Of a stretch of DNA of 64,000 nucleotides, positions 1 through 64,000 are shown piece by piece. The stretch is from Carcharhinus amblyrhynchos. Its lineage: Eukaryota. The translations under genes were made by a program, and so were the position numbers. Under the pieces are notes generated by a model. It was not told the origin of the DNA. It did not search any database and saw nothing but the letters and a program-made list of their open reading frames with translations. Position 1 is the stretch's first letter. Every line of letters begins with the position of its first letter. The stretch spans positions 23,932,001 through 23,996,000 of the forward strand of contig OZ336876.1 in the NCBI GenBank assembly GCA_965287045.1, given 5' to 3'.

Positions 1-169
1 TCCCAGGTCCCAGCTCTCCATTTGAAGATGAAGATCCTCTCTTTTTATGCCATGCACAGATGACAACAAGAGAAATAGCTGCCAATTCAGGCCAGAACCT
101 TGGTGTCCTGTCTCTATTCCCACACCCCATCAGGGTTTACTAAGATCCTGGTGCATTCATGTACAAACC

Positions 170-865
170 TTCAAATTAGGAGCAGAGATAGGACACTCAG
201 CCCCAGGAGCTTGCTTCGCAATTCGATTAGAGCATGGCTGATCTGACTGTAACCTCAGCCCCAAATGCCTGTCTACCCCAGTAACCTTTCACCCTCTTGT
301 TAATCAAGGAAGAGGGAGGTGATGGCCAAGTGGTATGATCACTATTCATCCAGGAACTCAGCTAATGTTCTGGCAACCCAGGTTCGAATCCCACCATGGC
401 AGATGATGGAATTTGAATTCAATGAAAAAATATCTGGAATTAAGAATGTACTGATGACCGTGAAACCATTGTCGATTATTGGAAAAACCCATCTGGTTCA
501 CTGATGTTCTTTAGGGAAGGAAATCTGCCATTCATCCTTGGTTTGGCCTACGTGTGACTCCACAGTCACAGCAATGGGTTGACTCTCAACTGCCCTTCAA
601 GGGCAACTAGGAATGGACAATATATGCTGGCCAGCCAGTTATGCCTATGTCCCATGAATGAATGTTTCAAAATCTATCTAGTTCTACCTCAAAAATATTC
701 CACTGCCTTTCGAGGAAGAGATTTCCAAAGACTCAGAACTATCAGAGAAATAAATTCTCCTCATCTCCATCTTAAATGATTTTTAAAACAGTGATGCCCT
801 AGTTCTAGATTCTCCCACAAGAGGAAACATCTTCTCCACATCCACCCTGTCAACAGCTCTCAGGT
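170..865 (-). mobile_element. Old CR1-type LINE 3' fragment, split by a SINE insertion
   Basis: Reverse-oriented CR1 3' UTR and ORF2 end (aggagcagagatagg...catggctgatctg...). Breaks at ~310 and resumes at ~668 (aatctatcta...ttccactgcc...ttccaaagactc). Confidence 0.7.
314..664 (+). mobile_element. tRNA-derived SINE with LINE-derived tail
   Basis: Perfect A box TGGCCAAGTGG (323-333) and B box GGTTCGAATCC (381-391). Tail caagggcaactaggaatgg...cccatgaatgaatg is homologous to LINE 3' ends at 11390-11470 and 47620-47670. Confidence 0.85.
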
Positions 866-1815
866 TTTAACATTTCCATGAATGAAGAGACACAAACAAT
901 GCACTACATTATCGAGGAGAGTCCCCACGACAGACAGAGTGGCAGACCAATTGTCTTACACTCATCAAGAGAACTGGCTATCAAATGGCTTTAAATTTGC
1001 TAAATAATAATTAAGACTCCAACCCCATGAAATTCTCATACCGTAGAAAGTTGGCAACCAAGGCAGGAATGTGGGCTTAATCAGTTCTACCTCAAGTGGT
1101 AAGCTACCTCATAGCTCCTATAGCTATGCAGAAATGTCTGAGATATGAGTGTTTGTCTGCAAATAGATGGTTCATAGCTCCATCCACAATCATAATGATG
1201 TATGTCAGCTTCAATATCTGAAGTTGTACCGCTGAATCCAAAAGGAATTCTTCAACTTGCATGACACATGAATTTGTGGCATGCACAGACCTGTGCTGGC
1301 GTGTGTGGTAAGACGCATTATAAAAACTATGTTTATGACCTACCCAGTGGTATTCTCCAGATGTGTGCAAAGTTGGAAAGGACATTGCTGGTGGCGTGCC
1401 CTTTCTGTGCAATGTATTGATGATGACATGTTCCATGGAGCAGATGGTCTTACTTGTTCTGTACATAGGTACTGGAAACATTAAACAGAACAGTCTTGCT
1501 CATTGAGATTTACTGTGCGCGGCAGGCTGAATGAGCTCCCTCAGTTTGAGAGAAAGAGGGAGGGGAAATAAACATATGTGCACATGTAAATGATGAAGCT
1601 TTGTGAGGAAAATGTTGAAACTTGCCACCTATATGATCGTGTACCCTCAGCAAATCCTGCTTTTTTTTAACTTTAGAAAGAATTGAGTCAAGTGGCTATG
1701 GCATTCCCTGAATTGGATATGTATCAAACAGGCATGTGATGAGTGCGTGCTAATTTAGTACCTCCCAGGAGACCGACTTTGTGTTACTTTCACAAGTGCT
1801 TCACGTTACTGAATA

Positions 1816-2138
1816 AATCATAGAATTCCTACAGTGCAGAAGGAGGCCATTTGGCCCATCAAGTCTGCACCGGCCACAATCCCACCCAGGCCTTAATCCC
1901 CTAACCCCCACATATTTATCCTGCTAATCCCTCTGACACTAGAGTGAATTTAGCACGGCCAATCAACTCAACCCGCACATCTTTGGACTACGGAGGAAGC
2001 CGGAGCACCCGTAGGAAACCCATGCAGACACGGGAGAATGTGCAAATGCCACACAGCCAGTGTCCCGAAACTGTAATTGAAACCAAGTCCCTGGCACTGT
2101 GAGGCAGCAGTGCTAACCACTGTGCTACAATGCTGCCC
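1816..2138 (-). mobile_element. HE1-like shark SINE
   Basis: Reverse strand reads gggcagcattgtagcacagtggttagcactgctgcctcacag...ctgcactgtaggaattctatgatt. Homologous to copies at 6663, 8679, 20682 and 41274. Confidence 0.85.
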
Positions 2139-3162
2139 ATTAAGCACATCAAGATTGAAGAGTGGCCTTATTTGTAAGCATTTATTTAAAGCTTTGTCCT
2201 GCAATATTCTGCCAGTTTGGTAGATACTGACAAAGGATGCTTGAAAAGCTAAGTACTTCAATTGTCTATATTGATATTCTTCAACTTGATGAGAATAAAA
2301 AGGGTGCAGTGGGTCAGCTCATTGTTCACAGATAAATCAGGGCAATGGAGAATATGAGGGTGTGTGTGCTATTTTCATTGTAAATAAGTTAGTAGAGAGT
2401 AATGAAATGAGCTAAATGCCGATGCACTGACCAAGTCCACACGCTGTGCCCACCATCTTGGAAACCTTTGTAATAAGATTCCTAAAGATAGTCGTGCTCC
2501 AGTCAGTTAGAGGGCTTGGAGCAAAACAATTCTCTCCCTTTTCTCAATGTGTTCCAGGCAAATGAACTGATAAATCAGTCACTGTGTTTTTCCCCTCAAA
2601 AACACAGATTGCAAAGCAGTTTTATTCTGAGACATCCCATCCTAACCACATTCTCTGGTTTGTGTTCAGTGTAATTCTCATTAACACTGATTGACTTGTT
2701 TTGCTGATTAACTTAACCTCTTCAGAAAATAGACAAAAGAGTCGAACAAACAAATCAATCCTGTTAGAAAATACAACTAGCGTCAGCAATAAAGGTTGGT
2801 CTCCTGTAGAGCGAAAACAACACTGTTGTAGCAAAAGCAAAATCCACATCTTATTCAGGAAACATAAACAACACAACAACAGTATCAGATACAGTGGGGG
2901 AGAATCTTTTCTTCACAGCCTGGGCAGTAATTTGGCAGAGTGCATCATTCGCTCTCTGATTTTAATTCCCTTGATTACAATTGAACTTGTGATAAGGCAA
3001 ATTCTACTTAAGATGCAAAATTGTAATCGAGACAAATAATTTCAAAATATACCCCCTATATATTCTACAATGAATTTCTCCTTCCCTTCATAACGCCCAA
3101 AATAATGACTGCTTCAAATTACTAAGTGCCAAACTTACAGATGATCATACTATCACACAAAA

Positions 3163-4401
3163 GGGTGGTTTTCTGACCTCACTGGAGACCTAAAAATTGG
3201 TTTCATGCCTGGCACCGAACAGTTTACAATCATCCCAATTCCTTTCTAAAGATGCAAACCGGATCACGCCCAGAAAGGGCACAAAGCCAATTAACATATC
3301 TAAAGTTGTATTTAACTATGCATAGCCCATTCAACACTGGATTACCCCAGCTCCCAGGACTTATTGATCTTTGGGCCACGCAAGATTGTCACGCTGGGGG
3401 GCTCAGAGTCCTTGGGGACGTGGCTGGATAATGCGTTTAAGGCAGTGCTCACCAGGCACAATGGCAGTGCCAGTTGGGGACTGCCAGTGTGATGGAGAAG
3501 CACCAAGGGGTTGGGGCCTATGACGGGGCGGGGGGGGGGGTGGAGGAGTGGGGTTGCTATGCAGGGGTCTATGCAGGAATGGTCGTACAAACGGGGGGCA
3601 TTCAGAAGTGGACCATGATGGGGGCACGTCAGGGGTCTTTAAGGGGGACCCATTGGGAAGGCCCCATTGCCGATGATCTATGTTGGGGAGGAGCATGTTG
3701 ATGGGGGAGGGAGAGGGTTTTGCCAGTACACAGAGACCAGGGCACCCTTCCAAAACGGGGCCCGAGCACTCACTGTGTGTTTAGGCTCTGCCCTTCCCAG
3801 AATTAGCATGCAACACACCCCTCTCCCACAAATGACTGAATCTCCCACAAATGACTGAAGAGACTCTTCCTGCTCAGAAAGGACAGTAGGACTAGGGGGC
3901 ACAGCCTCAAGATAAAGGGGGGGCAGTTTAGAACGGAGTTGAGGAGGAACTTCTTCACTCAAAGGGTGGTGAATCTCTGGAATTCTCTGCCTGTTGAAGT
4001 GGTGGAGGCTGCCTCGCTAAATATTTTTAAGACGCCGGTTAATGGGTTTTTGATAAGAGAGGGGATTAAGGGTTATGGGGAGAGGGCGGGAATGTGGAAC
4101 TGAGCCACGACAGATCAGCCATGATCTTATTGAATGGCGGGGCAGGCTCGAAGGGCTAGATGGCCTACTCCTGCTCCTATTTCTTATGTTCAAATGTGGT
4201 CTGGATTGTGCCTGACAAACCATAGTGGATGGCTTTGGTTTTATCGCTGTTCCGGCACTTTGGGTCGAATTTTCTGGTCCTGTTGCAGTGATTGGAGGTT
4301 TGGCTGTGTGGCAACTTCTCCTTCTTTGCTTGCTGCACTGTTCGAGCATGAACAGCCAGAAAATTCTAGCTTTAGTTGTTTTTTTGAGGAAATTTCCGCC
4401 C
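3163..4401. mobile_element. GC-rich non-autonomous DNA transposon (Harbinger-like MITE) hosting a CR1 insertion
   Basis: Degenerate ends gggtggttttct / ggaaatttccgccc and a G-rich interior like 36295-37155 and 56205-56998. Boundaries uncertain. Confidence 0.4.
3860..4191 (+). mobile_element. Young 5'-truncated CR1 LINE copy
   Basis: About 95% identical (hand alignment) to the reverse complement of 5853-6184. Encodes the ORF2 end (GHSLKIKGGQFRTELRRNFF...GIKGYGERAGMWN) plus 3' UTR ending ttcttatgttc. Confidence 0.92.
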
Positions 4402-5054
4402 AATTGCTTTGAGTAATTGCTCTGCTAGGATTCAAAGTCAGTGCAATTTTGAAAATCATCTTTTTGGATCAACCACATAATTACAATTCTGACAGTAAAT
4501 TTAACCCAAACGTTTTGGTCATTTTGAAAGGGAGCTTGAAAGAATCACTACCGCAGAGTCGGCAAGCTCAGTAATAGATACTGAACACGAGGTAGGCAGG
4601 CAAGGACTATGATCATGAATCCATCACAAATGTTAAAATTCAATTGCCTCTCAGTCAATTGCTTAGATGTCAGACAACTGGCTGATCACCCCATTACAAT
4701 ACACTGTAGCTGAAATTGGATTGCAATTTGACAAGTGGTATCAAAAAACATCCTTGGATTAATATTGATGTAAATTTGTTTCTCCAGTTAACAGTTTCCT
4801 GACTGTTCCTTCAGAGCCAGAGATAAAACATAGGGATGACTGTGAACACAATATATTTTGAAGCTGTGAAGAATTTTCTAGTTAATTATCTAAATTAACT
4901 GAGTAAAAAGGCTACATCGTTTTGGGAGGAGCTCACTCTGAATCTATTAAAGTTGGTTAAAAGGAGATATCAAAGAAAACAGAGAAAAGACACTTGAAGC
5001 TAGTTAACCTTCTCTGGGTTCATGTGGCTTTCAACTAAGTATTCTGAAACTGGA

Positions 5055-5250
5055 ACATAGGAACACAAGAACATAGAAATTAGAAGCAGGAGTACATAAT
5101 TTGGCCCTTCAAGCCTGTTCCCCATTTAATTAGATCACGGTTGATCTTTCCCTGGTCTCAAATCCACCTCTTTTCCTGTTCCCCACATCCCTTTAACCAG
5201 TGTTTTTTTGAAGTCAGAAATATATCTATTGCCTTGAAATGATTTAATGG
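5055..5250 (-). mobile_element. Old CR1 3' end fragment
   Basis: aacatagga/acaagaacatagaaattagaagcaggagt tail pattern followed by degenerate 3' UTR. Confidence 0.6.
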
Positions 5251-5729
5251 TTAGGATTAGTTGACATGATCCTGATTTATGTCACCATATCAAATGAAAA
5301 AAGGTGCTTAAGTTAGAAAAACAAAATGATCAGCTCCAGGAAAGCTGCCACAGTACAATCAATTATCAACATTTTATCATTCCAATAAAATGGCAAGCAA
5401 TCTAATCTCTAACTAGAAAAGTTCTGAGAAAATTTGCATTTTGAGACATCCAGTTAAAGAGCTCGGACATAGATTATAAATACCAAGTAATTGAAGCTGA
5501 GAATTTCATCATTATTTTCAGTCCAACAAGAGCATAAGAGACTTTTACCAGGTTTTACTAAGTTACTTGTCCGGTAATATATTCACACAAGTTTTGTACC
5601 AGCATGTTAAGATTTCCTCAATCATTTGAGTTGTTCCCACATTACACTCACCCAGAATCCACAATATATAATCCTCAGGAAGCATGCGATTGGAATTATT
5701 TTAAATGCAGGTGTACAAAATAATTCAAC

Positions 5730-6655
5730 TGGTTGGGATATTAAAGGGTGCAGAGAATGAGGGAGAGAGTGGGATTCAACGGGATGGAATATTAAACAGT
5801 GTGGAGAGTGAGTGTTTAGACTGGGTGGGATATTAAAAGATAAGAACATAAGAACATAAGAAATAGGAGCAGGAGTAGGCCATCTAGCCCTTCGAGCCTG
5901 CCCCGCCATTCAATAAGATCATGGCTGATCTGTCGCTGCTCAGTTCCACTTTCCCGCTTTCTCCCCATAACCCTTAATCCCCTCTCTTATCAAAAACCTA
6001 TCAACCCGCGTCTTAAAAATATTTAGCGAGGCAGCCTCCACCACTTCAACGGGCAGAGAATTCCAGAGATTCACCACCCTTTGAGTGAAGACGTTCCTCC
6101 TCAACTCCATTCTAAACTGCCCCCCTTTTATCTTGAGGCTGTGCCCCCTAGTCCTACTGTCTTTTTTGAGCGGGAAGAGTCTCTCCACCTCTATCCTATC
6201 CATCCCATTCATCATCTTATACGTCTCAATGAGATCTCCCCTCATTCTTCTAAACTCTAACGAGTACAAGCCCAGTTTATTCAGCCTCTCCTCATAGCTC
6301 AACCCCCTCAACTCCGGTATCAGCCTAGTAAACCTCCTCTGCACTCCCTCCAAGGCCAAAATATCTTTGCGCAGGTGCGGCGCCCAAAACTGCACACAGT
6401 ACTCCAGCTGCGGCCTCACCAATGCCCTATACAGCTGCAGCAAGACCTCCCTACTTTTATATTCAATTCCCCTCGCTATGAAGGCCAGCATCCCATTCGC
6501 CTTCCTGACCACCTGCTGCACCTGCAAGCTGGGTTTTTGCGACTCATGCACAAGGACCCCGAGGTCCCTCTGCACCGTCGCCTGCTGCAGTTTTTCGCCC
6601 CGTAAGTAATAGATTTGGAGAGTGAAATTGTATTGGTGGGGTTATTAAAGGTAAC
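5730..6655. repeat. Degenerate ~40-50 bp minisatellite (gggatattaaa...ggagagtga) interrupted by a CR1 insertion
   Basis: Units at ~5733, 5781 and 5823, resuming at 6615 (ttggagagtgaaattgtattggtggggttattaaag). Confidence 0.6.
5842..6610 (-). mobile_element. Young 5'-truncated CR1 LINE with uninterrupted ORF2 C-terminus
   Basis: ORF 5940-6575 (QRDLGVLVH...LYRALVRPQLEYCVQFWAP...RRMRGDLIETYK...GIKGYGEKAGKWN) has no stops. Repeated aagaacat tail and AGAT duplicated at 5838-5841 / 6611-6614. Confidence 0.95.
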
Positions 6656-6662
6656 AAAAAAA

Positions 6663-7021
6663 AGGCAGCAAGATGGCTAGCATTGTTGTCTCTCAGTGCC
6701 AGGGACCCAGTTCGGTTTAGGCCTTGGGTGACTGTCTGTGTGGAGTTTACAGGTGCTCTCCATATCTGCTTGGGTTTCCTCAGGTTGCTCAGGTTTCTTC
6801 ATGTAGTCCAAAGATGTGCAGGTTAGGTGGATTTGCCAGGCTAAATTGTCCTTAGTGTCCAAAGGTGTTGGGGTTAGGTGGATTAGCCATGGTAAGTGCG
6901 TAGGGTTACAGGGATAGGTTGGGGGTGAAGTGGGCCTGGATATGATGCTCTTTCAGTGAGTCGGTACTGGTTCAATGGGACAAATGACCTCCTTCTGCAT
7001 TGTAGGAGTTCTAAGATTCTA
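6663..7021 (+). mobile_element. HE1-like SINE
   Basis: ggcagcaagatggctagcattgttgtctctcagtgccagggaccc...gtggagtttacag...tgtaggagttctaagattct. Confidence 0.8.
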
Positions 7022-8678
7022 CGCCAATGTAATAAAGCTTCCATTCAAGGGTCTTTCATGGATATAGCAAAACAACTTCTCCATTGAAATAAAAGTTAAC
7101 CTTTCAAATAACCATTTAGTTGCATAAATAAACACCCGCGCACTCTGAAAGCATATCAAAGGCTGAGTATGTTATGACAGCCTTGTAAAACTGTCAGTTC
7201 TTCATCTTTCAACTGTGTCAACATAACTGGGCAGCCGTTTAGCTTTGTAACTCAACCAAGCATTCATATTGGTCACAGACGCCAAAGCGTGATTACAACT
7301 GCTTAAGCCTGAAATGGGAAGAACCAATGTCCCAAGGTTTGCCTTCCACTCAATGGAGAAAACAGGTGGTTAGTTTTTTTTAACATTTCAAAAATAGGGG
7401 ATGTTCTTTTTACAATCAGAGCTCTATATGCATTTAAAGCCAGTTTCAAAAATTACAAGGCACGTATACTAACGTATTTTCTACGTTTGTAATGTACACT
7501 GGCCATTTCCCCAATGGGTCAAACTCTTATAATGCATTTCAACACTTCCAAAATGGTGATTCAGGTAATGGTTAAGTTAGTTTTGTAGGACAGAGCCCGA
7601 CAATAAAGATCCAGTACTCATTTGAGGTTGTTAAAATATTTTAAACTCAGCTTTCAGGATATTCAGAAGGCTTCACTCAGTGGTCTCTGTGAGGTAAATT
7701 TTTTCAGGCATCCAAAACAGCGCAAAGGAGGAAATACAATGCTCCTTTGATCCTTACAATGGGAACCCTGACATTGGAAGGAGAGCATGGCTGTTTTCTT
7801 TGCACATGGAAAGGCCACACAAAAATGACGTGGAGTTGGAAAGACAGAAAAATTGTTTTTCACCAAAATAAAAGTTGAGCATTTCACAATTTGACTTGCA
7901 CGCCCTTTGGTAGGCAACAAGTTGGCCACTGCTCTATATTTTCCTTATCTTTGGATTTTTTTTTAATTTATGGAGTAAGAATTTGTTACACTGGAAAAAG
8001 GAAAGTCTCCACAATTACACTTTCTGAAATATGCTGTGCTGAATTCTGGCTTCAAAGTTTAATTTTCATTCCATTTCACTGTCTGTATCTGAGAGGACAG
8101 ATTAGAAGTGGGATCAACACATGGCGTGACATTAGTTATAAGTAGACTGCACCCAGGGTAGGGGAAACGATAGACAAGTTCACTGGAGGGTGAGGTGGAT
8201 AACTGGATTTGCTGCAGAAGATTCAGCCGAGTTCTTTGATAGGGTAGCCCACAGAGAAAACTCTGATGGATATGCACAACAGAATGCTTCGTGCATTGGA
8301 CAGCTTGCAAAGGGAGGCTGTGTTCACAGTCAAGGAAGGAACAGGAGGAATCTAGCACCAACCTTGCACAGGTATTTATGCAAAGGTTGCAGCCCTTCCT
8401 TTCCAGAACAGAAGTGGATGAGATCTCCGTTTTCACACATATGAAACAAATATTGATGCAATATTTGGTAACCTGTGGTGCAGCTTCTATACAGTACTGT
8501 CACAAACCCAGCTGATGTTACCTGCGAGGTTGTCCCAACCTGGGACACCAATTCATGGTGGTACATAATTTTGTTTACAGGAACAATGTGAGGAGTCACG
8601 TGCAAGACCCAATGAAAATAGTAAGCAGCCCAGTTGCAGTATAACGCTGACTGAAGACATTTTCTTACAATAAAGAAA

Positions 8679-8980
8679 GGACACTGTGGCACAGTGTTTA
8701 GCACTGCTGCCTCATAGCACTAGGGGCCAGGGTTCAATTCTGACTTTGGATGACTGCACATTCTGCTTGAGTTTCCCTCAGGTGCTCCGGTTTCCAGCCA
8801 CAGTCTAAAGATGTGTGGATTAGATTGATTGGCCACGTTAAATTGCCTCTTAATGTCGGGGGATGCGCAGGGTAAATATGTGGAGTTATATGGATAGGAC
8901 CTAGGTGGGATTGTCGATGGTGCAGGTGTGATGGGCCAAATGGCCTTCTTCTGCACTGTAGGGATTCTATTCTCTGATTC
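8679..8980 (+). mobile_element. HE1-like SINE
   Basis: gtggcacagtgtttagcactgctgcctcatagc...gggttcaattc...ctgcactgtagggattctattct. Confidence 0.82.
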
Positions 8981-10524
8981 AAATGGGACATTGATGTATA
9001 GGAACTATTCGCCACACCCACATGGTTGATGTAGCATTTATCCTTTACGATCCAAGTATGAGATCTGACCTTTTCAGGACTTTTCTCTTCTCAAGCAACA
9101 TCCAATTCAATATGTCTATACGTAAAGGCCACTTAACAGTTCACACACTGCACACATTTGGGGAGTTATTTTGAGAACTGTCCACAGGTTCAGCAAAGAT
9201 ATGATTTTAACTGCCTCCATGAATATCTTAGCTTGCTTCTGGTGTGCTTGCTGGAACTCAGTTACAGGCTATTAAGTGAAATCTGCCTCTCAGCCTGCTA
9301 GATGGATATTGTCTCCTTGCTTCAGCACAATTATACTATTTTTCCCCTTGATGGTTCCCTCTGGTGTATCGGCAGTACGTCCCCTCAGCTTCTGTAGTTC
9401 TAAAAGATTAACATATCTTTGCCTCCCCTGGATAGTGCAATTGTTTAACTAAGATGTTCCCTGCTAGCAGGATTATGTATTCTTCTGGTCGGTCTACAGC
9501 TGCTAATCTGATTACAGGGAGATTCACATCCTGCGAAATGCCCCTTTAAATGCTGATGGCTTCTAAACTTTAAGTTTTGCTACATTCTTTGTATCTCCTG
9601 TTACAAGGCGCATTTAGGCAGTACAAGTAACAGCCACACAACACTGAGTCCTGTAAAGGAAACTGAGGCCACTGTCATTCAGACTGCTGCCATCTTGATT
9701 GTGCATTGCAGTGTGTGAATGGACATACAGTGCAGCACAACAGCCCAGCAAGCTCACCCGCCAACAAATTGCTCGATTTCCTGAGGCAGTGACGCCAGGG
9801 ATCAGGAACCTACTGCCCTCTCTGAGGAAGACAGTACTTAATGCCTTACCTCTGCCACTCCTCCAGCATATTTGCTGTCGCCTGTTAGGCAGCCAGCCCA
9901 AAATGCTGCCACTTATGCTGAAATGATGCCCTACGCAAATGAGCCCCTCTGGCCCAGAGTTCCTCCAAGACAACTGGTAGTCTTCGTCACTGCAAGTCAA
10001 TAGCCTTCCACTAATCAAGCTGCAAACATTGGGGTGGCACTCCATAGCAGCACTCGATCAGGCAACGACACACAGAAGACAGCCGCTAAGAAAATGTACA
10101 AGGTTGATTCAATTACATTTGTATACATACTATGGCATGATTCACTTGTCAATTTGGTTTATAATATTCATTCTATGGGGACATTTTATTGTAGCCAAGC
10201 AGACCCTGTGATGGGCTTGTGGTGAATGGCCAATTGGAGTTTTAAGTAGCGGTATTATACTTGAATGAGTACTTTACCACAACAAAAATGGCTGTCCAGA
10301 TAGCCTTCTTCTGCCTGCCAGGAAACAAAGGCATCATGACTGTTGCAATGATACCAGGCACAATTCCCTATCTATGCTCTCCATCATTTGGATTTACATC
10401 ATTTTTCGTTACAGTATTTGACAAAGTTTGGCACCCACAAGGTGAGTTGGATGGGACATCATGGAAAAACATACAATCCCAGGAATCCAGATCCTCTCTT
10501 TGTTTGCTAGTCTATTATCCGACT

Positions 10525-10925
10525 GTCGATTTTCCTTGGAGAATAAAAGGCTGAGGGGGGACTTGATAGAGGTATTCAAGATTCTGACTGGTCTGGACAG
10601 GGTAATTAGTGAAGAACTGTTCCCTCTCAAGAGTATAAAAAGAATTAAAGGGCACAGATTCAACAGATTGGGCAAGAAGAGTTGAAGTGCTGTAAGAAAA
10701 CATACTTTCACTCAGAGTGTGGTTGGAATTTCGAATTAACTTCCTGAGTGGATTGAGAGAGCAGGTTCGATCAAGGTATTCAAAAGGGAGTTGGATTTCT
10801 ATCTGGAAAGAAAGAATGTTGAAGGTTACAGGGATTAAGCAAAGTAGAATGTTTTTTCAGCAAACTAGTGTAGACTGGATGGGCCAAATGCTTCCCTCAT
10901 GCAGCATAAAGATACTATGATTCTG
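10525..10925 (+). mobile_element. CR1 3' fragment
   Basis: Translates FSLENKRLRGDLIEVFKILTGLDRV...LFPL, followed by degenerate 3' UTR ending gatactatgattct. Confidence 0.85.
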
Positions 10926-11389
10926 CAAAGAGAGAATGGAATAGAAGAGAGATTCTTGCCCTTTGCTGGGATTGCAGGTCTGGCTGTACCAAGCGGCAGA
11001 TTCCAGTGAGGACATCCTCATTTAAGATCAAATTTACAGGCTATGAAGTGAGATCTGCCTCAAGATCAAACATGTTGTTCTTCACTGATGTTTATCTCAG
11101 AGAATTGTTCCTTGAACATCATGGATTGATGCATTCCCCCATTGAAAGCTCTTTCCTTTCCTCCCTCTTCCAACAGCTATTCAGCTTTATGTTACCTTGC
11201 CAAGTCTTGTTCTATTCATCTACTTTGAAGTCAACGAAGATCCTTCAGCATCTACCAACCACTCACACCCTGAGGCTTGTGCAACTTGAAACAGCAATGG
11301 AAAGTATCAAAGACTTTTATAAGGGCAAAAGCCAATAGAAATCAATCAGCAGCAAACCTGAAAGTAACTGATGATCCCTGTTTCTTTTA

Positions 11390-11531
11390 TTCTTATTCAT
11401 ACATGGAACATGGGCGTCACCGGCTGGTCAGCATTTATTGCCTATCCCTAGTTGCCCTTGAGAAAGTGGTGGTGAGCTGCCTTCTTGAATCGCTGCAGTC
11501 CATGTGCTGTGAGTTGACCCACAATGCCATT
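11390..11531 (-). mobile_element. 3' end of CR1-Zenon-like LINE
   Basis: Reverse complement reads atggactgcagcgattcaagaaggcagctcaccaccactttctcaagggcaactagggataggcaataaatgctg, the same as 47570-47650. Confidence 0.8.
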
Positions 11532-13479
11532 CGCGGGTCCTCCTATCTGAATATGCGTGTTCAGTTGTATGGATTCCAAGAAGGTGGGGATGGGGACACT
11601 GAGCTCTAAAATCAAACTGCATATCAGTATATGTTGATCAATGTCATCATCTACTTGTTCTGCATATTTCTGGATTCTGTTAACTGTGCACACTAACACC
11701 GCATAGTCCAGTGTAAGTTGTCCCAGTAGTCGACATACAGCATTTTGGAGTTCTAAGGGCATCCACAGTATCCAAAATGAGCCCAATTTCTTGCCTGCAT
11801 TCTCTTGAATTTTTTTGTATCTGTATAAAACCATTATATTGTTTTGGACAATGAGGGTTAATTTGGCCAGCTTTGATTTTTTTCTCTCACTACCCATCCA
11901 TAATCAATGAGATGTTTTCTGATTTTCGATTTCTCCCTTAATAAATAGTGGCATTTCTTCTCCAACCCTTAAGTTTGGAATGTGTAAATCCTCCATAAAT
12001 AATTTGCAGAGCAAGCCCAACATCAAGTGAAAGAGTTAGTTTATTTCTCACACACAAATCATTTTCTGTGTTGCTGATACTTGCAGCTCCTTTTAACACA
12101 AAAGAAAGTTACTGGTACTTTCAACTCCATTCAAATCAATCTCTAAATTCTATCTGCATAGTTGCCAATCTTTAGCTGCATAAAGAGTTTAATGATTTAA
12201 TGAGAAAAGTTCCTACACCAGTGTTCTAAATGACTGGAACTCTTTAATGGTAGTGACAATGAAGGAGAATGATAAAGTGCATTAATGCATGAATCCAAAT
12301 CAACGGAACAAAGCCCTCAGTCTGCTCAATAAATGATGTTCTGTCTGAAAGGGTGAAACAAAAACAAACATTCATGTTTTCAGGTGCACTATTATTACTT
12401 TTGACGTGTTACGTTTGATGAAGAAATGAGACCTGTAAAACCATTTGGAAGATACAGATAACTGCTTGTGTTTCCTAAGTCGTTGTTTTGGCAGATGACA
12501 TTTAAGTCCAAAGCGTAAGAGCCACAGAATTCTGATCAGAAATTGGAAGCTCCGTTAAAGAAAAATAAATTGCTTCAAGATAAACAAGAATAAAATTAAG
12601 CTCAAAATGTGAAAAGTGGAACATTTGACTCAATCACGGTGGAGATGAATTGGAACAAAAAGTTTCTTCGAAGGCGAAGTAGTTCTTAAAATTCTTTCTC
12701 CCCTGAACAAAAAAGAAATGCAGAAAATTCTGAGAATGACTCTCTTTCGTCTCCAGTTTTCTCAGGTTATAAAAGGTTCACACCACTTCTTTTATGTTTA
12801 CTTTCTTTACTTTGTCGCCAAGATAAGATCCACGTACGGTCAGAAAGATTACTTCTCAATCATTAGTACGAAAACACTTCAACATCAATAAGCAAGTACT
12901 TAGGACTTGGAGCAAGTCCAATGGAAGGAAGACAGTTTGTGCCTTACACATCAAGATTTCTAACAGAATGAAAGAGAGAACTGATGCTCAGTTTGTGTAA
13001 AAAAACTCACAGCCATTAAAAATAAGCCTTGAGGCAAAATATGTCAAGGAAACTGTTTTGAAAAAAAAATGTTTAAATAATGCTCCAAAAGCTGATGCTG
13101 CATTTTCAAAAATATGAATTTTCTATCATCTGAATAAAGGGCATGACGCATTGTTGTTGATGCATTTAGCAGAAAATTTCTGTATTATACAATTAGAAAA
13201 GGTGATATGAATGTCATGTTAATTGACATATAGCTAGGAGCAATACTAAGTATAAAACATATAAGTATATTGATTACTGCAATATTTGCACCTCTATTTA
13301 AGATTGGAATGACCAACACTCAGCAAGCTTCTGGAATAAATGAAGAAATCATTGACAATAAATGCAAAATAGCTTCATACAGCAAAGTATATTTCAACAT
13401 TTTTCAACCAGAGAAAAACAGTTGGCAAATTGAATGGGCTTTTGCCCAATGTAGAATGAATAGTTAGTTATACTGATAA

Positions 13480-14170
13480 TAATAACTTGTATTAATTTGA
13501 TGCCTCAAACGTAAGAAAACACCCCAAAGCACTTTATAGCAGCATAACAAAACAAAATTCAAAATCGAGCTACATGAGGAGATATGGATGTAGGATAGAT
13601 TAATAGCAAATTGGTTTCAAGCAGCATCTTGAAGGAGGAAAAGAGAGGCAGAAAATTGGGAGGTTTAGGGCAGGGATTCCTAAACTGAGGGCCTTGGCAG
13701 CTGAAGGTGCAGCCCCCAGTAGTGGAGGAAATAAAATTGGGAATGTTCAAAAGACTCGAGCAGCGTGGATTTCAGAAGATTGGAAAGGATTGCAGATAAA
13801 GATGGGCTAGGAAGAGGAGGGATTTGAAAACAAGGAGCTAACAATGAGCCAATTGAGGCACAGCATCGCAGAGGGACCAGATCAATGAGCACTGGGGTGA
13901 ACAGGTCTTAATGCAAGTTCGGACATGGAAAGCAGAGGCCTGAGTGCCCTCAAGTTTACAAAGGACAGGACATCATTGTCAAGTTAGGAGTGCACAGAAA
14001 TTGTCTGGCAAAAATGCATGGACAAACGTTTCAGCAGCAGATAAGCTAAGACAGGGATGATGTTGAAGAAATGTTACAGAGATGGAAATAGAGTGTTTTG
14101 GTGATGCATGGGAGAATAAATTAACTTTTAGACTACATTGAAATGTAAAGTTGTGCACAGAGAACAAGAG
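13480..14170 (-). mobile_element. L2-type LINE 3' fragment
   Basis: Minus-strand translation PCLSLSAAETFVHAF (L2 ORF2 C-terminal motif) and GGCTFSCQGPQFRN, with a typical L2 3' end near 13480. Confidence 0.75.
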
Positions 14171-15149
14171 ACATCATTCACCAATCTCTCATGAGCAACG
14201 GCATATTGGTGTACACACTTTGATGGATGTCAACAGTTACAATCCAAACAGCAAAATGAACTGCTTATTAATCACCACATGTTAAGAAGGCTCAAGGAGG
14301 TTGTAATCAATTTGAAATAGGTGGAAAAAAACTCTCATACGTTCTGTCAATTCTGATGACAGACTTTGAGATTTGAAAAAGAAAAGTCAAAACTTATTTT
14401 GAATACAAGTTAGCGTATATCAGACAATAAAGCACCAATTAATTCAAGAAGACTCCAACAATTTTTCTAACATTCTGAGTTCAACATGCCGTCAGCTCAC
14501 TGAGGCACCAATAATCAAATGGTAAGACCTTAAAATTGCAAGAGCACTTCTCAAAAAGGTGCAAGTCTAAGGCACACCTTTAAGTCACTCTTCTGGAATT
14601 TTGTCATGCACCAAATCTGAAGAATATTTGGCTAAAAAACAAAGAGATAGAAGAGATTCCTCCCAATAGCAAAACAATTTTTGAAAATCAGGTTCGTAAA
14701 TGATGCAAAAAAAAGGACCCGCCAAAAGGCCAGAGTTCCTTTACACAAACAAGCAGATTGATTTTTATTTTCAACGATGGTAGAATACGGATGGTAGTGT
14801 ATCAGCTGCCCACTGTATAACCACCCAATTTGCTTCTCTATTGCAGTCAAAGGGTAGGAAAATCAGATTGTGAAGGATAGGCCACCAATTCAATCTCACC
14901 CCAACCAAAAGGTAAAATCATCCCAGTAATGACTAAAATTGCATTATCCAACAACACAGCAAAACAAAAGACAGAGGCCAGCAGGCAACAAAATATTGTG
15001 CCAGCACTGAATCTGGATCTAACTTACAAATAATGCTACCCAAAAAGCAAGAAGCTTAGCAGCATAAAACACATGCACAACAATCTTATTTATCAGTGAC
15101 TTGTAGGCACCATTAATTCTGGTACTGTGGTGCTACCTGCATTTGAACT

Positions 15150-15570
15150 TGCAACAAGACCTGGTCACCCATGAATCATACGTCTAATAACCTATGCAGG
15201 CTCAATTTGAAAATTCTCATCCAAGTGTTCAAATCAATCCGTGATCTCACCCCTTTCTTTTTTGTACCTCCTCAAGTCCTACAATCCCCCAAACTATCTG
15301 TGTTCCTCCAATTTTAACCTGTTGTTGCACATATCGTACTTTTATCAGTCGCGTTAGTGTAGATGCTCCTCTCTAAACTCTGCCTTTTGACCCCTCTCCC
15401 TCTCTCCCCAAGATGCTCCTTAACCCCCATCTCATTGACAATACTTTTGCTCATCTGTCTTAATAACAATTTACATCTCTCAATATCAAATTTTGATTGT
15501 TAAAACTCCTTTGAGGAAATTTCAGATGTTTTATTATATTTAAAGGTGTTTTCTAAATGCAAGTTGTTGA
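15150..15570 (+). mobile_element. L2-type LINE 3' fragment
   Basis: aaattctcatccaagtgttcaaatc...tgttcctccaatt...tttctaaatgcaagttgttg. Homologous to 13480-13800 (opposite strand) and 34480-34930. Confidence 0.65.
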
Positions 15571-15933
15571 TGTCGTAAACACAACAATGTGGATATGGTT
15601 TTGAAGAGACTATTGCAGAAATACACCAAACACCATGACTGCCAATTTATTTATATTTTGCTACAGTAAGAAATGCTACTTTAATCCTTTACATGTATGT
15701 GGGAATGGGACAGGGACATGGGTGTGGGCATTGGACGCAATGTTTCCTCTGCACTATAGCTGTAGAAAGTTCAGAAACATTGTTACAATTTTGTTACATC
15801 TATCCCACAAATTAAAGCATCCGTACATGGTTTACAACACCACAATACATCTATGAAACACTAAATATTCAGCACCGACTGATGAACAGGGCAACAAAAT
15901 ACAAATCTTGCTTTATAAATTCCACTCACTTAC

Positions 15934-16090
15934 TTGTAAATGTCAGTTCAAATCCTTGCTCAGTTGCAGTTCCATTTGTATTGAACTCAAGCCACATATG
16001 GTTTGATGTGCTATTTAAAACAACTCCCAGCAATTCTGATTGAGTAAAAACTCCGAGGCGCCGAAAGCTGTTATCTTTTCCATCATACAC
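15934..16090 (-). CDS. CSMD1: CSMD1 internal exon (157 nt), C-half of CUB7
   Basis: Not in the ORF track. ttttAG|GTG TAT GAT gives VYDGKDNSFRRLGVFTQSELLGVVLNSTSNHMWLEFNTNGTATEQGFELTFT, donor A|GTAAGT. Confidence 0.95.
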
Positions 16091-16620
16091 CTAAAATGAG
16101 AGGGCATAGAGGTTTTTGGAAGCGACTTAATAACTTCATAATGACTTCAAACTTGTCTAATTCTTGGTTCATACTGGTCAAACTTGTTACGATGATGGGA
16201 ATTGTGACTCATTGGTATTAACCTGTAATTTCAGCAACTACCGAAACATATAATGAACTGTCTAAAAAGGGCTTTTAAAAGGCCAAAAAAGACACTGACA
16301 AGGACATTAGTTTCCAGCTGACCGCACGCCTTCTGCACACCATACACACGGTGCATGAGTGAAGCCGGTACGTACACCGGAATACTGATTAAAAATCAGG
16401 TCCAATGTGTGAAGCTCAACAGAAGGAAGTCACTCAACGACTTTCATTTCATTTGCATGTTTGATATGGCAAATTATTCCAGGAGGCTTCACACCAGCGT
16501 AATCAGACAAAAATGAATGCCAAACCAAAGGATGAGGTATCAGGAGCTGTGATGAATTAAAGGGTTTCTACCATGACAATGGTAAGGGATATAAAATTTC
16601 CTTTTGTCTGTTAAGTGCCC

Positions 16621-16665
16621 AGGGGGAAGGGGGGAGGGGGGAGGGGGGAGGGGGGAGGGGGGAGT
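16621..16665 (+). repeat. G-rich (GGGGGA)n tract, G-quadruplex-capable on the + strand
   Basis: agggggaagggggagggggggaggggggaggggggaggggggag: seven G-runs. Confidence 0.85.
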
Positions 16666-18182
16666 TGAGGAAGAGAGCACGTGAGAGAGAGCAGGAGTGA
16701 TAAAACGATGTTGGAGTAGTAGGTCAGCCGTACACCAAATCCAGAGATTTGTCCCTGCTGATGACATAGTAATGCCAAAACAACCATCAAAACTAGAGGA
16801 AGAAAACAGGATGCTCACACACAACCTGCATGATCTCCTGGAATGATACCTCCAGACCTAGCAACTCAGTCCCAAACCAGAGAAGACAGATATGTTGTGT
16901 CCCACCTGAACAATAACACTGCTGCGAAAGAAGAAAATAAAAGCCTCGTGCTGCCTCAGGAGATAGAAAGTCAAGGAAAAAAACTAAGGCACAGATGACT
17001 TACTAGCAATTAATGTTAAATAAATACATCCACAGATGTAAATATCTCTTGCTTTCTGCCCTAAGGTCAGAATACAATTCTTGGTGTGCCAGTGCCTCAT
17101 TTGTCTCACTCAAGCTATTTCTGCTGGTCAACAGTTGAACACCAAACAGCAGAACAAAATGACTTAGAGAGGCAATGATCTGTAATGAATCTGATGTGAA
17201 CTGCCCAGTTTGCAGAGAAACAAGAGGAAGAATGTGTGTAATTATAGCAAATCTGGCAAAGAAATGAAAAGAGAATGCATCAGATCAATTCCCATTAAGC
17301 AAACATAATAAGAATTTAGTTAACACCTCTCCTTGTTTGACTGAGTGAAATATTGGTTTCATCACATTGAAATTGTCTACAACTCAATTCAGATGTCCAG
17401 CATTGCATCGATAATAACAGCAATATTATTTTTCCCAAACAATAACCAATGGGCTGTACGTTAAAAAAAAACCTAGCAATGGAAACTCAGACATTTATTC
17501 CTGGGCAGTTTGACATACAGTCAGTTCATGCCATTACTCACTGTTATCATATTGTTAAGTTAACATACTACTTGGTTCCAAAACAATCCAGGAGGCAAAA
17601 CAGACCACACCAAAAAAAAGTTTTGTTCACAGAAGACCAAGACATGCCCTTCTGATGAAATATTAGAGATCATTCTACTCTTAGATCTATTCCTTGGCAT
17701 CATCTTCTTCAGAAAAGGATAAGTAAAAGCATACAAAAAGGAGACAAGTGAAGTCCAGGATGTTCTTAGGATGTGAAAGATGCAAATGCAAGATTATTTT
17801 TCCCTTTCGAGCAAGATTGGACTGTGAGTATTTGCAAGTTGTCTAACCAAGGACAAAGGTGTGAGTGAATGTCTATGTACTGTGGCTTGAGATTTCTTCT
17901 CTGAATTCTAAGGCTATATGAATCTCAGCTACCACCTTGGCCAAGGTCACCTAACTCTTGAGGTCCAAAATTGAACTTGAAAACTTCCTGGCTATGGTTC
18001 ATTACCACATTTTTTGGCAAAACTTTGATTGCTCATATTTCAAATGGAAATGAAATCCATTACAAATTCAATCAACTAAAGTAAGGATGAAAACCAATGA
18101 AGCATTGTCTGAAACAAGTTCTTTCATCAATTTGTCGTTCAAGTTTGTTCACGCAGCTGTATGATTCACTTTTATAATTTTA

Positions 18183-18494
<312 letters not shown>

Positions 18495-19333
18495 TTAAAA
18501 TATCCTTTAGAACAAATACAGGGGAAAGAAAAAAAGATACAAAATGACAACTCAGTTATACAATACTACTTAAAATTGCTGCTTGACATAAACATCTCCT
18601 ACACCATTCCTATGGAGGGACATATACACTCACAGCGAGTGCAAAATATAAGACTTGAACTGGAAATTGTGATTTGTTTATCTGTCATAAGCACCATTAA
18701 CCATAATATTTAAAAATCACTAAAATGAACCATTTATACAGCTTATTAGCTGCAAGATTAGCTGTGGGTAATGATGCAGCAAACAAGACAATTTTGGAAC
18801 CATAATAGTAACATGTGAAGTTTTAAATAACTATTAAACATAGTCTAAGAGATCCATTATCAGCGTGCCTGAGAATAAAGACAGGAGCGTGCTGCTTCAA
18901 CCGTCATTCATACAATGCTGCTCAATTCATTGTCAACAAAGCTAAAATGCTGTATGAATGTATTTACTTTGGAGTTGGTTGGCAAAGTCCATCAGTCTCT
19001 CTGGGTTGCGGAACTACAAAAAATCCTAGCCTGCGGTGGACGAAATAAGAATGATATCCACCCGGCCTTTAGACATTGTCTTTTATAGTAGGCGTGAGTA
19101 CATTCACTTTAGGAGCGCTGTTGTGTATGTAAAGCACTGCATGGGCTATTAAAAATTTGTAATGCACATGTGGTGCACATGCCAAATGCACACAATATAT
19201 TTGTCATCATTCTGCCAGCAGTACACTAATTTTTTTCATAAACTTAATACTCCATTTGGATTTCATTTCTTTTTCAGTTTGCTAGCCATTCTAGTCTAAA
19301 CAATCAAATAACATTTTCATACAACTCTCCTGC

Positions 19334-19480
19334 TAAGAAGTCTCACAACACCAGGTTATAGTCCAACAGGTTTATTGGGTAGCAAAAGCTTTTCTACCAA
19401 ATAAAGCTGTTGGGCTTTAACCTGGTGATGTGAGATTTCTAATTGTGTTTACCCCAGTCCAACGCTGGCATCTCCACATC
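19334..19480. mobile_element. Penelope-like inverted terminal-repeat remnant forming a ~109 bp palindrome
   Basis: Arms 19334-19388 and 19389-19442 are reverse complements (about 7 mismatches plus 1 bulge). The one-sided extension cccagtccaacgctggcatctccacatc is typical of the shark Penelope-like ends I recall. Confidence 0.7.
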
Positions 19481-20681
19481 AAAACAAACTGGTTACAGCC
19501 AAGAATGTGAATGTTTAGCCAGCTCTCTAGCCTTTGTCAATACTGCTTTGAGCAGCTAGCAGGTGCTTAGCGTGCAGAATGGGGACAAATTTCCTTCTTA
19601 ATTTTTTTCTCCATAGCTGTAGAGAAGAATCATACTTTTGTTTGATAGTTTCCCAGTGCAGAAGACAATAATAGCCACCACACTGTGGCACTAGCGTGCT
19701 ACTCCATCTCAGTTTAAGTAGTTAGAACATGTATTGATGAAGTCAGAGGACGAAAACCCAAATCCCATTTTCTGCTATTAAATTCAATTTGGATAGAGCA
19801 GGTGTTCCATTCCCTTTCAATTGAGCAAAGGAAGAAAGTAATGAACTCACAAGGAAAGGCAGGTCTTGGAACCTACTGTGGACTATTGAGCAGGCTGACT
19901 TTGGAGTGGCTCTTGGCACAGGTCATTGCATTGTTAGCGCAGCAGAACTGGTGCACATAATTGCACTGACGTACAGAGTGCACATAATTATACTGATGTG
20001 CAGGGTGCAACAGGCAAATGAAGGTAGGCTAGGACATTAAGTAATGACCTCCAAAGTATATGCATGTGGCCAATGCTACTCTTAATGTATGAGCATCACC
20101 CATGATTAACACATGGATAAAAAGTTCTATAAGTTGTGTCATTCATCAACATTCAACTTCTCCAATACTTGGCTGTTGCTAAATTTTGGAGAGTCCATTA
20201 AGTAGAAAAAAATCCAAAAAAGTACTTATAAAATAGCTTCAGTTGTAAAAACAATGCTTTGAATATTTGGGAGATATGTATGAGCATAATATGCCATTCC
20301 TTGACCACATTGGAAAATAAATTCATATCGTGGCACAAAGAGAAAACAAAGAGCAGATTATAAAACTGCTCAATGAACTAGTGAGGAATGCATTGAAGAA
20401 TGTGGCACTGAGCCATAGAGAAAGGTCTCAGAGACCCAGGTATGGTTGCTTATTTATGACTAGGTAGATTATTTCTGGCAAGATAATAGAACTGATTACA
20501 GCCTTCCTCTCTGTTACTCCCTCCTGAGAAAGTACTCATCAGCCAGCTGGACAGAAGATCAGGTTTGGTTGCATTCCATTCCTCAACCTCAACCTATTCC
20601 CTGAAACTGGTTAATTTGTTCCATATCTAGGTTTTGCGACAAGAATGGCCAATGTGGGACAAGTACTGCGACCAATCAGCA

Positions 20682-21015
20682 AACCAGTTGGCACAGCTGC
20701 CTCACAGCTCTGGGGACCCAGGTCAATTCCAGTTTTGGGTGGCTGTCTTCATGGAGTTTGCATGTTCTCTCCATGTCTGCATGGGTTTCGTCCAAGTGCT
20801 CCGAGTTCCTCCCACACTCCAAAAACGTACAGGTTAGGTTGATTGCCCATGCTAAATTACGCCTTTGTGTCCAAAGATATGGAAGTTAGGTGGATTAGCT
20901 ATGACAAATGCACAGGGTTAAGGGATTGGATAAGATACTCTGTTGGACAGTTGGTGCAGACTCGATGGGCTGAATGGCCTTTTCTGCACTGAGGGATGCT
21001 ATGATGATTTTATGA
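20682..21015 (+). mobile_element. HE1-like SINE
   Basis: gttggcacagctgcctcacagctctggggacccaggtcaattcc...tggagtttgcatgttctc...ctgcactgagggatgctatgatg. Confidence 0.82.
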
Positions 21016-21158
21016 ATCTCCAATTTCTGCAGAATCCTGTAAGCAACTTTAATATTTTACTGTTTCTTAATGAGCCCAATTTATGTTCAGTTCTAACAAT
21101 GCATGTATGGATTAATCTCAACTAAATACATAAAAATTCCCTACTCTGCACTAGAAAT

Positions 21159-22185
21159 GGAATGGTAGCATGATGGTAATATTAGTGGGCTAGTAATCCA
21201 GAGGCACGGCTTTAATGATTTGAAGATATGAGTTCAAGTCCCATCATTTCAGCTGGTGGAATTTTAAATTTGGCTAATTAATAAATCAGGAATACAAAAT
21301 TTGCCTCAATAATGGTGGCCAAAGAACTACCAGAGTGTTGCAGAAACTTATCTGTTCCACTCATACTGTTTCAGAATGGGAATTGTGCCATCATTATCCA
21401 CGCTGACCTACATGTGTTTCCAGACATGCCCCCGGCAATGTGGTTGACTCTTAACTGTTCCCCAAAATGGTCTAAACAAGCCACTTAGTTATCCTAAATC
21501 ACTAGAAAAGTCAAAAAATAATGAAGTTTGGACCACTCAGCATCATTGTAGGTACTGGAAATGACAGTGACATACTCTGCCCAGTCAACCTTGCAACCAT
21601 TAACATCCGGTAACTTGTCCCAAGATCGAGAGAGCTGACGCACAGGGCTAGTCAAGCAGCATCTTACATTGCCATGCTCTCTTAAGCCAAGAGACATATC
21701 GAGCACCTTCATTATATTCCCAGGACACATCCACTAGAGGTAGCAGAAGCATGATACATAATCCAGAGGGAGTGGCCCTGGGAGTTCTCTGTGTTAACTG
21801 TGAACTCCATGAAGTCTCGAGGCATCAGGTAAAATATGGGCAAGAAAACCTTCTGCTGATTATCAGTACTCCTTCATATGGGATGCCACTCGAAAGAGAT
21901 ACTCAAGGTAACAAAGACACTAAGTGTATTTGGAGTGGAGGATTTCCATTTCCATCACCAAGAGTGGTTTGGTAGTACTCATACTGATTAAGTTGGTCGA
22001 GCCCAAAAGATCATATCTGCCAGACTGGGCCTGTAAAAGATGGTGAGGGAACCAAAAAGGAAAAACCTACTTGACCTCATCCTCACCATTCTATCTATCT
22101 TCGATACATCTGTCCTTGACTGTATTGGCAGGAGTGACAACCCTACAGCCCTTGTGAAGGTGAAGTGCCATCTTCTTACTGAGGT
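21159..22185 (+). mobile_element. 5' portion of CR1-Zenon-like LINE: tRNA-derived head plus degenerate APE endonuclease
   Basis: A-box-like TAGCATGATGG (21166) and B-box-like GAGTTCAAGTCCC (21230); body homologous to SINE 314-598. Then APE remnants: EGVALGVL...HEVSRHQVKYGQENLLLI, a GDF-like motif at ~21935, and VREPKRKNLLDLILT...IGRSDN. Confidence 0.75.
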
Positions 22186-23620
22186 CTATTGTACATGGTT
22201 TTGGTGTCTTTATCTAAAGAATGTTATACTGGCCACAGAGGAAGTGATACATGGGTTCACCAGACTGATTCCTGGGATAATAGGATTGTTAATGAGGAGA
22301 CATTGAGGATACTGGGTTTATATTCCTGAGAATTTAGAAAAATGTGAGGTGAACTCATTGAGACATACAAAATTTTTACAGGGTTCAACAGGGTAGATGC
22401 ATGAAAGATATCCCTATTTGTGGGATCGAGAACCAGGGGTAAGTTCTCAGAATAAGAGTACATACAACATAAAACATTACAGCGCAGAACAGGCCCTTCG
22501 GCCCACGACGTTGCGCCGGCCAGTTAAAAAACAATGACCCTCTAACCTAAACCAATCCCTTTCCATCCATAAACCTATCCACGGATCTCTTAAACGCCCC
22601 CAAACTAGGTGCATTTACAACTGCAGCAGGCAGGGCATTCCAATCCCTCACCACCCTCTGGGTAAAGAACCTACCCCTGACATCCGTCCTATAACTACCA
22701 CCCCTTAATTTAAAGCTATGCCCCCTCGTGCTAGCTTTCTCCATCCGAGGAAAAAGGCTATCACTGTCCACCCTATCCAAACCTCTAATCATCCTGTATG
22801 TTTCAATAAGGTCCCCTCGCAGCCGCCTTCTTTCTAACGAAAACAACCTCAAATCCCTCAGTCTCTCCTCATAGGACCTCCCCTCCATACCAGGCAACAT
22901 CCTGGTAAACCTCCTCTGCACCCTCTCCAAAGCCTCCACATCCTTCCTATAATGTGGGGACCAGAACTGCACACAATACTCCAAGTGCGGACGCACTAGA
23001 GTTTTGTACAGTTGCAACATGATGCTGCGGCTCCTAAATTCAATCCCCCTACCAATAAACGCCAAGACACCGTATGCCGTCCTAACAACCCTATCTACTT
23101 GATTCCCAACTTTCAGGGATCTATGTACATAAACGCCAAGACACCGTATGCCTTTCTAACAACCCTATCTACTTGATTCCCAACTTTCAGGGATCTATGT
23201 ACACATACACCTAGATCCCTCTGTTCATCCACGCTATTCAGAGTCCTACCGTTAGCCCTATACTCTACACATCCATTACTCCTGCCAAAGTGAATTACCT
23301 CACACTTTTCCGCATTAAACTCCATCCTCCACCTCTCGGCCCAGCTCTGCAACTTGTCCAAGTCTCCCTGTAGACTAAGACACCCTTCCTCACTATCAAC
23401 CACACCTCCGACTTTGGTGTCGGCTTTTTAGGACTAAGATGAGGGTGATGAAGCTTTGGAATTCCCCACCCGAGAGCTCTACGGAACTCAGTCACTGAAT
23501 ATATTCAGGGCAGAGACTAATAGATTTCTTGATTTCTTTTGGCTCAAGTTATAATGCAGGAAAATGGAGCTGAGGAAGAAGGTCAACTGTGGTCAAGTTG
23601 AATGGTGGAGCAGGCTTAGT
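22186..23620 (+). mobile_element. Older CR1 3' fragment split by a younger CR1
   Basis: FTRLIPG...LGLYS.EFR..GELIETYK up to tctcagaataagagt (22459), resuming gtcggctttttaggactaagatgagg (23419) through the 3' UTR. Confidence 0.8.
22461..23421 (-). mobile_element. Young CR1 LINE (RT C-terminus plus 3' UTR) with internal 74-bp duplication
   Basis: ORFs 23113-23403 (LQGDLDKLQSWAERWRMEFNAEKCEVIHFG) and 22547-23065 (LYKTLVRPHLEYCVQFWSP) are separated only by the duplication-induced frameshift. Confidence 0.93.
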
Positions 23621-24763
23621 GGCGGTGGGCATGAAGAAACTGTTTACTAAGGGACAGATTCTTGTGCAAATAATGCAAATCTAAGAGGCCTACAGCCTCA
23701 CTAATATCTTTTGATTAAATTTTAAGCACAAATTTCAGCCAAGACAGAACTATAGTTTCCTTATGACATGTACATTGCCCAGTTCAGGGGCTACAGTCAT
23801 CTGAGTGTGCTGTATATGTTACACTCACTGAAATGGCCAGATAGGATAAGCTACCCCACAATTCCACCACAATATCAGTTGCACTGATCTATAATTACAT
23901 TAACTGTTTGGGTACAACAAAAATAGCATTTGATTATGCATCAAAAGTAATGTTCCCAATTTTGTCTGAACCATAGTGAGGCTATGTTTGAAATATATAT
24001 AATTTCAAGCTCCAACCTTTTAAAAGGCCATTGATGAATGAATTTCAGAGGATTCAGAAAAGAGAAACAAGGACAATTTCAGAATGTCGGGCTCTGCATG
24101 ATGATTCATCTTCTAAAGTTAAACTTGTATCTGCTGGGTAAAAGAATATTTGCTAGTGACCACGATGGATACCTTAAAAAAAGTGCCATAAGATGTAGAT
24201 GATATAAATATGCCTTGTATCTCGTATTGCAAGTATAGTATGAGAAGACAGATTTAAAATGATCAAAACTCAGTATCACCCCATGATATGTTGTCCTCTT
24301 TAAAATAAAGCATTAATAGCAATCAGAAATGGAACAGAAGGATGAAAGGACAGATCTGGCTTTAAATATCTCATGGGATGTGCTGATTCTTGCACTGACG
24401 GAGCTAAAGGGAGCATTCCAAAGTTAGACAATGGAAGCATAAGGTTGATAAATATTTGAGTGTTTTGATTGATTATATTCATGAATGAGAGCGTATTTAT
24501 ACAGAAATTTCTTTCACGAGCTTAACCAGGTCAAGGCAGTATTCACAATTATATGGACGGAACAAAGTTGGTTCAAGGAGCAGGCTTGATGGCTTATCAA
24601 CTCATTTTGTTCCAGGTTTCTATACCTCAGATAAATTGTAAGCTGCAAGATTAAATCTGTGACATAGCGTATATTGGGACCATAGAAACTAGAAGCAGGA
24701 GTAGGCCAGTAGGCCCTTTGAGCCTTTCATTTCGATCATGGTGGGTCATTAAATCCAATATCC

Positions 24764-24974
24764 AAAAGAGAAAATGCTGGAAAATCTCAGCAGGTCTGGC
24801 AGCATCTATGAGGAGAGAAAAAGCTGATGTTCCGAGCCCAGATGACCCTTTGTCAAAACTCAAAACATCAGCTCTTTTCTCTTCTTACAGATGCTGCCAG
24901 ACCTGCTGAGAATTTCCAGCATTTTCGCTTTGGTTTCAGGTTCCAGCATTTGCAGTAATTTACTTCAATCGAAT
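24764..24974. mobile_element. Penelope-like inverted repeat with 10-bp TSD, inside a CR1 3' fragment
   Basis: Arms aaagagaaaatgctggaaaatctcagcaggtctggcagcatct / agatgctgccagacctgctgagaatttccagcattttcgcttt. TSD TCCAATATCC at 24754-24763 and 24975-24984. Confidence 0.8.
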
Positions 24975-25737
24975 TCCAATATCCTGCCCCCTCCTCCCTT
25001 CCCTTCCCTATCGGCTTTAGAGCTATAACTATAGAAATCATTAGAATGGCTTTTGGAAGACATATTTCCAGTCTATATGTAGATGATAGGAAGTCACATT
25101 GAGCTCACTGCTGTCTTTTCCTTTAGAGGAGAAATTCTCTGTTGAGTAAAAACATTTTTCAGCAATCACCGTGCTACCAGTAAATAGAATGTCTAAATCA
25201 AGTAGTCAAAATGATTCTGTGATCGCTTTCATAGCGAGAAGATACCTCTTTTGTCCAATTTTGAGCAAAACTTCCATCTTTTTTGACATCACCATGTGCT
25301 GCAGTTCCTTAAAATGTACCGAGCCCATCTGGTTTATATTGCATCGGTTGCCTGTGCTCTAAGCTGAACAAGATCACTGTTTATAACTCATCTGATAACA
25401 AAACAATTCAGACCTTCGAATGAGTATCCAACATACCATATAAACGTGTATCAACGTGTATCCTCAAAATGTCAGCCAGGTATTCAACAGATTAAATATC
25501 ACTTCATTTCGTACAGCAGGATTTTCCAGCTCTTCCTGTTGGTGGGATGCGTGAGCCACGCATGAAGTAGCAGACATTGGCGGGACTGGAAAATCCCAGT
25601 GTTTTGTTAACTTCAATTAACTTTGGTGTATTTACTTCCAAAATAACATCAACACTTACTTAAACTTGAACAGTTTGATGTTCAGCAAATGTTTCTTGGA
25701 GGTCAATGTGAGGTCAAGGGATCCTTGGAATTGCTCA

Positions 25738-26076
<339 letters not shown>

Positions 26077-26637
26077 TCAGATCAACACATCCAACAATCA
26101 CATTACACATTTTTCCAGTTATTTGTTGGTTATGGATAGATCCAAAAAAAATTCTTCAAGCCAATGAATGGAAATGGACATGTATGAACAATCAAGATAG
26201 TTAATCCTCATCCTTTCTTCTCTCCAACACTACATTCATTTGAGGAATGATGATTTATGTCAACTGACAATTTGGAAACTTCACTTTGCTAAATGTGAAA
26301 ATACTCTGTCAATGCAGCTTCACATAAAAGTTTCTAATTCACCCACAACCCAATTAGCTTTAGATATTTTGCGAACGATTGCATGAGCATTTTGAGCAGC
26401 ATCCGATTTTCTAATTAAATCCATTAAACGTCATATTATTTCAGAGTATTTTGTTCACCTCAATTAATCCAATCATTGAAGGCAATCATTTCTCTTTCAC
26501 TTTTTTTTTCTTTTCACATAAACATGATTAGCATGATGATATTGAAAGTATTTCACATTCTAAGGTTAAAACTATAAATTAATAAGACAGCGGAAGAACC
26601 AACAATCAGCTGATTTAAATAGAAAATTTCCAGGTTA

Positions 26638-26952
<315 letters not shown>

Positions 26953-26989
26953 CTAAATAGAGATTTAACCGACACCGATAGTAGTCAAT

Positions 26990-27275
26990 GGGCGAAATCT
27001 TATCAAAAAATGGTAGAGAAAAAAAGTGTGTTTCTCTCCAGATCTTACCCCACAAAAACCTGGGTGGGCATGTTTCGCACCATCCTGTAGAGGATGGGAC
27101 AAAACTCTGCTGTATTGAGATCCCCAGTTTAAAGGGCACCAGTTTAAAGAGTAGCCTCCCAGTCACCCCACAACAGAAGTCTCAGGAGTTCTCCTGTGAG
27201 ATTTCTGGGTTTCACCAGATCTTGAGTGACTGCCACTATTCCTGCTGACGCAAGTACAAATTCAAGATTCCCCCC
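26990..27275. mobile_element. Short Harbinger-like MITE
   Basis: Ends gggcgaaatctt / aagattcccccc are imperfect reverse complements. Confidence 0.5.
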
Positions 27276-27276
27276 A

Positions 27277-27530
27277 TAGAGTTTCACAACACAGAAAGAG
27301 GCCCTTCAGCCCATCGTGACTGTGCCAGGCATCAAGTACCAATCTTTTCTCACCCCAATTCCCAGCACTTGAACTGTAGCCTTATATGCAGCGGCATTTC
27401 AAGTGTTCATCTAAATGCCTCTTAAATGCTGTGATGGTTCCCACCTCTCCCATCCCTCAGGCAGAGAATTATTGATCCCTCTATTAATGGGAAAGGTTTC
27501 TTACTATCTACCCTTTCAATGTCCCTCAAC
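27277..27530 (-). mobile_element. CR1 3' fragment
   Basis: catagagtttcacaacacagaaagaggcccttcagcccatc...tcatctaaatgcctcttaaatg...ctatctaccctttc. Confidence 0.7.
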
Positions 27531-27935
27531 ACTGGCAGATAAAGACCAATTCTAATTTGCTCAGGCAATTAAAGTAATTTTCAATTTACGAGGAAAGTTC
27601 ATGCTTTTTTGTGTAATATTTTAGTCACCAGTTAGTACATTTATGCAAACTCACATTAATTTTCAGGATGAGGACATTTTTGTCAAGGGCAGTATTTATT
27701 GCTCATCCCTGGTTACCCAGAGAAGGTGGTAGTGGGCTTTCCTCTTAAACCATAAGGTGACAGATTGTTCCACAGAAGTGACTGGCTGAGCCATTTCAGA
27801 AGTTATTCTCAACTGTTGTATGTGGGGCAGAATCACACACAAAACCAAACTGAGTCAAAGTGGTACATTATCGCCAAGGGGTTATTTGAATAATGGGTTA
27901 AGCTTTTGAAGCAGCTTTTACAATTACAGTTTTTA

Positions 27936-28181
<246 letters not shown>

Positions 28182-29269
28182 CTAAGCACTTGGCAGAAAA
28201 TAAGTAGTAGTAGTTTCTGAATTTAGTCTGAAAAATACAGAGGATATTTGTATTCCAGCAGAAAAATACAGAGAAATACAGAGGGCTTTACACATAGAAA
28301 TATTAAGAAATGAATATATTGCTATGCAATTTCATAAAAATGTATGAAGAACAGAAAAAGACAATTTAAAATGTTCCCAATGAATTGAAATCTGATGCTC
28401 GGACGAATTCATTTTAAGATGGACTTTTCTTTACCACAACTGCATTTCATCGTATCAGAGATATTACTGACTGACACTTTGACTAAACGAAGTTAGCAGC
28501 ACATTGCTATTTTATTGAACAGCTCACCTTGGAAATTGTGACCAAAATAATAATTCAAACTAATTTCAATATTAGTTAATCTGTATTATAACTCTGTATT
28601 TTAAATTGGCATTAGCAAAGTTAGCACAATGCCAAGTCTTTCTCCTGGATCTGAACTAGAATGAATAGTTTTCAAACTTTCCGTCAAGAGGCACAGTTAA
28701 TATGCAGGTAGTTTATAAGTGCTTTAAATTTTCAGAAATTGGTTTCTTCTGGCCTATTAAGATCCAATGGAAATTGAAGATTACTGTTAAGATTTTCATG
28801 TAAGCAGTCAGTTAAACTGTAGTAATTGTATTGAATTCCATCGTAGTTGATTATTGTCATATTGGCTTTTTTTAACTAGTAAATTTCATTGCATTGCTTT
28901 ATTTAATTCTTAAAACTATATTGCTGAATACCTATGTTATTTAAACAGCTTCAGAGACCCCAGCCTATTTCAAGTTAACACTTCTACCGTTTCAAACAGT
29001 TGAGAAGGGTCGATTTAACATTATGGGGTAAATTTAGCTGAACAGTGCTCCCAACAGGGAACAATGCTTGAAGGGAACACGAATTGCAGAGAATGTTGGA
29101 AAATCAATCTCCGATCTGCGCTCACTTTCAGCATGGTTCCCTTCTCAGAACAATTTATCACAAAAATTTATTCTTCTTAGAAATACATGCATCACTTTTT
29201 TTTAAAACGGCACTGACAGCAGAACATTTACGGATCATATCATAGCAGAGGCTAAGGCAACACCTCATT

Positions 29270-29403
29270 GATCAGGGTTTTACGGCCGCACCACAGTCCA
29301 TCTCTCCACCCCCGGCAGATTCAGGAGGTCATTGAAATTACTGCTTACATCGGCAGGATCATAACTTCATGCTGAGCAGAACGGGGGACGTAAAATCCTG
29401 GCC
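29270..29403. mobile_element. Mini-MITE with 15-bp TIRs
   Basis: gatcagggttttacg ... cgtaaaatcctggcc (12/15 reverse-complement match). Confidence 0.6.
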
Positions 29404-29639
29404 ATGGTTAAGAATCAGATGTAGGAATAGCCGTGCCATGAGAAAATGATGGCATTAATTTTCCTTTTCAGTGCATGGACATACATAATTACATGGGTCC
29501 AATTAACAGACTAACACAAGGTATGGAAAGTTCATGTACAACCCTTCAAATCTGATTCCTGCACATGTGCACCGCACAGGTACAAGGAAAATAATCAACA
29601 CCAAAGTCTTACTCATCTTTATGACACCTAGCGTCAAAA

Positions 29640-30450
29640 GAAATTGATAAATTTGGGGGATGAGCATGCAACTGGTAAAACAATTTCAATACAGATGTGT
29701 GACATGGTATGAAGACTGAGGAGGTTACACACGGCTTAGAAAATAACAGTCGGAATGACAGAGAAAAAAAATGAGATCGAGGCATACAGAACCCAAAACG
29801 TTTGAAGTAGCAGCACGGTTTATCAAGGCCATAAAAAGCAATCTTAGTACTGGGTTTCCGTTTTAGAGAGATATAACCGCAAACATGGAAACTATGACAA
29901 ACCTATTTAACTATGGCGAGACCACAGTTGGAAGTCTGTGCATAGTTCTGGTCTTCAGATTATAAAAATGATATAGAGGTACTGAAGAAGGTGCATAAAA
30001 GATTTACTAGACTTATGGCAGAACTGAAAGGTTAGTCAGGAAAGATTGAGCAGTCAGTGGCACTTGCTTCTGGAAAGTCTGAGGGGGCGACATGGGAGGG
30101 TTCTTTATATTCATAAAGGGTTTAAGATATATTTGTGAAGGGATGTTCCATCTGTAGGAGACACAAAACTGGAGGCTGTAAACATAAGTTTATCACTAAT
30201 AAATCCATTTGGGAATTCAGAAGGAATCTCTGTCCAAGAAACTGATTAAAATGTAAACTCGATGTCACATGGAACAATGAAGAAAAATAACACAGAAACA
30301 TACAAGGGAAAGCTAGCTAAACATCAGGGTGAAAAGAATAGAAGGTATGCTGATGGGGTGAGACAAAGAGACTGGAGAAGCCTACTGTAGAGCATGTGTG
30401 CTGGAGTGGGCAAGTTGGAGGGAATGGCCTGTGTCCTGGCTTCCATTTAT
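29640..30450 (+). mobile_element. Degenerate CR1 ORF2 3' region
   Basis: Remnants aatttcaatacagatgtgtg (FN..KC), agaccacagttggaagtctgtgcatagttctggtc (RP.LE.C..FWS) and aaaagatttactagactta. Confidence 0.7.
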
Positions 30451-32829
30451 AGCTTCTGCTAGATTCAATATCATCATAAGCCAATCAACATTAGCTAAGG
30501 CCGATCTTCAAGATGATGTAATAGCGGTGAAAACGAATTTCCGTCCAAAACGGAATGAGTTAGCTAAGGGCAGTCAGCATGAATTTGGAAAGGATATGGG
30601 CTCTCAACCAAGCATACAAAATGAGGTTTGGCTGAAAACCAGATAGCTATTACGCTTGTTTATCAGTCGCACCCCAGAAAAAAAAATTGTATGATTGACA
30701 GCTCAGGTTCTTTGCTGTCAGTTTCATCATGTTTATTTGCACAGCATTATGGGGTTTCAAGGATAGGAGGCAAAGAGGATATAGAAGGTAAATCAACTGG
30801 AAGTCCTTGACTTCAGGGCCATGATGGCTGGTGGAAAGGTAGAGATTGGCATAGGGGACTTGAGGAGTCATACGGGGTGGGTGAAAGTGAAGAGCTTGGC
30901 ATAGGGGCAGAAGAAAGACCGTTTAACTTAACTTTAAAAAGGTTCCCTCTTGCAGACTTAAGTCCACGATTCCTCTGAATGACCCTAAAATGTGACTTTC
31001 AAACCTGGCCCGAATCTATGAATATTGCGGATGTTAGAACATGCCTATCTTTGCAATGGAAACACGTCAGGACTCAAAATGCAGGCTTTTGGCATAAACC
31101 AGCGAGAACCCTTTAAAAAGCATTCCCAAACACATGACAGCTTAGGGATGGGGTCAGCAACCCACCCATCATTTTTAAAGGATTCCCGAGTCATCCTAAC
31201 TCAGTGAAATTGTCCCCTATTTTTAGATTCCTCTACAAGAGGAAACATCCTCTCAACTTTTACCCTGGTCAGGAATCTTTCAATAATTTTTAATGTTTCA
31301 CCAATTTACACTTCTTCCCCTTCACTGAAAGTATTCACTCCTCCTTAGCATGCAACTCCATAGGGGCCGACTGCCTTCCAGTCTTGACCTAAATGATTAT
31401 TCTTCCATCTTGAGCTTAGATATTGCGATGGGAGGAGTGATTTTCCATTCCCATTCACAGGGGCGGGATCAGCAGCAGGATGGATGATCGCGCACAAGTC
31501 CCAAAAAACCCTTTACGCTGATGAAATTTTCCTTTGCAATTATCCCTGCACCCCACCCCCCCAAGACATAACAGGTATCCTGACATTGAGCATCGGGATC
31601 CCCACTTGTATATGTTTAAATATCATCATCAAACCGTCAAACCTGATAGTACCTCTACATTTGATTGCCTATTAAATTGTCCCCCTGTTGACGTGAATCA
31701 CGACAAGCCCCCATGATGTGCACCTGGGAAGCAGAACACCCCAGAAGTGCATAGTTGAGTACAACCCCTTGAGGGAGGGAAAAAGGTCATATTTGGGCAG
31801 TAAACTGGCACTAGTCCCTGGTGCTGCTGGAACAGTGCCATGGGAAAGTGTCCAGGCACTGGCAGGCGACGAGTTGTTCCATGTCTGTGGGGTGAGCTCT
31901 GGCGGGGAAGAGAATTCCATGGCGGGGTTGCATTGGGGTGGGTGTTTTGAGAAGAGGGATTTTAATTTTATTTTTCAAGATCAGGGTGCCCTCTGTTGCT
32001 GGTGGGGCAAGCTCAGTCACAGTCAACATGATATTGTGGGGCCTACACCTTGCCAATTTCTCAATGTGTGCCTAATAATATGGTGGAGGAGGCCATTCCT
32101 TGGGCCAGCGGCTTCCACCCTGTTTTTACTCCCTACAGTGCCACTCCACAAAAAAATGGGATATTTCTGCTCAGTGATGCTTTTAGCCATTCAACTACAA
32201 CGGGTGCTGAATTATTAATAAGAAGGTCCCAGATCCCATTATGGCAAGTGGCAAATTGACTTTGAGATGGCACAACAAAGCCTGTCAATGCTACCAATTC
32301 TGGTTAAGAAAAAAGGGTTCCCAAAATGCTTCAATAAAAGAACCTTGCCCTTTCCCCTTACCCGATCTGATCTACTTGTGACCTCACTCCCACAATGTAC
32401 AACATAATCATAACACCACCTTAACAATGTTGCCCACCTTACAAAGTGTGAAGAGATACAAGAGTGAAAACTCAACCTGACTTTCCCCTCGTCATATATG
32501 AACTTCTGAGGCTAACACAGTGGTTTCAGCAGGGATCCACTAACTCAGTACAGACTGGCATTCTTCTGACCGGTTATTCACTTTCTTAACATGTTTAAAT
32601 GACACTGGGCCTTCTTAATGCAGTGAACTGGACACTGCGGTGAGCAAAAAGCTGTGAAAATTCAAAACCAAATTTGTTAAGCTCCATGTGACTGTTTTTC
32701 ACTGTTTCCCACATTAATTTGAATATTAGAGTCCCTTGATAGCTTTCTGGTACTGTTAAACAGACCGGGAAACCGCCCTCCCCCCTCTCCACCCGTTGCA
32801 TGCTTCCCCATCGCCGGGGGAATGTAGTT

Positions 32830-34043
32830 AGATTCAGCATAGGATATCATGGACACAACCCTGAGGAAGTGCTGAGAGAAACATGTTTTAGTGAGGAGCT
32901 GAAGGAAATCAGCATTAGTGGAGAAATGGTTTTGAGGAAATTGGTGAGGTTGAAGGTGGATAAATCTCTAGGTTCTGCTAATGTTAACCCCAAAGTACTT
33001 TAGGAAGTGGCTCTCAAAATAGTAGATCCATTGATCGTAATTTTCAAAAATTCTTTGGACTTTGGAAGAGTTCCTACAGATTACAGGGTAGCTAATGTAA
33101 GCCTACTATTCAAAAAGGGAGGTAGAGAGAAAACAGGGAACTATAGACTAGTGAGCCTAACGTTGGTACTGGGGAAGTTGAAGAGAGTCTATCATCAAGG
33201 ATTTCAGAGCTTGGCATGAGGGAGGCAATGGTATAATCAACATGGATTTACAAAAGGGAAATCATGCTTGATGAGGAGGCTTTGGAGAGGGTACAGGAAC
33301 GATTTACCAGGACGTTGCCAGGTTTGGAGGGCATTAGCTATGAGGAGGGGTTGGAAAAACTTAGTTTGTTCTCACTGGAGTGATGGAGGTTGAGGGGAGA
33401 CCTGATGTAAGTCTACAAGATTATAAGAGGCATGGACAGAGTGGATGGTCAGAAGCGTTTTCCCAGGATGGAAGAGTCAATTACTAGGGGGCATAGGTTT
33501 AAGGTGCAAGGGGCAAGTTTTAAAAGAAACGGACGAGACAGATTTTTTACACGGAGGGTGGTGGGTGCCTGGAATTGTTGCTGGGAGAGGTAGTTGAAGT
33601 GGATACGGTAGTGACTTTTAAGGTGCAAGTACATGAATGAGATGGGAAAGAGGGATATGGTCCCCGGAAGTGTAGGTGGTTTTAGTTAAGTCAGGCAGCA
33701 AGGTCGGTGCAGGCTTAAAGGGCCTGTCCCTGTGTTGTAATTTTCTTTGTTCTTTGATAAGGGGTAAACCTTTCAGAACTAAGATGAGGAGAAATTTCTT
33801 CACCCAGATGGTGGTGAATGTGCAGAATTCACTACCACAGAATATAGTTGAGGCCAAAACATTGTGTGATTTCAAGAAGAAATTAGATATAGCTCTTCGG
33901 GCTAAAGGGATCAAGGAATATGGGGGGCCGGGGAAGGGATCAGGATATTCAATTTGATGATCAACGATGATGAAAACGAATGGTGGAGCAGACCCAAAAG
34001 GCCAAGTGGACCACTCCTGCTTCTAGTTTCTATGTTTTTATGA
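32830..34043 (+). mobile_element. CR1 LINE fragment lacking most of RT, split by a younger CR1
   Basis: LKVDKS.G...VPTDYRVANVSLLFKKGGREKTGNYRLVSLT...HGFTKGKSCL to 33270, then IRGKPFRTKMRRNFF...KGIKEYG plus 3' UTR from 33756. Confidence 0.85.
33270..33755 (+). mobile_element. Younger 5'-truncated CR1 (same family as 49951-50458)
   Basis: gaggctttggagagggtacag...ttttctttgttcttt, nearly collinear with the 49951 copy. Confidence 0.9.
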
Positions 34044-34479
34044 AAAGCCCAGCTTGGGTATTGAAGGTGCACCATGTTCATCACAGATGTTCAGACCATT
34101 TGTAAAATAAAAACATTATAACTACCAAGTCACAACAGCTGCTCTGACTTCAAACAAAGCAGGAAGAGCAGATGGTTACATCAATGATATAATCCATTTT
34201 GTATTACATAAGCATTTAGTCCAAAAACATTTTGGCTTTTTTGAATGAAATGAGTTATGCAAATACATTCAGTTTCTCTCAGTATAAATACTTGAGTTTT
34301 TTTTGGCTGCAATGATTGTGTTTTTATGATCTTGATCAACCGACGTGGACATCATAATTTAATGATGAATCTTCAACACTGAGACATCAACTGGGCTGTG
34401 TGCTGAGAAATTTTGTTCTCAGGGTGAAGAAGATATGGATTAGATTGGGCAGAACCAAAGAAGATCAAATCTTCCACTC

Positions 34480-34930
34480 TCTTGTTCATCCAAAATTCTG
34501 CTTTCTGTCCCCTAACTTGCAACAATTCCTGTTCTCTTTTCCTGTTCTCACTGATTTACATTGGCTCCCAGTGTGACAAGGCCTCAGTTTTAAAACTGCC
34601 ATCCTTGTTTTCAGATTCCTTCATGGAATATCGTCCAGTCCAACAACCCTCCGAGATGTCTGCTCTTCTCCAATTCTGGTCTCTTGCACAGCCACAATTT
34701 TAATTGCTCTATAAATGATCACCGTGTTTTAATTTGCCTCGGCACTGCATTCCAGGATTCCGTCTCTAGACTTCTCAGCCCCTGTCCCTCCCTCTCTTCA
34801 TCCAAGGCATTCCTTCCGACCAAGCTTTTGTCATCTGTCTTAATATCTCCTTTTGTGCCTCAGTGTCAAAGTTTGTTGAACAATCCACCTGGAATGCTTT
34901 ACTGTATTACACAGGCTACATATATGCACA
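34480..34930 (+). mobile_element. L2-type LINE 3' fragment
   Basis: caaaattctgct...ctgatttacattggctccc...ccttgttttcagattccttcatgg...tgctcttctccaattctggtctcttg. Confidence 0.65.
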
Positions 34931-35833
34931 TTGCCACTGATCATGAAGCACTGTGTAGCAACTGGTTTGAAATAAAGTCACGTTAATTGAAACATAAATT
35001 AAAAATGCTAAGCAAATCAAATGAAACCGTTCCACAATTGTCTTACACACCACTGCAACACTTTAGAAATAAGTTCCTTTCTGCCGAAAGAGTTTAATTT
35101 TTAACGTAATTTGCAATCACCAATTCAGTGATAATGAGGATGCCAGTGGCAATCCATCGTTATATATCAGTGTGCTGAATAAAACATGAATGGGATTCTT
35201 GGTAACTGTTCAGTGGTCCTATTGGAAGTAAGAGTTTACGGATAGACCATGATTTCTTGGCTATGCTCAGCTATAAATTTATTCTTAGCGAATAATCAGA
35301 CTGTAGCTTGCTATTTCCTATCCAAGTCACAGATGAAGTATCATTTCTATTGATAAATATCAGAGGGCAGTTGCTGCCTGGAATCACAAACTGCCTTCAG
35401 TAGAAGTGGAACAAATAATTATTTTTTTTTAATCCAAAGATTTAAGTTGGTCATGGTTCAGCATAATAACAGTTAGCAATGTCTAATTACTTCTGAATGA
35501 GTAGAATACCACATTCAATGTCCTCACATTATACAGTCAATTTCATTCCTGACTGATAATTAATAATATATTTCAAAAAATAATGATCAGGCTCAGTTCC
35601 TAACTCCTTTTAACGCTATAAACCCTTAGCTCTAAATTCTCAGGCCTTGAAAATTACATCAGTTCATCAAAGAAAATGTAAGCATTAATTTCAAAAATAA
35701 GACGTAGATGTTCATTTTCTTTCTCAAATCCTTAGATTATCCAGTAATAAATCTGCCTGCTCTGGTTTTCATTTCTTCCCATTCCCACACTTCATTCTAC
35801 CCATATTTATTTTCAAATGTCTGTACAATATTA

Positions 35834-36241
<408 letters not shown>

Positions 36242-36294
36242 TCAAACACTAATAATAGGTATTTCATTACTTCTGAGCGTTATCCATTCAAAAC

Positions 36295-37155
36295 TCAGAG
36301 GATGGTCTTACCTTCTCATCCCGCTGACCGATGGGTGGGGTGAGCTGAAGAGACACAATAAATTGGGTTCGCGCCCGATTTCTGGCCTCTCCCAATCTTA
36401 CTGGGCACGGATAGCGAGCTTGGGATGCTAGCGTCCAGGCTCACTTGCCATAGTAGCCTTGCCGGTCACGAGCCTCACCGATGAGGATCACCTATGGTCC
36501 CCATCAAAGGGAAGTTGGCGTGATGGCCTTGTTGGTGGAACTGGAGGCCAGTTTGCCCCCCGCCCCCCTCCCAGGCAGTCAGGGCAGAGGAGGCAGTGCT
36601 CCAGGAAGTGCAAAGGGGCGAGAGCCAGAGGGGGTGGCTCCTGAGGCGAAGGGTGGATCCATGGTAGGGGCAAGGACTGAGGAAAGGTGAGGTGGAAGCT
36701 GCGCACTCTGCAATGGAGGTTGGCTGGGTGGGAGGGGCTGAAGCTGTGCACTCTGCAGCGAGGATCAGTTGGGGGGGCATTTGGGCAGTGATTGGCTCGA
36801 TGGGGGGAAAGGGGCTCAGGTGACAATCGGCTGGGCCGGGGGAGAGGGGTTTGGGCAGTGATCAGCCAGGACAGGGGGAGGGGGGTTTGGGGGTGGGTGG
36901 TCGGGGGATGCTGGTGGTGCCTGACACATCTCTGTTCTGTTGCACATGCACAATTGCACCCTTTGGTGTGAACAACAGGCTTTCTGGTGAGCTTAGGCCC
37001 CTCTGCCTCCCTCTACGGTGGGTAAAAGATTGTGCATAATTATTTCAACAAAGAGATGGAAGACTGCATTTACAAATTCGCCCGACGTACAGATCCGAGG
37101 TTCACTTGGTTTCATGCACGTTCAACAGTTAGAATTTTTTTGTAAGATCTTCTAA
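36295..37155. mobile_element. GC-rich Harbinger-like MITE about 100 bp upstream of the Sushi5 exon acceptor
   Basis: Ends gaggatggtcttacc / tgtaagatcttct and a G-rich, CpG-richer interior similar to 56205-56998. Confidence 0.5.
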
Positions 37156-38189
37156 GTTGCTTCAGGAGGGAACAAGCTCAGAAGTATTAATGGATGAGTG
37201 TTGGAATATGCTTTTGCATTAGGAAAAATTTTATCTGTCAATTTTATTGCACTGGGTTTGGTTTTGTATGTTGTGCACAATGCAATGTCATGTGGGTGTG
37301 AAAGTATCTGAATAATATTGAGGCAACTAGAGACACTTCATCACAATGGGATAATTTTCACACAATCCACATATATGGGGGCAACATGGAGATGGACAGT
37401 CGTAAAAATTCATTGCGCCCACCAGTGTGTTGGTTTGCCACAATCAGGATGGGCTTCACCAGGGCTCTCCAGCATCAATTGACAAGTTGCTAACTAAGCT
37501 ATTCAGGCCTAACCTCAGAGGCCAACTAGAAGCTCTCGTTGGCAGACTTTGAGGCCTTCTTTGTTTGTCAGGGCAAAGTTTCAGGCTTTCTATGTTGGTC
37601 CACCTGCTGATTTCATTTTATTTAAAAGTTTAAGAAATTAGACATCGAGTGCCTGAAAAAGAAGAAAATTTCTCTTTCCCTTACACCTAAATGGCAGGTT
37701 TCATCAGGTTCCTAGCTGGAGGACCTCTTCGTGGCCCTCTAGATTTGTGAGTTTACCTGCTGTCCTTTGGATATCAAGGCCACTAATTAGCCCATTCGGG
37801 GCATACAGTGACGCCCATTTGACCCCAACCAAAGCACAGGTGTACCAGCTATTTCAGTGCGACTATAGGTAAGGCAACAAAATGCAGAAAATCAAAACCC
37901 TTTGTTGTGCTAACTGTCATGTTATATTCTATGCTTAACACTGCACATCGAAGTAGAAAACATACACACATTTGAAGTGAGCGCCATGGGAACATGCAGT
38001 GCCTTAATGTTGTTATAGTTTGATCAAATATGCTACACTGATACTGGGACTGCTTTTAACTCTGGTGCTGATGCATGGATGCCAAGGCCTTCTGCAATAA
38101 CTTTGAGAACATCTAGAAATTGATATGGTGCAGTATCTCAAATCTGTCTGTCCAAAAGCTGGAGTTGAAAGAAAACTGGGTACTCATAG

Positions 38190-38352
38190 AAGTTTATTTC
38201 TGTCACACGTAGGCTTATCTTAACACTGCAATGAAGTTACTCTGAAAATCGCCACACTTCGACACCTAAGGGAGAATTTAGCATGACCGACACACCTAAC
38301 CAGCACGTCTTTTGTCTGAGGGGGAAGCTGGAGCACCCAAAGGAAACCCAGT
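38190..38352 (-). mobile_element. 5'-truncated HE1-related SINE, alternative-tail variant
   Basis: tttatttctgtcacacgtaggcttatcttaacactgcaatgaagttac...ggagaatttagcatg...ggagcacccaaaggaaaccca. Matches 62957-63221. Confidence 0.75.
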
Positions 38353-39409
38353 GTGGTGTGACATCTAACTAGTTATCCCCTTCATCATTGCACACTTCTA
38401 TTCCCATGCTCTGAGCAACCTTTGACCCCACCTGAGCTGGCTTAATCTGAACAACCGAACTTGAATTCCAGCAATATTTGAAATCCTGCACAACATTGGT
38501 TCCAAAGTTGCAGGTTTTGATACACTGTGTATAGCAGACTAAGGAAGCAAAACACACTGAAAATAACTGACCCCACCTCTTCCCTAAAAGTATATATTGA
38601 TTACATGAAAGAATGATCTTCGATTTCATTTATTTTTATTGAAACATGAAAATGTTGGCATTTGGAAATTAATACCGAGTTAAATTTTGATTACGATTAA
38701 TATATTGCAAGTGTTAATGAACAAAATGGATAATCCAGGTCATTGACAATGCTCCTGAATGCAGTGTACCATTGATACCCCAGACAATCGAACACTAAAT
38801 GTGAAACACTTCAAAACATGGCTTACTAAATCAACCTCATCACTGATTTTGCAGGTTTGCCAAGCTTACACTCTATTCTTTACCCCGACCCAATCCCATT
38901 CTGCTGTGCTCTGTTCCTGGCAACATCATGTTCCACCATTGGCCCGAATCATTCTGATTCCCAGGATGTCCTTGTCTGTATTTCTCAGCCATCTGCCTCT
39001 TCAATTTCCCTCACTGTTTGTAACCTGTGATTGTCTCGACTTCAATCTAAAATCTGGCAATGACAGGCAGAATTATTTAAAATTATATTGAAATTACAAT
39101 TCAGTTATGGGTGGCTTTGCTCAACCCGTCCATGTTGCTAGTTATCATTCACATGAGTTCTAATTCTAATGTCATGTCCCCACTCTTATCCCTTAATTCC
39201 ACTCCTTTCCAACTGCCTACTTAATCTATTCAGAAGAATTAACATTGTCACAATCTCTCATAATAAATCCCACAGGCTCACAACCCTCTGTGTAATAAAT
39301 TTCCTCCTGACTTTTTATCCTCAACAATTTGTATTCAATCCTCTGCCTATGTCCCCTCAAACATGGGAAACAGTCAGGCCAAAATGCTCTGTTTTTGAAA
39401 CTAAGTGCC

Positions 39410-40200
39410 ATGGGGATTGGTTTCCATGGCATGTTTCCTGCTGGATGGCATGGTGGGAAATTGTGCCCAATTTCATGCTCAGAAGTTCATTAATCATGCA
39501 TAGCTAAGTATCTCTCCAAGTCACGTGGCAGGTTGTGATTTGTTGAGTCTGCCCTGCCATTAGCTAACGGGATCAAGGGTTCTGGGTGCCACATTTAAAC
39601 AACCACACTAACATACGTATTAACTCTCTCCAGCCCAGCTTTGTGAAGGAGACACCTCTGGACAGCTACATCAAAGAAGACAGCTGCCCTGGGTTTAAAG
39701 ATTCCTTGGAGGTGGTTGTCAATAGGGTCCGCTACGATTGGGATGAACTCTACCCCAGGGATGGTTCCGAGAAGCCTACCAACATTCTCCGCTCGCTGGT
39801 CCAGGAGGCGATTGCAAGGGAGGTTGGCACGTTGGACTACCACCTGAGAATGCCATCCAGTGCAGGAAGAGGATGAATGATTTCAGGATAAGTCAATCTT
39901 GCTCTCCTGTCTCTCACTTTCACGCTGGCATCATCCACTCGAAGGGCGACACTGCCCTGGGATCTCTCAGAATTTTAGCAGGGGACACCGTGACAATGAT
40001 TGTCTCGTGGGCACTTGAACATCACCTGCATTTTAGCTTTAGCCCTGGCTAGGGAGGGCTCAGCACATGAAACAGTCAGGCATGCTTTCTAACCTCTCCT
40101 CCATCTCTTCTCACCAAATTCTAAAAGGTTTATGTCTTCACGCAGGTCGAGTTTGTGCTCAGCAGGAGGGAGAGACTCAGACTGGGATAGGGGAGGGGGG
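39410..40200 (+). mobile_element. Harbinger-type element remnant carrying a degenerate Myb/SANT-like gene
   Basis: PGFKDSLEVVVNRVRYDWDELYPRDG..., then frameshifted RNAIQCRKRMNDFR (39847-39890). Intron-like spacer, then tcttcacgcAG|...aggagggagagactcagactggg resembling an RRER.QTG exon. Confidence 0.6.
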
Positions 40201-40214
40201 AGGGATTGCTGAGG

Positions 40215-40216
<2 letters not shown>

Positions 40217-40252
<36 letters not shown>
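40217..40252. repeat. (AC)18 microsatellite
   Basis: Perfect dinucleotide run. Confidence 0.97.
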
Positions 40253-40254
<2 letters not shown>

Positions 40255-41273
40255 CATTCTGGAGCTGAACAATTTCAAGGAGGATGCTGCTCTCATTATT
40301 AATGGGGGGGGAGGGAGCCAGCTTGAAGAGAGGGTACACACGAAAGAATGGATTGCAGGGATGTGAAGCCGGAGTCTACACTGAACACTTTTGAACAACT
40401 TATACCAGTTGCCCCTTTCGTGTGAAGGGTAAAAGTGATGGCCAGGTCTCAGCAGATGCAAAAGTTAGACCAGGGACTTTTTGTCAGCGATGTGAACTCT
40501 GTTGCTGAAAGCTTGAGTCAGCAGGCCCTTTTATTCTCCCCTTGCCACCAACACCAACCGCCCCCCCCAACTAAAAACTCAATCCATGTCAAAATAAATA
40601 AGTTACTCCAACTTTCAGCAGTATTTGCTGCAAAGTCGTCAAATTTTAATCGCATCACTCAAGCCGCTAACACCCACTTCCCTAGGAACTGTCACGTAAT
40701 CCTGGCAATTTGTTTTTCCACTCTCATGTAACAAGATCAAGCCCACCTCCGTGCAGAGAAATGCACAGGATGAGATGAGCAATGAGCCTTCGTGACAGGA
40801 GCCTCACCGGAGAGAGAGAGAGAGAAAAAAAATCAAAGTAATATTAAATCAGGGAATTGCAAATATATTTCAAATTTACCCAAGCTCAAGAAAACAAAAC
40901 ATGGTTCAAAATGTGACCATGTTAAATAATATATAGCTGTGTGATGTGACTGAACTGCAATAATGTGCTTATTGGTAACATATTGTACATATGAAAAAGG
41001 TTGGAAACATTAATCAACTAGATTGTTTCCTGAGTACGTTGAAAATCTCAAATATTTGCTCACCCAAGTCCCCTCTTGCTGCTATGTTTTATTATTTGAA
41101 ATATCGACCCATTTACAATTATACCTGTAACACTGAGTTATAGTAAGTAAATGCAGATGCTGTGAAAAGAGTAAGAGGTAAATTCCGGAACAGGCACTTC
41201 CTCACTTGCAACAAACACAGAAATTCACAAGCCCACAATCCTTGACTTTTCATTCAATATAAGCTTATTATTC

Positions 41274-41592
41274 AAAGAATCCCTCCAGTACAGAAAGAGG
41301 TCATTCAGTCCATAGAGTCTGTACCGACCATAATCCCACCCAGGCCTATTCCCGTAATCCCACATATTTACCCTGCTAATCCCCGACACGAGGGTTAATT
41401 TAGCATGGCCAATCAACCGAACCCGCACCTCTTTGGACTGTGGGAGGAAAGCGGGGCACCTGGAGGAAACCCATGCAGACATGGGGAGAAAGTGCAAACG
41501 CCACACAGACAGTGGCCCAAGGCTAGAATTGAACCTGAGTCTCGGGCACTGTGAGACGGCAGTGCTTGTTCACTGTGTCAACATGCCGTCCC
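41274..41592 (-). mobile_element. HE1-like SINE
   Basis: Collinear with 1816-2138 (aatcccacccaggcc...gaggaaacccatgcagacatggggaga...gcactgtgag). Confidence 0.85.
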
Positions 41593-41809
41593 AGTGCACT
41601 ATGCTATTAGTATTAGGCTCCCAAATATTTTTGCTGGGCATCCAAATGTCAACCTGTTTGAAAATGGCAAGGCTCAGGACTCAGACAGAAACTCAGTCAT
41701 TTATTTTTTTCTCCAATTTTTGTCTTGTCCAGCCCCATTCAATGAAGAATGGGACATCTGAGCTTTCTTGAGCACCATCAAACCTTCCATGTCCATTTTA
41801 GCAGACAGG

Positions 41810-41930
41810 TGACACCACCTACTATAGACACTCAGTACTACACTTCAGAGTGAACCAAAGTTTCATGCTCAGGTCCTGGAGTACAATTTGAAATCATAAT
41901 TACTTGGCTCAGAAACAAGGTGTCACTTGT
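41810..41930 (-). mobile_element. Degenerate 5' part of a SacSINE1/DeuSINE-like element
   Basis: ctcagtactacacttcagagtgaacc...tgctcaggtcctggagtacaatttgaaatc...ggctcaga resembles the reverse complement of the DeuSINE head as I recall it. Confidence 0.45.
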
Positions 41931-43854
41931 TAATTTATACAGGTATTATCCAATATGACAGAAAACACAGAAAACTTTGACACTACCTAATGATGATTAC
42001 TTGTGCAAATTGTCATCATGGTATGCTTCACTCAAAGAATAACCTGTTATGTGGTTGTGGTAGAAATATGTCGGCTTAGTTTAATTATTTTAAATGCTGC
42101 GCTGCAACTTTGATCAATTTATCTCAGGGCAGTTACAGAGAACAAAAAAATTGTGGTATAAACCGTACTGTTCACAATGTTTGAATGATGTAACCAAACA
42201 TGAGAGTTCAGGAACAGTTAACCTCAATTAATAGTAATTAAAGCTAATTGTTGCAAACCCAGCTGATGTTAATACTGAACAGATCTGATCCCAGAGTCAG
42301 ACTTGGCTTGATAAATCATGACTGGAAATCTCCTATCCCTCCCATCATGGAAATCATCGTGGGCAGGACAGAAAATTTGACAGACCATTTCAAGATCCAT
42401 TGACCTCAGGTGGAAATTTCAGGCCTTTTGGCACGTGCAGATGGAAAATTCTGTCTCATAAGTTTAATTTTTGTTTCAAAGCCATGGAGGAAAGTCACTG
42501 GACAAATTTGATGAACTTTTTAACACAAATAATATGATAGTTATTAAACAAGGAAAATTAACTATTGTTATACCAGACAAAAAAGTTAGAAAGATATCAA
42601 TACAAACACAATAATATAATTCAAATGTTCACTTTTCCTTCACTCAGCTATACCTTGACATTCAGGTATATATTCGGAAAGATAAAACAATGGGCAGAAT
42701 TTTACATCAGTCCTGCCACAATCGATGGATTTCTGAATGACTCATCATGTTATACCCCACTGTAACACAGCTGTAAAATTTCCACTGATATTTATCTTCT
42801 TCTTGAACATTCAGGGTAAGTACAAGGCACGTATGAATTGACAGGCAAATTATGGTCAGCCACACGATACTCCAAAGTAAATAATAGATGTAACCCTCGT
42901 AGATTCCTTGGATTCCTCAACAACTCATCCAGATGCTTGCCACACTGTGAGCTAATCATTCTCACTGAAACATTGCATTCTTTTGAGGTTTTCTAATCTC
43001 CATGTTCAAAGATCTCCCCTTGGAATTCTCTTCAAACATCATTCCCATTTGGACAGGTTTAACCTGGATCCACCTCCAGGATTTCAATCTCACCTTCTGA
43101 GATTCTTTTCCCCTATATCTCTGTGTACATTCAAACTTCACCTACCAAGCATTATTTCATATCTCCAATCATGCCAAGCTCCAGCCTGCAGCACAGATTC
43201 ATCTACCTTCTCACATTGCCTGAGCTTCTTCTGAGCCTATTTTGTTTCAAGTCTGCTCCGTGCAACTTCAACTTTAATTTGGAGCCTGTTTCTCGGCTCC
43301 CTACTTCTAACTTTACTTAACAGGATATATTTTTGATTCCTGTCAAAGAACAAAGAACAGCACAGCACAGGAAACAGGCCCTTCGGCCCTACAAGCCCAC
43401 GCCACCCATTTTAACACTCAGTGAGTGCCTCATTCCAATCCTTCTTCTACCTACGACTTTTGTCTACATCTCAGGGACTCCACAATAAAGGGGTGCAAAT
43501 TTAGAGAATTATATGTTCTTGTCCCTTACCTGGGACTTCAGTCAGTAATCCCTTTCAACTCCTTTGTCTCACCTGGGAATTTTTTTCTGGGACCACTATC
43601 TGTTCCATTCCCTGATTTGAGTCCATCTTCTTTTCTTGGGAATTTCTCCATATCCCCTCCCCGTATCCTATGCTTGGGACACCTTACTCCCAGTGGTACT
43701 CCGGTTCAGGTCATCTGATATGCAGTTTCACTCATTATCTTCCACACAGGACAGCTTCCTAGCCTGAAGGATGGCAAAATGACTAACTGCAGATGGCTAA
43801 TCCCTGGCCAACGCATGCATGAAAGTCCTGAGGGCTGCCAAGAACTGTAGTTCC

Positions 43855-45010
43855 TGTCATCTCAGGAAATAGATATAGTTTTAAGTAATTTATGTTTATA
43901 CTTGGGCGTGTTAGGAATAAGGTATAGTTCTAAGTTTAAATTGTATTTCCGTGTTATGTGTTCAGAAAAAGAACTTCAGTTTTAGTTTTACTTTTAAATA
44001 TTTTTCAAATAATTTTACAACTCTAAAACAAACACTGGTTATAAAACAAAGGGCCGTTATCTCACAACCAAAGGGTCAGTAAAGCAGTTTGAGTTCAGTT
44101 TGAGCAAGCTGACCAATCCACGGGAACTGCTGGAACACGCAGGCATGAAAGAAGACTACAGAGAGCAGGCCCCAGATTAAAGGACCAAAAAATCCTGAAA
44201 CCAGGGAGAGGGACAGAAGCAATTGCCAAGAGGAGCTTCTAGTCAAAGGAAAAGATTAAGAATCTGGAAAAGATCTTATTAAGTGATATGTGAGTGAGGT
44301 ACAGAGAGATATTCCAAGATCAAAGGCAAAGTTGGAAATACAAAGTTGCACCACATTAGGTGATGTGGGTTTGGAAGAAGCCAGAGATATAAGGTGACGA
44401 GAAGGTTGGTGATTCCTTATTGCAGGCCTGGGAAGCACTAGTGTTTGGTTAACACAGCTGGGTATCTGAGAGAGTGTGTCGACATGAAGCTTGAATGCTC
44501 TGGCAATCCAGAACACAGGAACATCAGAACAAGAGGGTAAAACCCTGGAGGTTGATACTGGGGAAAGACAGCACAGTGGCAGACTGGTTAGCACTGCTGC
44601 CTCATAGCGCCAGGGACCTGGGTTCGATTCCCGGCTTGGGTCACTGTCAGTGCGGAGTTGCATGTCCTCCCTGTGTCTGGGTGGGTTTCCTACGAGTGTG
44701 CCAGTTTCCTCCCACAGTCTGAAAGATGTGCTGGTTAGGTGCATTGATCCAAACAGGCACTGGAATGTGGCAACTAGGGGAATTTCATTGCAGTGTTAAT
44801 CTAAATCTTACTTACGACTAATAAATAAGACATTTGAGAGAAAGCATAATTTGACAGAAGACTACGAGGCATATGCTTTAAAAGCAGGGATTGGAAATCT
44901 TCTTGTGAAAGACAGAATTCCAGAGGGACCAGTTGGTTCACAGTTAAAGAAGCATCTGGAGGAATAGATGAAAAATCTATCGAACTTGGTTGGAGTTTTA
45001 TCAAGTGTCT
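43855..45010. mobile_element. Possible LTR-retrotransposon LTR fragment interrupted by a SINE
   Basis: Starts TGTCA; AT-rich then purine-rich sequence reminiscent of shark Gypsy LTRs. No clear 3' terminus found. Confidence 0.3.
44567..44828 (+). mobile_element. HE1-related SINE, alternative-tail variant
   Basis: HE1 head with B box GGTTCGATTCC, then aaacaggcactggaatgtggcaactagggg...ttcattgcagtgttaat...aataaataa tail. Confidence 0.82.
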
Positions 45011-45584
45011 TTAACAAAGCAAGCAAGGTAATGAGTCAGAGAGGCTTAGTGAGATAATCTTAGGTCCCTGGCAGCTGAAGCCAATGGTGGAATAATTAAG
45101 ACTGTGGATGCTTATGTGGCCAGAATTACATGAGCATGCATATATTGGAGGCTTGTGGACTTGGAGAAGATCTTAAAGATAGGTACACAAATGGTGGTAG
45201 GGCATTTGAAAATAACTCTAAAAAATCAAGGCTTTGCTTTAACAGGAGATAAAATAGGTTAATAAGTACAACAGTGATAGGTGAACATGAGCAGCAGGGT
45301 TTTTGATGACTATTTTTACAGAGGACAGAATCTGGATAATGATTGCTGAATCCTTAAAGGAGATGTGTCAGCTGAGCCATCACAAAATGTATTTTCAAAT
45401 ATACCAAACCTACATATAGTTTATCAGTCCTCTGTATAAGATTGATGAGTTTTTTTTGTGAAGGTGGCACAGAAACACAACAGAAGCAAAAAGTCTTAGT
45501 CATGTTATGAATGTGTGGCTGAAAGCACATCTGGGATCATCATTCCATCTAACCCTAACTTACAACTACTCCACCCTCACACCC

Positions 45585-45850
45585 AATTCTATGGCAAGTC
45601 GCCAAGCAACTGACTCCCTAAATCCCATCCAATTTCTACAAGCTTCAAGTCAGGAGTGTGATGGAATTCTCTCCAATTGCCTGGATAGGTACAGCTCCAA
45701 CAAGGATCAAGAAACTCAGTGTCAAATAGAACAAAGCAGTCTATTTGATCAGCACTCCATCCATCACCTTAATCATTCACTTTCTCCATCACCTTCTCAC
45801 CCTATTACCCAAAGCACACTCCAGTCCACTTCCAAGAACTTAGCTGAGGC
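45585..45850 (+). mobile_element. CR1-Zenon-like fragment, duplicate of 47103-47310
   Basis: Shares aatcccatccaatttctacaagcttcaagtcaggagtgtgatggaa with the 47103 copy. Confidence 0.8.
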
Positions 45851-46989
45851 CCACTGCTGGTAAGATAGGGGACTTTAAATTATTTCCACCCTGTGGAGAT
45901 GCAACCGCCACCAGCAGCTTGCCTCAAGCATGCAGAGGAGAGGGGGCTGAGGACCAATTTCTATCTATTTTTCAGGAAATTAGTTCATTCACAACACCAG
46001 ATCTTTCCAGAAAGTGGGCCCATTCTAATTTCTACTTTCACAAACACAACATCTGGTTAAATGATGCCTTTTCATTGCTGACTCTGAGGTGCAGGAACCA
46101 GAAGGGCAAAACCAACTGCTGAAACATTGTTCACTAGCTCCTTCCTCTTCCTCTGAGTGACAGCTGAGGACCTGCATTAGTTAACAGCTGGAGCCAACAG
46201 AAGGAAATGCAAGCAAAAAGTAATTAAATACAGCTAACAAAAAGCTTCATGAAAAGTGCATGCAGGGAAAAAGCATACACCAATTAGGCCCAGAAAGGAT
46301 CATAAAATAGCTATGACACAATACTTCCTAACAGGTTTACTGGGGTTTATGGATATTTACTGTCACTTTTCTACGTTATCCTTTTTTGCAATGAAACTTC
46401 CATTTAGTCATATAGGAACGTTCAACTTCTACTCTCATCTGATCAGAAAATTGAATTGAGCTGGTATTATTTGCAATATTTAAGTAGGACTCCTTGATGT
46501 TCAATTCCATCATCCCATATGGATAATATATATGCATGGTCTTGTTTCTAGACACTTTTCAGACATCAGAAAGCCTGGGACAAAAGATAGCATTTGACCC
46601 ATTCACAGGATGGGGAAGGCGTTTGAATTATATGGACAAGAGAGGTGAAGAGGGCAAAATGGAGTAGTGCAAAAGAAATGAGCTTGATAAGGTCCATGCC
46701 AAATATTGGTTGGTCAATCTGAGTCTTAGTAACAAAAAAGCTCATAACTGCCTTTATCCATCTTGCTCCGTATGACAGCCAAAACAGTTACAAACCTAAC
46801 ATCTATCCAGTTTCTTTTTCAAGGAGCTGAGACACTCCACCTCACCTGTTTTTTGCAAGAATATTTTAGCATCCCTATTAATCGACAAGACAGTAACATT
46901 TCTCCAAATATCAAGCTAAAATTAAACCTGTATTTATTCATCTTGTGCTTATGGTCCCTCTCCAGTGACGTGAACATATAATCTAGCTT

Positions 46990-47672
46990 GGAACTTATCA
47001 CTGAATTCCAGATCATCAACATCTGGAGCCTATCATTGACCAGAAACTGAACTAGGTCATCCACGTAAATACTTTGGCCACAATAGCATGTCAGAGGCTG
47101 GGAATTCTGTGGCAAGTTGGTAAGCAACTGACTCCCCAAATCCCATCCAATTTCTACAAGCTTCAAGTCAGGAGTGTGATGGAATATTCTCCAATTGCCT
47201 GGATGGGTTCAGCTCCAACCACTCAACAAACTCAGTGCCAACTGGGACAAAGCAGTCTACTTGATCAGCACTCCATCCATCACCTTAAACATTCACTTTC
47301 TCCACCGCCAGCACACAGTGACACCTGTGTGTACCATCTACAAGATGCATTGCAAAACTCACTAAGGCTCCTTCGACAACACCTTCCAAACTCGTGACCT
47401 CTACACTGTGGAAAGACAGGATGGCGGGTGCATGGGAAGAACACAATCAGTGAGTTCCTCTCTGAACCACACACGCTTCCTGACTTCAAACAACAGCAAT
47501 GTTCCTTCATTGTAGTTGGGTGAAAACACTGGATCTGCCTCACGAACAGGATTGTGGCTGTACCTACACCACATGGACTGCAGCAATTCAAAATGGCAGC
47601 TCACCAACACCTTCTCAAGGCAATTGGAATGGGCACTAAATGCTGGGATGGGCAGCAACATCCCAAACCCAA
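46990..47672 (+). mobile_element. CR1-Zenon-like LINE 3' portion
   Basis: QRLGILW...YKLQVRSVMEYSPIAWMGSAPTT...LRLLRQHLPN, then a 3' UTR ending cttctcaaggcaattggaatgggcactaaatgctgg. Confidence 0.82.
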
Positions 47673-47686
47673 GACTAATAGGTTCA

Positions 47687-48012
47687 GCTGCAGTATCAGA
47701 AATGCTATCCTTTGAATGAGACCTTAAAGTGAGATCTCCTCTGCTCTATCACATGGACAGGAAGGATCCTATGCAACACTTCAATGAAAAGCCAGGAAGT
47801 TCTTCTTGATGCCCTGGCAAATGTTTATTCTTCAACCAATACAATGAAAATGAAGGATCTGATCATTAACTGCTGTTTATGGGATCTTGTGTGCAGTTGG
47901 CTATATTTCCTGTATTACAACAATGACTACATTTTAAAAGTATATCACTGGCTGTAAAATGCCTTGGACTTTTTGTGGTCATTCACTGCACTACACAGAT
48001 AGAAGTACTTTC
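47687..48012 (+). mobile_element. SacSINE1/DeuSINE-like element (Deu domain plus L2-like tail)
   Basis: tcctttgaatgagaccttaaa...tggacaggaaggatcctatgcaacacttcaatgaaaagccaggaagttct...ccctggcaaatgtttattcttcaacc...gctgtttatgggatcttgtgtgc...actggctgtaaaatgccttgg follows the DeuSINE central-domain pattern as I recall it. Confidence 0.7.
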
Positions 48013-49601
48013 AATATGTTAATTAATTATTTGGATACGTTCAAAAAATGGATCCTATTTCCCCTTTACCCCCAGCCCGTGTAGTGAGGAATTTTAAATC
48101 TTGGAATTATCCTTGCTGATGTTTGTCTGTTAGTTTGTGTTGTTACACCATATCTAGCAGATATTCTCATACAGTATTACATTTTTCCTTTTGTCTCTCA
48201 AAATGTTATTAAAACCAGTTTTCAAAACATTTTGAATTCATATTTGACAACTCATCATCTCCACTCAATTGTGTACAGAAACCAGAAAATTAAAGATAAT
48301 TGTTGAGAGTATATCACTGTTTAAACTTCCAAACAAAACACGTCTGAAAAAAATTGTTTGCAAGTTTAAATCAAGAAGTTTTCACATTTGCACCCCCACA
48401 AACAACAAAAAAACCATTAATCTTTTTTTCACGATATTCACAATGTTTATCTAAGCACATCTAAAGATGACATCAATCGTTTAATTTGGAAGCTAAAAGC
48501 TATTCTGACTCCTGTCTAATGACAGTGTGGAAAAATATGTGGGAGATACAGTGAAAAAAGAACAATTATGTAATGTCTTAATTATTTGTATTCTTTTTTT
48601 ATGTGGGTTTATCACAAAATACAATTTGCAGTGCATCCACAAGGCTATCGGATTCAAATGACTAATAATCTCAAAGGGGAGAGTGAGCAAGAATTGAAGG
48701 CAGCAAGTGTTCACTTAACTGAATTACAGCAAATTTGATCAACCCAATCTCTCGGCATAAGAGTGATTGAATTGAGTACAGGTTGTTGTGCTCATTTGGC
48801 CAGACTCTATGAAGAGAGTTCAGACAGTCTGCATGCCAAGGTAAGGTTTAATACTAATGAGTCAAATGGAGGAAAGGTCAGACCAACAAACTGAAGTGTG
48901 TGCTCTTCAGAAAGCCAGATTAATGACGCTTGGGAAGTTTTGACTGGCATTTGTCAAAGCAATACTTGATCTGAGAGAAGAGATAATGTCAATGTCCCCA
49001 TTACTGCTTGATTCCTCCAAGAGCTTAAATACATGACGCAAGTACTGAACAATAGTTTATGTGGTGATAGAAGTACTTCACTGTCAACGTTTTGGAGACA
49101 GGTGACCCGAACTTACCGGAGCACCTTATGTCCTATAATTCAACCAAGTGACATTTGCAGAAGGAAATCCACTGACAGAGGTTGGAAACAAAATACACAT
49201 CCATATAAGTAAATGCATTGTGAAATTTCCAAAGGAAGTTATTAATGCTTTTTGTTTCTGTCGGCATAAATAAAGCCAAATGATGATATGTTCTCTAATG
49301 ATTCCAAAGTTAGTATTAGCACTGAATCAGCATAATTGCATCACTGCACAATGCAAAACAGCCTGTATGGTTACCGATCCACCAGGAAACTAACTCAGAG
49401 CAACAGCACAAAGTTGTAAACTTTGCCCTCACATTTATTGCTGGTGCTGCTATGGATCCCTCTTTGAAACATAAACTGGGCAGATTCTGTAGTAACAGGA
49501 GCCCAAACTATCATAGAACCATTTCCATTTGGAGAATATTAACACAGCATCTTTGTTCCGAGGACATAACTGCATATGCATTGTTTATATAAACAGCTTT
49601 A

Positions 49602-49838
<237 letters not shown>

Positions 49839-49950
49839 TTACTAATTTACTAAACCTTTGGGGGAATAGCTGAACAGATGAGTACATAAATATTCTGAAA
49901 GGACACAAATGGCTGATTAAATTTGAATTATTTTTCTTTTAAAATTGATG

Positions 49951-50458
49951 TATAGAAAGGATGTGGAGGCTTTGGAGAGGGTACAGAAAAGATTTACCAG
50001 AATGTTACCTGGTATGGAGGGCATTAGCTATGAGGAGAGGTTGGAGAAACTTGGTTTGTTCTCACTGGAATGATGGAGGTTGAGGGGCGACCTGATAGAA
50101 GTCTACAGGATTATGAGGGGCATGGACAGAGTGGATAGTCAGAAGATTTTCTCCACAGTCAATTAGTAGGGGACATAGGTTTAAGGTGCGAGGGGCAAGG
50201 TTTCAAGGAGATGTGTGAGGCAATTTTTTTTTTTACACAGAGGGTTCTGGGTGCTTGGAACTCGCTGCCAGGGGAAGTAGTGGAAGCAGATAAAATAGTG
50301 ACTTTTAAGAGGTGTCTTGACAAATACATCTGAATAGGATGGGAATAGAGGGATACGGTCCCCGGAAGGGTAGGGGGTTTCAGTTCAATCAGGCAGCATG
50401 GTTGGTGCAGGCTTGGAGGACTAAAGGGCTTGTCCCTGTGCTGTAATTTTCTTTGTTC
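49951..50458 (+). mobile_element. 5'-truncated CR1 copy about 140 bp upstream of the CUB5 exon acceptor
   Basis: tatagaaaggatgtggaggctttggagagg (YRKDVEALER)...ttttctttgttc. Confidence 0.9.
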
Positions 50459-53400
50459 GAACCAATTCTTGTCGCAAACAAAATAAAATCACTATACATT
50501 AACAAATGTCCAGAAAGTTCACACAGAAAAAGTAAAATAATCCCATGTTATAAATTGTGTTAACTTACTATTTGTTATTAAGTTAGTCGTAATTACCTCA
50601 CCCACTGATAAGCTGACTTTAATTACCCGACAATCTATTAATCTATCCCACCAGGACATTGCTGAGATTGAGTGTTTGGTCTAAACACCGCCTAATTTTA
50701 GGCACCATTGAAGGCATGAAAGAATAAGTAGAGGGATAAAGCCCTCCTCACCTGGTGAATTGTTAAAATGACTCCTTGTGAATTAGTTTTATTTCTTCAC
50801 CTTTGTGTAATGAATAGATTATTATATTTGGTTCTTATAGTCCTCAATCTTCATATGTTGCAGGCAGTACACTTCCCCAAAAGTTATCATGGGTAAACGA
50901 CTCTATCAGATAGTCTCAGTCCAGGTGTCCCACAGAGGTCTCAGCTTCAATGTCTGTTTAGCCAAGCAAAGCTTTTCAAACGTTCACCTCAGCTTTTCAG
51001 ATACAATTCCCAATTGACCTTGGCTCCGTGCCTCATTAATAACTACTGACCTCTATCCAGGACAGTAAGTCTGATTATCAGGACAGGGTTGGCTTGGCTG
51101 GGATGACTCACGTGCCTAGTTAACCTAACCACATCCATAGATCAGGTTCATATTTAAAGACAGGAAGTAGTAGAAGACATTTGTTGACTGTTAAACCATT
51201 CCTCCCTATAAGCAATCTCTTTCAGAAAAGCAAAGGGAATTTGGGGGCTGAGGGTTCAAACATGAATGAAAAAGATGCAAGGGTTGAAATTCAGGGTCAC
51301 GTAGTGTGGGAAATTATCTGGGCTGGGAGAAGATGTTTACCAGTGGAACTGATTTCTTCTCTGTCCTGGCCACACTGAGAAATTCCAATAATGCAGAGTT
51401 TTGGGTGGTGGTTTCTTCTACCTGTTCGACCATTGCTCTCTCTTTTTCTCCCATCCCCCTCATTCATGGTTATATCATGTCAAACCCTCTTCAAAATCCT
51501 TCTGACTCTGCCAGCCAATGAAAACAGGAGGCAGGATGCCTTTACAAAGCATTTGTCATACCCCTACCATAGATGTATGTGGTGTCTGCTCTGCCAAACA
51601 CAATGCACAATTAGTCTCAGAAATGGGCTATCATTGAGTGACTGACAACTCAAGAACTAAACAGTCACTGTTCAGAATTGTATACCTGAAAAAGTTAACT
51701 CAGATTAATCAATGTCTTCACCCTAACTGAAGGGCAAAATGCTTGTCAGATACTTTTCAATATCCGTACAGACCAGATGCATCAGTGATGTTAATGGTGT
51801 AGGCACCTGCTTCTATCATCCTTGTGGTATGGTACAGAGTTAAAGCAAGTGTAGGCAAGTAGAAATTGCATCTGGAATCCTGGCAGTGAGACAAAGCTCT
51901 TGGAATCTGGATTATTTCATTCAAATTCTACAGGCTTTAGTTTAAAAGAACGCACTTTACTGGCTGTCAAGAATGCCAACTGACAGCAAGGATGAATATA
52001 AAATGGGATAAAAAAATCATCAAAGCACTATTGTTTCATTTACTGCAATTCACTTGCGTTTATATAATTTGTCTTGAATTCATGCAGCAAAGGATAAAAT
52101 AGTTTGTGGCCAAAATCGACATTGTGCTTCTGACACAGTTTACTAATACGCAGATGCTTAAGGCACTTGTCTGAAACCATTTGATACCTTCCTAAAAAAA
52201 ACAAAGAAATAATTTCAGACAAATGCATTAAACGTCTAATTGCAGCATTGTGGTGCAGAACTTCAGGTCCCAAGACTTATTACATTGGGAGTCTCTCTTT
52301 TGTCAGGCAACTTTGCTTAAACATAACAACACAAAACAAACTGAAAAAAACAAATATATTGCGACATGCATGGGCGATAATTTTCAAACAAGGTTAATGA
52401 AACAGTTCAGTACAATGCTTAAAAGAGGCTGCAGCTATCCTCAAGAGGGACTTTTAGTACAAATCCAACTGCACAGGAGAGCGATGCAACTAAGTGAATG
52501 TTCATGGTGTAACACAAATAAGTTAGTCAAATCCATAGGGAAGATTGTACAACGCAAATCTTCCACATTAGGAATCCAACTACTTAGCTCAAAGTTTGAA
52601 AGCCAAGATTCGAGAAAGCGTAACTTTCCTGTCAATAGTGTGTAGGCAGAGTAGGAACAAAGCTCTAACTCTGATTCACAGCAAATACTCTAGTCTTTTT
52701 CTTCTCATTTTGCTACATTTTCAGTTCCATTCTTCTGCCCCATGGCACAGAGAAATGAAATGTTGAAAATAAACAAGTCAATTTGTGATACCATATAACA
52801 TGACATACCCCACAACCCCACTCTCTTAAATATACAAGTACTCTTTGCACTTAATCTAAGTTGTAGGATTGCCACATGCCAGTGATTGCAGGCCTTAGTT
52901 TATTTCAAGAGCATTTTGAATTCCATTACTCTTAAAATCCAGACTTCTGAAAGCCAATTCACCTTCCAGTACTGAACTCTCAGTCAGCCAAAGGTGGATT
53001 CAAGGACTATTTGAGAAACCTGTAACAGAGTTAATGAACAGGATGTAAGCGGATAGTTAGAAGCGGGAATTCTCAACACAGACCATGGTTGAAGTAGAAT
53101 CCATCAATTATTACAAAGGGTGTGAGGCCAGGGCAGAAAATGCAATTAAACTCATGGAGAATACAACAATTGCAGGCTTAATAAGCCAAATGGCCTATCC
53201 TGAAGCGGTAATCATCTCCAGTTTTACACCCATTTATAAATCCACTACTGAGACCTAAGGGCGGGACATCAGGATTACAATTTTCTTTGCCATTGTGTGA
53301 ACAGTCTGTCAAAATTTGTTTCCTTGAAAAAAAATTGCCACAATGTAAAAATAGAGCATTAGCAGTCTATTGAGCGAAAGGACGTGCACATTTTTAGATT

Positions 53401-53487
53401 CAGTCCCATTATTCAACTTTTGAAATTTAATCATGCTTATTGCATAGCCTGCGACAGACAAAAGTGTCATAAGTCAATTTACTTTCA

Positions 53488-53703
<216 letters not shown>

Positions 53704-54658
53704 TCAATCAAATATTTGACAGAACAAAAAGAATATTATCTGTTATTTCTAAACACTCATAGCGATAAATAAGTTCTTAAAGAATCAACTTGTAAGCAAA
53801 TTGTAGGCAACAAATGTCAAGTTGATAGCACAGTGGGTTAGTGCATTGATATAGTAATGTGCCACATGCAGTGATTTCTTTTATGGTTTCCCAGATCTTG
53901 ATCAAACTCCTCAAATGAAGGAGCAAAGTAAGGGAGAGAGGTTTTCTCATATATAAAGAGAGATACAAGTCTAATCTGTTAGCACTGACTCCATTTTGAA
54001 AGGGCTCGACCACTAGGTGCCCAAAGGGCCCACCTGTATCAGGTGATGGTCTGTCATTATCATGGAAATCTGAGTCACGTGGCATAAGGCTCGATTCCCA
54101 TTTCAGAATTGGGATCGGTATAAGTGAGTATAAATATACAGATACAAGTAATTAAGCAGCAATTAGAAGATTGTGCCCCTTTTTGGGTGTTTGGTTACAA
54201 TAGAAATGCCGTTAAATTAATGGCAGCGTACCAATTTACTTATGTGACCACAGAGACGAGAACGCTCAGTTACGGAGGAGGCGCAAAAGTGGAATCTTTT
54301 CAATAGGAAATTGAAGTTTAAAGGTGGCTCTGATGGGGTGTTTTTTGGTAAGCTAACTAAGAACAATTATTTCCACTGGGCAATAATTCAGTAACCAGGA
54401 GTTATCAACTTCAGAACATCAGCAAAATAATGAGCAGAAATTAAAAAATGCATTTATTTTTAAAAAAGGGTCAAGTGGGATATGGAACAACCTCCCAGAA
54501 ACATAATTGTTTTAACAGGAATGATGATATATGTTTGAAAAACATGTACGCGTCAGAATAACATGCATAAGATTTTGAAGCAATTTAGGTGTCCCATTTA
54601 CTGACAGTATGCCATTAAAACGTGAAAGTCAAGAGGCAAAGGCCACAAAAAAGTCCAA

Positions 54659-55072
54659 TACTTTTGTGGGGTCAGGAGGAGAAGGAGCTTATTTCCAAGC
54701 TCACAACAATAATGCAAACTATTGCCACCATCGTCAGTCCAACCCCCTCTACCACCTATTTGTTTGGCGCTGGGTCATTCTCCAAGCTACATGTCAGTGC
54801 ATTGGTCTTGAGCTGGTAAGATGCAGCAAAATCTCTGTTAGGAGCATGCAATGTGGCAGCAGCATTTCACAAAATACCACCCCAAAATTACTCTTGCCAG
54901 AAGGATTGGGCATCCAGTTCTCATTCCATAAACTGGTCGTGTAATGTTTAAAATAATCCTGGAAAGGGTTAATCTTTCCAGAAATAAGGACCCAGTGGCA
55001 AGGAATGGTAAATCATTGGCAAGCCCCAAACATTGGAAATAAGCTCCTTTTCCTCCGAACTCCACAATAGTA
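54659..55072. mobile_element. Element bounded by 40-bp inverted repeats (possible TA-TSD MITE)
   Basis: 54659-54698 versus the reverse complement of 55033-55072: 35/40 identical. Confidence 0.6.
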
Positions 55073-55599
55073 GTATCAGATGTTTTTTGTAGTGTTTCTA
55101 TCCCTCTCTCTTGCTCAAATGAAAAAAAGGAGATCCAGATCGAGAGATGCTGTTTTGAAAACTTGTTATAGCCGAGAAGGTAATTGGACTGTTGGTGTTT
55201 CCAAGCACAAGTTCTTTCCTTTATCCTTAAGTGGCCCTACCTCTTCTGAGTTAGCCTCTTGTTTTTTATGTATATACAAAAAAATGTTGGGATTCTCTTT
55301 AATCCAGTTGTCAAGGTCATTTCATGGCCCCTCCTTGCTCTGCTAATTCCCTGCTTTCTTTATATTCCTCATGGGCCCTGTCCAATTTTAGGCTTCCTGA
55401 ACCTTACATATTATACATTTTCTTTCCCATTTGACTACATTCACAAACTGCCTTCATTATCCAACTGTCCCTTACCTTATCATTTTTGTCCTTCCTTCTT
55501 AGTGGACCATGCCAGTCCTGAACTCTAATCTGTGGGTCTTTGACACGTGGAAATTGTTTAATATGGACTTGCCCGATTTCAGCTGCTACCAATTCATTT

Positions 55600-57020
55600 T
55601 CTCAGCTCCTGTCTAATTCTGTAGTAATTTGAATCTCCCCCAGTTTAGTACCTTCCCACAAGGTCCTGACTCACCCTTATTCATAGCTATCTGAAATCTT
55701 AAGGAGCTGTGATCACTGTTTCCAAAATGCTCTCCTAATGAAAGGTCAGTCACCTGGTCAGGCTCATTTGCCAGTACGATGTCCAGTATCATCTGTCCTC
55801 TAGTTGGACTGTCCACATGCTGTTTGCACCTAACAAATTCTGCCCCGTATAAGCCTCTTGCTCTCAGGAAGTTCCAGTCAATATTAGGAAAGTTAAAGTC
55901 ACCCACTCTGATAACCCTGTTGTTATTGCATCTTTCCATAATCTACCTAAATATTTGTTCTTCAATGTCCTGATCCCTGTTGGGGGTCTAGAGTATAATC
56001 GCATCAGAGAGATTTCACCCTTCTTATTTTTGAGCTCTATCCATATTATATCAGTGGATGAGTCCTCCAGTGGTCTTCTGAGTGCCGACGTGACATTCTC
56101 CATGTAATGCAACTCCTTCACCTCTTTTAATTCCGCATCTATCTTGTGTAAAACATCAAAACCCTGGAACATTAAGCAGCCAAATCTGTCCCTCTCTCAA
56201 CCAAGGGCTTGATTTTACCATTGCGTGGTGCCCATTTTTGGGCATGGAAACTTGGCAAAGTTGGGCGTGAGGCGAGTGGCGCGATCCATGCCCACCTCCA
56301 CGCTGTTTCCTCCTTTACCAAGGCCCGAAAATGGCCACGATCGGGACTGCGCCCAAAACTGGCACGATGGCCATTTAAATGCATTTGCACGCATTTAAGT
56401 TGACTTAATGGGCTGCATGCCCAACTTTACTGGCACTTCCCCCTTTAGCACCATGTTCGCCCATCCAGAATCGATGTGAAACAGACATGGTCCATAGAAG
56501 TCCAATTCGGGCACTCCAGTTAGAGAGGAGGTAGGTGCCTAGCGTCTGATGGCTCTCTGCTTGGAATTGGGATGGGAGGGCATGGGAAGAGGAGGTCCGT
56601 TGCCATTCTGTCTGAGACTGTTGGGGGTGGGGGGGAGGGGGAGTGGCCCGTGATTGATCTGGGTGATGGGGTAATAAGAGGATCAGTAATTCTGGGGGTG
56701 TGGGGCAATGTCTGTTGGGGCCAGGGGGAGGCATTCGCCAACCTGGGAGGGACGTGGCACGGGAGCAGTATTCCATCTTTTTTTCTGTGCATGCACAGTT
56801 GGAGGCACCGATTGGAGCTGCAGGGCTTCGGATACATTAAGCCCCGCCCACGTGCTGCAGAGCGATTCGGAATTGCTGATATTTTTTCAGGCAGAGTGCA
56901 TGCAGGGGCACTTGAGAACAGATCTAAAAGTCAGATCTGAAACACTCCCAGATTAAAATCTGCCCAGCACTTAGAATCAAAATGGTAAAATAGGGCCCAA
57001 AGTTTCTGTAGTGGCCAAAC
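55600..57020 (-). mobile_element. CR1 APE-endonuclease fragment split by a MITE
   Basis: IIWIELKNKKG...YSRPP, VGDFNFPNIDWN, PTRGQMILDIVL and HFGNSDHS motifs. ATTETWLRE is split at 56204/57001. Confidence 0.85.
56205..56998. mobile_element. Harbinger-like MITE (~794 bp)
   Basis: TIRs gggcttgattttaccatt / aatggtaaaatagggccc and 3-bp flanks CAA/AAA. The host CR1 is restored on removal. Confidence 0.75.
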
Positions 57021-57026
57021 GAGGGT

Positions 57027-57430
57027 TGTTTTCTCTGGAGTGGCAGAGGCGGAGGGGAGACCTTATAGAAATCTACAAAATTATGAGAGGCAGAGATAGA
57101 GCTGACAGTCAAAATCTCTTTCCCAGAGTTGAAATGTCTAATGCTAGAGGGGCTTTCATTTAAGGTGAGATGGGGAAGTTCAAAAGAGATGTGAAGGACA
57201 AGTTTTTTTAGACTGAGAGTGATAGGCGTCTGGAACGTGATACCAGGGGTGGTGGTGCAGGCAGATACAATAGGGGATTTTAAGGGGCTTTTAGATAAGC
57301 AAATGAATATATAAGAAATAGAAGAATGTGGACCGAGGACAGGCAGAAAGGATTAGTTTAATTTCGTGTCATTTTCGGCTCAACATCGTGGGCCGAAGGG
57401 CCTGTTCTTGTGCTGTACTATTCTATGTTC
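57027..57430 (+). mobile_element. CR1 3' fragment
   Basis: LFSLEWQRRRGDLIEIYKIMRG...gggccgaagggcctgttcttgtgctgtactattctatgttc. Confidence 0.88.
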
Positions 57431-57557
57431 CAGATGTTCTCAGATAGGAGAGACATGATAGGCTGTATGCAATTTTCTGACCAGTAAGCTTCCATGATTC
57501 TAAATTGCGCTTTCAATTAACAACCATCAAAAGAAAGGGCAAAATACATTCACTTCA

Positions 57558-57797
<240 letters not shown>

Positions 57798-60623
57798 TTA
57801 AGAATAATATAAAAAGAACATTCTTACAATCTGAACAGAAGACTCCGAAACCACATCTATCCTCGTCATCCTTCAGATACATATTTTTGATTTTACTCTG
57901 GTTGCGAACATGCGAGATTTGGGCAGGACCGGCACTATTATGCTAAGCATTCTTTGAGAGTTTTGGGCAGAACAAAATGAAAGGGGGTGGTGGGGGGGCG
58001 GGCGGGGAAACACACTTCAGTATGATATCCGGTGTATTTGACAGAGATTAGCATTTCTGCACCAATTCAAGAGCAGTTTCGTGCTGTGGGTCCACAGAGT
58101 TCTAATACTCCATTTGTGAAGGATCATTGCAGCCAACAGGACACCAGAGATAACAGACTGCTCTCTAATACGCTATATCACTCAGTTCACCCCTTTTAGC
58201 ATTTAAATGACAATGTTTCAGACATCCTTTTACAACCCAGATCAAATATGACTGAATGCATTGCATAGCGAGTAGATTGTTAACAACTCAAATAGTTATT
58301 CACAATGATGCACCAAGTGGAGTAGACATGAAAAAATTAAGGTGACATAATTTCACTGGCTGGGAGAACAGCAGGTTTACCTTTTCGAGTTCTATTCTGA
58401 CATTAAATACTGGACAGTGTGTATAGGATGCTTGGTATGATTCTGACTTTTCTCCCTCACTCATATGAGGGTGGGGAGCAGGGGGGAGGCAAATCAAAAT
58501 GCAATAGTTCGCTGACATAATTTAAAAGGATTTTAAAAGTTCGCAGGTAATTCGAGGAAGAGAAGACAAGATAGATAAGATGTTCCACACATTTGAGATC
58601 TTCAAAAAGAACTTGTGTGGAAGCCGATAAAATTGAACCCAGTAAAAACTTTGTGCGTAAGGGAGGTTCGACACACGAGAAAAACACTCGTGTGAGGCTG
58701 GAAATCAGAGATAAAATCAGAATATGCTGGAAATATTCACAGGTCTGGCAGCAGATGAATTCATATTTCAGGCCAATGACATTCATCAATATTTCACCAA
58801 CCTGAAATGTCGGGTTCAATTTTACGTTCCTCCAAAAATGGGCTTGAAGTCAGGGTGGAATGTTAAATTTAACAGCTGCCCATCTACCTATCTCTTCCCC
58901 CATCACAATTACATCAGCTGTGGGACTGGCATCAGGCAGCCTGCCACAAGTGGGCCGATTGAGAGCCTAAAGTGGAAAACTACATCACTCAACAGGTTTC
59001 AACGCATATACTGGTGGTGGACTGGGGGAATCCCCTCTTTACTGGGCTCCTTGGCCCATCAAGGATCTCCCCATCCCTACCCAAAAGAAGTGTTATACAT
59101 CCCCAGATTACCCTTCCCCCACAACCTCTCGAATTCCTGGTCCTTGCTTCCTCACCATCCCTCCCCCCTCATTGGGGTCTGCCAGCATTGGCACCAGGGA
59201 GACCCCCTTACACTTAACCAAATTCTAATCAAATGCGGTACGCCTCTGTCCAAAGTGCTGGAGAGCTTCGGGTCTCTAAATGGCCAGCAGCTCTCTGAGG
59301 GGAACCTTTTGATCCAGAAAGGCTGAAGTTCAGCCGCTAGTCTTTAAATGGCTAATTGACCATTAAATGACTACAGAGTAGCTGGTATTCCCCATGGTGG
59401 GCATCCCCCACACGCCTCCCGCACCAAATGTTTTAGTCAGGGAGGGTGTGGGAGGGGAATCTGGCACCTTGTACAGGACAACTTGTCAATTCTTTTTCTT
59501 TTTCCATGGGTGCTGCCTGATTTACTGACCATCGCCTGTATTTTCTGCTTCTGTACATTAGCAGGGCTCAATAAGGAATTCCAAATAAGGAGGGGGAACA
59601 TTTGGTTATTTTCAGGAAGCTAGTAATAACAGAAATTCAAATTAGGATGTGCAGTGGTGTAATACATTGGAACATGGCACATTGCACCAAGGAAGCCTGA
59701 GACTCAGTTGCTGAACCACAATTAGTACCTATTTCCTCTCCATTAATTTTTAAAATTTGTTTTAGTGCAACGCTAATGTCTGGACCCTTCCTTCCGCATT
59801 AATTGTATCCTGATTAAACAGCCTCTCTCCCTGCTGCTGAAATTCAGCACCCCCAACTCAGATTTAATCTTCTCCAGAGAAAACAATAGACAGAAACTAC
59901 TTATGCCCCCTAGCTGCCTTTCCCTCCTTTTAAGAACCCAGGTTGATGTCAATTATCTGTCACTTTTTAAAATCTACCTTTGCTCATACATCATTCAGAC
60001 TCGATGTCCTGCGTTATGCATCTCACCCCTTCACCCAGTCACGTCAGCCCTTTATTTCTACCAATTAGCAAAAGCACAGGTTCTGAAAATTATCTATTCC
60101 AGTGTGCACCACCTCACTTAAATCATGGAGTGTTTAGAACAATATATTCATAACTGACTTATTGGACTCTTGCCAGAATAAGTCATTTTTTAAAAATAAT
60201 TACCTTGAGCGTTATTTTGATTTCTATGAAAAGCAGGGGGGTTTTTTTTGCTCCTCAGAGAGCTTTCTCTCAATGAGTTTCAGTACATGGATATTTCCTG
60301 GTTGGCTGATTTCTCAATTCTTGTAATGCAGTAGAAATTGATCACTCAATTGCTGTTTCACTGGAAGTGTGGCAATCTTGAATTTTACAATCTGTACAGA
60401 AGTGAGCGCCTGAGTAAAGCAATTCCCTTAAGCCACAATGAGTTATTTCAGCAATAATATCATTTGATTATTTGAGATATCCTCTTTGAATTAGCAGAAT
60501 CAGATGGTGCCCAAAAGTCTTGGATCTTGGATTTGAGGAGCATTTGAATACTCCTGATTTCTCTGCAGGAAACTCGCAGTATCAATGTTTCGACAATTAC
60601 ATTCTTAAGATTTGCTAGTTCCA

Positions 60624-61063
60624 TGTCAATGACATTGATAAGGTGAAGAGAAACAGTTGATGGATACGAGTCGTCTTTGAAGCTGCATAAATAGGAGATG
60701 CTTTAGGGGTTGGAGTGTGTTATCAGTCCCAGGAACATTATTTCAATTTAATTTGATAAGTTTCCTTTGAAGTTGTGTCTTTCTGTTAAGAGTGCCCCTT
60801 CAAAAGGGACTATGAACTTGTTAGTTAGGTTTTTTTAAAAAGAAATGCTGCTCAAAAGAGTGTAAATGGGTGAGGGGGTTGAGGCTGGTGGGAGTGAGGA
60901 GGTTGGGGTTGGCGGGAGTGAGGGGGTTGGGGTTGGCAGGGGGGAGATGGTGGCTGGGGCACTAGGTTGAGCTGTGACACTGAACCTGTTAATAAACTCT
61001 CTCAGTAAAGAAAAGCTCTTTGTCTTGTTTCGGCTTCACCAACCAGCTTGTATCCTCCTAACA
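60624..61063 (+). mobile_element. Candidate solo LTR
   Basis: Termini TGTCA...TAACA, flanks TCCA/TCCT (4-bp TSD with one mismatch) and AATAAA at 60991. Confidence 0.5.
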
Positions 61064-61839
61064 TCCTAATCAAGTCGCAGGGTCATTTGCTGGTACTCTA
61101 TTGCACAAAGTGCTTTATCCTTGGAAACAAGGGAAGACTATGTGGCAGATTAATCCCATCTAGTATTTCATGCTTTCGACTGTCAATCACCAAGAAATCA
61201 AATGATCCAGATAAAACAGCAAAAGGTTACCATCCAGAATGTGCTCCATGAGAGTTTGGTGGCAGAAGATTCAATTGTGACTTACAGAAGGGACAAATAC
61301 TCCAAGGGAACCAGCATAGCCTCAATGGGCCAAATAGTCTTCTTCTGTGGTGTAATTCTATGATTCTGAGAGATTAAATGTTGATGATAACACAATTGAA
61401 ATGAGTTTCTGATTTACTGTTTTCTTCACCCCTGTCCATTTGAAATGGAACAGAGAATGCAGTAATAGATCAAATAACATGTAGGAACTACACTTTTTTT
61501 CACTCTATAGATTCAGCACAACATGTGAATATAAAGCAATGAATGATTTGTTGATTTATTTTAACAATCAATTTGGTGACTTTATTTTTGAATTTGTTGG
61601 GACAATTGCCTTATCTTAATATCCAGACTAACTGTGATTTGCATGAAAATTCTAACGGTTGAATAAGTGGCATATAAAGAGGCCTTCATTTCTCAATCTC
61701 AATTATTTTACTTTTGCATTTTTCTTTCATAACGCTTCAATGATAACAATCCAGCTAACTTCTTCCACAGCATCTCTCAACTTCCATCATTTAGAATAAT
61801 AAAAATAAAAACATCACCTCCAAATAGGTCAATCAAACA

Positions 61840-62030
61840 TCATCCTAACTGGGATATATATCACAGTTTGATCATTGGTACTGGGTTAAACTTTTGAAAT
61901 TCCCTACCTAGCTTTTCTGTGAGAGCATCTTCAGACTGCAGTTGTTCAAGAAGGTAAGTCACCGTTATCATCTCCATGAGAGGTGGCAATAAATCCAAGC
62001 CTTACTTGTGAAGCATTTTACCCCAGAAAT
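61840..62030 (+). mobile_element. Degenerate CR1-Zenon-like 3' end
   Basis: cattggtactgggttaaac...agactgcagttgttcaagaagg...ggcaataaatcc. Confidence 0.6.
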
Positions 62031-62304
62031 AATTGAAAAAAAAATTTCCCCAGTTTGAAAGACAGCTATTGCTAGTTTGTCACCAATGTTATTCTTCAAT
62101 GCTCTCAGGCAGACACACAAAGTGATCCAGTGATGCCACCCATGTAGTTTACATCCACCAAAACGGGGAAGTGTCTGTTATTTGATTGATGCTTCTATAC
62201 ACAAGAAAGCTGGGATTGGAACATTCAATCCAAGAGCACCCTACTGGGCATTGGTGGCCAAACATGTAACTTCACCATGTAACCCACTTGGCTTTCATCC
62301 TTCA

Positions 62305-62754
<450 letters not shown>

Positions 62755-62956
62755 TTAATGCAGACAGTTACATATTACACATACCAATTACTTTCTACAA
62801 ATTAACACTAAAAGCAGCAGGTTGGAAGAAGAAAAATAATTTTAATCCTTTAAAGAGGCATCACACACTTTCATTGGCTGAAGCTTTGATTTAAAAACTA
62901 TAAATATATTGAACATTCTTTTCATTGCACAGTCATAATGTTCAATGTATGCTTAA

Positions 62957-63221
62957 AGCTTATTTATTAGTACCACATTAACACTGCAGTAAAATTATTG
63001 TGAAAACCCTCTAGTCTCCACATTCAGGTGCCTGTTTGGGTACACTGAAGGAGAATTTAGCATGGCCAACATACCTAACCAGCACATCTGTCAGGCTGTG
63101 GGAGGAAATCCACGCAGACACAGGGAGAACATACAGATTTCGCTCAGACAATGATCCAAGCCAGGAATTGAACTCGGGTTCCTGATGCCATGAGGCAGCA
63201 GTGCTAATCACTGTGCTGCCC
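62957..63221 (-). mobile_element. HE1-related SINE, alternative-tail variant
   Basis: tttattagtaccacattaacactgcag...ctagtctccacattcaggtgcctgtttggg...gaggcagcagtgctaatcactgtgctgccc. Confidence 0.82.
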
Positions 63222-63419
63222 AGCATTTTGTGACATTTTGCGCTCATCCTCAGCATTCAAATCACATTTTTAGAAGCAATTTAAGTAACTGTATCCCATA
63301 GTACCAGCAGCATTTACTTTGAAGAAATGAACACTTAACATTTTTGAAGTACAGTTTGTATGGAGCAAAATAAAAATGCAACTCTGCCAGATCTACAGCA
63401 ATACAGATTGCCTCTATGA

Positions 63420-63735
63420 AAAAGTTTTGATTGAGTGGACATGGAAATATTAATTCTTCTAGCTGAGGAACCAGTGATCATCACAAGTTGTTCAATGAAA
63501 TTTATGTTGGAAGTGGTAAGAGGAAAGAGAAGGACAAATTTCTTCTCTGTAGTGCCTTCGCAGAATGCCACAAGAACAGACTTGAGGCAAAGACAACTGC
63601 AACAAGGAAAAAATGGATGTTTCAAGCATTGAAAGACACTTGACTATGGGAAGAGTGTGGAGCAATTGGATTAGAATTGTATTCTTCCAGCAAAGAGGTA
63701 GTACAGATGGGTTGAATGGCTTCCTTCCATGGGCG
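63420..63735 (+). mobile_element. Degenerate CR1 3' fragment
   Basis: agaaggacaaatttcttctct...gactatgggaagagtgtgg...gatgggttgaatggcttccttcc. Confidence 0.55.
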
Positions 63736-64000
63736 TTTTAAATGAAACATATCATGAAAATTTGGAACAAGTAAACTATACTTGCTTTCATGATGGCATA
63801 TGAATGTGTTTCTCAGAAAAGGAAGGGATCAAATTTGACTTCATCACAGCAAACCAACATAAAATGTTAACTATAACTGTGAAAGGTAATGCTTTAAGAA
63901 TACATTAAATCACCACTCTTTGATGTTGATTACCATAAATATAATGAAGCAGGACTATCTCCACAAAGTTAATCTGCACAAAACCCTGGTTCATAAAACA

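Follow-up and report, generated by a model that had tools for sequence, protein, structure and literature searches.

A tRNA-like head at the 5' end of an elasmobranch CR1-Zenon LINE

The locus and its surroundings

The window, which is the whole 64 kb stretch of DNA that was analysed, contains at 21159-22185 the first kilobase, at the 5' end, of an elasmobranch CR1-Zenon LINE, in a copy that is old and truncated at its 3' end. All of its parts are on the plus strand, beginning with a tRNA-like head that is the 5' end of the LINE (21159-21253) and continuing with a conserved body of ~215 nt (21254-21469), a LINE-only linker of ~130 nt that includes a basic N-terminal extension and was delimited partly by eye against consensus sequences (21470-21601), and the remnant of an APE endonuclease broken by stops and frameshifts (21602-22185). 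The RT half of the element is absent from this copy, as is its 3' end, and the CR1 3' fragment at 22190-22460 (plus strand, boundaries approximate), 3' of the APE remnant, is outside the Zenon element. Exons for CUB and Sushi domains are on the minus strand at 18180-18494, 25735-26076, 35831-36241, and 62302-62754, and the Zenon copy is intronic and antisense to this host gene, which from its mix of domains would be a large CSMD-like gene.

Other repeats are present in the window. A different multi-copy SINE, probably the V-SINE HE1, is present upstream of the head at 20670-21005 (plus strand), with 150 bp between its end and the head, and the window has ~10 partial copies of it. At 3856-4197 and 5846-6641, on opposite strands and ~1.7 kb apart, two young CR1 3' ends are 95% identical over 342 bp, with the second retaining an open frame of 233 aa. 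In a CR1 copy, a 74-bp tandem duplication (23055-23141, 23129-23215) disrupts the reading frame. The near-perfect inverted repeat of 150 bp at 24774-24922 is MITE-like and matches a plant miRNA model at 60 bits, as a hairpin only.

The head carries an A-like box, TAGCATGATGG, at 21166-21176 and a B-like box, GAGTTCAAGTCC, at 21230-21241. In the whole 64 kb ARAGORN finds a single tRNA-like gene (21158-21253), which it labels as tRNA-Thr, and it finds none in 500 dinucleotide shuffles of 21101-21300; with the relaxed setting (ps80) it calls tRNAs almost everywhere and these results were discarded. The Rfam tRNA model RF00005 matches 21159-21251 full-length but weakly, at 14.3 bits and E 5.5, and the folding energy of the head is ordinary in comparison with shuffles (z -0.57). 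A functional tRNA gene at 21159 was rejected on the Rfam score, the gathering threshold being 29. The head is a decayed tRNA-like sequence, not a tRNA gene, and the initial annotation, which had described a tRNA-like head from the two boxes, is in this respect borne out. Nor can 21159-22185 be classed as a tRNA-derived SINE (SINE2), in that the head with its A and B boxes is followed by APE coding sequence and the element is not short and non-coding.

Head and body together have a counterpart in the short element, at 314-598 (E 1.9e-15 with nhmmer), with 188 of 279 aligned bases identical, and each outscores 1000 of 1000 shuffles in this comparison, which agrees with the homologous body of ~300 bp first described there. 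The sequence common to the short element stops near 21469, with the N-I start of the APE at 21602, so that the coding sequence does begin ~130 bp beyond the SINE-shared part, as had been proposed; between the two, the linker has an A-rich tract at ~21505-21520. Searched against contigs from viruses, metagenomes, and prokaryotes, the body pattern has no match, a weak test in collections nearly without animal genomes. The idea that the body is a Meta domain found no support, its motifs being absent from the MetaSINE supplement file that was searched (PMC4824008).

The APE remnant retains the motifs DFHFHH (21941), LDLILT (22070), and RSD (22130). Pfam gave no APE match on the three degenerate frames, and the APE alignment gave no match to viral contigs. 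With the degenerate translation, phmmer found 21 proteins at E<=1e-3, the best at 1.6e-9. PF14529 (Exo_endo_phos_2) is present in all six relatives scanned, five from these 21 proteins and one other, and through phmmer and tblastn matches to proteins bearing this domain the APE at the locus is identified as being of CR1/Zenon type. The motifs and the protein matches together confirm the degenerate APE coding that had been reported after the head and body. A full-length shark Zenon ORF was not found by word-indexed protein searches, in which only non-shark-looking relatives were matched. Pieces of Zenon APE are also present in two predicted database proteins, P0001 (a zinc-finger array) and P0010 (a CWC25 model from the horn shark), as either exonised repeats or gene-model artefacts.

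In its type of APE, its 5' sequence, and its absence of ORF1 the locus agrees with CR1-Zenon. The APE relatives, and 5' motifs that are specific to the elasmobranch Zenon consensuses, support membership of the CR1-Zenon family as judged from sequence, and the family had been named as CR1-Zenon-like at the outset. The leader from the first base to the APE start is 443 nt and holds no ORF1. According to the part of PMC13343379 that was available, no Zenon carries an ORF1, this being a universal trait. The absence of ORF1 therefore stands, but the tie that was drawn between it and capture of the head does not, since ORF1 is missing from all Zenons and also from L001, a headless relative; its loss did not come from capture of the head.

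The 5' end across elasmobranch Zenon elements

Zenon elements from five elasmobranch species are given in a 2026 supplement (PMC13343379), of which the rows seen here are SquAca_Zenon-1, -2, and -3 and the single Zenon-1 rows of CarCar, ScyCan, RhiTyp, and HypSab. Comparison was of the first 400 nt of the Table S2 rows, by eye and with exact motifs. Over this part of the table all seven elasmobranch consensuses, which are 2,886-3,314 nt long, share the locus's head, body, and linker at their 5' end, and this head and body are found in none of the three hagfish and coelacanth Zenon rows. Window motifs of 14-20 nt match elasmobranch Zenon rows only, among ~1,000 rows, with one 8-mer motif additionally matching 5 unrelated rows. 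By these motifs the locus is nearest to the SquAca type, two of its motifs being exclusive to SquAca rows, and a 19-nt motif from the head matches SquAca_Zenon-1 and -3 only. Judged by eye, the A box is ~7-11 nt from the first base in the elasmobranch consensuses, and, for all the indels nearby, both boxes can be made out in the consensuses of sharks and ray, although the ray consensus has a B box that appears degenerate. The spacing between the boxes differs among the consensuses.

The locus shares its head, body, linker, and absence of ORF1 with the elasmobranch CR1-Zenon of PMC13343379, as represented in the rows seen, and differs from those consensuses of 2.9-3.3 kb in being an old copy without the RT half. 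In Table S3 of the same source the denominators per family are from 59 to 2,313, with one cell garbled. The words 'tRNA' and 'promoter' have no matches in the main text of PMC13343379, and in the parts of the paper available the head is apparently present but unremarked in the published Zenon consensuses.

Contigs from four runs, matched to the window at 80% likeness, provide a view of the family that is separate from the consensuses. Depth in the unique flank at 21044-21137 is that of single-copy sequence (12.9, 9.1, 2, and 13 in the four runs), and in the bin 21138-21184, where the head begins, it is 1379, 909, 147, and 970, a rise of 70-110-fold in all four runs, with multi-copy peaks in the head, body, and APE. 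In run X5 one contig extends across 20962-22088, which demonstrates that a second organism has the junction as one continuous sequence. In three of the four runs the body is linked to the APE in contigs of other copies (21470 to 22014 and 21458 to 22059); the sides of these joints are 24-36 nt at 80% likeness and prone to repeats, and the joints come from among the 15 of 125 that were listed.

The head-to-APE arrangement is almost certainly family-wide in elasmobranch Zenon. It might be thought that a SINE inserted by chance upstream of a truncated LINE, or that the LINE targets a fixed site in a SINE, given that the copy is old, that it adjoins other repeats, and that the window has a single head-to-APE junction. 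Chance is hard to reconcile with seven independent consensuses that share a 5' end running into the linker and with the body-to-APE joints in contigs of other copies, and insertion at a fixed site with the finding, described below, that the supposed SINE tail comes from the coding end of the LINE itself. Both are hardly credible, and chance juxtaposition is refuted unless all seven consensuses were mis-built identically. As far as the consensus rows seen and the depth rise at the head can tell, the junction is not unique to this locus, and no full-length members with another 5' UTR and an ORF1 were found, all seven consensuses having the head and none an ORF1.

The short element and the origin of the head

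The short SINE-like element at 314-668 (plus strand), of which there is one copy in the window, has a head and body (314-598) joined to the last ~70 nt of the LINE (597-663), and so is made up of the LINE's 5' ~285 nt and its 3' end. Its segment 597-663 matches LINE 3' ends at 11461-11395 (84%) and near 47600. A 5'-truncated Zenon 3' end on the minus strand (11395-11550) has the last codons ..HHFLKGN* and the 3' tail common to the short element, and a separate Zenon C-terminal ORF region with its 3' UTR is on the plus strand at 47020-47680, part of it duplicated at 45585-45860. A 204-bp piece of this 3' ORF is present twice, 1.5 kb apart and with 90% identity (45585-45788 and 47103-47304). Zenon copies elsewhere in the window finish in short A-rich runs.

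The tail of the short element begins inside the last ORF codons (..HHFLKGN*), which shows that it is derived from the LINE and excludes site-specific insertion into a SINE. The flanks of the element both map to position 5993 of one CR1 copy, which means that it inserted as a unit. In the consensus sequence seen, three of its motifs match RhiTyp_Zenon-1 alone and the motifs of the locus match SquAca only, which would suggest that the short element nests within the LINE subfamilies. It is thus very probably an internal-deletion derivative of a different Zenon subfamily and not the donor of the head.

In having only the 5' and 3' ends of a LINE, 314-668 has the trait of a SIDE, or bipartite LINE derivative. 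Indeed, the Persaeus SIDE of Lepidoptera is non-autonomous and consists of a Zenon 5' end, the ORF's end, and the 3' UTR, and elements of this type arose several times via internal deletion, according to the part of PMC6740152 consulted. The short element matches this build. Persaeus is described there as without tRNA homology or a Pol III promoter, whereas the shark derivative carries both boxes and is for this reason SINE-like in appearance. The notion that bipartite derivatives are restricted to RTE, Ingi, Vingi, and R2 is contradicted by the Zenon-derived Persaeus (PMC6740152).

The initial annotation had instead taken 314-598 for a SINE that was captured by the LINE, a view that the coding end in the tail and the nesting of the motifs with RhiTyp_Zenon-1, in the consensus portion compared, do not sustain. 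Capture of the 5' part of an old SINE family, independent of the LINE, would fit either mechanism considered below, and a tRNA head must after all derive from a tRNA or a tRNA-SINE; a SINE tail could have left as its relic the A-rich tract that separates body and ORF, and the body is without similarity to the leaders of relatives. Beyond the nesting and the tail, this origin is opposed by the fact that Zenon repeatedly spawns such derivatives, for example Persaeus (PMC6740152), and by the absence of the body motifs from three sequence collections and from the searched files of two SINE-superfamily supplements, MetaSINE (PMC4824008, one of two files) and bivalve SINE (PMC11481361, 8 files), the search covering these files and not the figure alignments. 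On balance it is unlikely.

Heads of this kind are familiar in SINEs. HE1 (V-SINE), SacSINE1 (DeuSINE), and the MetaSINEs have tRNA-derived heads with A and B boxes like that of shark Zenon, and the MetaSINE heads are closest to tRNA-Thr in the text seen of PMC4824008, which is the label given by ARAGORN to the Zenon head. The shark SINEs HE1 and SacSINE1 have other partner LINEs, HER1 and CR1-4_DR-like/L2 (PMC5499810, PMC3747384, each seen in part). Bov-tA, AfroSINE, and SINE2-1_EC are bipartite LINE-derived SINEs with a tRNA head, a LINE 5' part, and a LINE 3' end (PMC5786205, the portion available); in these the head is on a deleted, non-coding LINE, whereas in shark Zenon it is on a coding LINE. 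A parallel in that portion is a one-sentence mention of RTE-1_DAn and elements related to it, LINEs with a tRNA-like sequence matching SINE2 elements (PMC5786205), although that element is of the RTE clade and its tRNA-like part was filtered out as a nuisance match, and the shark element is a Zenon. A search of the full-text literature, with Repbase, Dfam, and most subscription papers outside its scope, yielded no account of a shark Zenon that carries a tRNA head; the tRNA-headed shark Zenon is apparently an unremarked feature of a known LINE family, of which earlier notice is possible. SINE-derived 5' ends are reportedly found on ruminant BovB.

The relatives used for comparison were the best 80 of 200 metagenomic loci, fetched with the APE alignment. 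L001 ranks first or second against the three shark pieces, and L001-L003, with ~35-41% identity to the shark pieces, are at or near the top and have in common a short leader of their own. L001 has a single ORF of 1004 aa and no ORF1; at 450-3750 it is an apparently intact Zenon-like element, with a leader that opens with a hairpin and with a TAA-repeat end, which makes it a useful headless control. At the default ARAGORN score there is no tRNA call among the best 80 of the 200 metagenomic loci, and the relatives' leaders have no significant similarity to the shark head and body. A regular expression for the A and B boxes found nothing in the leaders of 38 relatives (38 of the 80 loci scanned), but it is insensitive, having missed the shark locus itself. 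A by-eye likeness of the shark body and linker to the L001-L003 leaders was rejected, a profile finding neither window locus and 14 of 15 pairwise tests giving p>0.05 (lowest 0.02). Also rejected, as gappy, were the faint matches that L017-L024 gave with the short element (E 0.3-4.8).

The head has not been seen in the hagfish and coelacanth consensuses, the lepidopteran derivatives, or the metagenomic relatives, the first two as represented in the published parts consulted. The absence of ORF1 appears to be old and general and the head to be a gain of the elasmobranch lineage, which is likely because the metagenomic relatives are headless and Persaeus is without tRNA homology. The gain was probably by a template switch onto the RNA of a tRNA or tRNA-SINE, which would have replaced the ancestral leader; its date and route are only loosely constrained, as the relatives are distant.

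Transcription of the headed LINE

The 5' end of a full-length insertion is the 5' end of the RNA that was copied, and an A box and a B box together form a type-2 Pol III promoter. The element represented at the locus would be a Zenon LINE of ~3.3 kb with a single APE-RT ORF and no ORF1, in which the boxes may serve Pol III as an internal promoter of type 2. The copied RNA would then begin at tRNA +1 and every full-length insertion would bring its own promoter with it, as a SINE does. The consensuses, in the 5' sequence compared, do begin at tRNA +1. This start fits initiation by Pol III, and equally cleavage by RNase P or an internal promoter for Pol II, and the 5' boundary does not discriminate between them, since in LINEs transcription from internal Pol II promoters likewise begins at +1. 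It is about an even chance that Pol III makes the template RNA.

Runs of four or more T (T4) terminate Pol III transcripts, and a check for depletion of TTTT on the sense strand had been suggested. The three shark Zenon LINE pieces (1,844 nt) have 1 such run versus 3.9 expected, so that there are indeed fewer than expected, but not significantly so (P=0.10). Adding the short element and the duplicated piece, which are not independent, gives 1 versus 5.2 expected (P=0.034). The single run of the shark pieces is T3 in the SquAca consensuses, and by eye there is no T4 in the first 400 nt, the part compared, of any of the seven elasmobranch consensuses. CR1 controls have 10 runs versus 9.5 expected, and L001 has 7 versus 6.6 expected; in the long ORFs of relatives there are 4-36 T4 runs in all 38, some of which are redundant, with 5 of the 38 being without T5. 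The T4 deficit of shark Zenon is suggestive only.

An uncapped Pol III RNA of 3.3 kb with many upstream AUGs would make a poor mRNA. In this copy the leader has 13 AUGs, the last of which, at 21521, is in frame with the APE (81 nt). There are, however, 8 extra nt after 21597 in the orthologues X5 and X9, and in the ray consensus the distance from AUG to APE is 92 nt (counted by eye in the sequence available), which would indicate that this AUG was ancestrally out of frame. The APE frame extends upstream into a basic stretch, likewise in L001, and the in-frame AUG of L001 is CTG in L002 and L003. Together these features make a non-AUG, cap-independent start of the APE-RT plausible, and the protein would then be made cap-independently from the Pol III RNA, probably from a non-AUG start. 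Alternatively, the APE-RT may be supplied in trans when Pol II reads through copies within introns. From the headed LINE, a ready-made SINE-like element such as 314-668 would arise in one step by internal deletion. The full proposal, that Zenon is an autonomous LINE transcribed end-to-end by Pol III, with an uncapped RNA and a non-AUG start of the APE-RT, and hence a 'giant SINE' that yields true SINEs, is possible but doubtful.

The head may, on the other hand, be a passenger or part of an ordinary Pol II 5' UTR or internal promoter, with Pol III serving only the short derivatives. A capped RNA would remove the problem of translation, and internal Pol II promoters are the rule for LINEs in the part seen of PMC5786205; the T4 deficit is not significant and the ray B box, in the consensus as available, appears degenerate. 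Less easily accommodated are the boxes and the tRNA +1 start that are still recognisable in the shark and ray consensuses, the T4-free first 400 nt in all seven of these, and the long ORFs of the headless relatives, each of the 38 having at least four T4 runs. This reading falls well short of even but has an appreciable chance of being right. Quite improbable is that the tRNA-like fold is a processing signal at which an RNase P-type cleavage frees the 5' end of the element from host co-transcripts. The copies here are intronic and the 5' ends of the consensuses seen coincide with the mature tRNA +1, and 5' self-processing is described for several LINE clades (PMC5786205, the portion available), with HDV-like ribozymes processing the 5' ends of R2, RTE, and Ingi. 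Cleavage of this kind is not favoured by the fold of the head (z -0.57), that of the short element being worse (z 1.52), by the box-to-box length, which varies among the consensuses compared, or by Rfam, which has no ribozyme match here or in 10 relatives.

LINEs and SINEs are set apart by polymerase, coding elements depending on Pol II and non-coding ones on Pol III, and here an abundant vertebrate LINE has, in sharks and rays alike, kept a tRNA head exactly at its 5' end. Annotation of shark repeats will divide this single element into a 'SINE' and a 'LINE', and should the head be a passenger, the observation would be worth no more than a useful annotation note. If the boxes do act as proposed, shark Zenon would be a natural test of Pol III driving a protein-coding retrotransposon and of the translation of uncapped RNA, and deletion of the middle of a headed LINE would be a one-step path to new SINEs.
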